This document shows positions 1 through 64,000 of a DNA stretch of 64,000 bases, in pieces. This DNA comes from a virus, in the IMG/VR virus record IMGVR_UViG_3300009431_000004, one strand, 5' to 3'. Position 1 is the first letter of the stretch. The number at the start of each line of letters is the position of its first letter. The translations under genes were made by a program, and so were the position numbers. The notes under the pieces are model-generated. The model had not been told where the DNA came from. It worked only from the letters and a program-made list of their open reading frames with translations, and made no database searches.

Positions 1-46
1 CCTTCTCCTTTGAGAGCTGTCGTGTCACTCTACCCAATGTCACCTC

Positions 47-388
47 TCAGGGGTCCACCATGGGCGGCGGGAACCAACTCCCTCCGCCCCGTGGCCCGCA
101 GGTTCTCACTCCGGCGGTGTTCTGGACCTTCTGAAAGTCGTCGCTGGCCTTCTTGTAGTCGATGGCCACGTCTACGGCGATTCCTTGGTCGCGCAGGCCG
201 TAGAGGCGGGTCTGTTCGTCGGGGAGCATGTTGGGGACGATACGGTCGAAGGAGGCCCGTGATTCCGGGACGGTGGTCAGCAGGTTGATGATGAGCCAAT
301 CTCCCAGAACAGGAGGGTTATCAGGGTCGCCTTCGACCCCAGCGAGTGCGTTCTCCCCGTTCTCGTAGTACCACCACTCGGCAGCCAT
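47..388 (-). CDS. hypothetical protein
   Basis: 113-aa ORF with phage-like GC3 codon use, preceded by a CTAT-type upstream motif at 424-427. Confidence 0.7.
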   Translation of the reverse strand: MAAEWWYYENGENALAGVEGDPDNPPVLGDWLIINLLTTVPESRASFDRIVPNMLPDEQTRLYGLRDQGIAVDVAIDYKKASDDFQKVQNTAGVRTCGPRGGGSWFPPPMVDP

Positions 389-448
389 ACCAGTCCATCC
401 GGCCAGTCCTACTTGGGGGAGCTATAGAAGAAAAAGTGGTGGGGGAGC

Positions 449-1258
449 CTAACCGTCGCTTCCGTCGTCCTCGTCGCCATCGTCTTCGTTCCCGAAGTCG
501 AGGATTTCGTCGATGTTCAGTTCGTCGGCGTCGTCCACAATCTGGCGGAGGTCCGGCTTGTCGTCGCCCTCCTTCTCGTCCTCGCTCGGCTCGGGGGTGG
601 GCTTGCCGTTGGTCGGTTCCTCTGCGGGAGCCTCCGCCTCCGGCTCGGGGGTCGGGGCGGGTTCCGTGAGGTCGTCCGGCAGCACCGGGTCGTCGAAGGG
701 GAGGTCCGTGTTCGGTTTGGGGGCCGCATCGGCCTCGGGGGTGGGCTTGATGATTGTGACCGGGCCGATGGCCGGGGCGGTCTTCCGCATCTTGCGCTGT
801 GGGTTCTTGTGCTTCCCTTCCTCCGCCTCGATGGTCTGCAACAGCTCCCGGCGTCTGCGCCCGAAAGGCTTGGGGTCGAGGCCCACCTTCTCCGCCCGTT
901 CCCGCAGTTCCTTGAGGGAGGGCAGGACAGAGGTCCACCCGCGCTTGTCGGAGTCCTCCGCCTCGGCCTTCTGGCCGTAGGTGATTTCGAGCAGGACCAC
1001 CCCGCCGTCATCAACCAAAATGTGGGGCTGGCCCCTGCGCCCGATGGCCCGTGCAGCGGCCTGTGCAACCGTCGGGGTCAATGGGTTCTTCTCGATAACG
1101 TCCCGTGCCAGCTCCACCGCTCCCCGTAACTCCTCGCGGGCGGCTTCGAGCCGTTCGGCTACGCTGCGGGCGTCGGGGTAGGTGGGGTCCGGGGCTGAAA
1201 GCAGACTTTCAGCCCAATCGCTCCGCAGGGTTTCTCGATGTGGTTTCGCGTGTCCCAT
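449..1258 (-). CDS. hypothetical protein with possible HeH/Rho-N-like helical motif and Pro/acidic disordered tail
   Basis: GGAGGAG RBS before ATG; LPSLKELRERAEKVGL..GRRRRELLQTIE; Asp/Glu-rich C-terminus. Confidence 0.75.
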   Translation of the reverse strand: MGHAKPHRETLRSDWAESLLSAPDPTYPDARSVAERLEAAREELRGAVELARDVIEKNPLTPTVAQAAARAIGRRGQPHILVDDGGVVLLEITYGQKAEAEDSDKRGWTSVLPSLKELRERAEKVGLDPKPFGRRRRELLQTIEAEEGKHKNPQRKMRKTAPAIGPVTIIKPTPEADAAPKPNTDLPFDDPVLPDDLTEPAPTPEPEAEAPAEEPTNGKPTPEPSEDEKEGDDKPDLRQIVDDADELNIDEILDFGNEDDGDEDDGSDG

Positions 1259-1420
1259 GAATCTCCTCCGGTTGCCCGGCCTGTAACTTTTACCCCATCG
1301 AGTTAGGGATGGACCCCCCAGAAAGTCGGAGAAGGCACGATTCTATTGTAAAAGTTTCTGCTAGGGGGTATCACCGGCCAGATTTTGGGGTAGATTAGAT
1401 GAAACTTTGGAGGAAACAGG
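1259..1420. promoter_or_regulatory. divergent promoter region with GGGGGT-N16/17-GGGGTA motif on both strands
   Basis: (+) GGGGGT-N17-GGGGTAGA with GGGTA at 1388-1392; (-) GGGGGT-N16-GGGGTAAA with TACCC at 1291-1295; AT-rich centre. Confidence 0.55.
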
Positions 1421-2047
1421 ATGCCTCGTTACCCGGACCTCGCTCATCGCCCCCTGTGCTTCTTGGACACGGAGACGACGGGCCTTGACCCCGAAGTCCA
1501 TGAACTCCTCGAAGTCGCGTGCGTCCTCGACAACCCGCGCACGAGCTTCCCGATGGCGTTCTTCGAGAAGAAGGTCAAGCCGGAGCGCATCGAGGATGCC
1601 AACCAGAAGGCACTGGAAATGAATGGGTACACCGAGGCGGAGTGGGCGAACGCCACTCCTGTCGGGGAGATGCTGAAGGAACTCGCCTGCTTCGCCTCCA
1701 TCGCGGTCGTCATCGGTCACAATGTCCGCTTTGACATGAGCTTCATCAACGCCGCCTTCAAGCGGAAGAACATCCAAGGCCGCTTCGACTACCACCTCGT
1801 GGACACCGTGACGCTGGCCTACGAGCATCTCGTCCCGCTGGGCCTCATGAGCCTGTCTCTCACCAACATCTGTATCTTCCTCGGCATCAAGCCGGGAGGC
1901 CACAGGGCGATGAGCGATGCGAAAGCCTGTCGGGAGGTCTACTACGCGCTGGTGCGTGCTGGCTGGCTCCGGCGGCGCTGGTGGTGGTTCAGGAACAAGG
2001 TCCGCAACGTCATCACGGCCCAGAGAGAGCTATTCAAGCCCAAGTAG
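1421..2047 (+). CDS. DEDDh 3'-5' exonuclease (DnaQ/epsilon-like)
   Basis: ExoI FLDTETTGL, ExoII GHNVRFD, ExoIII HRAMSDA; GGAGG RBS. Confidence 0.92.
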   Translation: MPRYPDLAHRPLCFLDTETTGLDPEVHELLEVACVLDNPRTSFPMAFFEKKVKPERIEDANQKALEMNGYTEAEWANATPVGEMLKELACFASIAVVIGHNVRFDMSFINAAFKRKNIQGRFDYHLVDTVTLAYEHLVPLGLMSLSLTNICIFLGIKPGGHRAMSDAKACREVYYALVRAGWLRRRWWWFRNKVRNVITAQRELFKPK

Positions 2048-2272
2048 CTTGCGTCTTTCCGCTGCTTGCGTCGGGTCTTCCTGCTCGGTGAACACCTCGA
2101 CCTTGGCCCCCAGAGTCCGCATCATCTTGGCGACGGCATTTGCCACCTTCGAGTCCCCGCAGAGCTTCCAGACGGTTGTGCGTCCTTCGTGGACGAGGGG
2201 CGGGTTCTGGGGGAGGGTGATTCGGAACTCTTGACCGCCGATGATGCGAAAAGTCCAGACTTTCGCGCTCAA
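2030..2272 (-). CDS. hypothetical protein
   Basis: 80 aa, translationally coupled to the upstream ORF (TTGA overlap). Confidence 0.55.
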   Translation of the reverse strand: MSAKVWTFRIIGGQEFRITLPQNPPLVHEGRTTVWKLCGDSKVANAVAKMMRTLGAKVEVFTEQEDPTQAAERRKLLGLE

Positions 2273-2616
2273 GCCTCACCTATCTGGATGCTGCCTGTGG
2301 ACTTGTTCTCCCACATCGCAGCTTCTTTGGGTGTGACGGTCCCGTCCCAACCCAGATAGGCGATGTAGAAGGGCTGGTCGTCCGGCACGAACACCTTGTC
2401 TGTCGCGGCAGCCACGGAAACTTTGCCGGTGGCCAGCTTGGCGGTCCTCCCGGAGAACGGGGCTTCCCCCACGAGCGCCGACAGAATCTTAGCTGCGCTC
2501 ATAGCGACATCTGTAGAGGGACAGAGGACGACAACCCAGCCGCCATAACGCTTGGCGTGGGAGAGGATGTGGTTCAGGTCGGTGGTCAGGTTCATGTTCT
2601 GTGTGTCTTGGGCCAT
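2269..2616 (-). CDS. hypothetical protein
   Basis: 115 aa, GGAGG RBS, GGGTA motif upstream. Confidence 0.7.
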   Translation of the reverse strand: MAQDTQNMNLTTDLNHILSHAKRYGGWVVVLCPSTDVAMSAAKILSALVGEAPFSGRTAKLATGKVSVAAATDKVFVPDDQPFYIAYLGWDGTVTPKEAAMWENKSTGSIQIGEA

Positions 2617-2639
2617 GACAACCTCCTGCCCTGTCTACC

Positions 2640-3728
2640 CTATTGGGGTGCCCCGGCACCCAGTAGACGGCCCCGCCAGCCCACGGCGCGGTCCTCCAAG
2701 CGGTCGGCGGTGGTGACTTCGAGGATGAAATCCTTAGTACCTTCGGGTACTTGCTTGATAAGCGCCGCGACCAGCACGCAGGCAGCCGTGTCCACGATGG
2801 AGAAAGATTCCTGATGTGCAGCGGCTCCGCCCAGTGAGACTGTCCACTCGTGCAGGGCAACCGGCTCCTCTGCGGGGGTGGCCTTGTCGAAGTCGCGCTC
2901 GGTGATGGCCAGTCCTTTCTTCCGCAGGCCCTCGGCCACGAGATGCCGGACAGTAGCGACACCGGACCGACGACCTTGCGTCGTGGACAGGAACCCCCAT
3001 GCGGCTTGCTGGCGTTCCTTGGGGGTCATGAGCAACAGCTCTGCTCCCGTGGGCTTGGCGGTCTTGACAGGGGCCGGGACTTGACCCCGCCGGTACTCGG
3101 GGAGGTCCGTTTCGGCAGACCCCCTCAGCATGGCCGCTGTGTCGGGTGTCCCGTCGGCGGAGCGGACCAGCTCGCCATGTTTTTCAACGAGGGCGAGAGC
3201 TTGCTTGTCCCCCATGGCGACTTGCTCGATGAGCTGGCGGCGTCCGCCTTCGTGGGCCGCGACCTTCTCCCCCATCTCGTCGGCGGCCTTGTCCAGCATC
3301 CGGCCCACGGCGACCGGGTTCCGTGCGTCGGTGTCTACGGAGACAGAGGGGCGCACACCCTCTGTCATCTGTCCGGTTCGCAGTTCTGGCATGTCGCCGT
3401 CGAACTGGGCGCGTTCCGCGAGTGCCGCCTCGACGAGTGGGTTCATCCGCAAGAGGCCGTCGGGGCGGGACTGGAACAGGCCCTTGGGTACTTCCGAAAG
3501 CTCGTCAAGGGTCATCGTCGAGTACGGCTCGGTCAGAGCCAGCGCGAGCAGCTCTGACTCGACAGCGGGGTTCTCAATGGTGAAGGTGGCTATCGCCGCC
3601 ATGGCCTCCTCTTCGGTGATGAATCCTTCGGCTGCCCTGTCCATGATGTCTTTCAGGGCAGGGTGATTCTCGATGATTTTCTCAGCCAAAGCCGAGATAG
3701 TCCGGTAGAGGTCTTCATTCTTTAGCAT
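2640..3728 (-). CDS. hypothetical protein
   Basis: start revised to MLKNEDL (GGGAG RBS, overlapping the upstream stop); typical codon bias. Confidence 0.75.
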   Translation of the reverse strand: MLKNEDLYRTISALAEKIIENHPALKDIMDRAAEGFITEEEAMAAIATFTIENPAVESELLALALTEPYSTMTLDELSEVPKGLFQSRPDGLLRMNPLVEAALAERAQFDGDMPELRTGQMTEGVRPSVSVDTDARNPVAVGRMLDKAADEMGEKVAAHEGGRRQLIEQVAMGDKQALALVEKHGELVRSADGTPDTAAMLRGSAETDLPEYRRGQVPAPVKTAKPTGAELLLMTPKERQQAAWGFLSTTQGRRSGVATVRHLVAEGLRKKGLAITERDFDKATPAEEPVALHEWTVSLGGAAAHQESFSIVDTAACVLVAALIKQVPEGTKDFILEVTTADRLEDRAVGWRGRLLGAGAPQ

Positions 3729-4461
3729 CACCATCTCCCATGCGAACGGTTGCTCCGGGGGCGACCTTCTTGGTTCCTTTCTTGGGCGTCCACGCATCCC
3801 CATCCGCTCCGGGCTTCTTCTTCGCCGTCGGAGCCGGGCCGTCCCCGATGACGATACCCCGGTCCGGGACGGGGGTGTTGCCACGGCCCATGGTGGCCGG
3901 AGGGGGAGCCGCTTCGGGGCGTGCCTGCGGTTCGGGTTCCGGCTCCGCCGGGGCTTCCTCCTCGGATGGTTCCGCCCCGGCTTCTTCCTCCATGAGAGTC
4001 TCAGTCTCCGCCACGAAGTCCTGTGTGGCGGCCTCTGCCGGGTCCGGGAGATTAGGTTCTGCCTGCCCTTTCACCTTGGCCAGTTGCCGGACGGCATCGT
4101 CTACGTGGTTCGTGACCCCCACCTTGGCGACCTCGGACTCCCCGTCGTCGATGTCCACTTCGGGGACTTCCCAGTCGCCCGCCCGGTCGGCGGCTTCGAG
4201 CCGGATGGCCTCGCGGAAGCAGTCCTGAAAGTCCACAATCTTGGCGTACTTGGGATTCTCGCCTGCGGCAATCTGGGGCGAGCCGAAGAAACGGTCCACC
4301 TGTGTCGCCACACGGGCGCTGAACTTGTCGTCCGCCCACTTGGCATGGATGCAATCCGGGTTGCGGCAACGCTTACAGAATGTCTCCTGAAACGCATTGA
4401 AGTCACGTTCCGAACCGGGCGCGGACAGGTCGTCGATGCACTGGTCGAGGAGGTCAGCCAT
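3715..4461 (-). CDS. hypothetical protein with N-terminal Cys/His Zn-binding motif
   Basis: C..FCKRCRNPDCIH; acidic/Pro-rich C-terminal half. Confidence 0.75.
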   Translation of the reverse strand: MADLLDQCIDDLSAPGSERDFNAFQETFCKRCRNPDCIHAKWADDKFSARVATQVDRFFGSPQIAAGENPKYAKIVDFQDCFREAIRLEAADRAGDWEVPEVDIDDGESEVAKVGVTNHVDDAVRQLAKVKGQAEPNLPDPAEAATQDFVAETETLMEEEAGAEPSEEEAPAEPEPEPQARPEAAPPPATMGRGNTPVPDRGIVIGDGPAPTAKKKPGADGDAWTPKKGTKKVAPGATVRMGDGDAKE

Positions 4462-4867
4462 CTTTACCCCCTACGGGCTTCAGCGGCAACTGGGCCGTTC
4501 TGGACTTCTTCACCGTCAAGTGGGTGGGCGCTCTCCGACTCCGATTCTCCAAGGTCGGCAGGTCCACGATGGGGACAGGACCACTCCCGTCGAGCTTCCT
4601 CAGTGTCGGGTTTCCGTTGGCATCTAGAAAGCGGACATGCGGGCATTTTCGGCATCTCCTCCTGTTCATCTTCAGCAGGCCACAGATGCGTTTCCAGACC
4701 AGATACCGCTGGTAGTCTTCCTCCTCGATTTTCTTCGAGGCCCGGAGTTCCTCGATGGGAAATTCCAGCTCCATGATGGCGGCCTTCGGGGGGAAGGTTC
4801 GCCAATGGACACAGACGAGCCGGACACTCCCGAACTTGGCGATGGCCGCCCCCACTGTCCTCATCAT
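4454..4867 (-). CDS. hypothetical basic protein with Cys motif
   Basis: ICG...RCRKCPH; overlaps both neighbouring genes. Confidence 0.6.
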   Translation of the reverse strand: MMRTVGAAIAKFGSVRLVCVHWRTFPPKAAIMELEFPIEELRASKKIEEEDYQRYLVWKRICGLLKMNRRRCRKCPHVRFLDANGNPTLRKLDGSGPVPIVDLPTLENRSRRAPTHLTVKKSRTAQLPLKPVGGKDG

Positions 4868-5316
4868 TTGGAAAGCTCCTCAAGCTCCCGCCGCAGGCGA
4901 GCCTGTTCCTGTTTGAGTGCCTCCGCCCCAGCTCCGAGAGTCTGCTGCACAATCCCCCCAGACGCCACAGTCAGGAGAGCCTCGTCACTCTGGCGGAGGT
5001 CCTCCTGAACTTCCGCCAACCGAGCCAGCAGGGCCGCCTTACGAAGCATCTCGGGCTTGATGACCCCAGCGCCCTGCAAGACCTCGACGAGGTGTGTAAG
5101 GAGGGTCAAGTCCTTGGATACTTTACCAAGAGTGCGGGCCATTTGCTGCGGGGTGTTGTTGAAAAGCGGGCATCGGTCCGTGCTGCATGGGTCGGCGTCG
5201 CAATTCTCAGGGTCGCCCGAACAGGCGTCCGTACTGTCGAGGTCGATTCCGAGCGCCCCTTCCAGAATCCGAACCCGGCGTGTTAGCTCGGCTACATCAA
5301 GTGGCTCAGAGTCCAT
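4864..5316 (-). CDS. hypothetical coiled-coil protein with Cys-rich loop
   Basis: CSGDPENCDADPCSTDRC; heptad-like C-terminus; overlaps the polymerase stop. Confidence 0.7.
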   Translation of the reverse strand: MDSEPLDVAELTRRVRILEGALGIDLDSTDACSGDPENCDADPCSTDRCPLFNNTPQQMARTLGKVSKDLTLLTHLVEVLQGAGVIKPEMLRKAALLARLAEVQEDLRQSDEALLTVASGGIVQQTLGAGAEALKQEQARLRRELEELSK

Positions 5317-8194
5317 CCAGCTCCGCCAATGACATGAAATGATTGTAGTGGACCTGCACCTCTTCCCCGAAGGCTGCGGAGAGGTCCAGCGGGGTGCCGT
5401 CGTTGGCCAACAGCTTCAAGATGCGGGTTCCTCGGTCACGGGTCCGGGCAAGCACCCCTGCCAGTCTCTCCATTGTACCCACGGTGAGCGGTACGGTGAG
5501 ACGGAACTCGAACGCTTCACCCTCCGGGACGGGGATTTCCTCTGCCACTTGTGCGCCCGTCGCGGCTGTCTCCGGTGCGGGTTCGGCTGGACCGGAAGGG
5601 GCGCTCGGCGGGGGCTGGTCATCGTCTTCCCCGCCCACCCTGTTCATGGTCGAGGCAAGACTGGCATCGGCTGAAGCGGCTTCCTCCTCCCCGAACCACG
5701 GCACCAGCTCGTCCGGGTAGCATTGCAGGTCTTCCCAGCGGTGGCCGTCGGGGGTCTTCTTCGCGCCCTTGATTTTCTTGTTCCCGATGAACTTGACCTC
5801 TCCGAAGTGCATGGAGTTCAAGTCCCACGGCACCGTCCAGTCGTGGCCGATTTCCACGTCACAGGTGAGCGGGATGGGCCACTTGCGGTTGAGGACGTAG
5901 GGGTTGCGGGTCATGACCGGGATGATGGCCTTGATGGCTTCCTGCATCACGTCGCCGTCCATCTCGAAGACCAGCTCATCGTGCATGGTGATAATCATCA
6001 TCACCTTGTCGAGCCAGCCACGCTTCTTGCAGAGCTTGTAGACGAGGACCATGGCGGTCTTGGTGATGTCGGCGCTGGTCCCTTGAATCGGGCCGTTCAC
6101 GGAGTTGCGCTCGGCCTTGGACCGGAAGCCGCCATCTTGGTTGTTGATGTCCGGCACCGGATACTTGCGGCCCATGGCCGTCCGCACGAACCCGTGCTGC
6201 TTGGCGAAGGTGTGCTGGGTGTGCCACCAGCGTTTGAGGCCCAGATAGGTCCGGTCGAAGGCGTTTTTTATGCGCCAGCCCTCGTTCTTGTCCACGCCGG
6301 TCCTGCGGGATACAGCGGCCCCACCTCCGCCGTAGCACAGGAGGAAGTTAGTGGCCTTGGCATCGCCCCGGAGCGCCTTCCAGTTGTCCTTGGACATGGC
6401 GTCATCCCCGAACAGGGACAGAGCGGTCAGGGTGTGAAGGTCGCCAATCTTGTCGGAGCCGCAGTTGGGGCAGCGGGCCGGAGGGGGCATCGGCGTCCCT
6501 TCACCGTCACCCTTCTCGAAGGTCCGGTCGCATTCGGCGCAGTGGAAGAATTCCGCCAGCCACAGCGGCTCGTAGGACAGGTTGGTAACGAGGCGAAGCT
6601 CGACGCCCGCGTAGTCGATGGCCACGATGTACGCACCCTTCTTGCGGGCCGTGATGCACTCCCGCAGTCGGGTCATACACTCCGGGCGGTTCGGGTCGTA
6701 GGTGGCCGGGATGGATTGCAGGTTGACCTGCGGCCAGCCCTGAAGGTGGCCCCGGTTCTTGTCCTTGGCCGGGGTGGAGAACCGGCCCGTATCGACCTTG
6801 TGGCCGTTGAAGTTGATTCGCATCGTGTGGTTGTCGGGGTCGCACGCGAGGAGCATCGGGTTGAGGTAGCCGGACAACGCCTTGCTGACTTCCCTGAACC
6901 GCTTGATGAGGCCCATGAACGGGAACTTCTTGCCCGCCTCCTCGATGACGCGCTCGATTTCGTCCTTCGAGGTCTTGATTTGGCCACTCTTCTCCGTCAG
7001 GCGCAGACCCGGCACACCCATCTCGTCGAACATCTGCCCCAGTTGCTTCGGGGCGTTCACGTCGTAGATGAGCGGGAAGGTCTTGTTCCGGTTGTCGTCC
7101 TTGATTTTTCCCGGCGGGTCCGGGTACTCCGCCTTGCCTCTCGCCTCTGCCCGCTTGAGCTGCACCGGCAGAAGACTGTGGGGGTCGGTGGCGTCGAACT
7201 TTTTGGTGAGTGCCTTGTACTTGCCGGGCATCACGTTCCGGCCAAGGAGTTCGCTGGCCGCCCGGTAGACCTCCACGATGGAGTCGAACCATTCCTGCTG
7301 GCCGAGATTGACCAGTTCACGGACCTTCCCGATGTCAACGTGAATCTGGTTTCGCTCCATCCACCGGGTCGCGGCAACGCATCCCTTCTCAATCTGGTAG
7401 ACGATTTTCTGGTTGCGCCCGTCGGTGTCGTTGTTGAGGACCGGCGGGGCCAGCACGTCGTAGAGCAGCCACGTACAGATACCGTCGCCCCCGCCGTACC
7501 AGAGGACGCCTTGGTCGGTCGGGTCGAGGGTCGAGAAGTCGAGCTTATCCTTCGGCGTGTCCTCCGGGAACAGCTCGACCAGCTCCACTTGGTCGATTCC
7601 CAGCTCCACCTTGGACAGCGACTTGAGCCTCTTGTCCCGTTCACGGGAGTTGCGGAGGTAGGCGAGGATGAGGGTGTCCTCCCAGTGGCTCGGCTTGTCC
7701 CACTCGCCGTAGGGCTTTCCGCCGGGGAACTGAAGGAACTCTTGGTCGAACTTTCCGTTGTGGAAGATGGCGACCGTCTCGCCCGCATCGACGGCAGCAA
7801 TAAGCCGTCGGAACTCCTTGTCGAAGAGGGCCATGGGGATATTGCATTCGAGGGGAGTCCGACCACCAGTCTCGCTCACCCGGACGTGCCGGAGCGGAAC
7901 GTAGTAGCCGTTCACACCGTCCGGGGACAGGCAGACCCCCGCAATCTGGTCCACGGTCCGCCGGGTGCCATCGTCGAAGCACAGCACCCGGTTGTCGAGG
8001 CCCGACGTTTCCAAGTCGAGGGAGAATCGGTCAGCCGCGATGCAGGTGTCGATGAGGGCCGTGAGATTGTCCACCGTGGCAAGGGTGAACACCTTTTCGT
8101 CCATCCAGTCCCGATGCTTGACACCGGGGTTCTGGTAGTGGTCTGTCACCTCGAACGCTTCAGGAATCTGGGCATCCCGGTCATCGCCTGCCAT
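5306..8194 (-). CDS. polA: family A DNA polymerase with 3'-5' exonuclease domain (no 5'-3' exonuclease)
   Basis: SLDLETSGL, HNGKFD, DTGRFS, NLQSIP; motif A IDYAGVELR; motif B RGDAKATNFLLCYG; NGPIQGTSADI; motif C MHDELVFE. Confidence 0.97.
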   Translation of the reverse strand: MAGDDRDAQIPEAFEVTDHYQNPGVKHRDWMDEKVFTLATVDNLTALIDTCIAADRFSLDLETSGLDNRVLCFDDGTRRTVDQIAGVCLSPDGVNGYYVPLRHVRVSETGGRTPLECNIPMALFDKEFRRLIAAVDAGETVAIFHNGKFDQEFLQFPGGKPYGEWDKPSHWEDTLILAYLRNSRERDKRLKSLSKVELGIDQVELVELFPEDTPKDKLDFSTLDPTDQGVLWYGGGDGICTWLLYDVLAPPVLNNDTDGRNQKIVYQIEKGCVAATRWMERNQIHVDIGKVRELVNLGQQEWFDSIVEVYRAASELLGRNVMPGKYKALTKKFDATDPHSLLPVQLKRAEARGKAEYPDPPGKIKDDNRNKTFPLIYDVNAPKQLGQMFDEMGVPGLRLTEKSGQIKTSKDEIERVIEEAGKKFPFMGLIKRFREVSKALSGYLNPMLLACDPDNHTMRINFNGHKVDTGRFSTPAKDKNRGHLQGWPQVNLQSIPATYDPNRPECMTRLRECITARKKGAYIVAIDYAGVELRLVTNLSYEPLWLAEFFHCAECDRTFEKGDGEGTPMPPPARCPNCGSDKIGDLHTLTALSLFGDDAMSKDNWKALRGDAKATNFLLCYGGGGAAVSRRTGVDKNEGWRIKNAFDRTYLGLKRWWHTQHTFAKQHGFVRTAMGRKYPVPDINNQDGGFRSKAERNSVNGPIQGTSADITKTAMVLVYKLCKKRGWLDKVMMIITMHDELVFEMDGDVMQEAIKAIIPVMTRNPYVLNRKWPIPLTCDVEIGHDWTVPWDLNSMHFGEVKFIGNKKIKGAKKTPDGHRWEDLQCYPDELVPWFGEEEAASADASLASTMNRVGGEDDDQPPPSAPSGPAEPAPETAATGAQVAEEIPVPEGEAFEFRLTVPLTVGTMERLAGVLARTRDRGTRILKLLANDGTPLDLSAAFGEEVQVHYNHFMSLAELDGL

Positions 8195-8238
8195 CTCATC
8201 TCCGTGGTGTGGGGTGTCTCACAGTCCTCCTACCCGAA

Positions 8239-8673
8239 TTAGAGGCTGAACTCATCCCCTTCTACGATTACAATATACCGCCCTTCCCTCCACGCCAGCA
8301 CAACCACGCTGGCGGCGGCCTGAGCGTCCATATCCAGCCCCGGAGCCAGATAACAGTCCGGGACTTTCTTGCAGGGGTGGCATTTCTTCTCTGCCCGCAT
8401 CACGCAGGTCTTGATGTCCGCGCACAGTCGAGGTTCTGGGACGAGCCTCATCAGGCTGCGGGGGTCCGGCCCGATGGACTCCATCAGGGGCTTGGCGTGG
8501 CCGTGGATGGCGTTGGACAGGTTCTCCCCGGTCACAGTCGGGAAGAGGCTCTCCCACGCGGTCCCTCGAAGCGGCGCGAGGCATCCCCACGAGTCGCCCG
8601 CGACAGGGAGGGGCCGACCCAACAGCACGATGCCGAACTCGGGGGTGTCGAGGGTGTACTCGACGATTCTCAC
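8239..8673 (-). CDS. hypothetical Cys-rich protein
   Basis: start revised to the GTG overlapping the upstream stop (GTGA); CADIKTC..KKCHPC..PDC cluster. Confidence 0.7.
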   Translation of the reverse strand: MRIVEYTLDTPEFGIVLLGRPLPVAGDSWGCLAPLRGTAWESLFPTVTGENLSNAIHGHAKPLMESIGPDPRSLMRLVPEPRLCADIKTCVMRAEKKCHPCKKVPDCYLAPGLDMDAQAAASVVVLAWREGRYIVIVEGDEFSL

Positions 8674-9272
8674 ATCGCTTCCTTGGCGGCCAGCTCCAAC
8701 CGTCCGTAAAGTTCCTTGAGGGCCAGCCGTGCCTTCGTCTCGGGTATCAGCTCCTTCGTCAGCCAGTAGCAAAGCTGGTCAAGTCCCTCCCAGAACCTCA
8801 AAGTCATCGTCATCGGGAGGTCACGGTCCATGGTCAGGCTGTTGAGGAACGCCCGGTACTGCTTGGCGTCATCCTCGAAGCTCTTGGTCGTGTCCAATTT
8901 TGCAGCGAGGTCTTTCTGGGCCTGCTGGACCGGGGACAGCTCGTAGTCCTCCGGCTCGAAGGACATGGGGGTGAGGCCGTACTTCTTCTCCAACCAGTCG
9001 AGGGCCTGCATGAAAGTGAGGTCGTGCTTGGCCTGCACGGTGTCGATGGTGTCACGGGCGACACCACAGGCGAAGCAGTACCACGAGTTGCTTTCGGGGT
9101 AGATACGGGCGGAGGGCTTGTTGTCCAGCCCGTCCCCGTGCATGTCGCAGGGGAACTGCTCCTCCCGGTCGCCGCTGTCGCCTCGAACGGGGTATCCGAG
9201 GTCCAACAGAAGTTGGGCGATGGGAATGTCGTTCTTGACCCTATCCTTGCGTCGTTCGTTGCGTGTCGCCAT
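8670..9272 (-). CDS. CHC2 zinc-finger protein (primase Zn-binding domain, no TOPRIM domain)
   Basis: FPCDMH..DNKPSARIY..NSWYCFACG..DTID..FMQALDWL matches the DnaG N-terminal domain pattern. Confidence 0.88.
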   Translation of the reverse strand: MATRNERRKDRVKNDIPIAQLLLDLGYPVRGDSGDREEQFPCDMHGDGLDNKPSARIYPESNSWYCFACGVARDTIDTVQAKHDLTFMQALDWLEKKYGLTPMSFEPEDYELSPVQQAQKDLAAKLDTTKSFEDDAKQYRAFLNSLTMDRDLPMTMTLRFWEGLDQLCYWLTKELIPETKARLALKELYGRLELAAKEAM

Positions 9273-9299
9273 CGTCTTGCCCGGTAAGAGACATCTCTT

Positions 9300-9737
9300 C
9301 TACCCCTTGGCAGAAGGACTCGGCCCCCCTGACTTTGCCGGGGGTTTCAGCAGCCGCGACGCCGCTATCAGCTCGTCCGGTGGGGGCATCGTAGCGGGGT
9401 CGATGACCCGTACCTGCGAAAGGGGGATTGGCACGAAGACGCTGAACTGGAAGCAGTGCATCCCCTCCGGCGGGTCGAACCCGTAGTTGTCGATGCCAAC
9501 GCCATCCGGCCCATCAATACCGACCGGCGTGTACTCGACTTCAAGGACGACATCGAACTTGGGGTCGTCGTAGAACAGGGTCGGGGAGAGGTAGGTGTAG
9601 CGGTATCCCCCTTTCTCTCCCGTCCGCCAGAACAGGGGGCTGCCCCAGAGGACACCCTCGCGCTGTATCTCCGCCCACCGCTCAGAGGTGGTCTGGTGGT
9701 AGAATCTTGGCCGCTCTAGTCGGTCGGAGGCTCCCAT
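9300..9737 (-). CDS. putative ADP-ribosyltransferase-fold protein
   Basis: start revised to MGASD; FYHQTT..I.REGV, TYLS, VVLEV, FQF..PIPLSQV resemble the ART/Tpt1 C-domain strand pattern. Confidence 0.55.
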   Translation of the reverse strand: MGASDRLERPRFYHQTTSERWAEIQREGVLWGSPLFWRTGEKGGYRYTYLSPTLFYDDPKFDVVLEVEYTPVGIDGPDGVGIDNYGFDPPEGMHCFQFSVFVPIPLSQVRVIDPATMPPPDELIAASRLLKPPAKSGGPSPSAKG

Positions 9738-9982
9738 GTGCGGCACTCCCTCCGGCACCGCTTCTTCAGCGCCGCAGCTTCCCTCTTGGCGGCTGCCAGC
9801 GCCCTCTTGAGGCTCTCCGCCCGGTCCTGCGCCAGCACGTACTCCTCGCACAGCGGGGAGCCGCACTTGTACTTGGTGGACTCGATGGAGCGCACCACGA
9901 CGCCGGGCTTGGGAGGGTTAATCTTCGCGTGCAGCTCGCCAGACCAGCACACGAGGACGAGTATCAGAATGGCCCATTTCAT
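9716..9982 (-). CDS. small secreted/membrane-anchored coiled-coil protein
   Basis: MKWAILILVLVCWS signal-like N-terminus; Ala/Lys helical C-terminal half. Confidence 0.6.
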   Translation of the reverse strand: MKWAILILVLVCWSGELHAKINPPKPGVVVRSIESTKYKCGSPLCEEYVLAQDRAESLKRALAAAKREAAALKKRCRRECRTWEPPTD

Positions 9983-9991
9983 CTCTGGCTC

Positions 9992-11734
9992 CTAAACCTC
10001 GTCCAAGTCCAAGTTCTTCATCTCCTGCTCGTCGATAGCGTCCCCGACCGCCGCGTTCTCTTGCGGCGTCATCGTCACCTCGTGGCATGTCAGGATGCGG
10101 CGACAGGGCCACTCCACCCGTGCGTCGAACATCTCGAACGGCGCTCCGTCCCGGTTCTTGAGATTTTGGTACTGCACCCGGTTCGCCTTGATGAGGTCCT
10201 TGTCAATCCACGAGGTAGTCACGATGTCGGCACTCCGCTCCGCCTCGTTCGCGTAGGACAGGTGGGTGAGGTCGTAGGACGGCCTGCCGCCCTTCTCCTT
10301 CCGCTTCGTCGCGGCCTTGTAGCCCTCGCGGTTAATTTGGAACAGGGCCACGGTGGCGATGCCCTGCCCACGGTGGAACGACATGGCCAGCCGCTTGAGG
10401 TCACGGATGATTTCGTTCAGCCGGTCGGTCGTGCTGGACACCCACTTCCGGGGGGACATAAGGCCCACATGGTCCACGAAGATAGTGCGGAACGGAGTCT
10501 GGGTGTAGATGACCTCTGCCCGGTGCCGCAGGTCCGCCAAGGTGAAGTCGGACTTGTCGGGGTCGGCCACCTCGATGTGAATCTTGCCGTAGGGCCACGG
10601 CCACGGCTTACCTGTGGATGCTTGAAGGCTGGCCTTGAACGGCATCTTGGACTCGGGGTCGATGAAGTCCTCGCCCGTGTCGGGATGGTGGTCCACGTCC
10701 ACCAGCGGCAGCCCGGTGTCCTTGCCCTTCACCTTCTTCGTCTCCCCATTGAAGTCGGGGATGACGTAATCCATGAGGAACCGTCGGGCCGGGGACATGG
10801 CGACGGCTTTCTTCTTGTTGCCGTTGCACTTGAGGAGGCTCCCGTCCCATTCGTGGAGGGTGCCGTCCCGAACGTCCTGATAGGGCAGTCCCACGCAGGC
10901 CGTCGGGTCTTTTTGAAGGCCGAGGCCAAACCGGATGAGCTTGAACTTGTCGTGGGCGGAGTGCATGGCGTAGAGCATCCGGCGACACTGGTTGTAGGGC
11001 ATTTCCAGCGAGAAGCACAGCGAGCTGTAGCGGTAGAAGACCGCCTGATTGTAGGCCCAGTTGAGCATGAACGTGGACTTCATGCCCCCGGTGAAGGCGG
11101 CGTGAATCCACAGCTCGAACTTCTTGGCCCCGTTCAGGGCGTTGTCTATCTGCTCGATGCCGGTATGGGAGCCGACCCCGGCCAGCGGGTCCTCCTCGAC
11201 CCGGATGTACTCGTTCTTGAGGTCATCCCCGTCCGTCGTGGCCTCCCCGGAGAGGCGCGTCCCGAAGGTCGGGGCCACAATGTCGTGGCTCCGGTCGAGG
11301 ACGAAACGCACGGCGTCAATCTCACCCTGAAGGTGCGTGACCTTGCCCTTGGCGTCCTTGATGTCGATGCCGGACGTGAGGATGGCGTTGGCCTCCTTGA
11401 ACATCTCGGTGGCTGCCCTCCACCGCCGGTCCTTGGCCTTGTCCTCTACCCGTGTCTCGAAGTCTCCCAGCACGAACAGCGGGAGGTCTTCGAGTACCCC
11501 GAGGCGACTGACGATGGCGTCTTCCCCTTGGAGCTTGAAACGGCTCTTGAGGGTGGTCACGTCGGGGACATGGTTGTGCTGAAGAACGAAGTCCCGGACC
11601 TCGTTCCAGACGATGCCGTCTTCCGGCACCTCGAAGGGCAGCCCGCTGGCGTTCAGGAGCCGATAGTTGCGGAGCAAAAGCTCTTTGTCATCCGTGGGTT
11701 TGCTGGCGAAACAAGAGCGCAGGAGGGTTTTCAT
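9992..11734 (-). CDS. dnaB: DnaB-like (SF4) replicative helicase
   Basis: H1 AAFTGGMKST, H1a FSLEM, H2 IFVDHVGLM, H3 LFQINREG, H4 EAERSADIV, KNRDG arginine finger. Confidence 0.93.
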   Translation of the reverse strand: MKTLLRSCFASKPTDDKELLLRNYRLLNASGLPFEVPEDGIVWNEVRDFVLQHNHVPDVTTLKSRFKLQGEDAIVSRLGVLEDLPLFVLGDFETRVEDKAKDRRWRAATEMFKEANAILTSGIDIKDAKGKVTHLQGEIDAVRFVLDRSHDIVAPTFGTRLSGEATTDGDDLKNEYIRVEEDPLAGVGSHTGIEQIDNALNGAKKFELWIHAAFTGGMKSTFMLNWAYNQAVFYRYSSLCFSLEMPYNQCRRMLYAMHSAHDKFKLIRFGLGLQKDPTACVGLPYQDVRDGTLHEWDGSLLKCNGNKKKAVAMSPARRFLMDYVIPDFNGETKKVKGKDTGLPLVDVDHHPDTGEDFIDPESKMPFKASLQASTGKPWPWPYGKIHIEVADPDKSDFTLADLRHRAEVIYTQTPFRTIFVDHVGLMSPRKWVSSTTDRLNEIIRDLKRLAMSFHRGQGIATVALFQINREGYKAATKRKEKGGRPSYDLTHLSYANEAERSADIVTTSWIDKDLIKANRVQYQNLKNRDGAPFEMFDARVEWPCRRILTCHEVTMTPQENAAVGDAIDEQEMKNLDLDEV

Positions 11735-12543
11735 CTCTTCCCTCCCTTCTTCGGATTCTCGGTCACGGTCTGGTCCAGCATGGATGTCGCTGACTCATCC
11801 TTGAACCCTTGGCTCATGGTCGGCGCGACTCCCGTAGTCCCGGCTGTCGGGAACGCAGGCTCGACCCCTTCAGGAAGGGTTGAGCCTTCCAGCTCGATTG
11901 CAGGCCACAGGCAGAGGGTGTTCTCGACGTGGGAATCCCACGAGATATGTTCGTGGTTGAGCCTCTTGAGAGGGTGGTCCACAACCCATGTCGGCTTGTC
12001 GAGATGGAGCCGGTGGGTGATGGCTTCGAGCAACACCTCCGGCATTGCCGCGTTGCGGGCCACCTTGACCCCCACAATGATGATTAGCAGCTCGGGAGGC
12101 TCAGTGAGGTCCGCGAGACTTCCAAATCGGTTAGAGGGGCGTCTACGGCGGCTCACGTCCACATCTGGGTCTACGACTTCGTTGGCCCCGGAGAGCCACG
12201 CATCCATGAGGTCGGTGTCCGAGACGACGGCGAAGTACCACCGAGGCCCCATGCGGATGGCCACATGGCGCAGATGCTCCTTCAGGGCCACGTCCGGGGA
12301 CGTGATACGCAGGCACTCCTTGTCACGTCCCCAGAGAGGTGATTCGGGGATGGGCCGGGCGTCCCCAAGACCCTTCCAACCGCGCTCGACGTTGGCCTTC
12401 ACGTCCCTGACGACGACGCAGGTGCAGATACGGGTCTGACCGCCCGTGATGCCGGTCTGCTCCTCCGCCGGGATGGGTATAACCCCCCTGCCGTGGCAGT
12501 GAGGGCAATCTACCTTCCCGTCACCTTGCGGATAGTCGCTCAT
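11731..12543 (-). CDS. DnaC/IstB-like helicase-loader homologue with degenerate ATPase motifs
   Basis: N-terminal CPHCHGRG..CTC; ELLIIIVG..EVLLEAITHR..KPTWVV; lies immediately upstream of the helicase. Confidence 0.65.
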   Translation of the reverse strand: MSDYPQGDGKVDCPHCHGRGVIPIPAEEQTGITGGQTRICTCVVVRDVKANVERGWKGLGDARPIPESPLWGRDKECLRITSPDVALKEHLRHVAIRMGPRWYFAVVSDTDLMDAWLSGANEVVDPDVDVSRRRRPSNRFGSLADLTEPPELLIIIVGVKVARNAAMPEVLLEAITHRLHLDKPTWVVDHPLKRLNHEHISWDSHVENTLCLWPAIELEGSTLPEGVEPAFPTAGTTGVAPTMSQGFKDESATSMLDQTVTENPKKGGKR

Positions 12544-15506
12544 TGGTCCTTGGCGTCCTCACGGAGCGCATGGAACAGGTCTGAAATCTCGTTCTCGGCG
12601 GCGATGATGGTGTCGTCGTCTTCGCCCTTGATGCGTTTCCCCAAGACGGCCTCTACCAGCTTCATCTTCTTCCGCAACACTTCCATTACCCGATGGTCAA
12701 CGGTCTTCGACCTACCCTTGGCCACAAGGTGGATGACGTAGCAGCGGTCGTGCAGCGACCCGATGCGAATCATCCGGCCCACGAGCTGAAGGAAGTCTCC
12801 GGCAGACCACGGGGTGTCCACACAGATGACTGCCTTCGCCGCTTGCAGGTTGATTGCCTCGGACCCGGCGGCGGTGATGCAGCATACTCGCGTCCCGCTC
12901 TCCGGGTTCTGGAAGGTGGCCATGGCGTCCTGCCGCTGGGCTTCGTTTTCGGACCCGGTGATGCGGACGGCCTCGACTTTCTTGGTCTTGAGAGTGGGCA
13001 TGATGATGTCAATCATCTTGCGGAACCGGGAAAACACGATGACGTTCTCTTCGGCAAGGTCGCCTTCGGTCAGCATGTCGGTGAGCTGGGTCAGCTTGGG
13101 GGACTCGGTTTCGATGCCGAGGAGTTCGAGGTCATTGCATATCTGCTGGCAGTAGGTGATGGCCGTCAGCTTCGTGACCTCGGTGACTTCCCCGGTCCCC
13201 TTCTCCAACAGACCGGCCAGAGCCTCGTCGTACTTTCCCTGCTGTTCGTCGGTGAGGGGGATTTCCACGACCTGCGGAATCAGGACGGGCAGCTCGGAGG
13301 CCACCTCGTGCTTGGGCCTGCCGAGGAAGTAAGGGTCGATGACATCCTTGAACTCCTGAATCCGCTCCGGGGTGTACCCGATGATGACCGGCACATGCCG
13401 GTTGGACCGGGGAATTTGCTGCATCCGAACGACGCAGTAGTACATCATGAACTTGTTGTGGTTCATGCCGAACAGGCCGGGCATGACCACCTGATAGATG
13501 CCGTAGCCCTCCATGAGATGATTCTTGATGAGGGTCGCGGTCAACCCCCATGCCCGCTTGGCACTGGCGGCCATGAACTTGCAAACCTGATGGACCTGCG
13601 TCCGGGGGTTCTTGAAGGCCGTGGCTTCGTCGAAGACCACGATGTAGTCCGTCAACCCCTGAATCCGGGAGATGTCCCTGACGGCGCTCCTGTAGCCCAT
13701 CACGACGACGCACGGACCCGTGGACTTCTCCCAGTAGTCGATGGCCTTCATGCGCTGGGTGGGTGTCCCACGGCACCCGATGACCCGGACGTTCCGGGTG
13801 AACTTGGAGAACTCCCGGACCCATTGGGTAGTGCCTGACTTGGTGGTCAGGACCACGACCTTCTGCGTCGGGTCCTTCTCCCAGATGTGGCAGAGCGCCG
13901 CGATGGTTTCGAGGGTGTTGTGGTTAATGAGGCCATTGCCGACGAAAGAGTGAGCGGGGTCATCAACTTCAATGTCAAAGACCTCTTTGAAACCCTCCGT
14001 GACCTTTTCTATAGGGTCGTAAAAAAACTTTTGTTGGCAGACATTCCGAACAGCTACAACTGACGGATGGTCAGAAGGAACATCGACTTCAGCGGCCACT
14101 TCCAGCATCTTCTCCAAATAGGCATAAGTGGGATTCCGAGTTCCCTGCCGGATGTGGCCCATAGTAGTATAGAAACCACTCCCCCACCGAGTTGAGATGC
14201 CTTCTCCACTATGCCCATGAAGACCGGCTTTCTCGTAAATCTCTGCCCTCAGATTTTCGACAAGCTCCTTGGCAAAAGGAATCACATCATGATTCGGATT
14301 CGAGAGGTCAGGCAATATCCCTTGCAGCCGTTCTTGTTTCCGGGGCGAGATAAACCCGATTACTTTTTGGAATTGCCGGGCATCATTTCCAAAGATGGTC
14401 AGTCTCCAATACGTATGGGCGTGACCAGTCGCTATCTTTGTGCTTCGTTTAGCCACTATGCCGAACTTGAGCAGGAGAATTTGAACCTCTCGGGCAAGTT
14501 GTTCCGAAGCTGTGGAATACTCAATACCCCCAGTGGACACGGCTCCCCCGTCTCCTTCAAACAACCCCCGCAGGAATTCCCGGACGGACCTCTCCGTTGC
14601 CCTCAAAATTGGGTCCGGCACCCTCTTGTCTGCCGAGAGGGTGTAATCCACACCCATCCCCTCTAAATACCGGCGAAGAAAAACACTGTCGATATTGGTG
14701 TCCGTCTGAACACGCCGAGCATCAAAACCAAGTTGAACCCCCAACAAGCGCCGGATGTCTTTCCACACCATGGGATTTTTCACTGGGGATTGTGATATGG
14801 TGAACTTATACCGATTATTGACCCAGCCTTCCGCCACAATGTAACCGAGAAGACGGGCCAATTCTGGATTCATTACATCAGGTACATCAAAGACACGAGC
14901 GTTTCCCGCCACTGACGGAAGTTGCAAAGCGGGTTCTTGCATTGGGAACACCCCCCGGCTTCGGGGAATACACACATAATCCCCTCGCTCAAGGTGTTGA
15001 AGCTGCTGGAATTCCTCACCAGAACTACCACGCATATATAAGGGATGGACAAAGGAACCCTCAACTTCAAACCCGTACCGACTTCTTACTCTACGAGTGG
15101 GCTTGTATCCCCCGTAATAAAAAGCCCGGATAGGGGCGGTGCGCCCCTCTTCCCCTACGCGGATTCGCCAATTACTACTTGACGGTGCGGGGCAAAAGGT
15201 ATCCGGCTTCATCCCAGCGGGGCACAGGTCACGGATACGCACTAAACCTTGATTTGTTTCCATCAGGGTCGGCCCTGTCACGCACTTGCCCAGTCCCGTG
15301 TCGTCTCCGAGGACGAACCGGCGCATCCCCACGAGGTGCATGATGCCTTGCGCCTGATAATAGCGGATGCGGAGAGGCTTCTCCGTCCCGTCGAAGTCCG
15401 TGTACGTCTCCTTGAGGTGCGTGGTCCGCTTCAACTTCAGGTCGGTCCGCGTCCGCATGGTCTTGAGCTTCTTGTAGGTCTTCGCAAGCTGAGAGTCGGG
15501 GTCCAT
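12540..15506 (-). CDS. SNF2-family (SF2) helicase/translocase containing an intein
   Basis: RYYQ, LGDDTGLGK|T, VVFDEAT, GLTATLIKN, VIVFSRF, SEAINLQ, PWS..QLVGRMIRIG. Confidence 0.95.
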   Translation of the reverse strand: MDPDSQLAKTYKKLKTMRTRTDLKLKRTTHLKETYTDFDGTEKPLRIRYYQAQGIMHLVGMRRFVLGDDTGLGKCVTGPTLMETNQGLVRIRDLCPAGMKPDTFCPAPSSSNWRIRVGEEGRTAPIRAFYYGGYKPTRRVRSRYGFEVEGSFVHPLYMRGSSGEEFQQLQHLERGDYVCIPRSRGVFPMQEPALQLPSVAGNARVFDVPDVMNPELARLLGYIVAEGWVNNRYKFTISQSPVKNPMVWKDIRRLLGVQLGFDARRVQTDTNIDSVFLRRYLEGMGVDYTLSADKRVPDPILRATERSVREFLRGLFEGDGGAVSTGGIEYSTASEQLAREVQILLLKFGIVAKRSTKIATGHAHTYWRLTIFGNDARQFQKVIGFISPRKQERLQGILPDLSNPNHDVIPFAKELVENLRAEIYEKAGLHGHSGEGISTRWGSGFYTTMGHIRQGTRNPTYAYLEKMLEVAAEVDVPSDHPSVVAVRNVCQQKFFYDPIEKVTEGFKEVFDIEVDDPAHSFVGNGLINHNTLETIAALCHIWEKDPTQKVVVLTTKSGTTQWVREFSKFTRNVRVIGCRGTPTQRMKAIDYWEKSTGPCVVVMGYRSAVRDISRIQGLTDYIVVFDEATAFKNPRTQVHQVCKFMAASAKRAWGLTATLIKNHLMEGYGIYQVVMPGLFGMNHNKFMMYYCVVRMQQIPRSNRHVPVIIGYTPERIQEFKDVIDPYFLGRPKHEVASELPVLIPQVVEIPLTDEQQGKYDEALAGLLEKGTGEVTEVTKLTAITYCQQICNDLELLGIETESPKLTQLTDMLTEGDLAEENVIVFSRFRKMIDIIMPTLKTKKVEAVRITGSENEAQRQDAMATFQNPESGTRVCCITAAGSEAINLQAAKAVICVDTPWSAGDFLQLVGRMIRIGSLHDRCYVIHLVAKGRSKTVDHRVMEVLRKKMKLVEAVLGKRIKGEDDDTIIAAENEISDLFHALREDAKDQ
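13917..15284 (-). mobile_element. intein (456 aa) with LAGLIDADG homing endonuclease, inserted in Walker A of the SNF2 helicase
   Basis: GK|CVTGPT start, block B GSFVHP, LLGYIVAEG and FLRGLFEGDG, VFDIEV..SFVGNGLINHN|T end; visibly AT-richer. Confidence 0.95.
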
Positions 15507-15560
15507 TTGTCACTCCGAGGGCGTCTTTATCTTTACCCGATGCGCTGGGAAATGAGTCCC

Positions 15561-16160
15561 CTACAACAGGACGTAAAGTACGTCCCAGAGGAGAAGACCG
15601 TGCGGAAACTGCGTAGGGCGTGTTTCGAGGGCCAGCATGACGGCTGCCCGCAGGTAAATCGGACCTCGCCTCTTGGGGACATCGGGGCGCAGCTTCTCGA
15701 TGGCCTTCGCGTACTTTTTGAAGATTTTGACGAGTCCCTGCCCGATGGTCGAGGCCAGAATCGTCTGGCACCACAGGGCCAAGTTCTGAAAGGCCGTGTC
15801 CACAGCCTCCTCGATTTCGCTCGGGGGCAGGCGGAGGGCAGCGTGGTACGGGGGTGTGTCTCCGGCGGCGTCCATGATGTCACGCCCGACTGCGAGCGCC
15901 CGCTCCTGCTTCTTCGGCATGTCGGGCCAGTTTTTCCGTTGCTCTTTGAGGAGGAAGAAGATGTAGGGGAGCCACTCCATCGGGACGCCCGCTTTGTCGG
16001 ACTCGATGGCGACCTGCCGGACGAAGGCTTTGCCCTGCTTCAGGACGACTGCCTCAAAGTCCTTCATGATTCTGGCGAGGAGCTTGTTCTCTTCCGTCTC
16101 GGGCTGGCCGATGCCACGGCCAAAGAGCTTCTGATGGATGGCTTTCCAGTTGGTCTTCAC
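15561..16160 (-). CDS. hypothetical protein
   Basis: 199 aa, GTGA-coupled to the upstream gene, typical codon bias. Confidence 0.7.
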   Translation of the reverse strand: MKTNWKAIHQKLFGRGIGQPETEENKLLARIMKDFEAVVLKQGKAFVRQVAIESDKAGVPMEWLPYIFFLLKEQRKNWPDMPKKQERALAVGRDIMDAAGDTPPYHAALRLPPSEIEEAVDTAFQNLALWCQTILASTIGQGLVKIFKKYAKAIEKLRPDVPKRRGPIYLRAAVMLALETRPTQFPHGLLLWDVLYVLL

Positions 16161-16921
16161 GACGGCTCCCCGATGTCCACAATGACCCGTCCCGGCTGGT
16201 CCACCACCAAAGAAGCACCGTGCATCGTCCGGGTCACTTTGATGCCCTCGGTGGGCGTCACTGCCACCTGACGGCCCGGAACCGTGATGTGGCCCACCCG
16301 GCGGTCCTGCCGGGACGGCAGCGGTGTCTCCCGCTCCTTCAGATGGGCCAGCACTTGGGCGAAGGAAGACCGTTCGAGTCCGAGCGAACGGATGGACTCT
16401 GCCGTCCGGGGACCGATGATGCCGTCGATGGGGCCACAGTTACGACCAACCCGGTGGAGCTGGGCCTGCGCGAACCGCTCGTCCGGCTTGTCTCCCTTCC
16501 ACTGGCCCACGTCGCACTGGGCGGCGCAACAGACCGAGGGCCACGCCAGATGACCCCGACCTTCGGCCAACAGGCGGTCGTAGAGTGGCTGCCACGGACC
16601 GAGGAAGTGGTAGATGTAGTTGATGTCCCCGACGATGGGATAGCGGTCCCAAGGAGTGACCCCGAGGGGTACGGCGTAGCCCCAGAGAGCGTTCAGGGCG
16701 CTCTGGGGGTCGTGTTCTTCTTTCCGGGTCAACGTGAGATGCAGCTCCCGCCCCGCCGGAGCGAGAGACAGAATCTCTCCATCGGCGCTGCCTGCTTTGG
16801 GGCCGAGCAGCTCCAACTGCCAGCCGGTCGCACCCGCGTTGGCTTCGAGCGATTGCACGAGATGGGCGGTATCTTGGGTCAGAAGCAGACCCCGGAAGTT
16901 GATGAGAGTCTCGCGCTGCAT
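16157..16921 (-). CDS. peptidoglycan-binding-domain protein with degenerate M15-peptidase-like N-terminal region
   Basis: AQAQLHRVG..CGPIDGIIGPRTAESIR (PG_binding_1 pattern); GAGGAGG RBS. Confidence 0.7.
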   Translation of the reverse strand: MQRETLINFRGLLLTQDTAHLVQSLEANAGATGWQLELLGPKAGSADGEILSLAPAGRELHLTLTRKEEHDPQSALNALWGYAVPLGVTPWDRYPIVGDINYIYHFLGPWQPLYDRLLAEGRGHLAWPSVCCAAQCDVGQWKGDKPDERFAQAQLHRVGRNCGPIDGIIGPRTAESIRSLGLERSSFAQVLAHLKERETPLPSRQDRRVGHITVPGRQVAVTPTEGIKVTRTMHGASLVVDQPGRVIVDIGEPS

Positions 16922-17047
16922 TCACGCCTCCTCTAATGGACGGGATAGGCTGCCTACCGACGGCGACACTCCATTTTACCCCGTGCGGGCAATAGAGAGT
17001 CTATCCGCACCCTCTAATGAGTTCGGTGTCTTCAACGGAGCCTTGAT

Positions 17048-20000
17048 GTGAGTAACGCCTCCAAACGAGTCGCCCGACGCTATCTGGCCTCGAAGATGTC
17101 CGCGACCCCCGACCCCAAGCCGGTCGGCGCGGGCCGCCTCATCGACCTTGCCAATTTCGCTCTGGCCTTCAGAGCCTACGGCAACTGGCTGGTCGAAGCG
17201 GGCCAAGACGGGAGCAAGGACGCGCTCTACGGTGCCGGGTTCAAGTTGGGTCGCCGGTATATGGTCGAGCTGGTCAACGGCACGTCCCAGCACATCGCCC
17301 CACTGATGGACGACAGCAAGGCGGCAGCCGTCGCGCCCGCCATCCGAAAGTCACAGAGAGCAGGAAATCCGGTGGTCACGATGGGCCGCCACGCGGATAT
17401 GTTCCAGACGGTTCTCCCGTGGATGTTGACGAAGCAGGCCATCTTCCGGGGGATGTTCCAAGGGAAGGTGGCCAAGGCTGCCCGCATGGTCGCCAACGCG
17501 GCCCAAGAAGAGTCCTTCCCGGCGCTCCTGAACAAGTCCGCCAACATCATGCCGGTGTCCGGCCTGCGAATCCCCTCCCAGTGGATTACGAAGGCAGCCA
17601 AGGCCGCCGGGGCGGAGCTGACCAGCACCGAGCTGACGATGGTGGACGCGAAGCTGGCCAAGGCACTCGGAGAGGACCTCAAGTCCGCCGAGACGGACCT
17701 CGCCGTTGCCCAACCCAACACACCCGAAGCCGCCGCGCTGGAAGAAAGGCGGACCGAGATTCTGGCCCGTATCGAACAGATGGCGGAAGAATCCGACAGC
17801 CCGGATACCGTCCGAGCCGTCGCCGGGTCTGTCCAGCAGATGTCGGACCACGCCACCGAAACGGGCCGCCGTCTGGGTCACACCATTGACCAAGAGGCGG
17901 CGATGATAGCGCAGGGGAGGGCCATCATCGCTGCGGGCGCAGGCTCCGGCAAGACCCGCGTGCTGGCCTCGAAGGTCGCCTACCACATCAATGAGCTGGG
18001 GGTTGACCCCACGGCCATCCTCGCCACCACCTTCACCACGAAGGCCGCAGGCGAGCTGAAGAAGAGGGTGGCCGACTACGGGGCCGTCATCGAGGGTGTC
18101 GCGGACGACAACTTCGGGACCACCCACTCCATCGCTGGCAAGATGCTCAACCGCCGGGCAACCGCGTTCCGGCGTCCCAAGTACATCGGCAAGAAGGAGA
18201 TGTGGAAGCAGTCCCTCCTCATCCGGCTGGCCATGGAGCAGGTCCAGATGACCGGCGGCGGGGAGCATCTCGCACCCCAGCCCAAGGGTTTCTGGGAGGA
18301 CGCCTTCGTGCCGGACACCCCGCCGGGGCAGGATACCGACATGGCGGACTACCAAGCCGCCGTTGACGACGCCATCGGGTTCTATCGCTGGGCTTCCGAG
18401 AACTGGCAAAAGCCGTGGAGGAACCGGCCCGGCAACCAGAAAGCTGCCGACTGGGCTGGGCGTGTCGCCGCAGACCTCATGGCCATCCGCAGCACGCCGC
18501 CCAGCCAGCTCACTCCTCGGCAGAAAGACTGGCTCAACAAGAGTGTGTTCCCCAAGGTCAAGCGGGTCCAATACCGTGTCGCCGCCAAGAAGAAAGAGGA
18601 CGAGGCACCCCCGGAGCCGAAGCAGCAGAAGAAGAAGCTCGACGACTACACCTACTACAAGAGGCCCGCAGGGCAGTGGTTCAACCTCGGTCGCAAGCTC
18701 ACCCGAGAAATCGGGGAGGGTGCCGAGATGGGCATCCCGCTCGGGGAGTTCAAGAACGCCATCTCCATCCTCAAAGGCAAGGGCATCTCCCCGTCCGAAG
18801 CATGGACCGGACAGGACGGCCCCTACGGTGAAGCGTCTGACGCCGCAGCCGTCTACGCCGCCTACGAGTGGCTCAAAGGCAGCAACGGGGAGCCGGAGTT
18901 CCAGTCCACGGGCGACATGGATGACATCCTCATCGACACCGTGAAGGCACTGGTGGGAAGCCCGACCCTCCGTCGGCAGATGGAGGCCCAGTACAAAGTT
19001 CTGCTCATTGATGAAGCCCAAGACCTCAACCGTGTGCAGCATCTCCTGTTCGGCCTGATGGCGGGCTACCTCGACGCCGAGACGCTCGAACCCCACGCCG
19101 ACAAGCACATGAGCGCCGACACCTACTGCCTGATTGGCGACGATAAACAGGCGATTTACGAGTTTCGCGGCGCGGACCCCGGTGAATTTATTGACAAATC
19201 CAACCTCACCGAAGGCGGCGACAACTTCTCGACCAAGATTCTGGACCTGAACTTCCGGTCCGGCGAGGCCATCGTTCAGGGGGCCAACCGGCTCATCGCC
19301 CACAACTGCATCGAGGAGGCCACCCCCATTAACACCCCCCAAGGGGACCGAAAAGCCTCTGACCTCCAAATCGGGGATTCAATCCTGACCTACCGGAATG
19401 GTGAAGTTGTCACGGGACAGGTATCTGAGATACATGAGTCCCTATGGACTGAAGGGTTTTGTATACGCACCCACAAAGGTCATGAGATTGTCATGTCTCC
19501 GAACCATCGCCTGTGGGCATCCGAACCTCTAATCCCGGACAACATGGTTTCGGTATACCTGATGTACCGGGAGGATTTCGGGTATCGCATTGGGACCACT
19601 TCTTGCGGGGGGCGTGTTTCTCAAGGTTCTAATTATCCTCAGTCTTTAGGGGCTAGGGCTGCGATGGAACATGGAGAAAGAATGTGGATTATCGGGGTAT
19701 ACCCCACAGTAGATGAAGCACTCCATCAAGAAAGCATCCTATCCCTTCGGTACAGCATCCCTATGACGGTATTCCGCAACAGGGGGAGGACGCCTTCGGA
19801 TGACCGAATTGTTCGCATTTTTCAAGAGTTTGGGAGTAATGGATTACGCCTATTGGAAGAACGGCACCTGTCCCCTGAGTACCCCCATTGGGCTGCCCGT
19901 TCCCAACGCGGGCATGGCCGCAACCGGGAGGTGATTTCCTTCATCGCTCACGGCGCACGGGGGAGTCAGGTTTACCTCCGAGGAGTAGATGGGGATATTC

Positions 20001-21514
20001 ATACCCGGAAACAGTTTGCGGTCTACGAGGAAGCCCAACAATTTGTTTGGGGCCTAAGTCGGGGAACTGGACATACCATCATCGAGAAAATGCAAATCGA
20101 GGACGCCGAGTTGCACCTGATGACTGCTTCAGCCTTAATGGAAGGGATGATGATTCCGGTGTTAGATGAGGGTATGGTGACACTCCAACGTATCCAGTCT
20201 ATCCAAAGAACAAAAGGCACCTTCTTGGACTTAGGCATCGAAGGAACTTGCAATTTCTTTGGAGGGGGAATCCTGAGTCATAATTCCAAACAGGTGCCGA
20301 TGGTCTGCAAGGCCAACGTGGACCGCAACGGCACAGGGCAGCTCATCAGCCGTCCAGCGGAAGACTCCGCCGAGGCCGGTGTGCTGGTGGCCGAAGAAAT
20401 CGAGTCCATGATGGAGACGGCAGAGGACGATGCCTCGAAGTACATCGACTTCGGTGTCGCTGTCCGCTCGAACGCCGAGGCATACCACTACGGGTTGGAG
20501 ATGCTCAAGCGGGGCATCCCCTTCAAGTCCAACGCCCGGTTCTTCAGCGACCCGAACACCAAGGCGCTCATCGGCTGGCTCACCATCGCGGAGAACGGTA
20601 TCGACGGCCCTCCGGCCATGATGGAGCAGGCGGTCAAGGATGCCATGAAGGCTCCCTACAGCCGCCTCGGAAAGGCTCTCCTGAACACCTTGATGGAGGA
20701 CGCGGGCGGCACTCCGTGGACCAAGTACCTCGTGGACAACGCCTCCACCATCTACCGGCGCGACCCGTGGAAGGGATTTCTCGAACACTTCGCAGAGAAC
20801 ATCAAGGCTGCCTCGAAGCTCACCGGCACACCCCCGGACATTCTGGGGAAAATCATGCTGTTCAACGGGGTGGATGGAACCTCGATGCAGACCGGAATGA
20901 TTCGCAGTGTGGCCGAGAACGAGGACATCATGGCCGAGCTGGCCGCCGCCTCCGAGGGGGGCGTTGTCACACAGGAGCAGCTCGACGAAGCGGCCCTCGC
21001 GCCGGTCGAACCTCTCATCGGCCTCATGTCCGGCAAGGAGGAACTGGGGCCTGCGATGACCTTCGTCCGCAAGCTCCGGGCGGTCAACGACAAGGTGACT
21101 TCCAAGGACACCGAGGAGGAGCTGGACCGCGACGCCGTGACCATCGGGACCATGCACTCGTGGAAGGGCCTCGAATGCCCCAACGTCTACGCCCCCATGG
21201 TCGGCGGCAAGTTCCCCCGGACCGGGCCGGATGGTACGGCGCTGGAAAGCCCGGACCTGTGGTCCGAGCGTCGTCTTGCCTACGTGGCCATCACCCGCGC
21301 CGAGCAACGCTGCTGTGTCCTCGACATCCCCAACCCCAAGACCGGCCACCGGAGCCAGTTCCTCGCAGAAGCCTGTGTGCAACCGGAGGGGATGCCTGCC
21401 GACGGTGAGGGGAAGGTTCCGAAGACAGCCGCGTGGCAGCCTGCTCGGGATGAGATAGAGGAGCTGATGGACCTCGGCTACGCCATCGAACAGAAGCTCA
21501 CAGGAGGACAGTGA
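17048..21514 (+). CDS. UvrD/PcrA-like SF1 helicase with N-terminal extension, internal insert and intein
   Basis: AGAGSGKT, TTFTTKAA, GTTHS, LIDEAQD, IGDDKQAIYEFRGA, LNFRS, TMHSWKGLE, ERRLAYVAITRA. Confidence 0.95.
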   Translation: MSNASKRVARRYLASKMSATPDPKPVGAGRLIDLANFALAFRAYGNWLVEAGQDGSKDALYGAGFKLGRRYMVELVNGTSQHIAPLMDDSKAAAVAPAIRKSQRAGNPVVTMGRHADMFQTVLPWMLTKQAIFRGMFQGKVAKAARMVANAAQEESFPALLNKSANIMPVSGLRIPSQWITKAAKAAGAELTSTELTMVDAKLAKALGEDLKSAETDLAVAQPNTPEAAALEERRTEILARIEQMAEESDSPDTVRAVAGSVQQMSDHATETGRRLGHTIDQEAAMIAQGRAIIAAGAGSGKTRVLASKVAYHINELGVDPTAILATTFTTKAAGELKKRVADYGAVIEGVADDNFGTTHSIAGKMLNRRATAFRRPKYIGKKEMWKQSLLIRLAMEQVQMTGGGEHLAPQPKGFWEDAFVPDTPPGQDTDMADYQAAVDDAIGFYRWASENWQKPWRNRPGNQKAADWAGRVAADLMAIRSTPPSQLTPRQKDWLNKSVFPKVKRVQYRVAAKKKEDEAPPEPKQQKKKLDDYTYYKRPAGQWFNLGRKLTREIGEGAEMGIPLGEFKNAISILKGKGISPSEAWTGQDGPYGEASDAAAVYAAYEWLKGSNGEPEFQSTGDMDDILIDTVKALVGSPTLRRQMEAQYKVLLIDEAQDLNRVQHLLFGLMAGYLDAETLEPHADKHMSADTYCLIGDDKQAIYEFRGADPGEFIDKSNLTEGGDNFSTKILDLNFRSGEAIVQGANRLIAHNCIEEATPINTPQGDRKASDLQIGDSILTYRNGEVVTGQVSEIHESLWTEGFCIRTHKGHEIVMSPNHRLWASEPLIPDNMVSVYLMYREDFGYRIGTTSCGGRVSQGSNYPQSLGARAAMEHGERMWIIGVYPTVDEALHQESILSLRYSIPMTVFRNRGRTPSDDRIVRIFQEFGSNGLRLLEERHLSPEYPHWAARSQRGHGRNREVISFIAHGARGSQVYLRGVDGDIHTRKQFAVYEEAQQFVWGLSRGTGHTIIEKMQIEDAELHLMTASALMEGMMIPVLDEGMVTLQRIQSIQRTKGTFLDLGIEGTCNFFGGGILSHNSKQVPMVCKANVDRNGTGQLISRPAEDSAEAGVLVAEEIESMMETAEDDASKYIDFGVAVRSNAEAYHYGLEMLKRGIPFKSNARFFSDPNTKALIGWLTIAENGIDGPPAMMEQAVKDAMKAPYSRLGKALLNTLMEDAGGTPWTKYLVDNASTIYRRDPWKGFLEHFAENIKAASKLTGTPPDILGKIMLFNGVDGTSMQTGMIRSVAENEDIMAELAAASEGGVVTQEQLDEAALAPVEPLIGLMSGKEELGPAMTFVRKLRAVNDKVTSKDTEEELDRDAVTIGTMHSWKGLECPNVYAPMVGGKFPRTGPDGTALESPDLWSERRLAYVAITRAEQRCCVLDIPNPKTGHRSQFLAEACVQPEGMPADGEGKVPKTAAWQPARDEIEELMDLGYAIEQKLTGGQ
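19307..20284 (+). mobile_element. intein (326 aa) in the UvrD helicase, with a GIY-YIG-like central domain
   Basis: AHN|CIEEATPI start, block B MSPNHRL, FLDLGIEGTCNFFGGGILSHN|S end; AT-richer; no LAGLIDADG motif. Confidence 0.92.
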
Positions 21515-21515
21515 C

Positions 21516-23264
21516 ATGGCGAAACCCTTGAATCCCAAAGCCATAGCCGCTCTGATTGCCAAGATGGACAAGTTCGAGAGGAAGAACCCAAATGTCGAAT
21601 TCCCCCGAGCTGCGGGACTTCTTCAGTTGTTGAAAGACCTCGAAAAGGCGAAGAGTTCTCGGGCAGTCAAGAAAGTCACCGGGGACATCGACAACTACAT
21701 CAAGCGGGGCATCGGGTGGGGGGAACCCAATACCCCTTGGTACGCGGCGACTAGGGCCTTGTACGAATATGCAATGGCCCGGAGGAGAGCCACCTCCGAG
21801 GCTTACGACACGACCAATGTGGACGCGGCCATTGCCTATTTCAAGAAGTACCTGACGGGTTCCACTTTGAAAGAAGTGGTCAAGATATTGGAGGACATCA
21901 GGGGTCTTATGCTCGACCCATCGTCTTTGGGCCTCTACGAGGAAACAGAATTCAGCACCATGCGGGAGGAGATGTCTTGGCCTCTGCAACGCATCAGGAA
22001 GATACTGAAAAGAGAAGTGTACGGTTGGCTGATTGAAAGGGGTTCCAAGGGCCATGCCATCTTTGAAGGGGTCAAGAAACTCAAGAAAATCAAGAAGAAA
22101 TCCCACATGGCCAACCCCGTTGAATGGATGACCTACCGGACCTACCTACGGGACCACCCGCAGGCCGTCAGGGAAGCCCGTCGCCTGCTCACCGAGAGGT
22201 ACGGGGAAGCCTTCGCAGACGCACTGATGGAGTTCATCCGCACCCACAGAGAGGTCCCCTCCGAGGACACCTTCGCAGACCCGCTGTTTCAGGTCCGGCC
22301 CGAGATATTCTCGCAGGCATGGGCCGAACGGCGCGACCTCAAAGGACGGCCCATCGGGGACCGGGTGGACGTGACGACCGACGCGGTGAGCGACCTCTGG
22401 GCGCAGCTCGACACGACCCTCAACCGGGACGGGTGGGACGCCGAACTGGACCGGATGGACGAGACGGACATGCTGTGGAAGTTCGCCGCCCCCGACTCAT
22501 TCGTCGAAATCACCCGCGAGGACTTGGAGGCATGGCTGAACACGCTGCCCCTGAAGGGGAAGTGGAAGCTCAAGACGGGCCGCGTCAGCATCTACCTCCT
22601 GCCCATCAGCAAGTCGGTCGGTATCTCCTTGTCCTCGACCATCGGCTCGAAGGACACCGGCATGGGCCGTGGCAAAGCCAGCATGAATCTGGCCCTCGTC
22701 TCCCTCATCACCGGCAAGGTTCTGAACAAGAAGGCGATGGGCCAGTCCTACTTCAAGCGGACGACGAACTGGAAGAAGACGTGGAAGATCGGGTTCGACC
22801 GGATGGTAGCCGCCTACAAGAAGTCGCAGGGGTTCTACGACGCACTGGCCGAAATTGACGACCGGGACAAGTACAGGGAGGACATCCTTGACAGAATCGT
22901 GGCCTTCGAGGGCTGGGAGTCTGACAACACTCTGTCCGACTTCTATTCACGGGTGCAACGGGGCGGCGTCCTGACCATGAAGCAGTTGGCCCTGCTGGAA
23001 AGCACCCTCAAGCACGACGCCAAGTCCTCCCCGGCCAAGCCTGTTATCGACCAGAAGATGGTTGAGCGACTTCGGTTGCTGTGGACCGTGGCCAAGAAGA
23101 AGGGCGACCCGTGGTTGATGGACTTCGCACAGAGTATCGGGGAGCGTCTCAAGAAAGGGTTGGAACTCAGCTCGAAGCAGGAAGCCGCCCTCGAACGAAA
23201 CCTACGCCAGCACCGGGTCGGGGCCGACGAGCTTCGGGCCATCATTCATGCTGCTGCCGAATGA
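21516..23264 (+). CDS. multi-domain hypothetical protein
   Basis: 582 aa, GGAGG RBS directly after the helicase gene; apparent segments joined by basic linkers. Confidence 0.8.
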   Translation: MAKPLNPKAIAALIAKMDKFERKNPNVEFPRAAGLLQLLKDLEKAKSSRAVKKVTGDIDNYIKRGIGWGEPNTPWYAATRALYEYAMARRRATSEAYDTTNVDAAIAYFKKYLTGSTLKEVVKILEDIRGLMLDPSSLGLYEETEFSTMREEMSWPLQRIRKILKREVYGWLIERGSKGHAIFEGVKKLKKIKKKSHMANPVEWMTYRTYLRDHPQAVREARRLLTERYGEAFADALMEFIRTHREVPSEDTFADPLFQVRPEIFSQAWAERRDLKGRPIGDRVDVTTDAVSDLWAQLDTTLNRDGWDAELDRMDETDMLWKFAAPDSFVEITREDLEAWLNTLPLKGKWKLKTGRVSIYLLPISKSVGISLSSTIGSKDTGMGRGKASMNLALVSLITGKVLNKKAMGQSYFKRTTNWKKTWKIGFDRMVAAYKKSQGFYDALAEIDDRDKYREDILDRIVAFEGWESDNTLSDFYSRVQRGGVLTMKQLALLESTLKHDAKSSPAKPVIDQKMVERLRLLWTVAKKKGDPWLMDFAQSIGERLKKGLELSSKQEAALERNLRQHRVGADELRAIIHAAAE

Positions 23265-23896
23265 CCCCCTGACGGGCGTTTCACGGCCTTCCGGGTCTTC
23301 GGCTTCCCGTTGCTCTTGCCGTTCCCTTTGGATGCCTTCTTGGGGGTGTCTCCGCTCATCGTGGCCGCAGCCTTGAGTTCTGCCACCCTCGCTTTCCGGG
23401 CTGCGGCCATCTGGGCCTTCCGCAGCTTGTCCTGCTTCGCCTTGTAGGCGATGGCCTTCTTCCTGCGACGTTCCTCGTCGGCGGCCTTGAGCGCGGCCAG
23501 TTTCTCCTGCTGTGCCTTCTTCTTCGCGCTGACCTCCGCAGCCTTCTGGTTCTCTTCCGCCAACCGCTTCTCCATCGCCTTGTTGTCGATGGGGCGCAGG
23601 ACTTGAGTGATGCGGTCGAAGGTGACGACCACGGAGGGGTTCATCACATGGTTGCCGTACTTGCTGACGACCGTCTTAATCTTCCCGGCTGGCACAGCGG
23701 CGTTCTGGACATAGGCCGAAGCCTGTGCGCCGTTGCCGTCCCAATAGGAAACCACGTCCCCGACCTGCACATCGTTGATGTCGCCTTGGGCCGGGACTGC
23801 GTTCTTGGCTCTGGGGTCGCGGAAACCTTGCCGGTAGACAACGAGGTACTTGCCCTCCTGCTGCATTTCCGGCTTGCTGGCTGCTTTTTTCTTCAT
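23246..23896 (-). CDS. Lys/Ala-rich basic protein (histone-H1-like tail)
   Basis: start revised to MKKKAASK; long KA-rich helical/disordered C-terminus. Confidence 0.7.
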   Translation of the reverse strand: MKKKAASKPEMQQEGKYLVVYRQGFRDPRAKNAVPAQGDINDVQVGDVVSYWDGNGAQASAYVQNAAVPAGKIKTVVSKYGNHVMNPSVVVTFDRITQVLRPIDNKAMEKRLAEENQKAAEVSAKKKAQQEKLAALKAADEERRRKKAIAYKAKQDKLRKAQMAAARKARVAELKAAATMSGDTPKKASKGNGKSNGKPKTRKAVKRPSGGHSAAA

Positions 23897-23933
23897 GTCA
23901 CTACTACCCCAATCGTATCGAAGCTCTACCCAC

Positions 23934-24566
23934 CTACACGCCCTGCGGAAGCAGGTCGATGATTTGCACGCCATGTTCACGGGAGAATTCGATGCCGCCC
24001 ACGGAGTCGAAGTCGAACAGCTTGTCGCCGTTGGCGTCCTGCGCCTCGTACCCCTGCACGGTCGTCCCGTGCCGGTTCATCTTGAGCGCGTGGACCAGCG
24101 ACCACGGCTCGCCCAACGCGACCTGTGCCGCCGTGGGCGTGAAAGCCACCGGCTGACCCTTCACGGTTGCCGGTGCCGGGGGCGGAGCCGCCACGACCGC
24201 TGCCGGAGCAGGAGCCGGGCCGGTTCCCGTGGCTACCGCCGAGGCGACGGCCCCGCCGAGCTTCGCAATGCTCTTGGGGGACATGCGCCGGTAGGGGGCA
24301 TCCACGTAGCCGTAGCCCTTGTTCAGCTTCTCTTCCACCTTGTCACGGAGCTTGGACCACGTAATCAACGTGGTCTGGGCGCTCGAACCAACGGCTCCCC
24401 AACCGACCTCGACCATCTCGTCATGGGCGCGTCCGGTGGCGAACCAAAACTTCTCCGACCATCCCCCGGCGTTCGCAGAGTTCGGGCCTCGGAATTCCAG
24501 CCTGAAGGACCACGGGCGTTTCCGCGTCGCCAGCCCTTCGGCATCGGTGATTGTCAAACTGGCCAT
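23934..24566 (-). CDS. WGR-domain protein
   Basis: start MASLTI; SEKFW..VEVGWGAVG..EEKLNKGY is the WGR pattern; Pro/Ala linker to a second small domain. Confidence 0.75.
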   Translation of the reverse strand: MASLTITDAEGLATRKRPWSFRLEFRGPNSANAGGWSEKFWFATGRAHDEMVEVGWGAVGSSAQTTLITWSKLRDKVEEKLNKGYGYVDAPYRRMSPKSIAKLGGAVASAVATGTGPAPAPAAVVAAPPPAPATVKGQPVAFTPTAAQVALGEPWSLVHALKMNRHGTTVQGYEAQDANGDKLFDFDSVGGIEFSREHGVQIIDLLPQGV

Positions 24567-24592
24567 CGTCAAAAACCTCTCTCGCCTCAAGC

Positions 24593-24624
24593 ACTCAACT
24601 CGCCAGTTTCGGCTCTAAGCCCCC
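24593..24624 (-). promoter_or_regulatory. 32-bp conserved upstream element, copy 1 (putative early promoter)
   Basis: reverse complement reads GGGGGCTTAGAGCCGAAACTGGCGAGTTGAGT, identical to 37628-37659. Confidence 0.75.
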
Positions 24625-24653
24625 CGATTGTAGTTTATTTTTCTTTTATGAAA

Positions 24654-24686
24654 GGGGGCTTAGAGTCGCGTGACGCGAGTGGGGTA
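24654..24686 (+). promoter_or_regulatory. conserved upstream element, divergent copy 2
   Basis: GGGGGCTTAGAGTCG-N6-GCGAGTGGGGTA, same spacing as copy 1, back to back with it across an AT-rich spacer. Confidence 0.7.
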
Positions 24687-24709
24687 CGTAGGAAGATGAG
24701 GTGATGACG

Positions 24710-25091
24710 ATGTTGCCGTTTCCTCGGGGTCGTCTTCGGGATTCTCATGTCCGGCTTCACGGAGTTCCCGTGGAGGTCGGTCGTCGTGGGCGGAGCTGCC
24801 GGTCTTTTCTTGGCCGCCATGGACATCATCCAACCCTACGTCCGCGAACGGACATGGGACATCACGAGGTTCTCCACCCTGCTCCTGAGCTGGGCGTTGA
24901 TAATGGCCATCGAGTTCGTCCCCGCCGTTCGGAGCGCCGTCCCGTGGATGGACGAAACGCCTGCCTTCCACATCAAACACCCCGTTTGGGGGACGCCCCT
25001 GATGCTCGTCGGCATGGCTCTGGTATTGGCCATCATCATCTACTTGCTGGTGGGGGCCATCAGGAGGAAGGACTATGACGACTCACGTTGA
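24710..25091 (+). CDS. multi-pass membrane protein (in-frame ATG at 24747; probable true start at 24710 with a 1-nt frameshift)
   Basis: three hydrophobic segments; FLGVVFGIL continues in frame upstream of 24747; GAGGTG RBS precedes the ATG at 24710. Confidence 0.65.
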
Positions 25092-25203
25092 CCACGCTGC
25101 CATCGCGCAGGTCACGGCGACCAACTGCTGTGTCTGCCGGGCGCACCTGACCGACGCCGAGTCCGTGGAGCATGGTATCGGAGGGAGGGTTCGATGCCTG
25201 TAA
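25075..25203 (+). pseudogene. orphaned original 5' end of the DUF6011-like gene, truncated by insertion
   Basis: AGGAGG RBS; MTTHVDHAAIAQVTATNCCVCRAHLTDAESVEHGIG then unrelated sequence; 20 of 23 aa identical to the N-terminus of the gene at 27118. Confidence 0.88.
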
Positions 25204-25415
25204 TCTTATTGCCCGTGGTCATTGTGGCTACATCGGTTTGGGTATGGGCGGATGCCCGCGCCCTTGGTGTTCCCAAATTGTACGACCGAGGACAAGTTCA
25301 GCTTGCCCCTTTCGAGTGGTTTGTTCTTTGCCTACTGTTCTGGCCCATCACATTCCCGGTCTATCTTGCAAGAAGACGTAGCTTCAGGGAATTGCGGAAA
25401 TCTGAAGAAAGTTGA
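25194..25415 (+). CDS. small two-helix membrane protein
   Basis: GGAGG RBS; IWVWADA-like motif (SVWVWADA) and WFVLCLLFWPITFPVYLARR. Confidence 0.75.
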   Translation: MPVILLPVVIVATSVWVWADARALGVPKLYDRGQVQLAPFEWFVLCLLFWPITFPVYLARRRSFRELRKSEES

Positions 25416-25446
25416 CCACGGCATCGGACCCTGATACCATCCAACC

Positions 25447-25578
25447 ATGAGTATCGACCTCGACAACATTCGGTGTCGGGACTGCGGACGACGAGTTAAG
25501 AATCCGGGTTACAGAATCACGTATAAGGATTTGGCAAACCGGCTCTGCCCTGAATGTAAAGCAACAAATAACGACTAA
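25447..25578 (+). CDS. 43-aa zinc-ribbon microprotein (not in the ORF track)
   Basis: MSIDLDNIRCRDCGRRVKNPGYRITYKDLANRLCPECKATNND; two CxxC motifs. Confidence 0.6.
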   Translation: MSIDLDNIRCRDCGRRVKNPGYRITYKDLANRLCPECKATNND

Positions 25579-25613
25579 AGTTAACCCGCTGGCCAACGCC
25601 CGAAGTGAGGAGC

Positions 25614-26423
25614 ATGAAACAACTACTACTTTTTGATAGCGCACCAAAAGATCGCAACTGCTCGCCAGTCGGCGTTGAACGTCTTGTTGGGAGTCGTAGC
25701 ACCCAAGCCAGAACCCACCTAGATTTATTTAGTGGTATTGGTGGCTTTGCTCTTGCTGCAAGATGGGCAGGGCTTAAAACTGTGGCGTTTTGTGAGATAG
25801 AAGATTTTTCCAGGAGGGTATTAAGCAAGAACTTTCCGGGCATACCGATACACAAAGACATTAGAGAATTAGAAGGGAGCAAATATGAAGGGATTGGCAT
25901 CATCACAGGGGGATTCCCATGTCAAAACATTAGCAGAGCCGGGACCGGAGCGGGCTTGTCTGGGCATAGATCCAGTCTTTGGTCGGAAATGTTCAGAGTT
26001 ATTGGAGAAGTTCGGCCAAAATGGGTCATTATTGAAAATGCCAGCTCCCTGCGAGGTAATGGGCTTGCGTCCATCCTGCAAGATTTATGGACGCTCGGGT
26101 TCGATGCGGAATGGCATATTATATCAGCAGCCTGCGTTGGTGCCTCACATCAACGGGAAAGAACGTGGATTATTGCAAACTCCGACGGTGGAGGATGCGA
26201 AGCGGCAAGGATCACAGAGAGCTTGGGTAAAGTATTTGCAGGAGAAACATACAAGCAGTTGCCGCCTGCGGAATCAGGCCGCTTTCTTGGACGAGAAGGA
26301 TGGGTACCTGAACCCAGAATGGATCGGATTACTGATGATGTACCCGGCAGGATGGGCGAAATTAGCGGCTACGGAAATGCGATAGTCCCACAGGTTGCTT
26401 ACGAAATACTGAGATGTATTTAG
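25614..26423 (+). CDS. DNA (cytosine-5)-methyltransferase, alpha-type subunit
   Basis: motif I DLFSGIGG, IV GGFPCQ, VI IENA, VIII HQRERTWIIA, X GNAIVPQVA; no motif IX in this frame. Confidence 0.93.
   Translation: MKQLLLFDSAPKDRNCSPVGVERLVGSRSTQARTHLDLFSGIGGFALAARWAGLKTVAFCEIEDFSRRVLSKNFPGIPIHKDIRELEGSKYEGIGIITGGFPCQNISRAGTGAGLSGHRSSLWSEMFRVIGEVRPKWVIIENASSLRGNGLASILQDLWTLGFDAEWHIISAACVGASHQRERTWIIANSDGGGCEAARITESLGKVFAGETYKQLPPAESGRFLGREGWVPEPRMDRITDDVPGRMGEISGYGNAIVPQVAYEILRCI
25885..26385 (+). CDS. nested alternative-frame methyltransferase beta-type subunit
   Basis: 166-aa ORF wholly inside the MTase gene in AT-rich DNA; GGGAG RBS; LLQTPTVED and GYLNPEWIGLLMMYPAGW (TRD/motif IX-like). 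Confidence 0.75.
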   Translation: MKGLASSQGDSHVKTLAEPGPERACLGIDPVFGRKCSELLEKFGQNGSLLKMPAPCEVMGLRPSCKIYGRSGSMRNGILYQQPALVPHINGKERGLLQTPTVEDAKRQGSQRAWVKYLQEKHTSSCRLRNQAAFLDEKDGYLNPEWIGLLMMYPAGWAKLAATEMR

Positions 26424-26453
26424 ACACCCAACAGGCGCGTGGGCCGCTTCCCC

Positions 26454-27098
26454 ATGGAAGCAAATGCCAAAATCGTCGTCTCCCCGGCAATGGACCAAGT
26501 GATAATGGGGTCCATCTTGGGAGACGGGCATCTTGAAAGACCTCCTCCCGGAAGCCTGAATTGGGGATTGGGTATTAAGCACGGCCTGAAACAAGAACCT
26601 TATGCCCTGCACAAAGCCAACCTACTCGGCCCCCTAGTTTCAAAAGTAGACCACCCAACGGAACGGGTACGAGTCAGAACAGTGAGGCACCCGCACCTCA
26701 CAGAATGGGCTTCTCTGGCAGTCCCGGCCAAGAAGAAAATCGTCCCGCCGGAACTGATTTCCCAAGTCGGACCTTTGGCTCTCGCTATCTGGTACATGGA
26801 TGATGGGTCATTTCTGACTAAATTGAACAAAGATGGCACCGTCTACAAGCTCATCCGAATCGCGTCCTTCTCATTCACCCCGAAAGAAAACAAAGCCTTG
26901 ATAACCATGCTACAAGAGCGTTTTGAGATTGAGGCACATATCTGGAAACAGCCCAACAAGCGAAAACCGAAATCCCCTTACAAAGGGATTTGGATGTCAA
27001 AAGGTGAAGCCGAGAAGTTCCTGTCCATCACACACCCCTATCTTGAACCAACCTGCATGGCCCACAAATGGGGGCTTAGAGAGCTTTCTACAGAGTAG
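26454..27098 (+). CDS. free-standing LAGLIDADG homing endonuclease (double motif)
   Basis: IMGSILGDGHL and LALAIWYMDDGS. Confidence 0.9.
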   Translation: MEANAKIVVSPAMDQVIMGSILGDGHLERPPPGSLNWGLGIKHGLKQEPYALHKANLLGPLVSKVDHPTERVRVRTVRHPHLTEWASLAVPAKKKIVPPELISQVGPLALAIWYMDDGSFLTKLNKDGTVYKLIRIASFSFTPKENKALITMLQERFEIEAHIWKQPNKRKPKSPYKGIWMSKGEAEKFLSITHPYLEPTCMAHKWGLRELSTE

Positions 27099-27117
27099 AA
27101 ACTGTAGGAGGTGTCAC

Positions 27118-28083
27118 ATGAAACCCTCAACAAGAGCGCAACTTGACCGTATCGCCCTGATGACCGCCACAAATTGCTGTGTTTGTCACGCCCGATTGAC
27201 TGATGCAGAGTCCTTAGAGCATGGCATAGGTCCTGTATGCTCCAAGAAATACTACAACCCCGAGCATCAGCCGACCGACGACATGGTGCTGGACGCCCTC
27301 GGCCTCGTGGCCGTGTCAGGGCTGCCGGACAACATCGTGGATGGCTTCCTTCAGCTCGTGAACAACGACAAGGTGAATGCTCGGAAGGGCTGCAACCTGC
27401 TCATCTATTGGGCCTCATGCAACTACGACAACCGGGAGGAGGTCTTCCGCTGCTCCGCCATCATCCGCACCCTCGGGTACACGGAGCTGGCGGACAAGCT
27501 CGAAATCGACCGCACTGCTGCCCGGATGGTGGACACCGGCACCGAGTGGGTGGTCTACGTCGGCACCAAGTACAAGTTCGAGAAGGACATGGGCTTCGTG
27601 CAGGGCGCGACCAAGGACGAGAACTCCAAGGTCGGCTCGAAGGTCAAGTGGACCATCCCCTACGCGGAGAAGGACCACTTCTTGGCCGTCCTCGGCCTCC
27701 ACTACGGACGGGAACTGGCCTGTGGGGACAACCCCACCGGGGCCAAGGAACGGGTCTGGACCATCGCCAAGACCTACTGGCGCAACGTGCTGGCCTTCCG
27801 CCACCGGACCGCACAGCCGACATCCATCCCTGCCCCGTCCACCGGAACGACCGGGGCAGGCAGCGGGTTCGTGCCGGGGGAAGTCTGTGTGAACCTCAAC
27901 GGACAGGGACTCCTCGAAGTCATCACCCCCTACGATTCGGGGTTCGTGGCTGCCCTCAAGAACGCGGTCCCCTACCGCGACCGTGCATGGGACACCGTGA
28001 ACAAGCACTGGCGGGTGAAGGCGAAACACTTTGTGACCGTCGCTGGCCTCATCGGTCAGTTCTACGGACAGTATTTGGCTTAA
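27118..28083 (+). CDS. DUF6011-like Zn-finger protein with C-terminal HARP-like domain
   Basis: AGGAGGT RBS; CCVC..LTDAES..HGIGPVC; ITPYDSGFVAALK..VP..DRAWDTVNKHWRV. Confidence 0.75.
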   Translation: MKPSTRAQLDRIALMTATNCCVCHARLTDAESLEHGIGPVCSKKYYNPEHQPTDDMVLDALGLVAVSGLPDNIVDGFLQLVNNDKVNARKGCNLLIYWASCNYDNREEVFRCSAIIRTLGYTELADKLEIDRTAARMVDTGTEWVVYVGTKYKFEKDMGFVQGATKDENSKVGSKVKWTIPYAEKDHFLAVLGLHYGRELACGDNPTGAKERVWTIAKTYWRNVLAFRHRTAQPTSIPAPSTGTTGAGSGFVPGEVCVNLNGQGLLEVITPYDSGFVAALKNAVPYRDRAWDTVNKHWRVKAKHFVTVAGLIGQFYGQYLA

Positions 28084-28111
28084 CAGGGAGGTGCGATGAA
28101 AGCAGGAATCG

Positions 28112-28160
28112 GGAGGTCCAGCCGGACGCCATCGTCTCGGCCTCTACCGGCTGGGCCTCC
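28112..28160. terminator. stem-loop between convergent genes
   Basis: GGAGGTCCAGCCGG ... CCGGCTGGGCCTCC, 14-bp stem with one G-U pair; no U tract. Confidence 0.5.
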
Positions 28161-28166
28161 TAGCCC

Positions 28167-28721
28167 TCACTGAGGGGCCGGGACCGGCGGCTTCTTCGCC
28201 GGAATCTTCTTGTCTACGTGCTTGAACGCCATCTCCCAGTACGCGATGCCCTGACCACCGGCAAGGAAGGCGAACACCGCTGCGTTCTCGATGCTGTACC
28301 CCGCTGCCAGATAGCTGGCGAACGTGGCGAGGCCCCCGACCACGAAGGAAATCCACGGGACGGACTTCTTGAGCTGGCCCAACCACCCTCTTCGACGGAT
28401 GACCCAGATGCAGACCATGATGATAAGCCCGGCGAGGACTGTCCAACTCCCTCCTCCGGCGAGGACCTGCCCCATCATCTGGGCTGCCTCCTCGGGTGTC
28501 TCGGGCGGCTTCACCGCAGCGGGGACGGGTGGAGGTTCTGGGGCTGCCGGAGCTTCGACCTTTTCGGGGGCAGCGGCCACGACCGGGGCTTCGTCAGCGA
28601 CAACGGCTGCTGGTTCCATGACCTCGACAGCCGTGACCCCCGCGTCGGGGTCTGTCTCCTGTGCGATTGCCGGTACGGCCAGCATCATCATGATGGCCAC
28701 GGTAAGGATGAGACGTTTCAT
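28167..28721 (-). CDS. membrane protein with signal peptide, Pro/Ala linker and 2-3 TM helices
   Basis: MKRLILTVAIMMMLAVPAIA|Q; hydrophobic C-terminal segments. Confidence 0.75.
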   Translation of the reverse strand: MKRLILTVAIMMMLAVPAIAQETDPDAGVTAVEVMEPAAVVADEAPVVAAAPEKVEAPAAPEPPPVPAAVKPPETPEEAAQMMGQVLAGGGSWTVLAGLIIMVCIWVIRRRGWLGQLKKSVPWISFVVGGLATFASYLAAGYSIENAAVFAFLAGGQGIAYWEMAFKHVDKKIPAKKPPVPAPQ

Positions 28722-28732
28722 GGAGTAACCTC

Positions 28733-29116
28733 CTACTTGGACTTGATACGGTCAAGCAAGTCCTTCTTCGTCCCCGAAACAGGGACGTGAAGGCGCTTGG
28801 CCAGCTTCACCAGTTCCGTCTTCTTGAGCGCGGACAGTTCTTGCGCCTTGGAAGGAGCGCGACGCGGGGTCGCGGACGCGGCACGCTTGGGTGCCTCAAT
28901 GGGGTGGGGTTCGAGCTTGATAGCCCCGGCCTTGGGCGGTTTCTTGTCCGTGTAGACCCGAGCGTAAGGCACCGAGTTCAGCTCCTCTTGGATGGCCTTG
29001 ACCTGCGCCGGAGAGAGGCCCGGCAGGCGGAGCTGCTGCTTGAGCTGACGCTGGTGCTTCTTCTCGTGCAGAACCCGAACCTTGGGGTCCGCTTGTTGTC
29101 GTGACACGAAAGGCAT
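28733..29116 (-). CDS. basic protein with C-terminal SAP/HeH-like motif
   Basis: LSALKKTELVKLAKRLHVPVSGTKKDLLDRI. Confidence 0.75.
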   Translation of the reverse strand: MPFVSRQQADPKVRVLHEKKHQRQLKQQLRLPGLSPAQVKAIQEELNSVPYARVYTDKKPPKAGAIKLEPHPIEAPKRAASATPRRAPSKAQELSALKKTELVKLAKRLHVPVSGTKKDLLDRIKSK

Positions 29117-29117
29117 C

Positions 29118-29516
29118 TCACTCCTCCTTGTGCACTGTCCGGGCGAAGTGGGTCAAGTCCCCGACTTCGAGGGGCTTCCCGCAGTTGGGACATAGTTCGC
29201 CTTCCTGCAAGTCCCCGATTTCCTCGGGCGTCACCATGCAGCCCTTCATGGTGCAGACGACATCGAAGTGGGCCGAGATGGGGCCGTAGTCTTTATCGTC
29301 GATGCCCCCGATGCCGTTCACGACGCCCAGAAGGCCCACAGAGTAGCTCTCCGGGTTGTTGGGGTCTGTCAACACCTGAACGGTGGGATGGGCTGCCATG
29401 GTCGCATTGCACGGCACTCGCGTCTCCACGAGTGCGCGGGTTGCAACCGGGTCCGCCTCCAACATGGAGTTCAGGACTTCGATAAAACGGTCAATGGAAC
29501 AAGGGTCGTGAATCAT
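29118..29516 (-). CDS. hypothetical protein with C-terminal Zn ribbon
   Basis: VCTMKGC...LCPNCGKPL; ATGA-coupled. Confidence 0.7.
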   Translation of the reverse strand: MIHDPCSIDRFIEVLNSMLEADPVATRALVETRVPCNATMAAHPTVQVLTDPNNPESYSVGLLGVVNGIGGIDDKDYGPISAHFDVVCTMKGCMVTPEEIGDLQEGELCPNCGKPLEVGDLTHFARTVHKEE

Positions 29517-32500
29517 TCCCGCCTCTCAGGGCTGCGGTCGTTCGGGTGAGGGGCGACCTGAACCAAGGCCGGGTTCGGGGTTTCCTGAGTGAAAGCCCGA
29601 ACCATGGGCCGTCCATCAATGCGGTAGCGGTCTGCCGCCGCGTACCCCTCGCCATACCCTGACGGCCCGATGAGTCCCCGGAGGAGGATGCCGTCCTCCT
29701 GCTCGCCGGGGTGTCCCAGAATCCCGTAGGTGAGAACGACCATCTGGATTTCGTCGCCGTCGGACACCTTGTAGGGTCCGCCCGCCGGGTTCGCTTCCTC
29801 GTAGAAGTTCCGCACCAGCATGGCCCGGCAGGCCAGCACGCCGCCCTTGAGGACGGGCAGGCTTGCCGCCGGGAAGGTGTCGGACACCCAGTCGATGGGT
29901 CCACCGGGATTGTCCCCGGACAGAATGTAGGCCGAGCCTCCTCCACGGAAGATGCGGAAGCGTCTCGAACCCGTCGGGGTTGCCTCTGTCCACGCCGCGA
30001 AGCTGGACACCGAGACAGAGCCGTCGGCCAACGCGATGAGTTCGCCCGGTTCGCCCATCGAGCGCGTGTACTCCACGCCGCCCGTGGTGAGCGGTATCTG
30101 GGTCTGGACCGGCCTTGGGCCAGCCGGACGTGCGTTCATCGCCGTGGCGTTGTCCCGCAGCGGGTTCTCACAGATGAAGTCGCTGTCCTGCAAGAGGACA
30201 CCCATGGGCAGACGTTCGGTCATGCCCGTGAGGGAGAGTTGGCTCGTGCCTTCACCCCCGTTCATCGGGATGTCCTCTCCGCCTTGGAGGTGGCCGAAGG
30301 TGGTCAGCCCGGTGTACGGGAGCTGGTTCGGCCACTCGGTCATGACCGTGATGTAGTGGGCCATCGTGTCCGGGAACACACCTTCAGACCGCACCTCGAC
30401 CGAGATTCCGTTGCCTTCGGCTCCTGTCGGCACAGCCCGGAGAGTGACCTTGGCATCCCCGGCATCGTTCTCGCCCCAGAGCGTCTGGTACAGGTCCGGG
30501 TGCTGCCAGATGAGGTCGTTGAGGTTCCGCATGGTCCCCGCGATGTTCTCCTCGCGGTGAATGACTGTCACTTCGAGGTCGTAGTTGTTCAAGTTCACCC
30601 GTCGGGTCGCCTGTTCGGACTCCTTCAGGATGCAAATGTGGAAGGTCTGGTCTGGCCGCCCTGCGCTGACTACAGCCGCATTCGTGAGGTTGTGAACCAC
30701 GAGGGTCACTTCGTCAGTGCCGGGGTTGGTCACGGATGCCGTGAACACCAGACCGTCCGCCAGAGTCCCCGTCTGGGGGTCTGCAACGATGAGAGCCGTG
30801 TTGGCTTCGGCCCCGATTCCCGTGATGGTGGTGGTCCCGACCACGGAAGACCCGACTGGAATGTTGCCCGGAGCGGGGAAGATGAGACTGAGGTCGAAGT
30901 TCTGGTCGAACACGGAGTCGTAGACGCTGACCTCCTGCTCGAAGGCACAGCCCCAACGATTGACCATGTAGATGCTGACACCCCCGGCCCCGGCCCGCCC
31001 GACGAAGTACATATCATCCAGCGTTGCGACACGGGGGTTGACGATGACGGCATCCCCGACTGCCGCGTTGGCCAGTTCGCCCGTGGCGGTCCCCACCATC
31101 AGAACTTGGCCCGGCTCAACAGTTGTGGGACCGGCAATGTTGACCGTCTCCTTGTAGGTCGTCAGTTTCCCGAACTCGTCCACGAGGAAGATGTTGCCCG
31201 CAGGTACGTTGTAGGGCGCAGCAGTCAGGACCGCCACGTTGTCCGGGGTCGAGGCGTAGAGGTCCACGGCTGTCCCGTCGAGCTTGTTGATGCGGACGAT
31301 GAGGTATTGGGTGTCGGACGGGTTCCACCCCTCTGTCCAGCCCTGAAGACCGATGGATGCCCGGTTGGGGTTCGTCACCTGCCCCTCGGTGTATGCCCTC
31401 GGCAGAATGCGCCACGCCGGGGAGTCCGTCGCGTCCGGGGCGCGGTAGTCGGGCAGCCCGTTGGCACTCTGCATCTCGGTGTACCCGATGTCGAGGGAGG
31501 TGCCGGGGCGCATGATGCCCCCGATTTTCCCGGTCCCCATCGTGGTGTAGAAGTCCATCGTCGCCAGAACCTCGAAGGCGCGGGCGTTCGGAATTTCCGG
31601 GACGAAGTTGCCGTTCGAGTCGTACTGCTGGATGACCGTCTCCACGGCCCACTGGTGCGACATGGCGAGCTGGCCATAGCGATGCTCGTAGTCGGAGTTG
31701 GTCTTGGCGTCGCCGGAGCGGGTCATGTAGGGGTCGCCCTGATAGACCGTCCGGTCGTAGGCGGCGTAGCACTGGTGGTTGTACCCGGCAGCCGTGGGTA
31801 CGACCATGTGAACGCCCTCGATTTCCATGTCCGTGCCGTCGATGTTCGGAGGAGTCCCTGCGCCGTTGAAGTGGCGCACGAGGACGTAGTTGTTCTCGTC
31901 GATGAAGCCATGGGCGAAGCCGAAGATGGTCGCCTCGACCACGTAGTCGTAGTCCTCGAACTCATCGCCGTCCGCGTACTGAAGGGCGCGGGTGATGTCG
32001 ATGACGTTCGAGGGGACGATGTAGGTGTGGTCGCCCGTCCCCTGTGTCAGGTCTTGCGCTCCGTCTTGCAAGATGAAGAGAGTCTGCTGCGTGGCGTCGT
32101 CCCTCAACAGGTTCGGTGCCGGGTCGTCCTCCACCTCGTAGCGGTTGGTCTTCCACGTCCGTCCGCCCTTGGTTTCCCAGTCGCGGAGGTCATACACGCC
32201 GTAGAGCCGGGCGATGCCGAGGTACGGAGGAAGCTGAATACCCTTCAGCCCCTTGCCCAAGTCGGCGGAGTTGACGGCTTCGAGGTCCGCGATGACGTTG
32301 GGGGCCAGCGCGATGTTCTCGTCGATGTCCGTCGTCTTGCGGGCCTTGTACTGGGGATGGTTGTTCACGGTGCCGACCACCGTGGCGGACTCGCCGTAGT
32401 GGGTTGGGTCGTCAGTCGTGAAGAACAGCGGGTTGACCTCGGGGCCGGAGCCGAGGTTCGACCAGCCGCCGATGATGTTGAACACGCCCCTCGTGAGGGT

Positions 32501-35500
32501 GGCGGAGTCGATGAACAGGTGGTTGATTCCGGGCAAGAACGGGTCGGTCGCGCCGAGCCTGTTGAAATAGGGGATGTCCTGCCTGCCGAAGCGGGGCATG
32601 AACTCCCTCGGGACCACGAAGCCCATCTGCTTCCCGGAGGTGTCGCTGCCGGTGAAGATTTGCAGGCCGTCCTTGGCGGCCATCGCCCCCGTCGGGTAGT
32701 TGTAGCCGCCCAACAGGCACTCGGTCCCGCCCATCACGTCGTCGAAGGAGAAGGTGTGGAGAGTCATCTCCATGTCCCTGAAGGGGCGGAAGACGACCGT
32801 CTTGCTGCCTCGGTCGATGAACAGCTCATGTTCGCGGGTTGTCTCGGTGAAGCTCGCCAGCCCACCGCCCATGTCCGCGCCATCCGGGGCGTGCCAGCCG
32901 TCGGCGGGGAGCCGGTTCCACGTCTGGATGTGGACGGCATCCCAGAATGTCTCGTCCGACGGGATGCCGGAGAAGGCCGAGAAGGTGGTGTCGAGTGCTG
33001 CCCGGTTCTGGCGCAGGTATCCGTTGACCGTCTGGGTGGTGCTGCCGCCCTTCATGGCAAAGCGGACGAACTCGTCAGCGACGCGGGCCGTGCCTCCCCT
33101 GCCCGGATGGTAGAGGAGGGTCATGTTCAGGACCATCTTGTTCTCGATGATGGGAACGCCCGAGCCGTCCAGCGGCATCTCAAGGTCATAGGCTTCGCCG
33201 TGACCGAGGTGCGCCGCCTTCCACGGGTGGTCGGGGTCGAGTCCGGCCAATGCGGAGGTCAACTGGCCACCGAGGTCGGTCATCACGATGCAGAGGTCGG
33301 AAGAACCCCCGACATGGGAGGAAGCCGTGTCGGCGTTGTGTTCCTGCGACCGGAATTCGCATTCGAGGGTTTCGCCGGTCGTGTTGTCGATGGCCGTGAA
33401 GTCCGCGCTCAAGGGGGCGAGGACGAGGGAGGTCGCGTTGCTGGCCCGGTACTCGGTGTACCCGGAGGCGGCTGTGCCTGCCCCCACGACACGGAACGCG
33501 CCGTTGTTGTTCCTGTCCACAGTGTCGCCGTAAAGGACGAGGTAGACTTCGGAGGAGTAACCGGAGCGGTCTTTCCCGTCGGCTGTCAGCATCCCGAACA
33601 GAGTCCGGCTGTCCCGCAGTAGGGGAGCCGAGACGTTGGCGGGGGTGTTCTCGAAGTTCCCGGCGGCGTCCTTGGAGTAGTAGACCCCAGCCGCGTCGAA
33701 GTCGATGCCGGTGTCCAGCTCGACGAAAGCCGGGTTGGCATGGACTGAGAGGTCGGCGGCGGCCACGGAGAGCTTGAGTCCGGGCCGCAGGAGTCCGCCG
33801 AGGACCACGTAGGGGTACTCGAACCACAGGTGCCGCCACGGGTACATGGGTCCGACGTGCCGGGCTGCCTCGGCGGCGGAGAGGCCGGGAGGAGCTGGCT
33901 CGAAGGCCCGCATGGTGGTCGCCGGGGCCAGAGCGCCGTCATCGACGAAGCGCATGGACCACGGGTACTGGTCGCCGTTGTCCGGTGCCAGAGTGGGGTA
34001 TCCCGACTTCCAGTATTCCCGAGGGGTCAGGAACCGGACAGCTCGCTCGGAACCGTCCCTGAAGGTGCCACGAGCGCCCGAGGAGCCATCCTCGCCCCCG
34101 ATGTAGAGGAAGATGCTCGTGCCGTTGGTCCAGACGTTGGAGGATGCCAGTCCGGCCACGTTCATGAAGCCGCTGGGTCGGAAGTCCGGCCCCACGTCCC
34201 ACTGGCAGGTGGCGTCGAAGGTGTTGTTGGTGAAGCCGACCGTGTTCTGGTCCTGCGTCGCGTCGTTGTCGAGCATCAGCGTCAGGTCGCGCTGAATGGC
34301 CGCCCCGTCGGACCAGACCTGCCGGATGCCGTCCGGCCCGTCGAGTGCCTCGGTGTGGTTCGGTACGGCGGTCGAGCCGTCCGCGAACAGGTAGTCCACC
34401 TCGTGGACCACCGGGCCTTGGGTATCGCCCGGTCCCGAGCGTTTCCATGCGGTGTGCAGGTCCCCGCGCAGGATGGCTGCCACGTTGTGCGACAGCAGGC
34501 GGGTGTAGTCCCAGTCGTTGGCGTTCGCACCACGCCGGAGGTCGAGAACGTCCGTCTCGGCAATCTGGTCGGCGTACAGGCCGTCCGGGCGCGGCTGGTA
34601 GAAGAGGATGGGAGTACCGGCGGCATGACCCCCCACGGCAGAAGCGTACCGACCACGACCCCCGGCGGGGATGGTGACGGTGTTGGCGATGAGGTCCACC
34701 GCCCCGATGCCGATGATTTCGTCGTCGAGGACCATGAAGCAGGACGTGAGGACGTGCTTGTCGTCCTCCCAGCCGGAGCCGTTCAGGTTGGTCACGTCGA
34801 TGGTCGCAAGGGCCGCCACGCCGTCGGTGTCGTTCAGGTCCGAGGTCAGCGTCGCGGTCAGGAGCGTCCGGCACCCGGTGAGCGGGTCCGGCAGGTACTT
34901 GGTGCCGGGGGAGCGGTCGAAGGCTCCGTTCTGGTTCGGGTTGCCGCTCTGGGTCACGGCCACGTAGACGTTCGAGTTGCGGCGGAACACGGCGGCAATG
35001 GGGGTCGCGTAGGTGTAACCGTCGTAGGTGCCGAGAGAGTTGTTCGGGTCGCCGTCACCGGCACGCCACAGCGCCGGGTCGCCCAGCTCCTTGCCCATGT
35101 TCGTGTAGTAGAGGCCAGCCACCGGAAGAGTCGCGGTCCCCTGCCCGAGGACGTTGGGGTCGCCCAGTCCGTCGGGATAGATGTCGAGGGCCACACTCGC
35201 GCCCAGCCCAGCGCCGGACCCGAAGACCCGGATTCTGTATTGGAGCTGAAGGCGCTCGGTCGTCTCGAACCCGATGGTCGGGTCTTCAAGGTCATCCGCC
35301 AGATTCGTCCCGCCGTACTGGACGTTGCCGTACTTCCACAGCTTGTCCACGGCGGGCTTGTTCACGGTCGAAGGGTTCGGTGCGACGTTCGTGAGCCATG
35401 CTTCGAGGAACACGAGGTCGATACGGGCATCCGACTCCGGGGGCGGGTACAGCTTGACGAGGTTGCGGAGGTCGCCCTCGTGGTCCACGTCGGTCCCGAC

Positions 35501-35836
35501 GATGGGGAACACCCAGCCGTTGACGTTCGCCCAGACCACCGGGAACTCCCGGTCGCCCTCGTGAACTCCCACGGGGGTCTTGGGGTTGCCGAGGGTGAAG
35601 TAATTGGACCACGCCTGCGCGAACTGGTAGTCCTGCATGGGGCGCGTTGGGTCGAGGAAGAACCCGGACGGCATCATGGACTGGACCGCCTGCCGCTGGT
35701 TCTCCCAGTCCACCTGCCCTGCGAGGTTCAGCTCGGCGTCGAGAGGAGGCTTTCCCTTCTGGAACACCATCCCTGCGAACTGCCGATGAACGGCATCGAG
35801 GGTACGGGAGACGCCGTTTCCAAGGTCTTTGCTCAT
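29513..35836 (-). CDS. very large virion (tail/baseplate-associated) protein
   Basis: about 2100 aa, Gly/Asp/Thr-rich; N-terminal VFQKGKPPLDAELN shared with the 47828-51439 product; start MSKDLG with GGAGG RBS. Confidence 0.8.
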   Translation of the reverse strand: MSKDLGNGVSRTLDAVHRQFAGMVFQKGKPPLDAELNLAGQVDWENQRQAVQSMMPSGFFLDPTRPMQDYQFAQAWSNYFTLGNPKTPVGVHEGDREFPVVWANVNGWVFPIVGTDVDHEGDLRNLVKLYPPPESDARIDLVFLEAWLTNVAPNPSTVNKPAVDKLWKYGNVQYGGTNLADDLEDPTIGFETTERLQLQYRIRVFGSGAGLGASVALDIYPDGLGDPNVLGQGTATLPVAGLYYTNMGKELGDPALWRAGDGDPNNSLGTYDGYTYATPIAAVFRRNSNVYVAVTQSGNPNQNGAFDRSPGTKYLPDPLTGCRTLLTATLTSDLNDTDGVAALATIDVTNLNGSGWEDDKHVLTSCFMVLDDEIIGIGAVDLIANTVTIPAGGRGRYASAVGGHAAGTPILFYQPRPDGLYADQIAETDVLDLRRGANANDWDYTRLLSHNVAAILRGDLHTAWKRSGPGDTQGPVVHEVDYLFADGSTAVPNHTEALDGPDGIRQVWSDGAAIQRDLTLMLDNDATQDQNTVGFTNNTFDATCQWDVGPDFRPSGFMNVAGLASSNVWTNGTSIFLYIGGEDGSSGARGTFRDGSERAVRFLTPREYWKSGYPTLAPDNGDQYPWSMRFVDDGALAPATTMRAFEPAPPGLSAAEAARHVGPMYPWRHLWFEYPYVVLGGLLRPGLKLSVAAADLSVHANPAFVELDTGIDFDAAGVYYSKDAAGNFENTPANVSAPLLRDSRTLFGMLTADGKDRSGYSSEVYLVLYGDTVDRNNNGAFRVVGAGTAASGYTEYRASNATSLVLAPLSADFTAIDNTTGETLECEFRSQEHNADTASSHVGGSSDLCIVMTDLGGQLTSALAGLDPDHPWKAAHLGHGEAYDLEMPLDGSGVPIIENKMVLNMTLLYHPGRGGTARVADEFVRFAMKGGSTTQTVNGYLRQNRAALDTTFSAFSGIPSDETFWDAVHIQTWNRLPADGWHAPDGADMGGGLASFTETTREHELFIDRGSKTVVFRPFRDMEMTLHTFSFDDVMGGTECLLGGYNYPTGAMAAKDGLQIFTGSDTSGKQMGFVVPREFMPRFGRQDIPYFNRLGATDPFLPGINHLFIDSATLTRGVFNIIGGWSNLGSGPEVNPLFFTTDDPTHYGESATVVGTVNNHPQYKARKTTDIDENIALAPNVIADLEAVNSADLGKGLKGIQLPPYLGIARLYGVYDLRDWETKGGRTWKTNRYEVEDDPAPNLLRDDATQQTLFILQDGAQDLTQGTGDHTYIVPSNVIDITRALQYADGDEFEDYDYVVEATIFGFAHGFIDENNYVLVRHFNGAGTPPNIDGTDMEIEGVHMVVPTAAGYNHQCYAAYDRTVYQGDPYMTRSGDAKTNSDYEHRYGQLAMSHQWAVETVIQQYDSNGNFVPEIPNARAFEVLATMDFYTTMGTGKIGGIMRPGTSLDIGYTEMQSANGLPDYRAPDATDSPAWRILPRAYTEGQVTNPNRASIGLQGWTEGWNPSDTQYLIVRINKLDGTAVDLYASTPDNVAVLTAAPYNVPAGNIFLVDEFGKLTTYKETVNIAGPTTVEPGQVLMVGTATGELANAAVGDAVIVNPRVATLDDMYFVGRAGAGGVSIYMVNRWGCAFEQEVSVYDSVFDQNFDLSLIFPAPGNIPVGSSVVGTTTITGIGAEANTALIVADPQTGTLADGLVFTASVTNPGTDEVTLVVHNLTNAAVVSAGRPDQTFHICILKESEQATRRVNLNNYDLEVTVIHREENIAGTMRNLNDLIWQHPDLYQTLWGENDAGDAKVTLRAVPTGAEGNGISVEVRSEGVFPDTMAHYITVMTEWPNQLPYTGLTTFGHLQGGEDIPMNGGEGTSQLSLTGMTERLPMGVLLQDSDFICENPLRDNATAMNARPAGPRPVQTQIPLTTGGVEYTRSMGEPGELIALADGSVSVSSFAAWTEATPTGSRRFRIFRGGGSAYILSGDNPGGPIDWVSDTFPAASLPVLKGGVLACRAMLVRNFYEEANPAGGPYKVSDGDEIQMVVLTYGILGHPGEQEDGILLRGLIGPSGYGEGYAAADRYRIDGRPMVRAFTQETPNPALVQVAPHPNDRSPERRE

Positions 35837-35837
35837 G

Positions 35838-36578
35838 TCAGCCTCCACCTGCCAAACACTGTACCCCTTCAGGGTTGGCGCGGGCTAGGGGTCCTGTACC
35901 AAGAATAAAGGGAAGACCCGTAGGCCACCTCACTGGCAGCTTGCCGTTCTTTTTCTGGTTCTCCTGTCGGGGAATCCACCTCAGATTCGCAGGGGACCAG
36001 CAAATCGCAATTTGGTCTGAATCCTCATGGTCGAAGTATCCCGCAGGTACGATGTGGTCCAGCCAATGCTCTGAAGAAGGACGAGGACCTAATTCGTTAA
36101 AGATTGCTTCGTAATCTACCCCGTATTCTTTGGCGGGGCGGCGTTTCCCCGATTTCGACAGGATTTTCATCCTGTTATGGAATGCGACACGCAATAGGGT
36201 TCGGGTCCGCTTTTCGGGGTTCCCTTTTATTTTTTCCCAAGCTCTGCGTTGCGAAGCGGCTACTGTTTCAGGATGCTTGTCCCTCCAAGCCTTTTTCGTG
36301 GCGCGGTATTTCTCCGATTTGAGGTATCGGGCAGTACCCTCTTTTCGCAACTCTCTGCCCCTTGCTGTGGCAGCGTACTTCTTATTGTAGGCGGTGCATT
36401 GCAACTTATATTTGTCCGTTTGCCTGTACCTTCTGTCCGTAAGTGCTTTGCATTCCAAGCATTCCGTGGGAGTTCCGGCTTTGGCTCCTGTGAGTACAAG
36501 TCTGCGCCAACTTTTCCCGCTGCCGGGGGCTGACTCATGCCCTCTTTTACAGAGGGTTCCTAGAATACGGGCAGTCAT
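35838..36578 (-). CDS. free-standing HNH homing endonuclease
   Basis: start revised to MTARIL (TGATG overlap); CKRGH..CLEC, basic helix, WLDHIVP..CWSPANLRWIPRQENQKKN; AT-richer. Confidence 0.88.
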   Translation of the reverse strand: MTARILGTLCKRGHESAPGSGKSWRRLVLTGAKAGTPTECLECKALTDRRYRQTDKYKLQCTAYNKKYAATARGRELRKEGTARYLKSEKYRATKKAWRDKHPETVAASQRRAWEKIKGNPEKRTRTLLRVAFHNRMKILSKSGKRRPAKEYGVDYEAIFNELGPRPSSEHWLDHIVPAGYFDHEDSDQIAICWSPANLRWIPRQENQKKNGKLPVRWPTGLPFILGTGPLARANPEGVQCLAGGG

Positions 36579-37408
36579 CAAAAAAGTACCGCGAAGGCCG
36601 CGATGTAAATCTTGTCGCTGGTCGTGTTCTTGAACGCCAGCCTGAAGGCCGTGGTGCCGGAGGTGAAGGCGATGCCTTCCAGAAGCCCCACTTCGCACCA
36701 GTGGCCACCGTCATCGGGAGAAATCCAGACGGTGAACCCGTCCGGCTCTTGGTCCGTCTCGTACAGGTTGCGGTATGCCGGGGTGTTCTCCCCCGCGTGC
36801 GCCCCGTAATTGGCCTGTCGGTCATCCGTCACATCGAAAGCGTAGAGCTTCCAATAGACCATGAACTCGTCGGCCCCAGCCGCACCCGTGTAGGCGGAGA
36901 TGTCGATGTTGTCGGTGATGAGCATCCCCGGATTGGGAGGTTGCGTGGACGGCACCGCCTCGTTGGCCGGAAGGAGGGCCGTCAGCATCGGGAAGGTGCC
37001 GTGGTCCTCCGGGTACGAGGCCGGGCGGCCTACCTGACATCTGCATGGGTACAGAACCGGCGCGTTGGGCGGGGACGGTCCCCAAGGAGCCGGGGCGTCG
37101 TAGTCCGCGAACTCTGCGTCCACGTCCAGCTCATCGACGTGCGCCTCGGTCAGCAGCGGGTTGAAGTAGATGTACTCGAACATCGGGTACATGGCGACGA
37201 GCTGGGCATACGCCTTGCTCGAAATATCGCCGCCATCGATGGGCAGCACGTAGTCGGTGTCCTCGACCTCGAAGTCCACGCCGTGAACGATGGGGAGGGC
37301 GTACTTCCCATTGATGGGAATCGGGGTGTCTTCGGACGGGACTTTCTCGACCTGTGTGACGCTGGGAGCGCCTGCCGCGTGCGTTCTCCAATCAACAAGG
37401 ACTCGCAT
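36578..37408 (-). CDS. putative virion structural protein
   Basis: 276 aa, acidic and beta-rich, within the structural module; GGAGG RBS. Confidence 0.7.
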   Translation of the reverse strand: MRVLVDWRTHAAGAPSVTQVEKVPSEDTPIPINGKYALPIVHGVDFEVEDTDYVLPIDGGDISSKAYAQLVAMYPMFEYIYFNPLLTEAHVDELDVDAEFADYDAPAPWGPSPPNAPVLYPCRCQVGRPASYPEDHGTFPMLTALLPANEAVPSTQPPNPGMLITDNIDISAYTGAAGADEFMVYWKLYAFDVTDDRQANYGAHAGENTPAYRNLYETDQEPDGFTVWISPDDGGHWCEVGLLEGIAFTSGTTAFRLAFKNTTSDKIYIAAFAVLF

Positions 37409-37627
37409 CCTGAGCCTCCCGTCGTGCGTTTCGATAGCCTCTTTTTAGAACAGGCTTTCACCTTTGTCCTAAAATAGAGGAAAAACCGACCTAACTGACC
37501 GCCCCTTGATTCGTCAGTGGTTTTGCCTTCCAAACTTCTTGGAAGAACCAGCAACCACTGGTTTTCAAAGAACGTATTAGACATCATACCGCTGCCCTAG
37601 ACGACCTTGCGAATATTTCCCTATTCA

Positions 37628-37659
37628 GGGGGCTTAGAGCCGAAACTGGCGAGTTGAGT
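37628..37659 (+). promoter_or_regulatory. 32-bp conserved upstream element, copy 3
   Basis: identical to the reverse complement of 24593-24624; 33 nt before the lipoprotein ATG. Confidence 0.75.
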
Positions 37660-37692
37660 ACATGAGAGGAGAATTTCCAAGGAGGCCAAACG

Positions 37693-38571
37693 ATGAAGAC
37701 CTTGAAGCTGATGCTCATTTTGGCCATCACGGCCATGGCGCTGGGATGCGGAGCCGACGGCCCGAATCCCGAGCTGATTACGTGGAATCCTGACCAGTTC
37801 TCGACGCTGGACTACGTGGACTCGCAGGTACGGTGCTGCGTCCACCCCGAGGGGGATGAGCAGCTCTACTGCCTCTACCCGTCAGACACCCCGGCAAGCG
37901 GGTTCACGGAGCTGCGTACAATCCATTTCGACGCCGAGGGCAACGGGTATTCGGGTGCGAATGACTTGAAGGAGGTCTGTCCCGAAATCTGCAACCCCGG
38001 AAGTGCCGGTGGGGCCAAGTGCGAGAAGTTCCCCATCATCGGCCCGGACGGCACCATCGTACCGCCGAGGCTGGAAGTGGTGGAATGCCCCGGAGTCGCG
38101 GCAGGGAAGACCCTCATCGGTGAACCGTGGCCGGAAGACAGGCTGTGCTATTGGGATACGGAACTCGAATTTACATGCGCCTTCGATTCCCCGCTGAATG
38201 TGGCTGACCCTGACCTGTGCCTCCCCTTGATGTGCGCGGGCGACCCGGACAGCCCGAATCTCAAGTGCCAGATGGCGGGGTGTGTCCCGCCCGAAACGAC
38301 TTATGAGGACTGCGACAAAACACTATTCGCCGTGTACTACGCTGGCCCCTTTGAAGGTGGCGTGATTCTCACGGCACCCCAATATGGTTACTGCGAAGGG
38401 AAGGTCTACAGTGACTTCTTCATCCCGGCGGAAGGAAGTGAACCCGGATGCCCCGTTCTTGGGACATGCAATGCCCTCGGTACGGTGTGTCAGGGGACCG
38501 GAACCGAACGGCCCGACCTGACTTTCGCAGACCGGACGGACCAAGAACAGGCCGCGCCCCTTGCCAATTAG
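37693..38571 (+). CDS. Cys-rich lipoprotein
   Basis: MKTLKLMLILAITAMALG|C lipobox; many Cys residues; AAGGAGG RBS. Confidence 0.85.
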   Translation: MKTLKLMLILAITAMALGCGADGPNPELITWNPDQFSTLDYVDSQVRCCVHPEGDEQLYCLYPSDTPASGFTELRTIHFDAEGNGYSGANDLKEVCPEICNPGSAGGAKCEKFPIIGPDGTIVPPRLEVVECPGVAAGKTLIGEPWPEDRLCYWDTELEFTCAFDSPLNVADPDLCLPLMCAGDPDSPNLKCQMAGCVPPETTYEDCDKTLFAVYYAGPFEGGVILTAPQYGYCEGKVYSDFFIPAEGSEPGCPVLGTCNALGTVCQGTGTERPDLTFADRTDQEQAAPLAN

Positions 38572-41500
38572 TTGTCATTGCCCGGATATGCCGCCCCACC
38601 ACCTGCCGGTACAAGGCCGCCCCAGATATTGGCACACCTGTTACCAATAACAGGAGTGACAAGCGGCCCCAGCTCCGGGTCGGCTGGCGTGCCAGCGCCC
38701 GTATTGGTGATGTTGGCACACCTGTTGCCCATCACCGTGCAGCCTGTAGCTCCGGGGAGGTCAATGTCATCGTCCGCCGCGTTCCCATTGACCGTCGTGT
38801 TGGGGCCAACCGTGATTTTTCCGCCAGTTCCGCCGCTCGCCCGCACTTTGTTGTCTCCGACCGTACAGCCGGTGCCAGTGGTGAGGTCCCCCTCCAAGAT
38901 GTTGTTCCCGACAACCGTGTTGAAGTTCCCGAGAGTCATGTTGCCCGTGGTCAGGGTGTTGCCAGAGACAGTCCCCGCGTCGCCTTCGGTGATGTTGCCG
39001 CCTGTGACCTCATTCCCCGTAATCGTATTGAAGTCACCAGCCGTGATGGCCCCGGCCTTGACCTTGTTCCCCGTAACGGTGGTGTAGTTGTTCGTGGTGA
39101 TATTTCCCACAGTCACTTCGTTATCGGACACCTTGCAGTTGGCACCATTCGCCGTAATGTCCTTGCCGACCCGGTTGCCGGTGACTGAGGTGTCAGCGGC
39201 CACTATCACTTCCTCGGTCACGTTGTTGCCCACGACCGTACAAGTGTCCCCGGCAAGCTGGATGCCGTTTTCGGCCCCTATGCCCCACTCCCCGCGAATC
39301 CGGTTCCCAGTGACGGCCAGTAGGTCTGCCGTGGCGTAGCCCTGCAAACCTTCGACCACGTTGTTGTCCGCGATGACGGAGTTGATCCCGTTGCGACCTT
39401 GCGCCAAAGTCACATCCCCGATGGTCATCTTGCCGCCAACATAGTTCCCTGACACCACGCAGGCTTCCGTCGCAATGGTGTTACTCGTGCAAATCGAGAA
39501 ATCGCTGGTGCTGTGGTTATCCGAAGCCGTGCAACCCCCGCCGAGGATGTTGATATTCTCCGCTCGGTTCCCGTTGACGGTGGTAAAGCTGTCGTTGACG
39601 GTGATGTCGCCGCCCCCGACCGGCAGGGAGTTCCCCAGCACCTTGTTGTAGTGGAGGGTGCTGACGTTGACGGTCAGATTGCCGCTGACGGTGTTGTTGG
39701 CGAGGATGTTCTGCCCGCCAGTCACGGCTACGTTCCCACCGACGGCATTGTCCACAACACGGCAATCGTCGATTTCGGTCCCGCCCACCCCGATGGTGAG
39801 GTCCGTGGTGATGAAATTCCCTTCAACCGTGCATTCACTCCCCCTGATGGCCATGGTGGTCAGGCACGAGTTCCCACTGACAAGGACCCCCGTCTCGTTG
39901 ACCTGAAGCACCCCAAGGTCGTTGTCCCGGCATTCAGTACCCGCAGAACCCGAGACACCAGTGGCAATCATCAAGCCCGTAGGAGCGTTGTTTCGGTGGA
40001 CCCGTGCGTCGAGTGATTCCACCATCATGGTATTGCCCGAGTTGGCGATGATTTGGTCCGTGTCCCCAGTCACGACCATGATTTCCCGGTCGCCTACCCC
40101 TCCTCCACTTATTGTGATGGTGTTTCCTTCGGCTCGGCATCTCGTGGTGTTGATGAAGTTCAGGCCGCGCTTTTCGGGGTAGATGGCAGCGACCCCTGTG
40201 TGGACCAAGAGAAGGTTATTGTCCAGAACCGAACAGTCCTCACAATCAATGAGGTTCACCCCGAGGTCTTGTGTGGACTGGATGGCGTTCCCAGAGAAGA
40301 CATTGTGCTGGGCTTCCACCCGGATTCCGTTCCTGAATCGGAGGATGGAGTTGTCTGATACCACATTGTCCGGGTTAAAAGTCGGCTGCGTTGCGGCCAT
40401 GCCCCAAACAATGCCGCCGGTTTCCGGGTGGCCCGCCTGCATCCCGCCGGGGGTCGAGTCCTGTACAAACCTGTTACCGGAGATGACACACCGGACAAAC
40501 ATACTGTACGGGTTCTGTGGGAAGCCATACAACCCGAAGTCCAGCAAAGCCTCCCCGTGGTTGTTCGTGATGCGGGAGTCCACGAGGCTGCCTGTGGTGA
40601 CATAGACCGCAGAGTCCACGGAGAAGAATCCTTGAGCTGGACCCGTGACCCTGTTGTCGTCCAGAATGACCCGGTTACAGGTAGGCCCGGTGTTGGTGAA
40701 CACTGGCCTGACTGGCGTTGCCTTGTCCCTGTCCGGGCCGGGGTCTGCGACAGTACACTCGAAATTAACCCCTCGGAAAACGATGTCGTCATGCCCATTG
40801 AGGTCGATGAGTGCGCTATCCGGTTCACCCCACCGAACCTTGCACGCAGTCGTCCAATTTACCCGAGGATTGCTCGTCACCATGATGCCGTCAGACTGAA
40901 TCTGGATGGGGACACGGGTATCGTCCTCGTCCGTGTACCCGACGACTTTTATGTGGACGTGACGACCGGGGTTGCCCGATTCGGGGGTCTGAATCTCACT
41001 CGCGTAGGCAATAGCGTCTGCGAGGTTGTCGAAATGTGGTGTGTGAGGTTCCAGCCCTTCGACCATGCCCACGTAGATGTCCACCCGCTGGTCGATGTCT
41101 TCGAGCGGGTAGCGCATGTCGATGACGGTCCCGAAGGCCGTCCCGACTCCCGTAATGTCCACCCGGTACATGAGGATGGTGCCGGGGGTCACGACAGGAA
41201 TGACGGGAGAGATGGCCCATTCGTGGCAGTCCCCCGGCAGGTCGTTCTCTTCCAGATAGAGGTAGTAGGTGTCATCCACCGCCGGGAGGGACACGACGCC
41301 CGCCGGGAGCGTGATGCGTTTCCCCTCGAAGATGATGGTGTACTCGGAGTAGGGGATGTCCACGGTCGCGCCGAAGACAGCCGAGCCGAGGTCCAGCTCG
41401 CCGCCTTCGAGGAGCCACGAGGAGAACAGGTCGTCGAGCAGCTCCGTCTGGGAGTTGCCCAGCGTGTTCCGGGGCGTGACCAAGACGGACCCGTCGAGCT

Positions 41501-44039
41501 GGTCCGTGACGTGCGCGTCCGCGAAGCGAAGGGCCGCGCCGCGCTTTGCTTGTCCGTAGGTCGTGTCCTGCTGGTAGTCGGTGCCGAATCGACCATTCGT
41601 CGCATGGACCGGGAGCTGAACGCTGCGCCGCAGGACCGCGACGTGCGTGCCAGCGGTGATGGCCAGAGAAGCCCCGTCCAGCCCTCCGCCCCAGATGTTG
41701 CGGAGGCGGGTCGTTCCGGCATCGTTCACGGCCCCGTAGTAGCCCCACGTCGTGGCGCGAACCACGGTGTCCTCGTAGACCGCCTCCCCGTTGGGCGTCG
41801 TTCCTTCCAGAATCTCGATGAAGCCGGTCTGCGGAAGCTGGTCCGCGACCTCCCCGGTGAGGACGATTTCGAGAGGGGCAATCGTCGGGTCAGGGACGCT
41901 GACGGATTCGAGGGTCTGGGCTTCCAGCGGAACGTAGCAGCGTTCACCGTAGACATCCTGCCCGTCTGTCTGCGTATCCCCCGTGGCACAGGCCGCTTCC
42001 CCTCCGGTGTAGTTATCGACGCCGGTCGCTCGCGGTGCGGTCCCGAGCTGGCCCTCCTCCCTCGAATAGGGGACGCACGAGCAGAAGATGACCAGTTCAC
42101 CACGGGGGTTGTCGGAGGCCGTGAACACACCCGCGACCGTCGGCCACAGGTCACTGCCTTCCTTGGGGGCTTCCGAGCAACGAATGAGGCCGTTGGCGTA
42201 GTCGATTTCAACCCATTGCTCGGACAGGCTGTAGGTACTGGGGTTCAGGACCACCTCGTTGGAGTCCACCGGGCGGTCGAAGTCCGGGATGATGGCCCCG
42301 GAAATGGGGTGCAGCTTGGCCGGGAACAGGACCATGCGGAACCCGAGGTCGTACAGGTTTCCGGGGTCCGCGTTGCTGTTCGATGCCCCCTCGTCAGAGG
42401 AGCCGGTGTCGAAGATGGCCCGGTCGGGAAGGTTCGGCCCGAGGCCGGGGAGGTCGTTCTTGAGGCTGGCCTTGACCCAGTTGGGGTCGATGAGGACGGT
42501 CAGCCGGGCAGAGTCCACCTTGTCGTAGTCGAAGTGGTCCCCGGTCCAGAGCGACGAGATGGAGTCGTGGACCGTTATCTTGAGGTTGATTCCGTCGCCC
42601 GCCGCGATGCCGATTTGTTCCAGATTGAACGCAAGGGACGGTCCCCAGAAGGCCCGCCCCGACACCGGGTCGTACTCGTCGATGCGCCGGACCACGTAGA
42701 GGTCAATCCCAAAAACCTTGTCAACGACCTCGAACCACCCGAGGAGGGACTCCAACGGAGCCTGCCAGCCCGAAGCCACATCGACGTTCAGTTGGCCGTC
42801 CTGCTTCACATCCACTTGGGTAATGTGGACGATGCTGCCAATCCATCGGCCTGCCGTGCCACCAAGCTCGTCAATCCTGATGCCCATCCGGGCCGGACCC
42901 CAATCCACAACGGCGGGGTCGCCCACTTCGCCACAGAGACGGCCCGTGGTGGTGAACGAGGGCTTCGGAACCGGGAGCTGCGGCATCTGGATGTAGTCGT
43001 CGTCGGCAGCCTTGGTGCCGTCGGCGGGGACGGGGATGCCATCCTCGAAGAAGGGATTGGCCGTCCACTCGTGGTAGGGGTACTGGTTGTCCGCGTTGAG
43101 CGACCGCTCCGGCGGGATGACCACGAAGGTCTTGGACTCCGTGGGGTTGCCCGAGTCCGGCACTGCGAGGCACCGGGTGGCCTTCGGCTCAAGGAACATG
43201 ATTTGCCGACAACAATGCTCTTGTCCGGGGACGAGTGCAGGGAACTCGAAGTAGTCACGGGGTGGTTTGGCGGGGTCGAGCGTGACGGTGTTGCCCGTGA
43301 TGTCGGTGACGCGGAAGATTTCCTGCTTCGAGTGGTCCGTGAGAGGAACGATGTTGACGAATCCACCTGCGCTGGGGTTGACATACCCGTCACCCAACCC
43401 GCCGTCACCAGCGATGGCAGGACCGGCCAGTGCGCCTTCCTCGCCCGTCTGGGTGAACACGACGTACAGTCCGCAGGGGAAGCGAGCCTCCCAGTCGGAA
43501 CCGTCGAACCCGTAGTAATCGGGGAAAACGTAAGGGATGACAGGCAGCGGCGGACCCGGAGGGGAGGCAATGCTGTACGCCTCCGAGGGGCAGATAATCA
43601 TGCGTAGCCCGGTGGCCGGGACGTTATCGAAAAGCACCCATTGGATATTCGTGTGCCAGTTCTTGAGGGTCGGGCCGACGACAGCGAAGGAGATGGGATG
43701 GCCCAGCAGGGAGCCGCCCTTGGAGCCGAAGCGGTTGGTCCCGTGCGCGTAAGGGGCGAAGTTGATTTCCTGCATCCCGAGACGCCCGAGCATGTACGGG
43801 ACCGTCTGGACTGCGTTGGGGCCGAGGGACTGCTGGTCATCCTCGGTGGCGATGGGGAAACCACCCCACTGTCCAGCCCATGAGCCACCGAGGCCCTGCG
43901 TCACGAGGGCCGCCTGAGCCACCTTCCCGGTGGGGACGGTCGTGAGCCGGGACAACTTCTCTTGCCATGGCTCGCGGCCTGATTGCGTCGTGCTGGTCAG
44001 CCGGTTGGCTCCCAACGTCTCGTTCGGGTCTTCAGGCAT
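38568..44039 (-). CDS. large tail fibre/tailspike-like protein with C-terminal right-handed beta-helix
   Basis: 1823 aa; the C-terminal ~750 aa are recurrent xVxGN/xIxDN rungs. Confidence 0.8.
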   Translation of the reverse strand: MPEDPNETLGANRLTSTTQSGREPWQEKLSRLTTVPTGKVAQAALVTQGLGGSWAGQWGGFPIATEDDQQSLGPNAVQTVPYMLGRLGMQEINFAPYAHGTNRFGSKGGSLLGHPISFAVVGPTLKNWHTNIQWVLFDNVPATGLRMIICPSEAYSIASPPGPPLPVIPYVFPDYYGFDGSDWEARFPCGLYVVFTQTGEEGALAGPAIAGDGGLGDGYVNPSAGGFVNIVPLTDHSKQEIFRVTDITGNTVTLDPAKPPRDYFEFPALVPGQEHCCRQIMFLEPKATRCLAVPDSGNPTESKTFVVIPPERSLNADNQYPYHEWTANPFFEDGIPVPADGTKAADDDYIQMPQLPVPKPSFTTTGRLCGEVGDPAVVDWGPARMGIRIDELGGTAGRWIGSIVHITQVDVKQDGQLNVDVASGWQAPLESLLGWFEVVDKVFGIDLYVVRRIDEYDPVSGRAFWGPSLAFNLEQIGIAAGDGINLKITVHDSISSLWTGDHFDYDKVDSARLTVLIDPNWVKASLKNDLPGLGPNLPDRAIFDTGSSDEGASNSNADPGNLYDLGFRMVLFPAKLHPISGAIIPDFDRPVDSNEVVLNPSTYSLSEQWVEIDYANGLIRCSEAPKEGSDLWPTVAGVFTASDNPRGELVIFCSCVPYSREEGQLGTAPRATGVDNYTGGEAACATGDTQTDGQDVYGERCYVPLEAQTLESVSVPDPTIAPLEIVLTGEVADQLPQTGFIEILEGTTPNGEAVYEDTVVRATTWGYYGAVNDAGTTRLRNIWGGGLDGASLAITAGTHVAVLRRSVQLPVHATNGRFGTDYQQDTTYGQAKRGAALRFADAHVTDQLDGSVLVTPRNTLGNSQTELLDDLFSSWLLEGGELDLGSAVFGATVDIPYSEYTIIFEGKRITLPAGVVSLPAVDDTYYLYLEENDLPGDCHEWAISPVIPVVTPGTILMYRVDITGVGTAFGTVIDMRYPLEDIDQRVDIYVGMVEGLEPHTPHFDNLADAIAYASEIQTPESGNPGRHVHIKVVGYTDEDDTRVPIQIQSDGIMVTSNPRVNWTTACKVRWGEPDSALIDLNGHDDIVFRGVNFECTVADPGPDRDKATPVRPVFTNTGPTCNRVILDDNRVTGPAQGFFSVDSAVYVTTGSLVDSRITNNHGEALLDFGLYGFPQNPYSMFVRCVISGNRFVQDSTPGGMQAGHPETGGIVWGMAATQPTFNPDNVVSDNSILRFRNGIRVEAQHNVFSGNAIQSTQDLGVNLIDCEDCSVLDNNLLLVHTGVAAIYPEKRGLNFINTTRCRAEGNTITISGGGVGDREIMVVTGDTDQIIANSGNTMMVESLDARVHRNNAPTGLMIATGVSGSAGTECRDNDLGVLQVNETGVLVSGNSCLTTMAIRGSECTVEGNFITTDLTIGVGGTEIDDCRVVDNAVGGNVAVTGGQNILANNTVSGNLTVNVSTLHYNKVLGNSLPVGGGDITVNDSFTTVNGNRAENINILGGGCTASDNHSTSDFSICTSNTIATEACVVSGNYVGGKMTIGDVTLAQGRNGINSVIADNNVVEGLQGYATADLLAVTGNRIRGEWGIGAENGIQLAGDTCTVVGNNVTEEVIVAADTSVTGNRVGKDITANGANCKVSDNEVTVGNITTNNYTTVTGNKVKAGAITAGDFNTITGNEVTGGNITEGDAGTVSGNTLTTGNMTLGNFNTVVGNNILEGDLTTGTGCTVGDNKVRASGGTGGKITVGPNTTVNGNAADDDIDLPGATGCTVMGNRCANITNTGAGTPADPELGPLVTPVIGNRCANIWGGLVPAGGGAAYPGNDN
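38838..39107 (-). repeat. five tandem 18-aa beta-helix repeats
   Basis: GNITTNNYTTVTGNKVKA/GAITAGDFNTITGNEVTG/GNITEGDAGTVSGNTLTT/GNMTLGNFNTVVGNNILE/GDLTTGTGCTVGDNKVRA. Confidence 0.8.
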
Positions 44040-44087
44040 CTTTCTCTCCTGCCGTCTAATTCAGCAGATTTATAGTCTCTCCACCGA

Positions 44088-47000
44088 CTACGTGGTCACT
44101 GGCGGGGTCGGCAATGCCGCCTTCTCGCTCTCCCGGATGATTTGGATTCCCGAAATGCCCCGCACATTGTACGGACTGATACCGGGGCCGGTTGTCCCGG
44201 TCCAAGCGGGGTCGATGCGCTCGTGCCAGAAGTCGAAGTTCGTGGACTGCGAGGTAGCCCCGTCCTTCATGATGACCTTCACCAGAATCGGGACCGTTCC
44301 GTCGGCACTGGCTTGAAGGGTCGCCGCAGGTCCGACGTTCGCCCGGACCTGACAGTAGACTTGACCCGTGTGTTGGTCGTAGTAGTCGTAGGTGTACTCG
44401 CCCAACACCCTGCATCCCGCGCCGTCTCGCACCGGGTCTTGCTTGCTCGGGCCGCCGCCATCGTTGCGCCCGAGGTCCATCCACGTCGTCAGCCCCGGCA
44501 CCTTGACCATGATGGCGATGCCGTGAGTTGGATGGCCCGGACCCGGAGCTGCGTAGCCGAACTCGTTGTACTTCAGGCCGTCGATGCGGAAGGTCACGAG
44601 GGCGGACCCCACCACGTCCTCGTCTTCAGTGGCGTTCGAGAAGGCCACGTCGAAGCAGCGGACGTATTCCTTGTCCCCGGTCGTGGTGGAGTAATCCGAT
44701 TGCGTGATGCCCTCACCGGCACCGGGCGCGTACCCGGCGGTGTAGTCCTCCTTGGGGTACATCAGGCGGCCAGCCGAGGGGGCCGCGTAGATAGCCCAGT
44801 CGGAAAGCGGCGGATTCCTGTCGGGCATCCCCGCCACTTGAAGCTCGTCAAAGGTGTCCAGCACATCAACGGTTTCATGACGGTCCAGTTGCACCCACGA
44901 AGCCGTGTCCCATGGGGCAACCACGGTATGCCCGGCCCGCACGGGGACCTCGATGAGGCCCGCAGCCCAAGCCGCCATGCCCGGTCCACGGAGCTGGTCG
45001 CCACCTGCGGCGGCGTTTACCCCGGCGAAGTCCCTCGTGTAGCGGTACACCTCGTCGAGGAATCTCTCCTCTGTGTCCTTGCCCGCCGTCGCCAGCGAAG
45101 CGTAGGCCGGAGACACAGCGCCCGTGGTGAAGTTACCGTAAGGAGCCGTTCCACCACCTGCGGTGGTGAAAGCGGTCGAGTGGAACAGAACCTCGCGTCC
45201 GTCGGTGGCGTCGAGCGCCTGCCCCGCCCCCGCTCCGCCTGCGGCCCAAGTGGGCTGGACCGTCTCCTGCCACGTCGCATGGGCCAGAGGGCGGCGCACG
45301 AAGGCACGGGGCCGTGCATTGATGGTGAAGGCCGGGTAGCCGTCGTCCCCGTCCGGGACGATGGTTTCCCCACCTGCGAGCTGGATGGTCAGGTTGTCCC
45401 CGAACAGCGGCCCGACGACTTCGCTGAAAGCTCCCAGATGCGTGTAGGGGAACTCAATGCGCTGGGGTCGCACACCTCGGGCGTCCGTGAAGCCGGGCGT
45501 CACCGTCATGGTGGGGACTCCGGCCACGTCGTCGTAAGAGAAATGACCGAGGTACAGGAGTGCCGGGTCCGGGCTGCTCACCTGCGCGGGTGGCACGTCC
45601 CCCGTGGACATGGGGTTGTCGTCCGTCCTGTAAACCTCGGTCCATGGGTCTGCTACCCCGCCACCTGTCACAACAGCAGTCAGGGTGTCGATACTGAAGG
45701 CGGGGGCAGCGGTGACAGCATCGTTCGGGATGAAGTAAGTCACGCCGGAGCAGGCCATGAACTCGCCGCCCGTCCCCGCGTCTGCCCACATCCATGTGTG
45801 GGTCGTGAAAACGATGTCGTCCTGATGGTCCTCGTCGGCCACGTAGATGGACGACCTGTTCAGGAAGTACCCGAGAGACTTGTAGCCGTACTGGGGAGCC
45901 ATGTGGGGGTTGACCCCGGTGCCGTCGTCCTCGTTGACGAGGTTCCCGTAGTCCTCGATGGCACCCGCGTTCGGGTAGGCCCCGTACAGTTCGTATCCGT
46001 CGGTCGCGTCCCACGGCATGATGCCGTCACGGACGAACTTCTCGAAGTCCTCTTCCTGCTTGAAGTGGAAGAACCAGTAGGTCCCCTTGGCCCCCTTGGT
46101 GTCCGAGTCCAGCACGTAGAACGAGTGCCGGTACTTGGCCAGTTGCCAGAGCCATGCGTCCTGAAGGAAGGGCATGTTGAAGGGTGCTTCGTCCACCCCT
46201 TCCTGAACTGTCCCTCCTGCGTCTGCCGGACCTTCGACGTTGATGTCCGTCCCCCATGTGTAGCCGCCTGCATTTCGCAGCACCCAGACTCCGGGTTCGA
46301 TTTCTTCCACCATGGAGTCATCGCCGTTATCGAACGGCTCCTCTACGAAGAAGTACCGGGCCGTCTCCTTGGTCGTCAGGGGGTCGATGCCCCTCGGGGT
46401 GAACCGGATGCCGGTCCGCCGGGAGTAAGAGGCCATGACCGGGAGCCGGTACGAGAAGAAGTTGCTCGTTTCGAGGAAGGTCAACCCGATGGCGTAAACG
46501 CCGTCCACCATGCCAGCGTGGATGGTGTAGTCCTCGTAGGCGTTCGGCCCTGCCCCCAGAATCGGGATGCCGTAGGGCAGCTTGGGGGGTTCCCCACAGA
46601 TGGCTTCTGCCACGGTCCCCAGCCGGACTTGGCCCGGTGCCGGGATTTCCGAGTTGGGGTGGCGGGGAGCGCCCACGTTGCCGTCGCCGTCAAAGTCGTT
46701 CCACGGAGGAGGGAGTTGCTCCGGCGCGATAGTGGAGACTCCCGTGAAGATTTCATCGAGGTTGTACTGACCCGTTGCCTGACCGGGATAGGCCATGGGG
46801 TCGTAGTTGCCGTTCTCGTCCGTCCCTACCGCGAAAATACCTCCGGGGTCGCCGTCACAGACGAGGGGAGCGCCGATGGACTCATCCCAGCGAATACAGT
46901 CACCACCCGTGATGCCTTGGCCCAGCAGGATGGCGGCCACCACGCGGTCCAGCAGGTCCTCTGCGAGAAAGTCCGCCACGTCGCCATTGTGAGGCCAGCG

Positions 47001-47816
47001 GATGAGGGCCAGCACACCCCGGTCCGCCGGGAAGATGTTGCCAACCATGCAGGCGGGGAAGTGGTCCGGTCCCGGTCCGACGCTGCCCGGAGGCTGAAGA
47101 GGGAGCGCCGCAGTCGTCCGCCGCACAGCGTCGCCTACATCGGTGAAAGCTCCGGCGTAGGCTTCGCCTTGGCCTCCACCCCGAACCGTGCTGACATTCC
47201 AGACTTCGAGGTCCCTGCTCTCAAGGCTGCCGCCTCGCAAGTCCTCCCCGGCAGCCGGTTCGGTATCCAGAGTGTCGTACTCCGGCTCCTCTTGCCAGAT
47301 GCCGTTGAAGTTGAGAGTCGGGGCAGTCGCCGCGAAGAAGTAGGGGTACACATCGTCCGGGTTGTTCATGGCGGGAGGGTACTCGTAGGGGTCCTCCGAA
47401 ACTCCGGGGACCAAGTTACGCTCTACGAGGTTCGAGTCCCCCAAGTCCAGCATCCCCCAGACTGGGACGGTACTCCACAGCCGGTCAAGCCGCAGGATGC
47501 CGTTCATGGTCGGCTGAGGAGGCATCCCCGAGGTCAGCCCGTCAAGGCTCTGCTCCACGTTCCGGGAGCCGAGCAGGAGGTCCGGGAAAGGAGAGACACT
47601 GATGGCCGAGGCCGGGTGAGCGCCCGACGGGTCGTGGATGTGAGCGTCCAGTCCGGCCAGCCCACCGGCCCCGCCTTCGGGCTTGGGGCCGTCGTACTCG
47701 GGATACCCGATGGTCGGGCTGCCGGGGACTACGCCACCGAGGCTGTAAGGGCTTTCTGCCGGGACCGTCTTACCGGAGCCGGTTCTGATGCTACCGGGGT
47801 CTACCTTACGAGGCAT
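44088..47816 (-). CDS. large virion structural protein
   Basis: 1242 aa; LDAHIHDPSGAHPASAIS His motif typical of phage tail/fibre proteins. Confidence 0.75.
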   Translation of the reverse strand: MPRKVDPGSIRTGSGKTVPAESPYSLGGVVPGSPTIGYPEYDGPKPEGGAGGLAGLDAHIHDPSGAHPASAISVSPFPDLLLGSRNVEQSLDGLTSGMPPQPTMNGILRLDRLWSTVPVWGMLDLGDSNLVERNLVPGVSEDPYEYPPAMNNPDDVYPYFFAATAPTLNFNGIWQEEPEYDTLDTEPAAGEDLRGGSLESRDLEVWNVSTVRGGGQGEAYAGAFTDVGDAVRRTTAALPLQPPGSVGPGPDHFPACMVGNIFPADRGVLALIRWPHNGDVADFLAEDLLDRVVAAILLGQGITGGDCIRWDESIGAPLVCDGDPGGIFAVGTDENGNYDPMAYPGQATGQYNLDEIFTGVSTIAPEQLPPPWNDFDGDGNVGAPRHPNSEIPAPGQVRLGTVAEAICGEPPKLPYGIPILGAGPNAYEDYTIHAGMVDGVYAIGLTFLETSNFFSYRLPVMASYSRRTGIRFTPRGIDPLTTKETARYFFVEEPFDNGDDSMVEEIEPGVWVLRNAGGYTWGTDINVEGPADAGGTVQEGVDEAPFNMPFLQDAWLWQLAKYRHSFYVLDSDTKGAKGTYWFFHFKQEEDFEKFVRDGIMPWDATDGYELYGAYPNAGAIEDYGNLVNEDDGTGVNPHMAPQYGYKSLGYFLNRSSIYVADEDHQDDIVFTTHTWMWADAGTGGEFMACSGVTYFIPNDAVTAAPAFSIDTLTAVVTGGGVADPWTEVYRTDDNPMSTGDVPPAQVSSPDPALLYLGHFSYDDVAGVPTMTVTPGFTDARGVRPQRIEFPYTHLGAFSEVVGPLFGDNLTIQLAGGETIVPDGDDGYPAFTINARPRAFVRRPLAHATWQETVQPTWAAGGAGAGQALDATDGREVLFHSTAFTTAGGGTAPYGNFTTGAVSPAYASLATAGKDTEERFLDEVYRYTRDFAGVNAAAGGDQLRGPGMAAWAAGLIEVPVRAGHTVVAPWDTASWVQLDRHETVDVLDTFDELQVAGMPDRNPPLSDWAIYAAPSAGRLMYPKEDYTAGYAPGAGEGITQSDYSTTTGDKEYVRCFDVAFSNATEDEDVVGSALVTFRIDGLKYNEFGYAAPGPGHPTHGIAIMVKVPGLTTWMDLGRNDGGGPSKQDPVRDGAGCRVLGEYTYDYYDQHTGQVYCQVRANVGPAATLQASADGTVPILVKVIMKDGATSQSTNFDFWHERIDPAWTGTTGPGISPYNVRGISGIQIIRESEKAALPTPPVTT

Positions 47817-47827
47817 CTCAGTCTCCC

Positions 47828-50800
47828 TCAGTCACACTGTCTATCACCCACAACACACAGGAGGTTGCGGGTCCGGTACACGGCAGCGGCGGTCCGGTTG
47901 TCCGTGTCGGTGAACCGGACGTTGTTCTCGTCGTCCAGCTCTGCGTGACGGCTCAGAACGATGAGCAGCAGCTCGTTCTTGCGGAACAGCAACCCTCCCG
48001 TGATGCCGGGGAGGTCTTCCACGGCCCTTGCGAGGAACGGGAAGAACACCTTGTGCCTTGTTGACCCGAAGAGAGGCTGGGACATGATGGTCGGGCGGTA
48101 TGCCTCATCGTCCACGAACGGGTAGTAGGCACGGAACTCCGCGTCTTTCCTCGGCTTCTGCTCGTTGGTCGTCCCACCGATTGAAAGAACATCCTGCCCG
48201 TCCGCCTGCACGAATGGGTGCAACGCGAGCAGGCCGGTCTGTGCGTCAAAGTCGTCGATGGTGATGTCGGCGGTGGCACAGTAGAACCACTCCTGCGTGG
48301 TTCCTGCCACTTGGTCCACGATGTTCAGGGGAGAGCCGTCGTTGATGGCAATCTGGTCCAGCGGCCCGGTGTAGGGGTAGCCCATGTCCACGGACCCCAT
48401 ACCTACCTGCCCGGTCCAGAGGTTCGGGCTGCCGTAGAGGGGTTCGACCGGCAGGGTCGTCGGCAGCACACCGTCATCCGTCGTCCCGATGGCCCCTTCC
48501 TTCACGCCCGCCGTCTGCGGGACGTTCGAGCGGAAGTAGATGGAGAGCTGGTAGCCTCCGCCCATCGCCCCGTAGTTGGGGATGGCGTCCTGCGGGAAAT
48601 ACTGGACCCTCGTCAAGCACTGCTGCGCCGAGAGTGTCTGCGCGAGGACGAGCTTGCGTGTGCTGCACCCGTACTCGGTCAAGGTGTCGTCCACCGTGCG
48701 TCCCACTGCCGCTACGAGGTCCGTCACCACTGGGGGAGTGCCTTCGAGGCCATAGAGCCTTCGGGGCGGGAACAGCTCGGTCGTGGCCCGGCTGACGATG
48801 GTTTCATCCACCGGGACTCCGGGCTGCTGGCCTGCGGGGTTGTGGACCTGCGTGTTGTTCGGGACGTACTCCAACGCGACTTCACGGTAGCCTTCCCGGA
48901 ATTCCGGTGCGAGCAAGTCCTCGAAGTCGTTGGGGCGCTGGGCCGGGGCATCCTCGATGACCGGGCCGGGGCCAGCAGGCCCGACTCCCCCGTCGTAGAC
49001 CACAGAATCAGGAACGACCTCGTGGTCCGGGGTGTCCGTCGTGCCGTTGTCCCCGATGGGATAGGTCAGTTCGACCTCGACGAAGATACGGCGGTCGGAC
49101 CCGACATGAGGCCCGGCAGCCCGACCCACCATCTGGTAGTCCGGGTTGGCGGGGTCGCCCCCGTTCACCACCCGGTCGTTGAGGTCCAGCTCCATGTAGA
49201 GGTGCCGCGTGCCGAGTCCCTCGATGAGGAGCGGCTCGACCTGCTGGGGGACCGGGGTGCCGTAGTGGCCGTCGTCATGCCACACGGACAGCACGTCCGA
49301 GATGACCGTCCCCAACGGCGCGAAATGGGAGACGGCTGGGTCGGGAAGACCCACACCCGAGGTGCCTCCTCCGTCCTGACCCTGAAAGACTCCCCCGAGG
49401 GTCGTCGCGTCGAAGTGTTCGAGGTCGATGTGAAGGGCGTCCTCGAAGTACCACGAGTCAGCGGGGGAACCTCCGGCTTTCTCGACGTACTTCCCTGTGT
49501 TGACCGTGCCGGGAGCCACAACCGGGCCGACTTCGCGGTCGCCGGGATAGAAGGAGAACACCACCCGTTCACAGACACCCTGCGAGCCGAAGCGACGGCA
49601 GCAGTGGTCGAAGTTGCGGATGAACTCCCCACGTTCGGTATCCCCGGAGATGGGCGGAGCGCCGTCGGCTCCGCGCCCCACCTCGTTGCACACGAGATAG
49701 CGGGTCGAGACATCCCCGGAGTCGCCTCCCATGACCTGCTTCGAGGCGATGTCCACCTGCCACGTCCGCAGGCTGCCATCGAGGAGGGACTGCATCTGGT
49801 ACTGAAGCTGCCCGGCGAAGTCGTGGCCGGGGAAGGCGATGTGTCGCCGGAGGTCCAGCAGGTTGTTCTGGGTGATGACATCCGCGAACTCGCCGTCAGG
49901 CCGGTCCGACCTCCCCGCCGGGATGGGGCCGAGGGGTCCGTTATAGCCCGTGTGCTGGTAGAGCGGCGCTCCGTTGGTGTTGGCCAGCGGGTCAAAGCCC
50001 TTGAAGCCCAAGGGGGGACTCGAAACATCGTTGTGCCGGAACACGAAGCCCAGCGGGATGGCGTAGACGTAACCGTCCAGCGTCCCGAGGTCTGCCGTGG
50101 ACTGGTCGGAACCATCTCCGGCGACCCAGAGGCCAGTGTCTTCCAGCCCATAGGTCGCGGCAGAGGAGTTGCCCCAAACCGAAGCCTCGTCCGCCGGGAC
50201 GAAAGGATAGAAGCGCCCACCACCGACATTGGCTGCCGAAGCCGGGTTGGACCGGGCGGCCTGTGCGTACACGGTCGGGGTGCTGGGCGGCCCCAGATTC
50301 AGGTTCGAGAACCCGTCGGGATGCTTCTTGTAGTTGACGGCCTCGTCGGTCCCCGTATGCCGGATGCGGTACTGGACCTGCACCCGCTGGGAGGACTCGG
50401 TGTTGACCACCGGGTCCATGAGGGTGTCCGGGAGAGCCGCGATGAGGGGGGAATCGACGTTGCCGTGACGGTAGATGTGAGTCTGGTCCGGCTTGTTGGG
50501 CCGGTCCTCGCCTCCCGTGAAAGTCGCGCCGGATGCGGCCAGAGAGCCAATAACCGCCGTGGCCACTGCGAGCGTAATGAGGTTGCCCGCCACTCCGGGG
50601 GTGACGGCCTCGATAGTCACGATGTCGGTGTTGGCCCGCGCCGCCACAAAGGTATGGAAGGAGTTGGCCGCGTCGTTGAGGGCGTCCGCGATGTTGACCG
50701 CCGTCGCGGACTCGCTGGCCCCGATGGCGAACTCATCCACACCCGGAACGCCGACCACTGCTGTCAGGACGACTCCGTTGATGGTGATGGTATCGCCAGC

Positions 50801-51439
50801 CGCGAGGTCGGCGTTCGACGCCACCTGCACGGCCCCGGTTGCTTTCACGCTTGGGGCGACGAGCGTGACCCAGACTTCGAGGAACAGAAAGTCCGTGCGC
50901 TTGATGGAGGCTTCGGTCCCGTCGTACAACCGGGGTGGGTCGAGGACGACAAGATTCCAGCCCGTCGTCCGGGTGTTGGTGTATTCCACGACCACGGGCC
51001 ATCCGGCCACCATGGCTTCCAGACGAGGGAGCAGAACTGCGTCGATGATGGTGCGGTCCGACAGGATATGGTCGCCACCGCCGATGGAGCCGGGGCCAAG
51101 CGAGCCGATGGAACCGACCGACCCTCCCCCGCCGCTGTCGTCCACCACCTCAACCGGCGCTGATTCCAATGTGTAGTCGCAATACACATCGTACCGGCTC
51201 TGGCCCCGGAGCCACCCAGACGGGGCTTGCCAGCGGCGCAGCAGATAGTTCTGCCACCACGCGGCATCCTGCCCGAGCTGAAGCTCAGAATCGAGGACCG
51301 GCTTGCCCGACTGCCAGACGACATCGGTGTAAGCCCTGTCCCCGGTTTTGAGGTTCCGGGACACAGTGTTCGGAGTGTAGCCGACGCTGGTAGCGTCGCC
51401 CAACTCGTCATAATTCCTGTCGCGGTCCTTTACAGCCAT
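47828..51439 (-). CDS. large virion protein, paralogue of 29513-35836
   Basis: VVWQSGKPVLDSELQ, RTDFLFLEVW, QRVQVQYRIR, DGYVYAIP, RPDGEFAD..LLDLRR. Confidence 0.8.
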   Translation of the reverse strand: MAVKDRDRNYDELGDATSVGYTPNTVSRNLKTGDRAYTDVVWQSGKPVLDSELQLGQDAAWWQNYLLRRWQAPSGWLRGQSRYDVYCDYTLESAPVEVVDDSGGGGSVGSIGSLGPGSIGGGDHILSDRTIIDAVLLPRLEAMVAGWPVVVEYTNTRTTGWNLVVLDPPRLYDGTEASIKRTDFLFLEVWVTLVAPSVKATGAVQVASNADLAAGDTITINGVVLTAVVGVPGVDEFAIGASESATAVNIADALNDAANSFHTFVAARANTDIVTIEAVTPGVAGNLITLAVATAVIGSLAASGATFTGGEDRPNKPDQTHIYRHGNVDSPLIAALPDTLMDPVVNTESSQRVQVQYRIRHTGTDEAVNYKKHPDGFSNLNLGPPSTPTVYAQAARSNPASAANVGGGRFYPFVPADEASVWGNSSAATYGLEDTGLWVAGDGSDQSTADLGTLDGYVYAIPLGFVFRHNDVSSPPLGFKGFDPLANTNGAPLYQHTGYNGPLGPIPAGRSDRPDGEFADVITQNNLLDLRRHIAFPGHDFAGQLQYQMQSLLDGSLRTWQVDIASKQVMGGDSGDVSTRYLVCNEVGRGADGAPPISGDTERGEFIRNFDHCCRRFGSQGVCERVVFSFYPGDREVGPVVAPGTVNTGKYVEKAGGSPADSWYFEDALHIDLEHFDATTLGGVFQGQDGGGTSGVGLPDPAVSHFAPLGTVISDVLSVWHDDGHYGTPVPQQVEPLLIEGLGTRHLYMELDLNDRVVNGGDPANPDYQMVGRAAGPHVGSDRRIFVEVELTYPIGDNGTTDTPDHEVVPDSVVYDGGVGPAGPGPVIEDAPAQRPNDFEDLLAPEFREGYREVALEYVPNNTQVHNPAGQQPGVPVDETIVSRATTELFPPRRLYGLEGTPPVVTDLVAAVGRTVDDTLTEYGCSTRKLVLAQTLSAQQCLTRVQYFPQDAIPNYGAMGGGYQLSIYFRSNVPQTAGVKEGAIGTTDDGVLPTTLPVEPLYGSPNLWTGQVGMGSVDMGYPYTGPLDQIAINDGSPLNIVDQVAGTTQEWFYCATADITIDDFDAQTGLLALHPFVQADGQDVLSIGGTTNEQKPRKDAEFRAYYPFVDDEAYRPTIMSQPLFGSTRHKVFFPFLARAVEDLPGITGGLLFRKNELLLIVLSRHAELDDENNVRFTDTDNRTAAAVYRTRNLLCVVGDRQCD

Positions 51440-51464
51440 GCGTCGCGTCCTCGTAGCCTTGCCG

Positions 51465-52289
51465 TCATGTGCGCCTCACGTCCGGGTCCACCCCTCTCCG
51501 CTCCCACTGGGGGATGAGCGGAGAATAGATGCCCTCCATGGCCCTCCACAGAGTGCTGTTCAGGCACACCGTGGAAACCTTGGTCCCGGTTTGGCCCTCG
51601 AATTGGGCCAGCCGAGTGGCCAGAGACTTCGGCAAGAAGCCTGTGCGCCTGCTCCATCCGACCACTTCCACCCATCCCGAGGGGACCAGTTCCCACAGCG
51701 GTCTGAGCAACCGAAACGACGGCACCCAGTCGAGTCCGACCACACTGGGGCGGTACTCGTATGGGACGCCCTCCCGAAGAAGGACTCGGGCGAAGTTCGC
51801 CTCCATCAAGGAACGGCAAGCGTGCGGTATGTCCGGTCGCCTGCCTCCTCTGGCACGCCCACCGTGCGTCCGGTAGCGTCTGGGGGAGAACCCGTCCGTC
51901 GATTCCCTCCGCACCTTGGTCTTTCCCGTACAACCCCGGCTGATGGCGTCCCGATGTTCATCCGTCAGGGACTTGCCCGTCCACGGGGCGGACAGCTTCA
52001 TTCTCTCCGACTGGGCCTTCCTCTCTTGGGCGGACCCCCACCGCTTGCTCGCGGCTGCGGCTTGCTTCCTCCGGCAATCCTGTGAACGGCTCCTGCTGGC
52101 CGGTGCATCCGTCAAGGCTCCGGGGAACCGAGCAAGGTAGTTGGCCGGAGAGATGTCGTGTGCGGCTCTCAGGTGCCTCCCAAGCTGCTTCCTCTCGGCC
52201 CCGCAGATGCGGCAGGACACCACGGACGGAGCCTGACCAACCACGTTACTGCCGATACCCTCTCGGGCGTTGGACGCGGAAGCCTGCAT
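51465..52289 (-). CDS. degenerate homing-endonuclease-like protein (Ros/MucR-like Zn finger + NUMOD3 + PD-(D/E)xK-like domain)
   Basis: CRICG..LGRHLRAAHDIS..Y..RFP; GKSLTDEHRDAIS; RSLMEANFAR..YEYRP..VPSF..VEVVGW. Confidence 0.7.
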   Translation of the reverse strand: MQASASNAREGIGSNVVGQAPSVVSCRICGAERKQLGRHLRAAHDISPANYLARFPGALTDAPASRSRSQDCRRKQAAAASKRWGSAQERKAQSERMKLSAPWTGKSLTDEHRDAISRGCTGKTKVRRESTDGFSPRRYRTHGGRARGGRRPDIPHACRSLMEANFARVLLREGVPYEYRPSVVGLDWVPSFRLLRPLWELVPSGWVEVVGWSRRTGFLPKSLATRLAQFEGQTGTKVSTVCLNSTLWRAMEGIYSPLIPQWERRGVDPDVRRT

Positions 52290-52963
52290 CAGAAGGTGAG
52301 CCTCCACGTTATGCTGAGGACAGCGGTTGACGGTTTCGTGATGACCGAGAAAGTCAGGTAGTTGGCCAGAATGTCGTGTCCGGTCACGTCGATGGTCGGG
52401 TCGTAGGTGGGAGTGGGGGTTCCCGGCCCGTTGTCGATGGGATTCCGGGTGGCCGGGGAGAGGGAGTAGGTGTTCATCAGGCCCATCTCATTGAGCGGCC
52501 CGACTGCTTCGCCTTCCCCGAAGGTGGTGGTGAAGTCCACGATGTTCGTGGGGTACGCCACGGCCACGCCATCGGCGTTGCGGAACTGCGTGGAGGAGAA
52601 CGCCTTGCGGCCAATCTCCACTACGAGGCGACGCTGCTCCCGCTGCGGGGCATCCGGGGAGAGCAGGTTGCCCGGCGCTCCGGTCCCGACCCCGAGCATG
52701 ATGAGGCCGTTGTTGCGGCCCGCCGTGGGCGTCTCGCTGTCCTTGAACAGCCGGGCAGCCAAGATGCCCGCATCGAGAGTGATGATGTTGTCCAGCTCGC
52801 GCTCGTCCAGCACTTCGCCGGTCCGGGCGTCAATCATCTCGATGAACAGTTGCCCCTTCTTGGGTCCGCAGAGGAAGCTCTCAGGGAACACCCCAAGGTC
52901 GAGACAGGCCGCCTGCATGGCATCCCCGCCCATCTTTACACGGTCACGGAAGACTTGGGACAT
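52289..52963 (-). CDS. tail-fibre/baseplate attachment-type structural protein
   Basis: NIIT..GVGTG..EIGRK..FTTTFGEGEAVGPLNEMGL..F.VITK..LSITWRLTF pattern common in myovirus tail modules. Confidence 0.7.
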   Translation of the reverse strand: MSQVFRDRVKMGGDAMQAACLDLGVFPESFLCGPKKGQLFIEMIDARTGEVLDERELDNIITLDAGILAARLFKDSETPTAGRNNGLIMLGVGTGAPGNLLSPDAPQREQRRLVVEIGRKAFSSTQFRNADGVAVAYPTNIVDFTTTFGEGEAVGPLNEMGLMNTYSLSPATRNPIDNGPGTPTPTYDPTIDVTGHDILANYLTFSVITKPSTAVLSITWRLTF

Positions 52964-53022
52964 ATCCCTCTCCAAATAAACCGCAGTTCCTACTTGTGCG
53001 CCGAGATAGGCGCTCTATTGAC

Positions 53023-56000
53023 TCAAGGGTTAGCCGCCCGAATTATTCGGGTGGACACAACACCCGGCGGCAACGAGTGTCCCCCTTCACACACAATACC
53101 GAGCCAAGGGTCGTGAACACCGCCCACGACAGTCGAAAAGCCGCCCGCGAGGAGTGAGCTTTGCCGAATTCCAGCTCCTCCGGTCAACACCCCGGACTCC
53201 CCGACTGGGGGAGGCGTGATGTCCGGGGCGACCCCGGCCAGTACGATGAGGCTTGGCATGATGGTGGTGATGACGGGCAAGTAGGACGTACTGACTGGCA
53301 TGATGGATTCCACCATCACAGTGGGCCGTCCAGCCAATGTAACGCCTGCAAAGGCGATGAGGGTAGGCACACTGGTTTGCCGGTTGATGGCTTCCGCGAG
53401 CTGCACATGCGGCTGGACCATCACCCCGAAGTCTGTTGAAACCAAGGGGACTTTGCGGCCAGTGAGGGTCACTCCCCCACCGACGAATTCGTCTTCGAGC
53501 CGGACCTGCACGCCATCGAGGGCGTCGGGGTCCGTGGTGAGGAACTCGAAGAAGCCGTGGTCCCTTTCCGGGGTCAGCGTGTCGAGGCCACCCCATGGCC
53601 CGATGTGCGAGTAGTCCCCGGCCCCGGTCATCTCTGCAAAGGCCGCCCCCATCCCGTTCGAGGGAGCCGGGCCGGACGGGTTACGGGTCCAGTTGTGGGG
53701 CCGGGACGGGGGCGTGTTGTCCACAGCGGCCCAATCCCAGTCTTCTTCCAGAGGAGTCTCCACCGCAGGGCCGGGGCCGACCGACCCGACGCTCCCGGCA
53801 GGAACGGACATGACCGACCACAGTTGCAGGTGCCAGTCGGTCCGCTGGTAGATTCTGCCCTCGCCGCGACCAGCGCGGCCCTCCTTGGAGGGGTAGTTCG
53901 GCCACAGGACAGCAGTCCCCGGACCCAGAGTCCCACCGAGAGGTTGCTGGCCGATGGGGTTGCCGTCGCCGTCCACAACGGGACCGAGGTAGCCGCCCCC
54001 CGAGGCAAACAGGACATGGCCGGGCATCCCGCCGCCCTGCTCGAAGTCGGGCTGCTTGGGGAACTCCGCCTTGTCCCAGAGCATCGTGCCGCTGAGTTCG
54101 AGGACATGAGCGCCAACTGGGCAGCCCACCTTGTCCCCGGTTGTCTGCAAGTCCGCGCTGGCCCCTGCGCCATCGAGGGGGTCGCCTCCGGTGCTACCGA
54201 CGGATGCCCCATCGTTCGTGTAGATGTCGTCGCCGCAGTCCGGGTCGAGGCCCGAGAAGCCCTGCGGGAGTGTCCCTTCACAGATGGACGAGATGAGGTC
54301 TTCCGACCCATCGTTGTCCACCTCGATGAAGTCCAGCGACTCGTAGCGAGCGCCCTCGGGGTCGCGGTGGGTCAGGATTCGATACGGGTCGTTCAGTGCC
54401 ACGCCGGGGTCGTTCAGCGTGTCGTCCGGGTCGTTGAGCCGCGTCCCGTTGACCTCTTCCCACTCCGAGTCCCCGGTCTGACTCTTGGGGACCGGCGGCG
54501 TCCCCTCGTTCAGGAGGGTCACACCGTCAAGGAGCGGCTGGTTCTGAAGGTACGTCACCGTGGCTTGGCCGGGGATGAAGATGACCTCGACGGAGACTGT
54601 CTCGCCGGAGAACTCGTAATCGTTGCCGTCCGAGTCCCTCCCCAGCGTCAGGACTTGAGAGTCCTCGTCGAAGGTGTACTGCATGTAGGTGTAGATGGTC
54701 GTCCCGTCGATGACCTTGTAGACACTGCTCGCGTACATCTGGGTCGGGCGCAGGGAGAGCCGCCTCTTGTCGAGGGTCTGCACCGCGATACGTTCGTAGG
54801 TCACGTCCTGCGTGCGCTCGCCGCTGTTGATGATGTTGGCCCGGTTGAGGACCATGCCCTGCGGCTGCATGAAGTCCACCGTGGCCACCTTGAACAAGCG
54901 GTAGCGCACGAAGTCCCATCGCTGCTGGGTGACAGAGCGTGGGTCGAAGGAACCGAAGCCCACGAACCCAAAGGTGGACGGCACGCGAGGCAGCACCGGG
55001 TATTCGAGGTTAATCCAGCCCGCCGACGGTTCTGTCGTCTCGTTGGTGAAGCCGCTGCCGGGAACACCGGGCGTCTCCGGCTGGTAGTAAGGAGGCAGAG
55101 GCATGTCCGGGCGGAAGACCGTCACACCCCACGTCGGGGTGCGGAGGATGCGGACCTCGGTCCACTCCCGCCAGTCCATGTCCTCCACGACCGGGCCTGT
55201 CTCTGCCGAGTTCTTGGTGTCCGTCGCGTCGGTCCGGGGAATCTCCCAGTTGTCGATGTCGCTCTTGTCCCCGCCTTTCCACACGCCCAGCGTGCGGTAA
55301 GACAGAGGAGGCGGCAGCATCGAGTACGACAACGAGCGCCAGCGAACTGAGCTAGCCGTCAGTCCAGCCGCGTCGTGGACGCCCCACAAGCAGGTGTCGT
55401 TGCCCGTCCCGCCGGGGAACTGGGTGTCCACGAGTGTCGGGGTCACGGCCTCATCATCGAGGAACAGGGTCACGACGCCCTGAGAGGCCACGAGCCTGTA
55501 GGTGTGGAACTCGCCGTCGTCCCAGTCGAAGGTGTAATCCTGCACGGTGACGCCGTTGGCGTCCAGCAGGCGCACCCCTCCATCGATGAGCCGAATCTCG
55601 CCGTAGTAATTGGCTTGGCCGAAATCCCCACCGATGAAGATGCCGGAGTCGTCCCCGTTGAACGTCACGGAGTCCACGGCGAACCGAGCTTCCAGTACCC
55701 GGTCGCCTTCCTCCGAGAAGCACAGCCCAGCCGTGTCGAGGTTGCCGGTGTAACGGAGGCTCTCACCCACCGACTGGGACGTGATGAAGTCCGAGATGTG
55801 AGATGCCCCAGTCCCAGAGGACCCGGCCACTTCCGTCCAGTCCTGCGCCGTCGGCGCGAGCAGGCCAGCCACGCTGATGACGGGGAGGTCGATGAGCCGT
55901 CGGTAGCAGAGCTGCCCCGGACATTTCACGTAGAGGAGGGTTGCGAGCCGTATCTCCCGGTTGCCGTCGTTCAGGACAATTTCGGTGTCCCCGGCCCCTA

Positions 56001-59000
56001 ACGTGCCTGTGTCCATCCGAAAGTTTGCCCGAAGGTCCAAGTTTGAATCAGGAGCGAAGAAGGGTTCGATTCGCTTGTACCCAAACAGAAACTTCAAACT
56101 TTCCGAGGCACTCGTAGCCTTGAGAAGCACGTCGTCATCGTTACTTAGCGCCTTCGAGTAACCGAAAGTTTGCTGGGTGTACCACTCGAAATTCGGGTCA
56201 TGCTCCGGCACCACCCCCATCTCGGTTGCCACCGCCTTCGAGTGGCTGCGGAAGTAGGACTGGTCCGGCGTGATGCCGTAACGAACGAAGGACCATGTGC
56301 TGGTGTTCGTGGCCATCCGGCTCAGGGAACCCCAGAACACCTGCCCCTCACCCGTCTGGGTCAAGATGAGGGAAGTCTCGGCGGGCATTGGGAGGACCGG
56401 GACGTTACCGTCGAGGGTAACGATGTCCGAGGTGGTCGTCCCGGACATGGCCAAGGTTGCGACCTTCTGGTCCGGGTCCGCCACGAGCCTGTAGGTCGAG
56501 AGGCCGTTCCACGGAGTCTCGAAGATGGCGGTCGGGTAGTTGTTCCCGTACTTGGTCGGGTCCGCCGGGAAGGCCGGGCTGACGGTGCAGGTCGATGTCC
56601 CGTCGCACTGGGCGACGACGTGGGTCGCCGTGTGGACCCCTGCCTGCGGGCCTTCGAGAATCTGGAAGCGGTCGCCATCCTTGAAGTCGGTCGGCACCTC
56701 CGCCGACGGCACGCTCATGGTCGTCGTGCTGGTGATGGTCGCAGTCGTCTCGGGGCCAATCTCCCACGCGCCGACCTGCTGGACCTTGCGGGGGTCGATG
56801 AGCATCCCCACATGCTGAAGGCCGTTCACGAGCAGCGCCCCCACGAGGTACAGCTCGTGGTTGTTGTGGAACCCGAAGCCGACCCCGGTGAACACACCGT
56901 CCGGGTTGATGGCCGAGGTGTCCGGGATGGTGAACCGCGTGTTGAGCGTGATGGCCGACGGGAATGTGAGGTCCAGCTCACGCCAATACATGGCTGTCTG
57001 GGCGTCGTCCGGGTCGTAGGAGCCACTCTGGGCGTCGATGAGGGTCCACGTCCCCTGCCCAGTGTTGTACGCGCCCGTGTCGGTCCCCTGAAGCGTCCAA
57101 GGAGGCGTGGCCGCCCGAGGGCTGCCTGTAGCCTCGTAAGCCACTGTAGACCCACCCACGGCCTCCTCGAAGGCATCTGTGGAGGTCTGGTGCGGGTTCG
57201 TGTTCAGGAGCAGCGTCGTGGGGCTGTTCAGGAGCGCCGAGTATTCCCGCTCGAAGCCGAGGTATCGGTGGCCGATGAGCATGGGCGACGGGCGCGTCAT
57301 GGGACCAAGGACAACCGCCATGGGGAACCGCGCCGTGTCGGGCCTCCCCTTGGGATGGTCCGGCAAGTCTTGATTCTGTTCCCCGTGGGCCGCCGGGTCA
57401 TGGTGTCCAATGCCCCGGTCCCACTTGTTGAGGACGAGGCCCAGCGTATTCAGCCCGGCCAGTTCCATCGTCGGCGTGGCAAACCACTTGTAGTCCACCT
57501 TCACGTCGATGTCGCCCGGCGGCATGAATGGAATCGGTGTGGTGAGCTGGATGCGCCCGATGTACGGGTTCACGTCCTCGACACCGACCTCGACCCCGTT
57601 GACCAAGACGGTCACGTCCTGCTTGGTTGCCGGGGTCGCGTCGCCCCAACCCTTGACCAGCGGACCGCGTTGGGTCTGAAGCCAGTCCCTCGTATCCGCG
57701 TAGGCACCCTCGAACTCGGATTCGTGGTTGTGAAGGAAGTTCCACGCCTCCGAAAAGACCGTATAGGTGGAGGTTGCCTCGACGCCGAGAATCTGGAAGC
57801 CCGTCACGCTGGTCGGGGCGTCCAAGAACAGCCACGTCACACCCGGCCCAGCGTCATCTGTCACGGTGAGGTTCGTGAAAGGTGTGACCGCGACCGGCAA
57901 CCCATCGAGCAGAAGGGCCGCCGTCTCTGCCTTCTGGTTCCAGACAAGGGACAGCGTGTGGGTGCCGGTACTCCAATCCCCCAGAACATCGACCGTGAAG
58001 GCGTTGTTGGTGAAGCTGAGAAGGTCCGTCCCAGCCGCGTCGCGCTTCAGGCCCACCCGGACGCCAAGCCCCTGTGTCGCCGGGCCGTTCTGAAAGATGA
58101 CCTCCCCGAGCGTGAATTCAGGAAGGTCGTCGAGCGCCGGGCTGTAAAGGCCCTGCCCTGCGTTGAAGGTGAAGTCCATGCGCGTCGTGGAGTCCGGGGT
58201 GATGTGGGCGACGCTCGGGACCGTAGGCTCGAAGAAGCCCCAGCCATACGGACCCCAAGCGGGGCCGGGCCGGTTCAGCCGGAGCAGGCCGCCCGATACT
58301 TCGGAGGAGCCGTTCTGGGGGTTCTGCTCTTGCCCGTCACACCCGGTGGCCGCCGAGGGAAGAACGCTGCCGTCGTACTCCACGGCGGTCGAGTTGGTGG
58401 CGATGCAGGTGTAGTCGAGCCGGGTCATCCCAGTGGTGGTCAGACCCACCTTGGCGGCGCTCCCTTCAAAGGGGTGCGTGGCCGCCGACACCCTGATGGC
58501 TATGGGGTAGTCCGGGTCCGAGGTGAAGGAGTAGGAACTGGGATTGTCGATGCCAGAACCGGGGTGCGGTTCCAGCGCCGCTGTCAGCATCGGGTAGGCA
58601 AAGGTCAGCCGGAGCATCTCTTGGTCGATAGGGGTGACTGTGTAGGGCGGTGCTTCGCCACGGCACAGGAGGACAATCGGCCCCGTATCCAGCAGGGGGT
58701 TCCCGGACATATCGGTCGGGCCGACTACCACGATGCTGTAGGTGCCTCCCTGCGTCGTCCCCGTGTGCTTCAGGATGACGGACATGGCCCCGGCGGTCCC
58801 GAGGGTGCTGTCCACCTCACCCAGCGTTTCTATCCGCACGCTCTCGATGGTGACGGATGGAGCCGCCCCTGCCACCGGGGTCAGCGTGTAGGACGCCGGG
58901 TCAAGCAGAGCCGGATTGAGGGGGTCCATCGGTTCGGTGAAGAAGACCTCGATTTCCCAGCCGGAGATGCTCAGAGCGGACGCGACCTGCGGGGGTGTCT

Positions 59001-59277
59001 TGTCCACGGACCCGTAAGGACCGAGGCCGTAGGGGTCGCCGCCGAAGCCGCCGTCGATGGGAATCTTCGGGTCGGGGAAGCCGCCTGCACCACCGTAAGG
59101 GTAGAAGCCGTAGGCCGCTCCCGCCGGAGGTGGCGTGAGGGGACTCTCGGACCAGCCTACGCCGCCGTAGCCGGAAGCCTCCGGGTGCGGAGGGCAGACC
59201 AGCACGGATGGGCATGGAGGGAACGGGCCGAACCCGAAAGGCCCGGTGTCCCAACAATCAGGAGAGCCGTTGGCCAT
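53023..59277 (-). CDS. very large virion protein with Ig-like and lectin-like beta domains
   Basis: 2084 aa; YG/FG-rich N-terminus, IEVFFTEPMD Ig-like start, DDGEFHTYRL..VTLFLD LamG-like motif. Confidence 0.75.
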   Translation of the reverse strand: MANGSPDCWDTGPFGFGPFPPCPSVLVCPPHPEASGYGGVGWSESPLTPPPAGAAYGFYPYGGAGGFPDPKIPIDGGFGGDPYGLGPYGSVDKTPPQVASALSISGWEIEVFFTEPMDPLNPALLDPASYTLTPVAGAAPSVTIESVRIETLGEVDSTLGTAGAMSVILKHTGTTQGGTYSIVVVGPTDMSGNPLLDTGPIVLLCRGEAPPYTVTPIDQEMLRLTFAYPMLTAALEPHPGSGIDNPSSYSFTSDPDYPIAIRVSAATHPFEGSAAKVGLTTTGMTRLDYTCIATNSTAVEYDGSVLPSAATGCDGQEQNPQNGSSEVSGGLLRLNRPGPAWGPYGWGFFEPTVPSVAHITPDSTTRMDFTFNAGQGLYSPALDDLPEFTLGEVIFQNGPATQGLGVRVGLKRDAAGTDLLSFTNNAFTVDVLGDWSTGTHTLSLVWNQKAETAALLLDGLPVAVTPFTNLTVTDDAGPGVTWLFLDAPTSVTGFQILGVEATSTYTVFSEAWNFLHNHESEFEGAYADTRDWLQTQRGPLVKGWGDATPATKQDVTVLVNGVEVGVEDVNPYIGRIQLTTPIPFMPPGDIDVKVDYKWFATPTMELAGLNTLGLVLNKWDRGIGHHDPAAHGEQNQDLPDHPKGRPDTARFPMAVVLGPMTRPSPMLIGHRYLGFEREYSALLNSPTTLLLNTNPHQTSTDAFEEAVGGSTVAYEATGSPRAATPPWTLQGTDTGAYNTGQGTWTLIDAQSGSYDPDDAQTAMYWRELDLTFPSAITLNTRFTIPDTSAINPDGVFTGVGFGFHNNHELYLVGALLVNGLQHVGMLIDPRKVQQVGAWEIGPETTATITSTTTMSVPSAEVPTDFKDGDRFQILEGPQAGVHTATHVVAQCDGTSTCTVSPAFPADPTKYGNNYPTAIFETPWNGLSTYRLVADPDQKVATLAMSGTTTSDIVTLDGNVPVLPMPAETSLILTQTGEGQVFWGSLSRMATNTSTWSFVRYGITPDQSYFRSHSKAVATEMGVVPEHDPNFEWYTQQTFGYSKALSNDDDVLLKATSASESLKFLFGYKRIEPFFAPDSNLDLRANFRMDTGTLGAGDTEIVLNDGNREIRLATLLYVKCPGQLCYRRLIDLPVISVAGLLAPTAQDWTEVAGSSGTGASHISDFITSQSVGESLRYTGNLDTAGLCFSEEGDRVLEARFAVDSVTFNGDDSGIFIGGDFGQANYYGEIRLIDGGVRLLDANGVTVQDYTFDWDDGEFHTYRLVASQGVVTLFLDDEAVTPTLVDTQFPGGTGNDTCLWGVHDAAGLTASSVRWRSLSYSMLPPPLSYRTLGVWKGGDKSDIDNWEIPRTDATDTKNSAETGPVVEDMDWREWTEVRILRTPTWGVTVFRPDMPLPPYYQPETPGVPGSGFTNETTEPSAGWINLEYPVLPRVPSTFGFVGFGSFDPRSVTQQRWDFVRYRLFKVATVDFMQPQGMVLNRANIINSGERTQDVTYERIAVQTLDKRRLSLRPTQMYASSVYKVIDGTTIYTYMQYTFDEDSQVLTLGRDSDGNDYEFSGETVSVEVIFIPGQATVTYLQNQPLLDGVTLLNEGTPPVPKSQTGDSEWEEVNGTRLNDPDDTLNDPGVALNDPYRILTHRDPEGARYESLDFIEVDNDGSEDLISSICEGTLPQGFSGLDPDCGDDIYTNDGASVGSTGGDPLDGAGASADLQTTGDKVGCPVGAHVLELSGTMLWDKAEFPKQPDFEQGGGMPGHVLFASGGGYLGPVVDGDGNPIGQQPLGGTLGPGTAVLWPNYPSKEGRAGRGEGRIYQRTDWHLQLWSVMSVPAGSVGSVGPGPAVETPLEEDWDWAAVDNTPPSRPHNWTRNPSGPAPSNGMGAAFAEMTGAGDYSHIGPWGGLDTLTPERDHGFFEFLTTDPDALDGVQVRLEDEFVGGGVTLTGRKVPLVSTDFGVMVQPHVQLAEAINRQTSVPTLIAFAGVTLAGRPTVMVESIMPVSTSYLPVITTIMPSLIVLAGVAPDITPPPVGESGVLTGGAGIRQSSLLAGGFSTVVGGVHDPWLGIVCEGGHSLPPGVVSTRIIRAANP

Positions 59278-59289
59278 TCTTCCATCTCA

Positions 59290-61230
59290 CTAAATCGCGG
59301 ACCATACACCGTCGTAGTAGAAGAACGTCATCGCCGCCCCGTTGGTGTTGATGATGTACGTCGCCAACCCGCCCAGTGCGGCGTTGAACAGGTCCGTTCC
59401 CTGACAGGTCACGGTGATGTTGTTAATCGCGGCATTGCCCTGCTGGTCCTTGACCACGATGAGACGCCCGTCAGTGGGAGTATCGGGCAACACGACTTCG
59501 ACTGCGGAGGCGGTCGTCATGCAGACCGCGATGACCTCACCGGACTGCATCGAGTACGGGGTGTTGCCCGCATTTACTTCGGCTGGTTCCCATACGTCGG
59601 AGCTGCCGCCACTGCCCCCGATGATGGGGAGAACGGTGTGCGTGATATTGCCGCCCACGAGGTCGAGGTCGCTCAGGTCATCCAGCGTGACCGCACCGGA
59701 AGTCACACCGACGGTGCCTGTCGTGGCGGCCCCGAGTACCCGGTAGACACCGGAGAAGTCGCTGTGGCGGACCATCACCTCCATGTTTTCGGTAGATGCC
59801 CCCGCCGCCGCACCAACGCCGACGCCCACGGAACCCCCGCCTGCCCCGGTGCCGTGGCCCAAATGGCAGTAGTCCATGACCAAGCTCTTGGCGATTCCCT
59901 TGTAGCACCAGTTGTCCGCTTTCCCGCAATGGGCGGACGAATAGTTCAGGGTGAGTTCCGCCGAGGGGCTGGGACTCAAAATCGCGTCAGCCCCGGTGAC
60001 AGTTGTCTCGGCCAGAACCGCGAAGCACATCCCCCCTCCGGCCAGTAGAAGACCGCAGGGTTCTTCGCCCGGAGCGACGACAGTCGGGTCCGGCCCCTGA
60101 ATCATGCTTCGGCCTGCACTCAAGAAGGCCCAGTCGGTGGTGTCCCCGAGGGTCAGGGCGGTCCCCAAGTCCGCATTCTTGATGACAGAGGACTCAAGCA
60201 GGAAGGCCGAGCCACCGTCCACGAGCAGAGCGGGGCTGTCGGTCGCCACGGTGCTTTCCAGCGTGATGCCCCGCAGAATCATGGGGTTCGTTGAGGACGG
60301 CGGCGAGGTCGGAACCCCTATCATGGAGTGATAGCCCGTGACTGCCCGGACAAGGACTGACCCCGCTGGGAAAGTGGTGTCGTCGGCAGCGAACGTCATC
60401 CCGGCTTCACCCGCGTTGACGAGGAAGACGTGCGGCACGATGGCCAGTGCTTCCTCGTAGTAACCGGGGGCGACCATGATGACGTAGGGGTTCTCGTCTT
60501 CCAGCGGTGCTTCCCCGCGAGCTGCACATGCGCTCGCGTAGGTGATGGCCGCATTGATGGAGGAGAAGTCCGCAAAGCCCTGAGCTGCGATGCGAATCCC
60601 CGTCTCGTCCAGAGCCGCCGAGTCCGGGCCGGGCATCTTGATGACGTTGCTCGGGTCGTTCTGGGTTTCGGCGTTGTCCCGGCCCCTGTTGGCGTCCACG
60701 TAGAGGACTCGCCCGGACATGGCTGCCCGTCGGGTGAGCGCGAGCAGGCGCAGGATGTTCGAGTTCTGGTCGTCCGCCCAGCCCTCTGCTGAAGCGTCCA
60801 CGGGAACGATGCCGTTCGAGTCGCGCCTTTCGCCCGCTGCCACGAGCTTGAGGTTGGCGAAGGTGGTCAGGATGCGGAACCGAAGGAACATGGTGTCTTC
60901 GGTCGGCAGTCCGGCGTCCACCACGAGCCGGAGCAGGTACGAACCGTTCCAGTCCGCGTTGAACCGGCATGTCTTGGAGGTCGTGCCTTCAGGGGCGAGC
61001 AACTGGGCGTCCGAGGGGTCGCCCTCGTAGTCGTCGCCTGAAGACGCCGACGGCCCTGCCGAGTCCGGCTTGAACGCCAAGGTCCAAGCGTAGGTCGAGG
61101 CGTCGTGGACGGACGTGCTGACGACCTGATAACCCTTGAGCAGGTCGTCCCGGCTCGCGTCAACCGTTACCGGCCCGACGGGAGTCCCGCCGGGATGGTT
61201 CAGGAAAGTCGTTGTGATGCTGGCAGGCAT
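59290..61230 (-). CDS. tail fibre-like structural protein
   Basis: N-terminal PKD/Ig-like region, FSSINAAI..VIMVAPGYYEE beta-helix cap, C-terminal VVLPDTP.DG..IVVKD..GNA..NNITV domain. Confidence 0.7.
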   Translation of the reverse strand: MPASITTTFLNHPGGTPVGPVTVDASRDDLLKGYQVVSTSVHDASTYAWTLAFKPDSAGPSASSGDDYEGDPSDAQLLAPEGTTSKTCRFNADWNGSYLLRLVVDAGLPTEDTMFLRFRILTTFANLKLVAAGERRDSNGIVPVDASAEGWADDQNSNILRLLALTRRAAMSGRVLYVDANRGRDNAETQNDPSNVIKMPGPDSAALDETGIRIAAQGFADFSSINAAITYASACAARGEAPLEDENPYVIMVAPGYYEEALAIVPHVFLVNAGEAGMTFAADDTTFPAGSVLVRAVTGYHSMIGVPTSPPSSTNPMILRGITLESTVATDSPALLVDGGSAFLLESSVIKNADLGTALTLGDTTDWAFLSAGRSMIQGPDPTVVAPGEEPCGLLLAGGGMCFAVLAETTVTGADAILSPSPSAELTLNYSSAHCGKADNWCYKGIAKSLVMDYCHLGHGTGAGGGSVGVGVGAAAGASTENMEVMVRHSDFSGVYRVLGAATTGTVGVTSGAVTLDDLSDLDLVGGNITHTVLPIIGGSGGSSDVWEPAEVNAGNTPYSMQSGEVIAVCMTTASAVEVVLPDTPTDGRLIVVKDQQGNAAINNITVTCQGTDLFNAALGGLATYIINTNGAAMTFFYYDGVWSAI

Positions 61231-61287
61231 GTTATCTCCCTCAGACCGTCAAAGCAGGGCCTCCATAGAACCGGACATATAGGCCAA

Positions 61288-62652
61288 TCATCGGAAGAAG
61301 AACTCGGAAGCATCTTCCCCAACCACGGGCCTTGGCACCTGCACGCCGAGTCTGTCCACAGTCACCATGTAATCCTGACCCGTGACTGCTTGGGCCATTC
61401 GGTTGCGAATTCTCAGGAGACTGGGGGCGGCCCGCACCTGAGTCGCCACATGCGCCGGGTCCACGAATCCGACCGGGCCGCCGTTGCTCCCCAGAACTGT
61501 CTTGAGGCGGTAATTGCCCGCGTTCGGCCCGGTCGTGAAGGTCAGGATGTCCCCCTCGGGGGCCAGCGCCCAGTTCTGGGACGGGTCCGTGATGACATCC
61601 CCGGACACCGTAGCGGTCCCTGAGAGGCCGCTAACGGTCGTGTACGCCCTCGCAGTAGTGTCGTCCCCTACTGGGAAGACCCGGATTTCCTCGACCCTGT
61701 AGCGGCCTACCCAGCCCTCATCCGTGGAGCTGGCATCCGTGGCGTTCGGCCCGGACAGAATCGTGAGGACGGCTCCGGGTGCAATCGAGGTGAAGTCCCG
61801 ATTGGCATCGCTGAACAGGGAACGGTCTGTCAGGGTGATTCCGTCGGTCCCCGTGACCCGCTCCGCTCCGAGGCAGAACTTCCGTAAGTCGTCGTAATGA
61901 TAGATGTCGTAGTCGAACGCCATCGTGTCGGAGAACAGCGTCCCGAAGGACTCCCGGAACAAGTGCCGGTAGTCGTAAAGGGTGTGGGCCGCCTTCAAGG
62001 CCCGCATCACGATGGAGACATTACTCAGGAGGACGAAGGGGTCGTCCGGGAAGTCTTCGAGCGTGATGGTTTCTTCACCGACTACGAGGGTCCGCGAGCC
62101 GGTGACGTTCACCTCGAAGGTGAACTGGTCCGCAGGCCCCCATGCTGAGTTCGGTGTCGTGCGGGCGGCCACGGACTTCTCGATGACTTCGACGAGGGCG
62201 TCGGTGAGCAGCTCGACCCCTTCCTTCACCGTCGCGGCTGTCGCTCCTTGCAGAAGCAGGATGACCATCCTCTTGAGGAACTGCCGATAGGTGAGGTCGC
62301 CTTCCAGCTCGGGCCAGCCATCTGACTCGGCATCCGGGAACACGAGCGCCCCGAGAATCTGATAGAGGACCTCGGACCGGGTGTAGTCGTACACCGAGTC
62401 GGCCCAGACCTCCTGCGCGGAAATCTGGAACGAGGCAATCTGTTCGGCAGCCGCCTGATACTGAAGGGTGTAGTTCGGCCCCGTCACCTGCGAGACGTAG
62501 TTGCTCGGCAGGAGCTTGAGGAACACCTCCATGATGCGGTCCACCTGTGAACCCACCGCGTTCTTGCGGCCCTGACTGTCCTCGTCGAAGGGTGCAGGGT
62601 TCTGGGGGACCAGACCCGGAAGCGTCGTTTTGTCTTCTGGCCTGTCTGCCAT
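61288..62652 (-). CDS. putative baseplate wedge/tail protein
   Basis: LLPSNY, LYQILG, YRQFLKRM..LLQGAT pattern; lies just downstream of a baseplate J-like gene. Confidence 0.6.
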   Translation of the reverse strand: MADRPEDKTTLPGLVPQNPAPFDEDSQGRKNAVGSQVDRIMEVFLKLLPSNYVSQVTGPNYTLQYQAAAEQIASFQISAQEVWADSVYDYTRSEVLYQILGALVFPDAESDGWPELEGDLTYRQFLKRMVILLLQGATAATVKEGVELLTDALVEVIEKSVAARTTPNSAWGPADQFTFEVNVTGSRTLVVGEETITLEDFPDDPFVLLSNVSIVMRALKAAHTLYDYRHLFRESFGTLFSDTMAFDYDIYHYDDLRKFCLGAERVTGTDGITLTDRSLFSDANRDFTSIAPGAVLTILSGPNATDASSTDEGWVGRYRVEEIRVFPVGDDTTARAYTTVSGLSGTATVSGDVITDPSQNWALAPEGDILTFTTGPNAGNYRLKTVLGSNGGPVGFVDPAHVATQVRAAPSLLRIRNRMAQAVTGQDYMVTVDRLGVQVPRPVVGEDASEFFFR

Positions 62653-62654
62653 CT

Positions 62655-62912
62655 CTACTCGTATGCCCCGGCCAATTCACCGAAGCAGCCATGCTGCCAA
62701 CCCACCCAGTCCTTGTATCGCCAACGCAACGCCTCCCCGGCAGAGGCCACGATGCCCCACAGGGTATGGAACTCCCAGTAGGAGGGGGTGTTGTTCAGGA
62801 CCATCTCCCTCACCGTCAATCCGGCGGGGACTGAAGCTCCGAGAATCCACGGCAGCTCGGTTCGTTGCCCGGCTGCATCGGCCAGAACTAAAATTGCCAT
62901 CGGGGCAGCCAT
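62655..62912 (-). CDS. hypothetical protein
   Basis: 85 aa, TGATG-coupled, fills the gap between two structural genes. Confidence 0.5.
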   Translation of the reverse strand: MAAPMAILVLADAAGQRTELPWILGASVPAGLTVREMVLNNTPSYWEFHTLWGIVASAGEALRWRYKDWVGWQHGCFGELAGAYE

Positions 62913-64000
62913 CAGTTACCGCGCCTCCCCTTCACCAGCGCCGAGAAGTCCGTGTCCTCGTCGTAGCTGAAGTCCAAGTCCCCGAGTTGCAGGTACTCCG
63001 TCGGCCCCGGTTCGATGTTCTTGACCCCGGTGTCCCCGTAGACCATGTAGGTCACGGTCCACTCGTTCGTCGTGGGGTCATCCCCCGTGACCACTGTGAC
63101 CAGCACACGCCGGGCCGTAATCTGCTGTCGCAGGGTGTCCAGCTCGTCCCCGCTGGCCAGCGGGTATTCGGCGGCCAGCGTCGCGTCGTCGCTGAAGCCG
63201 GGAATGTTCAAGCCGTCGTTGCCGATGATGTAGGCACCCATGGCTGCGTACTTGAGCGGCACCCCGTTGTAGTTCGGGGGCGTGTCGAACAGGGTGAACG
63301 CCACCTCGTCGCGGAACACGCCGCGAGGCTCATTGAAGGAACCCCCGCCGTCGATGGTGCCGCTCTCCAAGGCCACGTCCACTCCGAGCAGGTAGACCTT
63401 CACGAGGTCGCTGGACCACGCCGTGATGAGTTCAACGTCGGTGTCCTCTCCGGTCCGCATGACCTCCCGGACCACCATGGAGCCGTCCGTCTTGGCCATC
63501 TTGACCAGCGGCGTCACCACGTAGGACACATCGGTCGCCTGTTCGATGACCCCGATAATGTCCGACTGGCGGAGGGGCTGCCCGAGGGAGACGGCCCCGA
63601 ACAGGCGTGAGAGGTTCGTCCGTACCGCGCTGTCCACGACATCCTTGGACTTGCCCTTCACCATGACGATGGTGCCGGAGATGTCCACGCCCGTCGGGAG
63701 GGCGTCCTTCACGAGGACATCCGCCGTGACGTGCCTCATGGACCGGATGGCGTTCTGGGCCACGGCCACGAGGGCGTTGGACTGGTACGTGACCACGAAG
63801 TTCTCATCGTGCTGGTAGTCCACGATGACGGTGGTCCCCTCCTCGATACGGGAGTCGTCGGTCAGGACGAACGCGAGCGGGTTCTCGCCCTCCTCGTCGA
63901 GGAAGGTGAAGTCCTGCACGTCTCCCGGATGGAAGGGGCCGTAATACTCCGTAACACGGTCCACGGTGTAGATTCTGACCGTGGTCTTGTTGGCCCCGAG
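62912..64000 (-). CDS. baseplate wedge (J-like) protein, 5'-truncated by the window edge
   Basis: frame open to position 64000; RHVTADVLVK..VDISGTI..LGQPLRQSDIIGVIEQATDVSYV. Confidence 0.65.
   Translation of the reverse strand, partial: LGANKTTVRIYTVDRVTEYYGPFHPGDVQDFTFLDEEGENPLAFVLTDDSRIEEGTTVIVDYQHDENFVVTYQSNALVAVAQNAIRSMRHVTADVLVKDALPTGVDISGTIVMVKGKSKDVVDSAVRTNLSRLFGAVSLGQPLRQSDIIGVIEQATDVSYVVTPLVKMAKTDGSMVVREVMRTGEDTDVELITAWSSDLVKVYLLGVDVALESGTIDGGGSFNEPRGVFRDEVAFTLFDTPPNYNGVPLKYAAMGAYIIGNDGLNIPGFSDDATLAAEYPLASGDELDTLRQQITARRVLVTVVTGDDPTTNEWTVTYMVYGDTGVKNIEPGPTEYLQLGDLDFSYDEDTDFSALVKGRRGN

Follow-up and report, generated by a model that had tools for sequence, protein, structure and literature searches.

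Organisation of the locus

The window, a 64,000-nt stretch of viral DNA (IMG/VR record IMGVR_UViG_3300009431_000004), contains two versions of the 5′ end ('head') of a DUF6011 gene, separated by about 2 kb of lower-GC DNA that carries a LAGLIDADG nuclease gene and a C5 cytosine DNA methyltransferase (MTase) gene. The features of the locus are listed below by position in the window.

24747..25091, + strand: native upstream gene (114 aa, membrane-like, GC3 0.75–0.95), marking the resident DNA left of the event
25075..25182, + strand: stranded native DUF6011 head (head 1; 36 codons, ending ...EHGIG), a pseudogene stub
25183: left junction, where native sequence stops after ATC GGA, within the GGNATCGGNCC target motif, and lower-GC foreign DNA starts
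25194..25415, + strand: two-TM ORF of 73 aa, whose own Shine-Dalgarno sequence lies at the junction
25412..25440, + strand: sigma-70-like promoter (TTGACC, 17 nt, TACCAT), candidate promoter/operator of the nuclease gene
25447..25578, + strand: Zn-ribbon domain of the homing endonuclease as a separate 43-aa ORF (HMM of relatives' N-terminal domains, E 1.9e-16)
25614..26423, + strand: C5 cytosine DNA methyltransferase gene within the nuclease-gene linker (Pfam PF00145, E 1.4e-37)
26439..27098, + strand: LAGLIDADG core of the nuclease, I-SceI-like (Pfam PF03161, LAGLIDADG_2, E 1.7e-25)
27118..27234, + strand: foreign replacement head (head 2; 39 codons, GC3 0.46), with AGGAGG at 27107–27112
27235..27250: right junction, directly 3′ of the GIGP codons, where GC3 rises from about 0.4–0.5 to 0.8–1.0
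27118..28083, + strand: working chimeric DUF6011 gene (321 aa; donor head and resident body; Pfam DUF6011, E 8.5e-9)

The earlier note on this DNA had described a native GC-rich DUF6011 start (25075–25182) that ends at EHGIG and is followed by about 2 kb of lower-GC DNA and a second start at 27118, and this arrangement was confirmed. Head 1 was recognised by the Pfam DUF6011 profile (E 4.2e-5) and by a head HMM (E 7e-19), and the family consensus was nearer to head 1 than to head 2. After EHGIG, its frame continued through six unrelated codons to a stop at 25201–25203. When codons 14–36 of head 1 (25114–25182) were paired with codons 16–38 of head 2 (27163–27231), the same residue was found at 20 of the 23 aligned positions, with six codons identical and 14 synonymously different, in exact agreement with the earlier count; the DNA identity of the two heads was 71% over 80 nt. 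The gene opened by head 2 had 43 homologues of approximately 300 aa, and the synteny downstream of it, including a 2100-aa gene, was common to two nuclease-free loci (L081 and L084). These observations support the view that the foreign head now starts the DUF6011 gene and that the native head was left as a dead stub.

The base composition delimited the foreign segment. The GC content dropped from approximately 0.61 to 0.44–0.55 across 25200–27250, and GC3 was 0.75–1.0 in the upstream gene and head 1, compared with 0.42–0.58 in the cassette ORFs. Within the DUF6011 gene of the window, GC3 was 0.46 as far as the GIGP codons, compared with 0.87 over the next 30 codons; the return to native codon use beyond the second head, reported earlier, was found again at about 27238–27250. 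Both boundaries of the insert thus lay at the GIGP codons, which supports the proposed insertion at conserved codons of the DUF6011 gene. The end of head 1 and the GC3 step represent two independent boundaries in the same motif and place the break within approximately 20 nt. The four codons at the end of head 1 (CAT GGT ATC GGA) were GC3-poor, which could mean that homology with an old head carried by the donor also resolved the left side. A separate 1010-bp metagenome contig (L109) showed 100% identity to 24942–25951. Because this contig covers both the left junction and the Zn-ribbon/MTase junction, neither is an artefact of one assembly. Family searches with the upstream gene (24747..25091) gave no match.

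Cassette genes and the nested methyltransferase

The 73-aa two-TM ORF matched only itself among 5.8 billion proteins and was missing from all other loci compared. It is an orphan, probably either a piece of the upstream DNA of the donor or a passenger. The left junction immediately precedes the Shine-Dalgarno sequence of this complete small ORF, a somewhat lucky position for random end-joining.

The MTase was assigned to phrog_363 (E 5.8e-68, residues 32–271 covered), and its translation contained motifs I, IV, VI, VIII and X of C5-MTases (FSGIGG, GFPCQ, IIENA, HQRER and YGNAIVP, respectively). With approximately 40% identity to many orphan phage MTases, it is an ordinary small phage enzyme. 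No MTase was found at the corresponding place in any relative of the nuclease clade examined. In every relative, the Zn ribbon and the LAGLIDADG core were fused as one ORF, and only in the window were they split. The 43-aa ORF, previously taken for an independent Zn-finger microprotein, is instead the N-terminal domain of the nuclease, as indicated by the HMM match and the fusion in all relatives. The MTase and the LAGLIDADG core share a frame, with one TAG between them. Judging from the undivided relatives, an insertion of the MTase gene has interrupted the nuclease gene and separated off the nuclease's own N-terminal domain, and the split nuclease may be crippled. The previously described cargo of a two-TM ORF, a C5-MTase and a LAGLIDADG ORF was hence all present, but the nuclease is not simply intact, since its Zn ribbon has been split off by the MTase.

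A LAGLIDADG clade linked to DUF6011 genes

The nuclease core covered profile positions 2–155 of 168 in PF03161 and matched I-SceI over residues 78–205 (E 1.7e-8). Both motifs, LGDG (D29) and MDDG (D121, D122), were kept in the nuclease and were invariant across the clade alignment. By these similarities, the nuclease is classified as an I-SceI-like LAGLIDADG enzyme of a small clade whose members carry a Zn ribbon at the N terminus. The nuclease gene ended 0–60 bp upstream of a DUF6011 gene in nine independent contigs (the window, L085, L086, L087, L090, L091, L102, L107 and L112), and in L105 it was located just downstream of one. Neither a DUF6011 head nor a Zn ribbon was found near the genes at approximately 240 loci with LAGLIDADG_2 relatives (≤ 35% identity). 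This DUF6011-linked LAGLIDADG clade in large uncultured phages is free-standing, putatively target-specific and previously undescribed.

Uninterrupted DUF6011 genes lacking the nuclease occurred at 10 or more independent loci (including L081, L084, L093, L096–L099, L100 and L110). The nuclease gene is accordingly sporadic at one homologous position, being present in nine loci and absent in at least 10, and the loci span GC contents of 0.42–0.71 with unrelated upstream genes. The anticipated empty alleles thus exist as uninterrupted genes in related phages, but none is near-identical: the search for such an allele or a donor yielded a closest DUF6011 protein of 62% identity and a closest nuclease of 59% identity. 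Furthermore, GC3 steps at the G(I/L)GP codons were found in five nuclease-bearing loci, namely the window, L090 (0.53 to 0.97), L085 (0.61 to 0.87), L086 (0.33 to 0.63) and L102 (0.31 to 0.65). A step at this position indicates that the gene head travels with the nuclease gene (co-conversion). The linkage in nine contigs, the nuclease-free alleles and the GC3 steps together support the earlier identification of a homing-endonuclease cassette.

A stranded native head was found in none of the eight other nuclease-bearing loci, where a foreign-looking head was present. Therefore, although the survey of DUF6011 genes revealed adjoining nuclease genes in nine contigs, the duplicated head that had been expected alongside them was confined to the window. 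The earlier description of decapitation followed by head replacement holds for the window, with its stranded native head and a foreign cassette head that starts the gene, but is an exception rather than the routine of the element.

Candidate target motif and promoter-like element

The motif GGNAT[CAT]GGNCC, with a background of approximately 1e-5 per base, occurred once per nuclease-free locus, in the DUF6011 head. In nuclease-bearing loci, it was located 20–40 nt upstream of the nuclease start, inside a −35/−10 pair. The promoter-like match at 25412..25440 was the only one in 24500–28300, and its spacer contained CACGGCATCGGACC, which repeats the left half of the HGIGP target in DUF6011. This third short copy of the HGIGP codons (25417–25431) is an addition to the earlier account. 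A TTGAC, 16–17 nt, TAnnnT pair with GGNATCGGNCC in the spacer was found in the window, L085, L086, L087 and L091, and a weaker version preceded the nuclease gene in L102, L103, L104, L090 and L107. In L112, the nuclease gene was present, the GIGP codons kept ATC and the promoter motif was absent. The element could equally be an operator or a vestige of an ancestral insertion within the gene.

The Ile codon of the motif was ATC in 6/9 nuclease-free heads and in 1/9 nuclease-adjacent heads (p about 0.03–0.05), and the target position in head 2 read GGC ATA GGT CCT, of which GGC ATA GGT CC was identical to the sequence in the nuclease-free L081. A forecast set beforehand, that a GLGP head is accompanied by a nuclease gene upstream, held for P0032/L107 and failed for P0029/L110, which has a GLGP head and no nuclease gene. 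The codon association weakly suggests that carriers might be immune through changed target codons, as had been proposed, but there was one counter-example in each direction. The further proposal that recoding is a special device was not borne out. The synonymous differences between the heads instead represent the ordinary divergence of the orthologous head of a lower-GC donor, acquired by co-conversion, as is to be expected when a free-standing phage endonuclease homes.

Probable homing with co-conversion and alternative explanations

Intronless homing with co-conversion has been described previously (PMC2988022). We consider an ordinary event of this kind, one-sided in the present case such that the old head was kept, to be the probable explanation of the locus. 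The nuclease most likely cuts phage DUF6011 genes at the conserved HGIGP codons (about GGNATCGGNCC), as the position of the boundaries suggests. After a cut in a nuclease-free phage, repair would proceed leftwards from the cut along the donor and copy its gene head together with the nuclease gene and promoter. The part of the gene between its start codon and the cut site would thus belong to the mobile unit, and recipients would obtain a chimeric DUF6011 gene. In the window, the right side would have been resolved by homology just past the cut (27235–27250), and we infer that the left broken end was joined to donor DNA approximately 235 bp upstream of the nuclease promoter without replacement of the resident head. 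That head (25075–25182) would then persist as a dead stub, and the donor head (27118–27234) would drive the gene. The C5-MTase gene presumably entered the nuclease gene in the donor lineage, within the linker that joins the Zn ribbon to the LAGLIDADG core, and now rides as cargo that splits the nuclease.

The main alternative concerns whether the duplication is incidental or designed. An element built to insert at GIGP would strand the recipient's head at every homing; the old head would provide the left homology arm, the carried head would repair the gene, and the duplication would be heritable. Short conversion tracts on both sides of the site would fit this design, as would the GC3-poor end of head 1, which looks as if derived from the donor, and the half target site directly upstream of the nuclease gene in several loci, which is expected if an ancestor inserted within the coding sequence. 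However, the GC3 argument involves four codons only, and the eight other nuclease-bearing loci have just a target-like stretch of approximately 11–17 nt in place of a stranded head. A longer 'decayed head' in L085 was non-significant, since 3200 of 5000 shuffles scored as well. We therefore regard such a design as rather unlikely. The absence of a stranded head elsewhere also bears on splicing, because the same layout of nuclease and head works in eight loci without an upstream exon. If the insert were an intein, or an intron of group I or group II, and were excised from the protein or the RNA, the original head would remain the functional start, and joining 25182 to 27232 would indeed give a perfect native reading frame. 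Nevertheless, a cmscan search of 24500–28500 with 4227 Rfam families and permissive filters gave no match at E values up to 1, and the Pfam search found no Hint/splicing domain. In addition, head 1 meets a stop after six codons, head 2 opens with an ATG and an AGGAGG of its own, stops separate all parts, and the nuclease, which has its own start codon, is out of frame with the host gene. A spliced element is thus extremely unlikely, and the earlier statement that integrase, transposase, intein and intron are all lacking is supported.

The remaining explanations concern the MTase and the assembly. The nuclease and MTase were previously suggested to act as a restriction-modification-like pair; in such a pair, or in an addiction pair, the MTase would shield the carrier, for example at a GGWCC-containing target, and the nuclease would cut unmethylated competitors. 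The two genes adjoin in the same orientation and frame, separated by one TAG, and the GGNCC within the target motif is a possible C5-MTase site. Yet the MTase gene interrupts the nuclease rather than flanking it and resembles orphan phage enzymes, and no other clade member has an MTase, indicating that the nuclease needs none. The suggested role found no support in these comparisons and is very unlikely. As for the assembly, the two heads form the kind of conserved repeat at which metagenome assemblies can fuse sequences from related strains. A chimeric assembly, or a local within-genome duplication in place of transfer, is nonetheless scarcely conceivable: the independent contig matches 24942–25951 exactly, the heads are too dissimilar in DNA to mislead an assembler, the composition step shows a foreign origin, and chimeric heads recur in four other loci.

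Within homing with co-conversion, a more specific version is conceivable, although we put it forward only tentatively. In this 'one-armed homing', homology would be needed only on one side, in the strongly conserved coding sequence immediately after GIGP, and the other side would be end-joined; the mobile unit would consist of the promoter/half-site, the nuclease gene and the 5′ head of the target gene up to the cut. If so, jumps would be possible between phages sharing only the DUF6011 motif, passengers could be gained, the methyltransferase and the small membrane gene being examples, and the window would represent a recent jump, with the old head not yet deleted.

Comparison with known systems

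In fungal mitochondrial insertions, such as those in Ophiostoma rps3 and Allomyces atp6, the insert brings along a duplicate of one portion of the target gene, and the gene stays functional. As in the window, a part of the resident gene is left as a stub and the insert carries a replacement. However, the fungal insertions duplicate the 3′ end, whereas the 5′ end with its own ribosome-binding site is duplicated in the window; furthermore, in-frame fusion of the nuclease to the host gene is usual in fungi, whereas the window nuclease occupies other ORFs. In Aeromonas phage Aeh1, MobE splits nrdA, and both pieces remain in use as components that assemble into a single enzyme. This is likewise a free-standing phage endonuclease gene within a coding region without an intron, but the upstream gene piece in the window is redundant and dead. 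An asymmetric site of approximately 18 bp and 4-nt 3′ overhangs are expected of an I-SceI-like enzyme such as the one in the window. The monomeric I-SceI itself (PDB 1R7M) is similar in core size and sequence, and in having two LAGLIDADG motifs per chain. It differs in being intron-encoded in yeast mitochondria and in having no Zn ribbon, whereas the window enzyme is a free-standing phage enzyme split by another gene.

Close parallels in arrangement are SegA–G and MobE of phage T4 (PMC2988022, PMC2790892), whose genes are also located between other genes without an intron or intein and are sporadic in related genomes, and whose targets lie in a neighbouring gene away from the insertion point, with co-conversion of the intervening DNA. 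Those nucleases are of the GIY-YIG or HNH type, whereas the window nuclease is an I-SceI-like LAGLIDADG enzyme with a Zn ribbon, and the hosts here are large uncultured phages of widely differing GC content (0.42 to 0.71) and unrelated upstream genes. In addition, the resident sequence on the left was not replaced in the window, which resulted in the duplicated gene head. The promoter-like element resembles another known case: the operator bound by I-TevI, which overlaps the promoter of the nuclease gene, is similar to the homing site of the enzyme (Edgell et al. 2004, reviewed in PMC2988022). In both, the nuclease promoter is overlapped by a homing-site-like sequence from which the portion subject to cleavage is missing, but the enzyme families differ, and the element here is a candidate operator.

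The principles of homing are not fundamentally extended by these results. Their value lies in a candidate recognition sequence narrowed to approximately 20 nt from comparative evidence alone and in a rare intermediate of homing between dissimilar genomes, in which a resident gene piece was kept and a foreign piece fused in. The window bears on how an element might cross between phages without flanking homology. It also provides a clear example of nesting, with one selfish or cargo gene (the MTase gene) lying inside another (the nuclease gene). The element upstream of the nuclease gene may represent a second example of a promoter/operator that mimics a homing site, in another enzyme family.

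Structure of the interrupted DUF6011 gene

The interruption of the DUF6011 gene is real, and it represents a well-delimited new variant within free-standing homing endonuclease biology and not a new kind of system. The earlier note, which had proposed a splicing-free gene drive, was right in part. The gene has two starts (heads), and between them lies a cassette containing a two-TM 73-aa ORF, a promoter-like site, a Zn-ribbon ORF, a C5-methyltransferase (MTase) and a LAGLIDADG core. The positions discussed below are as follows.

25075–25182: head 1, the stranded native start, with 36 DUF6011 codons in GC-rich resident usage, ending ...AESVEHGIG
25201–25203: stop codon reached after head 1 and six unrelated codons
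25412–25440: sole promoter-like site within 3.8 kb of the window
26421–26423: single TAG separating the ORFs of the MTase and the LAGLIDADG core, both of which are in the same frame
27118–27234: head 2, the foreign replacement start of the working gene, beginning six bases past AGGAGG
27238–27250: step in third-position GC (GC3), immediately past the GIGP codons

Head 1 breaks off after ATC GGA, within GGNATCGGNCC. GC content drops from ~0.61 to 0.44–0.55 between 25183 and ~27240, and GC3 of the working gene is 0.46 over the 39 head codons and 0.87 over the following 30. Across 23 aligned codons, the two heads encode the same residue at 20, with six identical codons and 14 synonymous variants. 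The earlier description of a GC-rich first head, a low-GC insert and a second head with these 20 shared residues and 14 synonymous codons was therefore correct.

A 1010-bp contig from a separate record (L109, from JGI sample 3300009373) is identical to 24942–25951, indicating that neither the left junction nor the one between Zn ribbon and MTase is a single-assembly artefact. Together with the composition step and the 71% DNA identity between the heads, this contig ruled out local duplication or misassembly. An intron was rejected given the lack of an Rfam match, the independent start of head 2 and the occurrence of the same arrangement elsewhere without an upstream exon; an intein at the cassette was likewise rejected, as both in-frame continuity and a Hint domain are absent. 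The claim that no intron or intein is present was accordingly upheld. Other than the two heads, no repeats flanking the cassette or the MTase insert were found. The 10-nt string GTTGACCACG is shared by 25087–25096, in codons V-D-H early in head 1, and 25411–25420, at the −35 end of the promoter element of the nuclease gene; this may be due to chance or be a relic of an old internal head deletion.

The DUF6011 family and nuclease-free alleles

The window, on a contig of 170,835 bp, belongs to a phage-like replication module that encodes PolA and helicases of the DnaB-like, SNF2 and UvrD types. The DUF6011 product (321 aa) has 43 homologues of ~300 aa with 33%–62% identity; all complete homologues have a single intact head, and the family consensus is nearer to head 1 than to head 2. 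Two related loci (L081 and L084) share the downstream synteny of the window (small genes on the minus strand followed by one of 2100 aa) and carry uninterrupted DUF6011 genes. The nuclease gene is also absent from L110 and from nine IMG/VR loci (L093–L101), which were recovered with the DUF6011 family alignment; an IMG/VR search with a single DUF6011 protein gave no match. Such uninterrupted genes show that empty sites exist at the family level. Empty alleles in related phages, as the earlier note had anticipated, were thus found in this broader sense, although no near-identical empty allele of the window's phage was found. DNA and protein searches of GenBank phages (50,697 records) with the region revealed no relative of the cassette or the DUF6011 gene, only distant MTase and LAGLIDADG matches, and no mention of DUF6011 was found in the literature. 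A NADAR-domain gene lies no more than a few genes from DUF6011 in several related phages (L081:6945–7397, L087:2442–2969 and L091:8060–8620) and is not at that place in the window.

A nuclease gene split by a methyltransferase gene

In all relatives, an N-terminal Zn ribbon (...L.C..CG......Y.L....A..R.C..C...) and the LAGLIDADG core form one ORF. In the window, a 43-aa ORF matches the Zn-ribbon domain of the relatives (E 1.9e-16), and the core ORF restarts at the homologous RRVGRFPM linker, immediately past the MTase stop and in the MTase frame. As these two pieces flank the MTase, the C5-MTase gene was inserted into the nuclease gene, a split seen only in the window. The "Zn-finger microprotein" of the earlier note is therefore a genuine Zn ribbon, but it is the nuclease's own N-terminal domain and not separate cargo. 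With its complete set of catalytic motifs, the MTase resembles other small phage enzymes and is ordinary among them. The I-SceI-like core retains both LAGLIDADG motifs, although the split may have impaired the nuclease. A restriction-modification-like partnership of the two enzymes, as had been suggested, was rejected, adjacency being its sole support. Readthrough of the single TAG would yield an MTase–nuclease fusion; no tRNA, and hence no suppressor tRNA, was found in the window, and the shared frame may be a matter of chance (1 in 3). None of the related loci has an equivalent of the 73-aa membrane ORF, a 114-aa upstream gene or the MTase, and the 73-aa ORF has no homologue in a large protein collection.

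Association of the nuclease clade with DUF6011

The nearest relatives of the window LAGLIDADG protein show 38%–59% identity. Wherever flanks exist, their genes lie directly upstream of a DUF6011 gene (L085, L086, L087, L090, L091, L102, L107 and L112), with the exception of L105, where the nuclease gene is just downstream. The contigs range in GC from 0.42 to 0.71, and their upstream genes are unrelated. As a control, ~240 loci with distant LAGLIDADG_2 genes (≤ 35% identity) had neither a DUF6011 head nor such a Zn ribbon. A metagenome scan with the nuclease alignment yielded five loci only, and a scan of genome contigs yielded only distant LAGLIDADG relatives (≤ 32% identity), none adjoining DUF6011. 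Judging from these sequence comparisons, the clade appears to specialise in DUF6011. The LAGLIDADG neighbours that the earlier note proposed to look for were found in eight other loci, but the duplicated heads were not, as none of the eight has a stranded head.

In region 2534–4541 of L105, an activated-sludge contig, the clade nuclease gene lies 3′ of a longer DUF6011-domain gene with the motif CMGP. Ahead of the nuclease start is a target-like stretch, GCATTGGACC; the partnership is the same, placed differently. In region 2860–4713 of L112, a 179-kb IMG/VR contig, a clade nuclease gene (42% identity) directly precedes a divergent DUF6011 gene that retains GGG ATC GGC CCT, and the promoter motif is absent from the locus. 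The L112 nuclease may have shifted its specificity or lost its activity.

Probable cut site and target variation

Three independent lines, namely the head 1 break, the composition step and a motif in the promoter spacer, suggest that cleavage probably occurs at the HGIGP codons. Foreign composition in the working gene stops within ~20 nt past these codons, and a GC3 step at the same codons is also found in L090 (0.53 to 0.97), L085, L086 and L102. Furthermore, a TTGAC, 16–17 nt, TAnnnT pair is conserved 20–40 nt 5′ of the nuclease start codon, and the sequence between its two boxes is (C/T)(A/T)(C/T)GGNATCGGNCC in the window (the promoter-like site), L085, L086, L087 and L091, with weaker versions in L102, L103, L104, L090 and L107. 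The window thereby has a third, short HGIGP copy, at 25417–25431. In nuclease-free loci, the 11-nt motif occurs once each, within the head, and there were ~5 occurrences in ~0.5 Mb of other sequence. This element could correspond to one half (the left) of an ancestral insertion site, to a candidate operator mimicking the homing site, or to both; such an operator has been demonstrated for I-TevI (PMC2988022). A longer decayed head in L085 (TAT..RA.LT..HGIGP) was rejected, since 3200 of 5000 shuffles scored equally well.

The Ile codon of the target is altered in most nuclease-adjacent heads (CTG, TTG, TTG, CTG, GTG, TTA and ATA, with ATA in the window) and is ATC in six of nine nuclease-free heads (nuclease presence versus changed codon, p ~0.03–0.05). 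Exceptions were found on both sides: L112 keeps ATC next to a nuclease, which breaks the generalisation that ATC never occurs in such heads, and the nuclease-free L110 and L081 have CTA and ATA, respectively. The rule that a GLGP head predicts an upstream nuclease gene was right in one of two blind tests (DUF6011 protein P0032 of L107) and wrong in the other (P0029 of L110). Given these exceptions, target variation between carriers and nuclease-free alleles is plausible, not established. Head 2 cannot be called immune, as ATA also occurs in L081, and the self-immunisation by recoding that had been proposed is likewise no more than plausible.

Origin of the retained head

The general pattern agrees with the prediction of intronless homing. 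The nuclease would cut the neighbouring DUF6011 gene ~110 bp into the coding sequence, and repair off a carrier genome would convert all DNA leftward of the cut as far as the distal end of the nuclease gene. As a result, the nuclease gene would take the head along, and chimeric genes would arise. The synonymous "recoding", previously regarded as a special device, is simply the version of a strongly conserved peptide from a lower-GC donor genome. What is unusual about the window is that it kept the resident head. In the simplest account, the right end would have paired with homology in the conserved codons past the cut, and synthesis would have run leftward via the donor head into the nuclease gene, MTase included, then on through the promoter and a further 235 bp. 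The left end would then have been joined directly because it had no homology to the different upstream DNA of the donor. Alternatively, the donor might already have had an old head that served as a left homology arm; the GC3-poor final four codons of head 1 are consistent with this, whereas the absence of a stranded head from the eight other loci argues against it, and direct joining remains the simpler account. Worth recording are the head-carrying mobile unit with the old head still present, the promoter element mimicking the target and the MTase gene nested within the nuclease gene.

Other possible homing elements in the window

Two helicase genes of the window contain further inserts or domains.

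12540–15506 (−): SNF2-family helicase, 988 aa, with a LAGLIDADG_3 domain at residues 308–384
17048–21514 (+): UvrD-type helicase, 1488 aa, with an N-terminal domain match over residues 282–716

The LAGLIDADG_3 part of the SNF2-family helicase is probably an intein, and the orthologous helicase of L081 also has intein and LAGLIDADG_3 matches; this phage lineage harbours several kinds of homing elements. The UvrD-type match spans a profile of only 271 positions, implying a large internal insert, which is possibly an intein.
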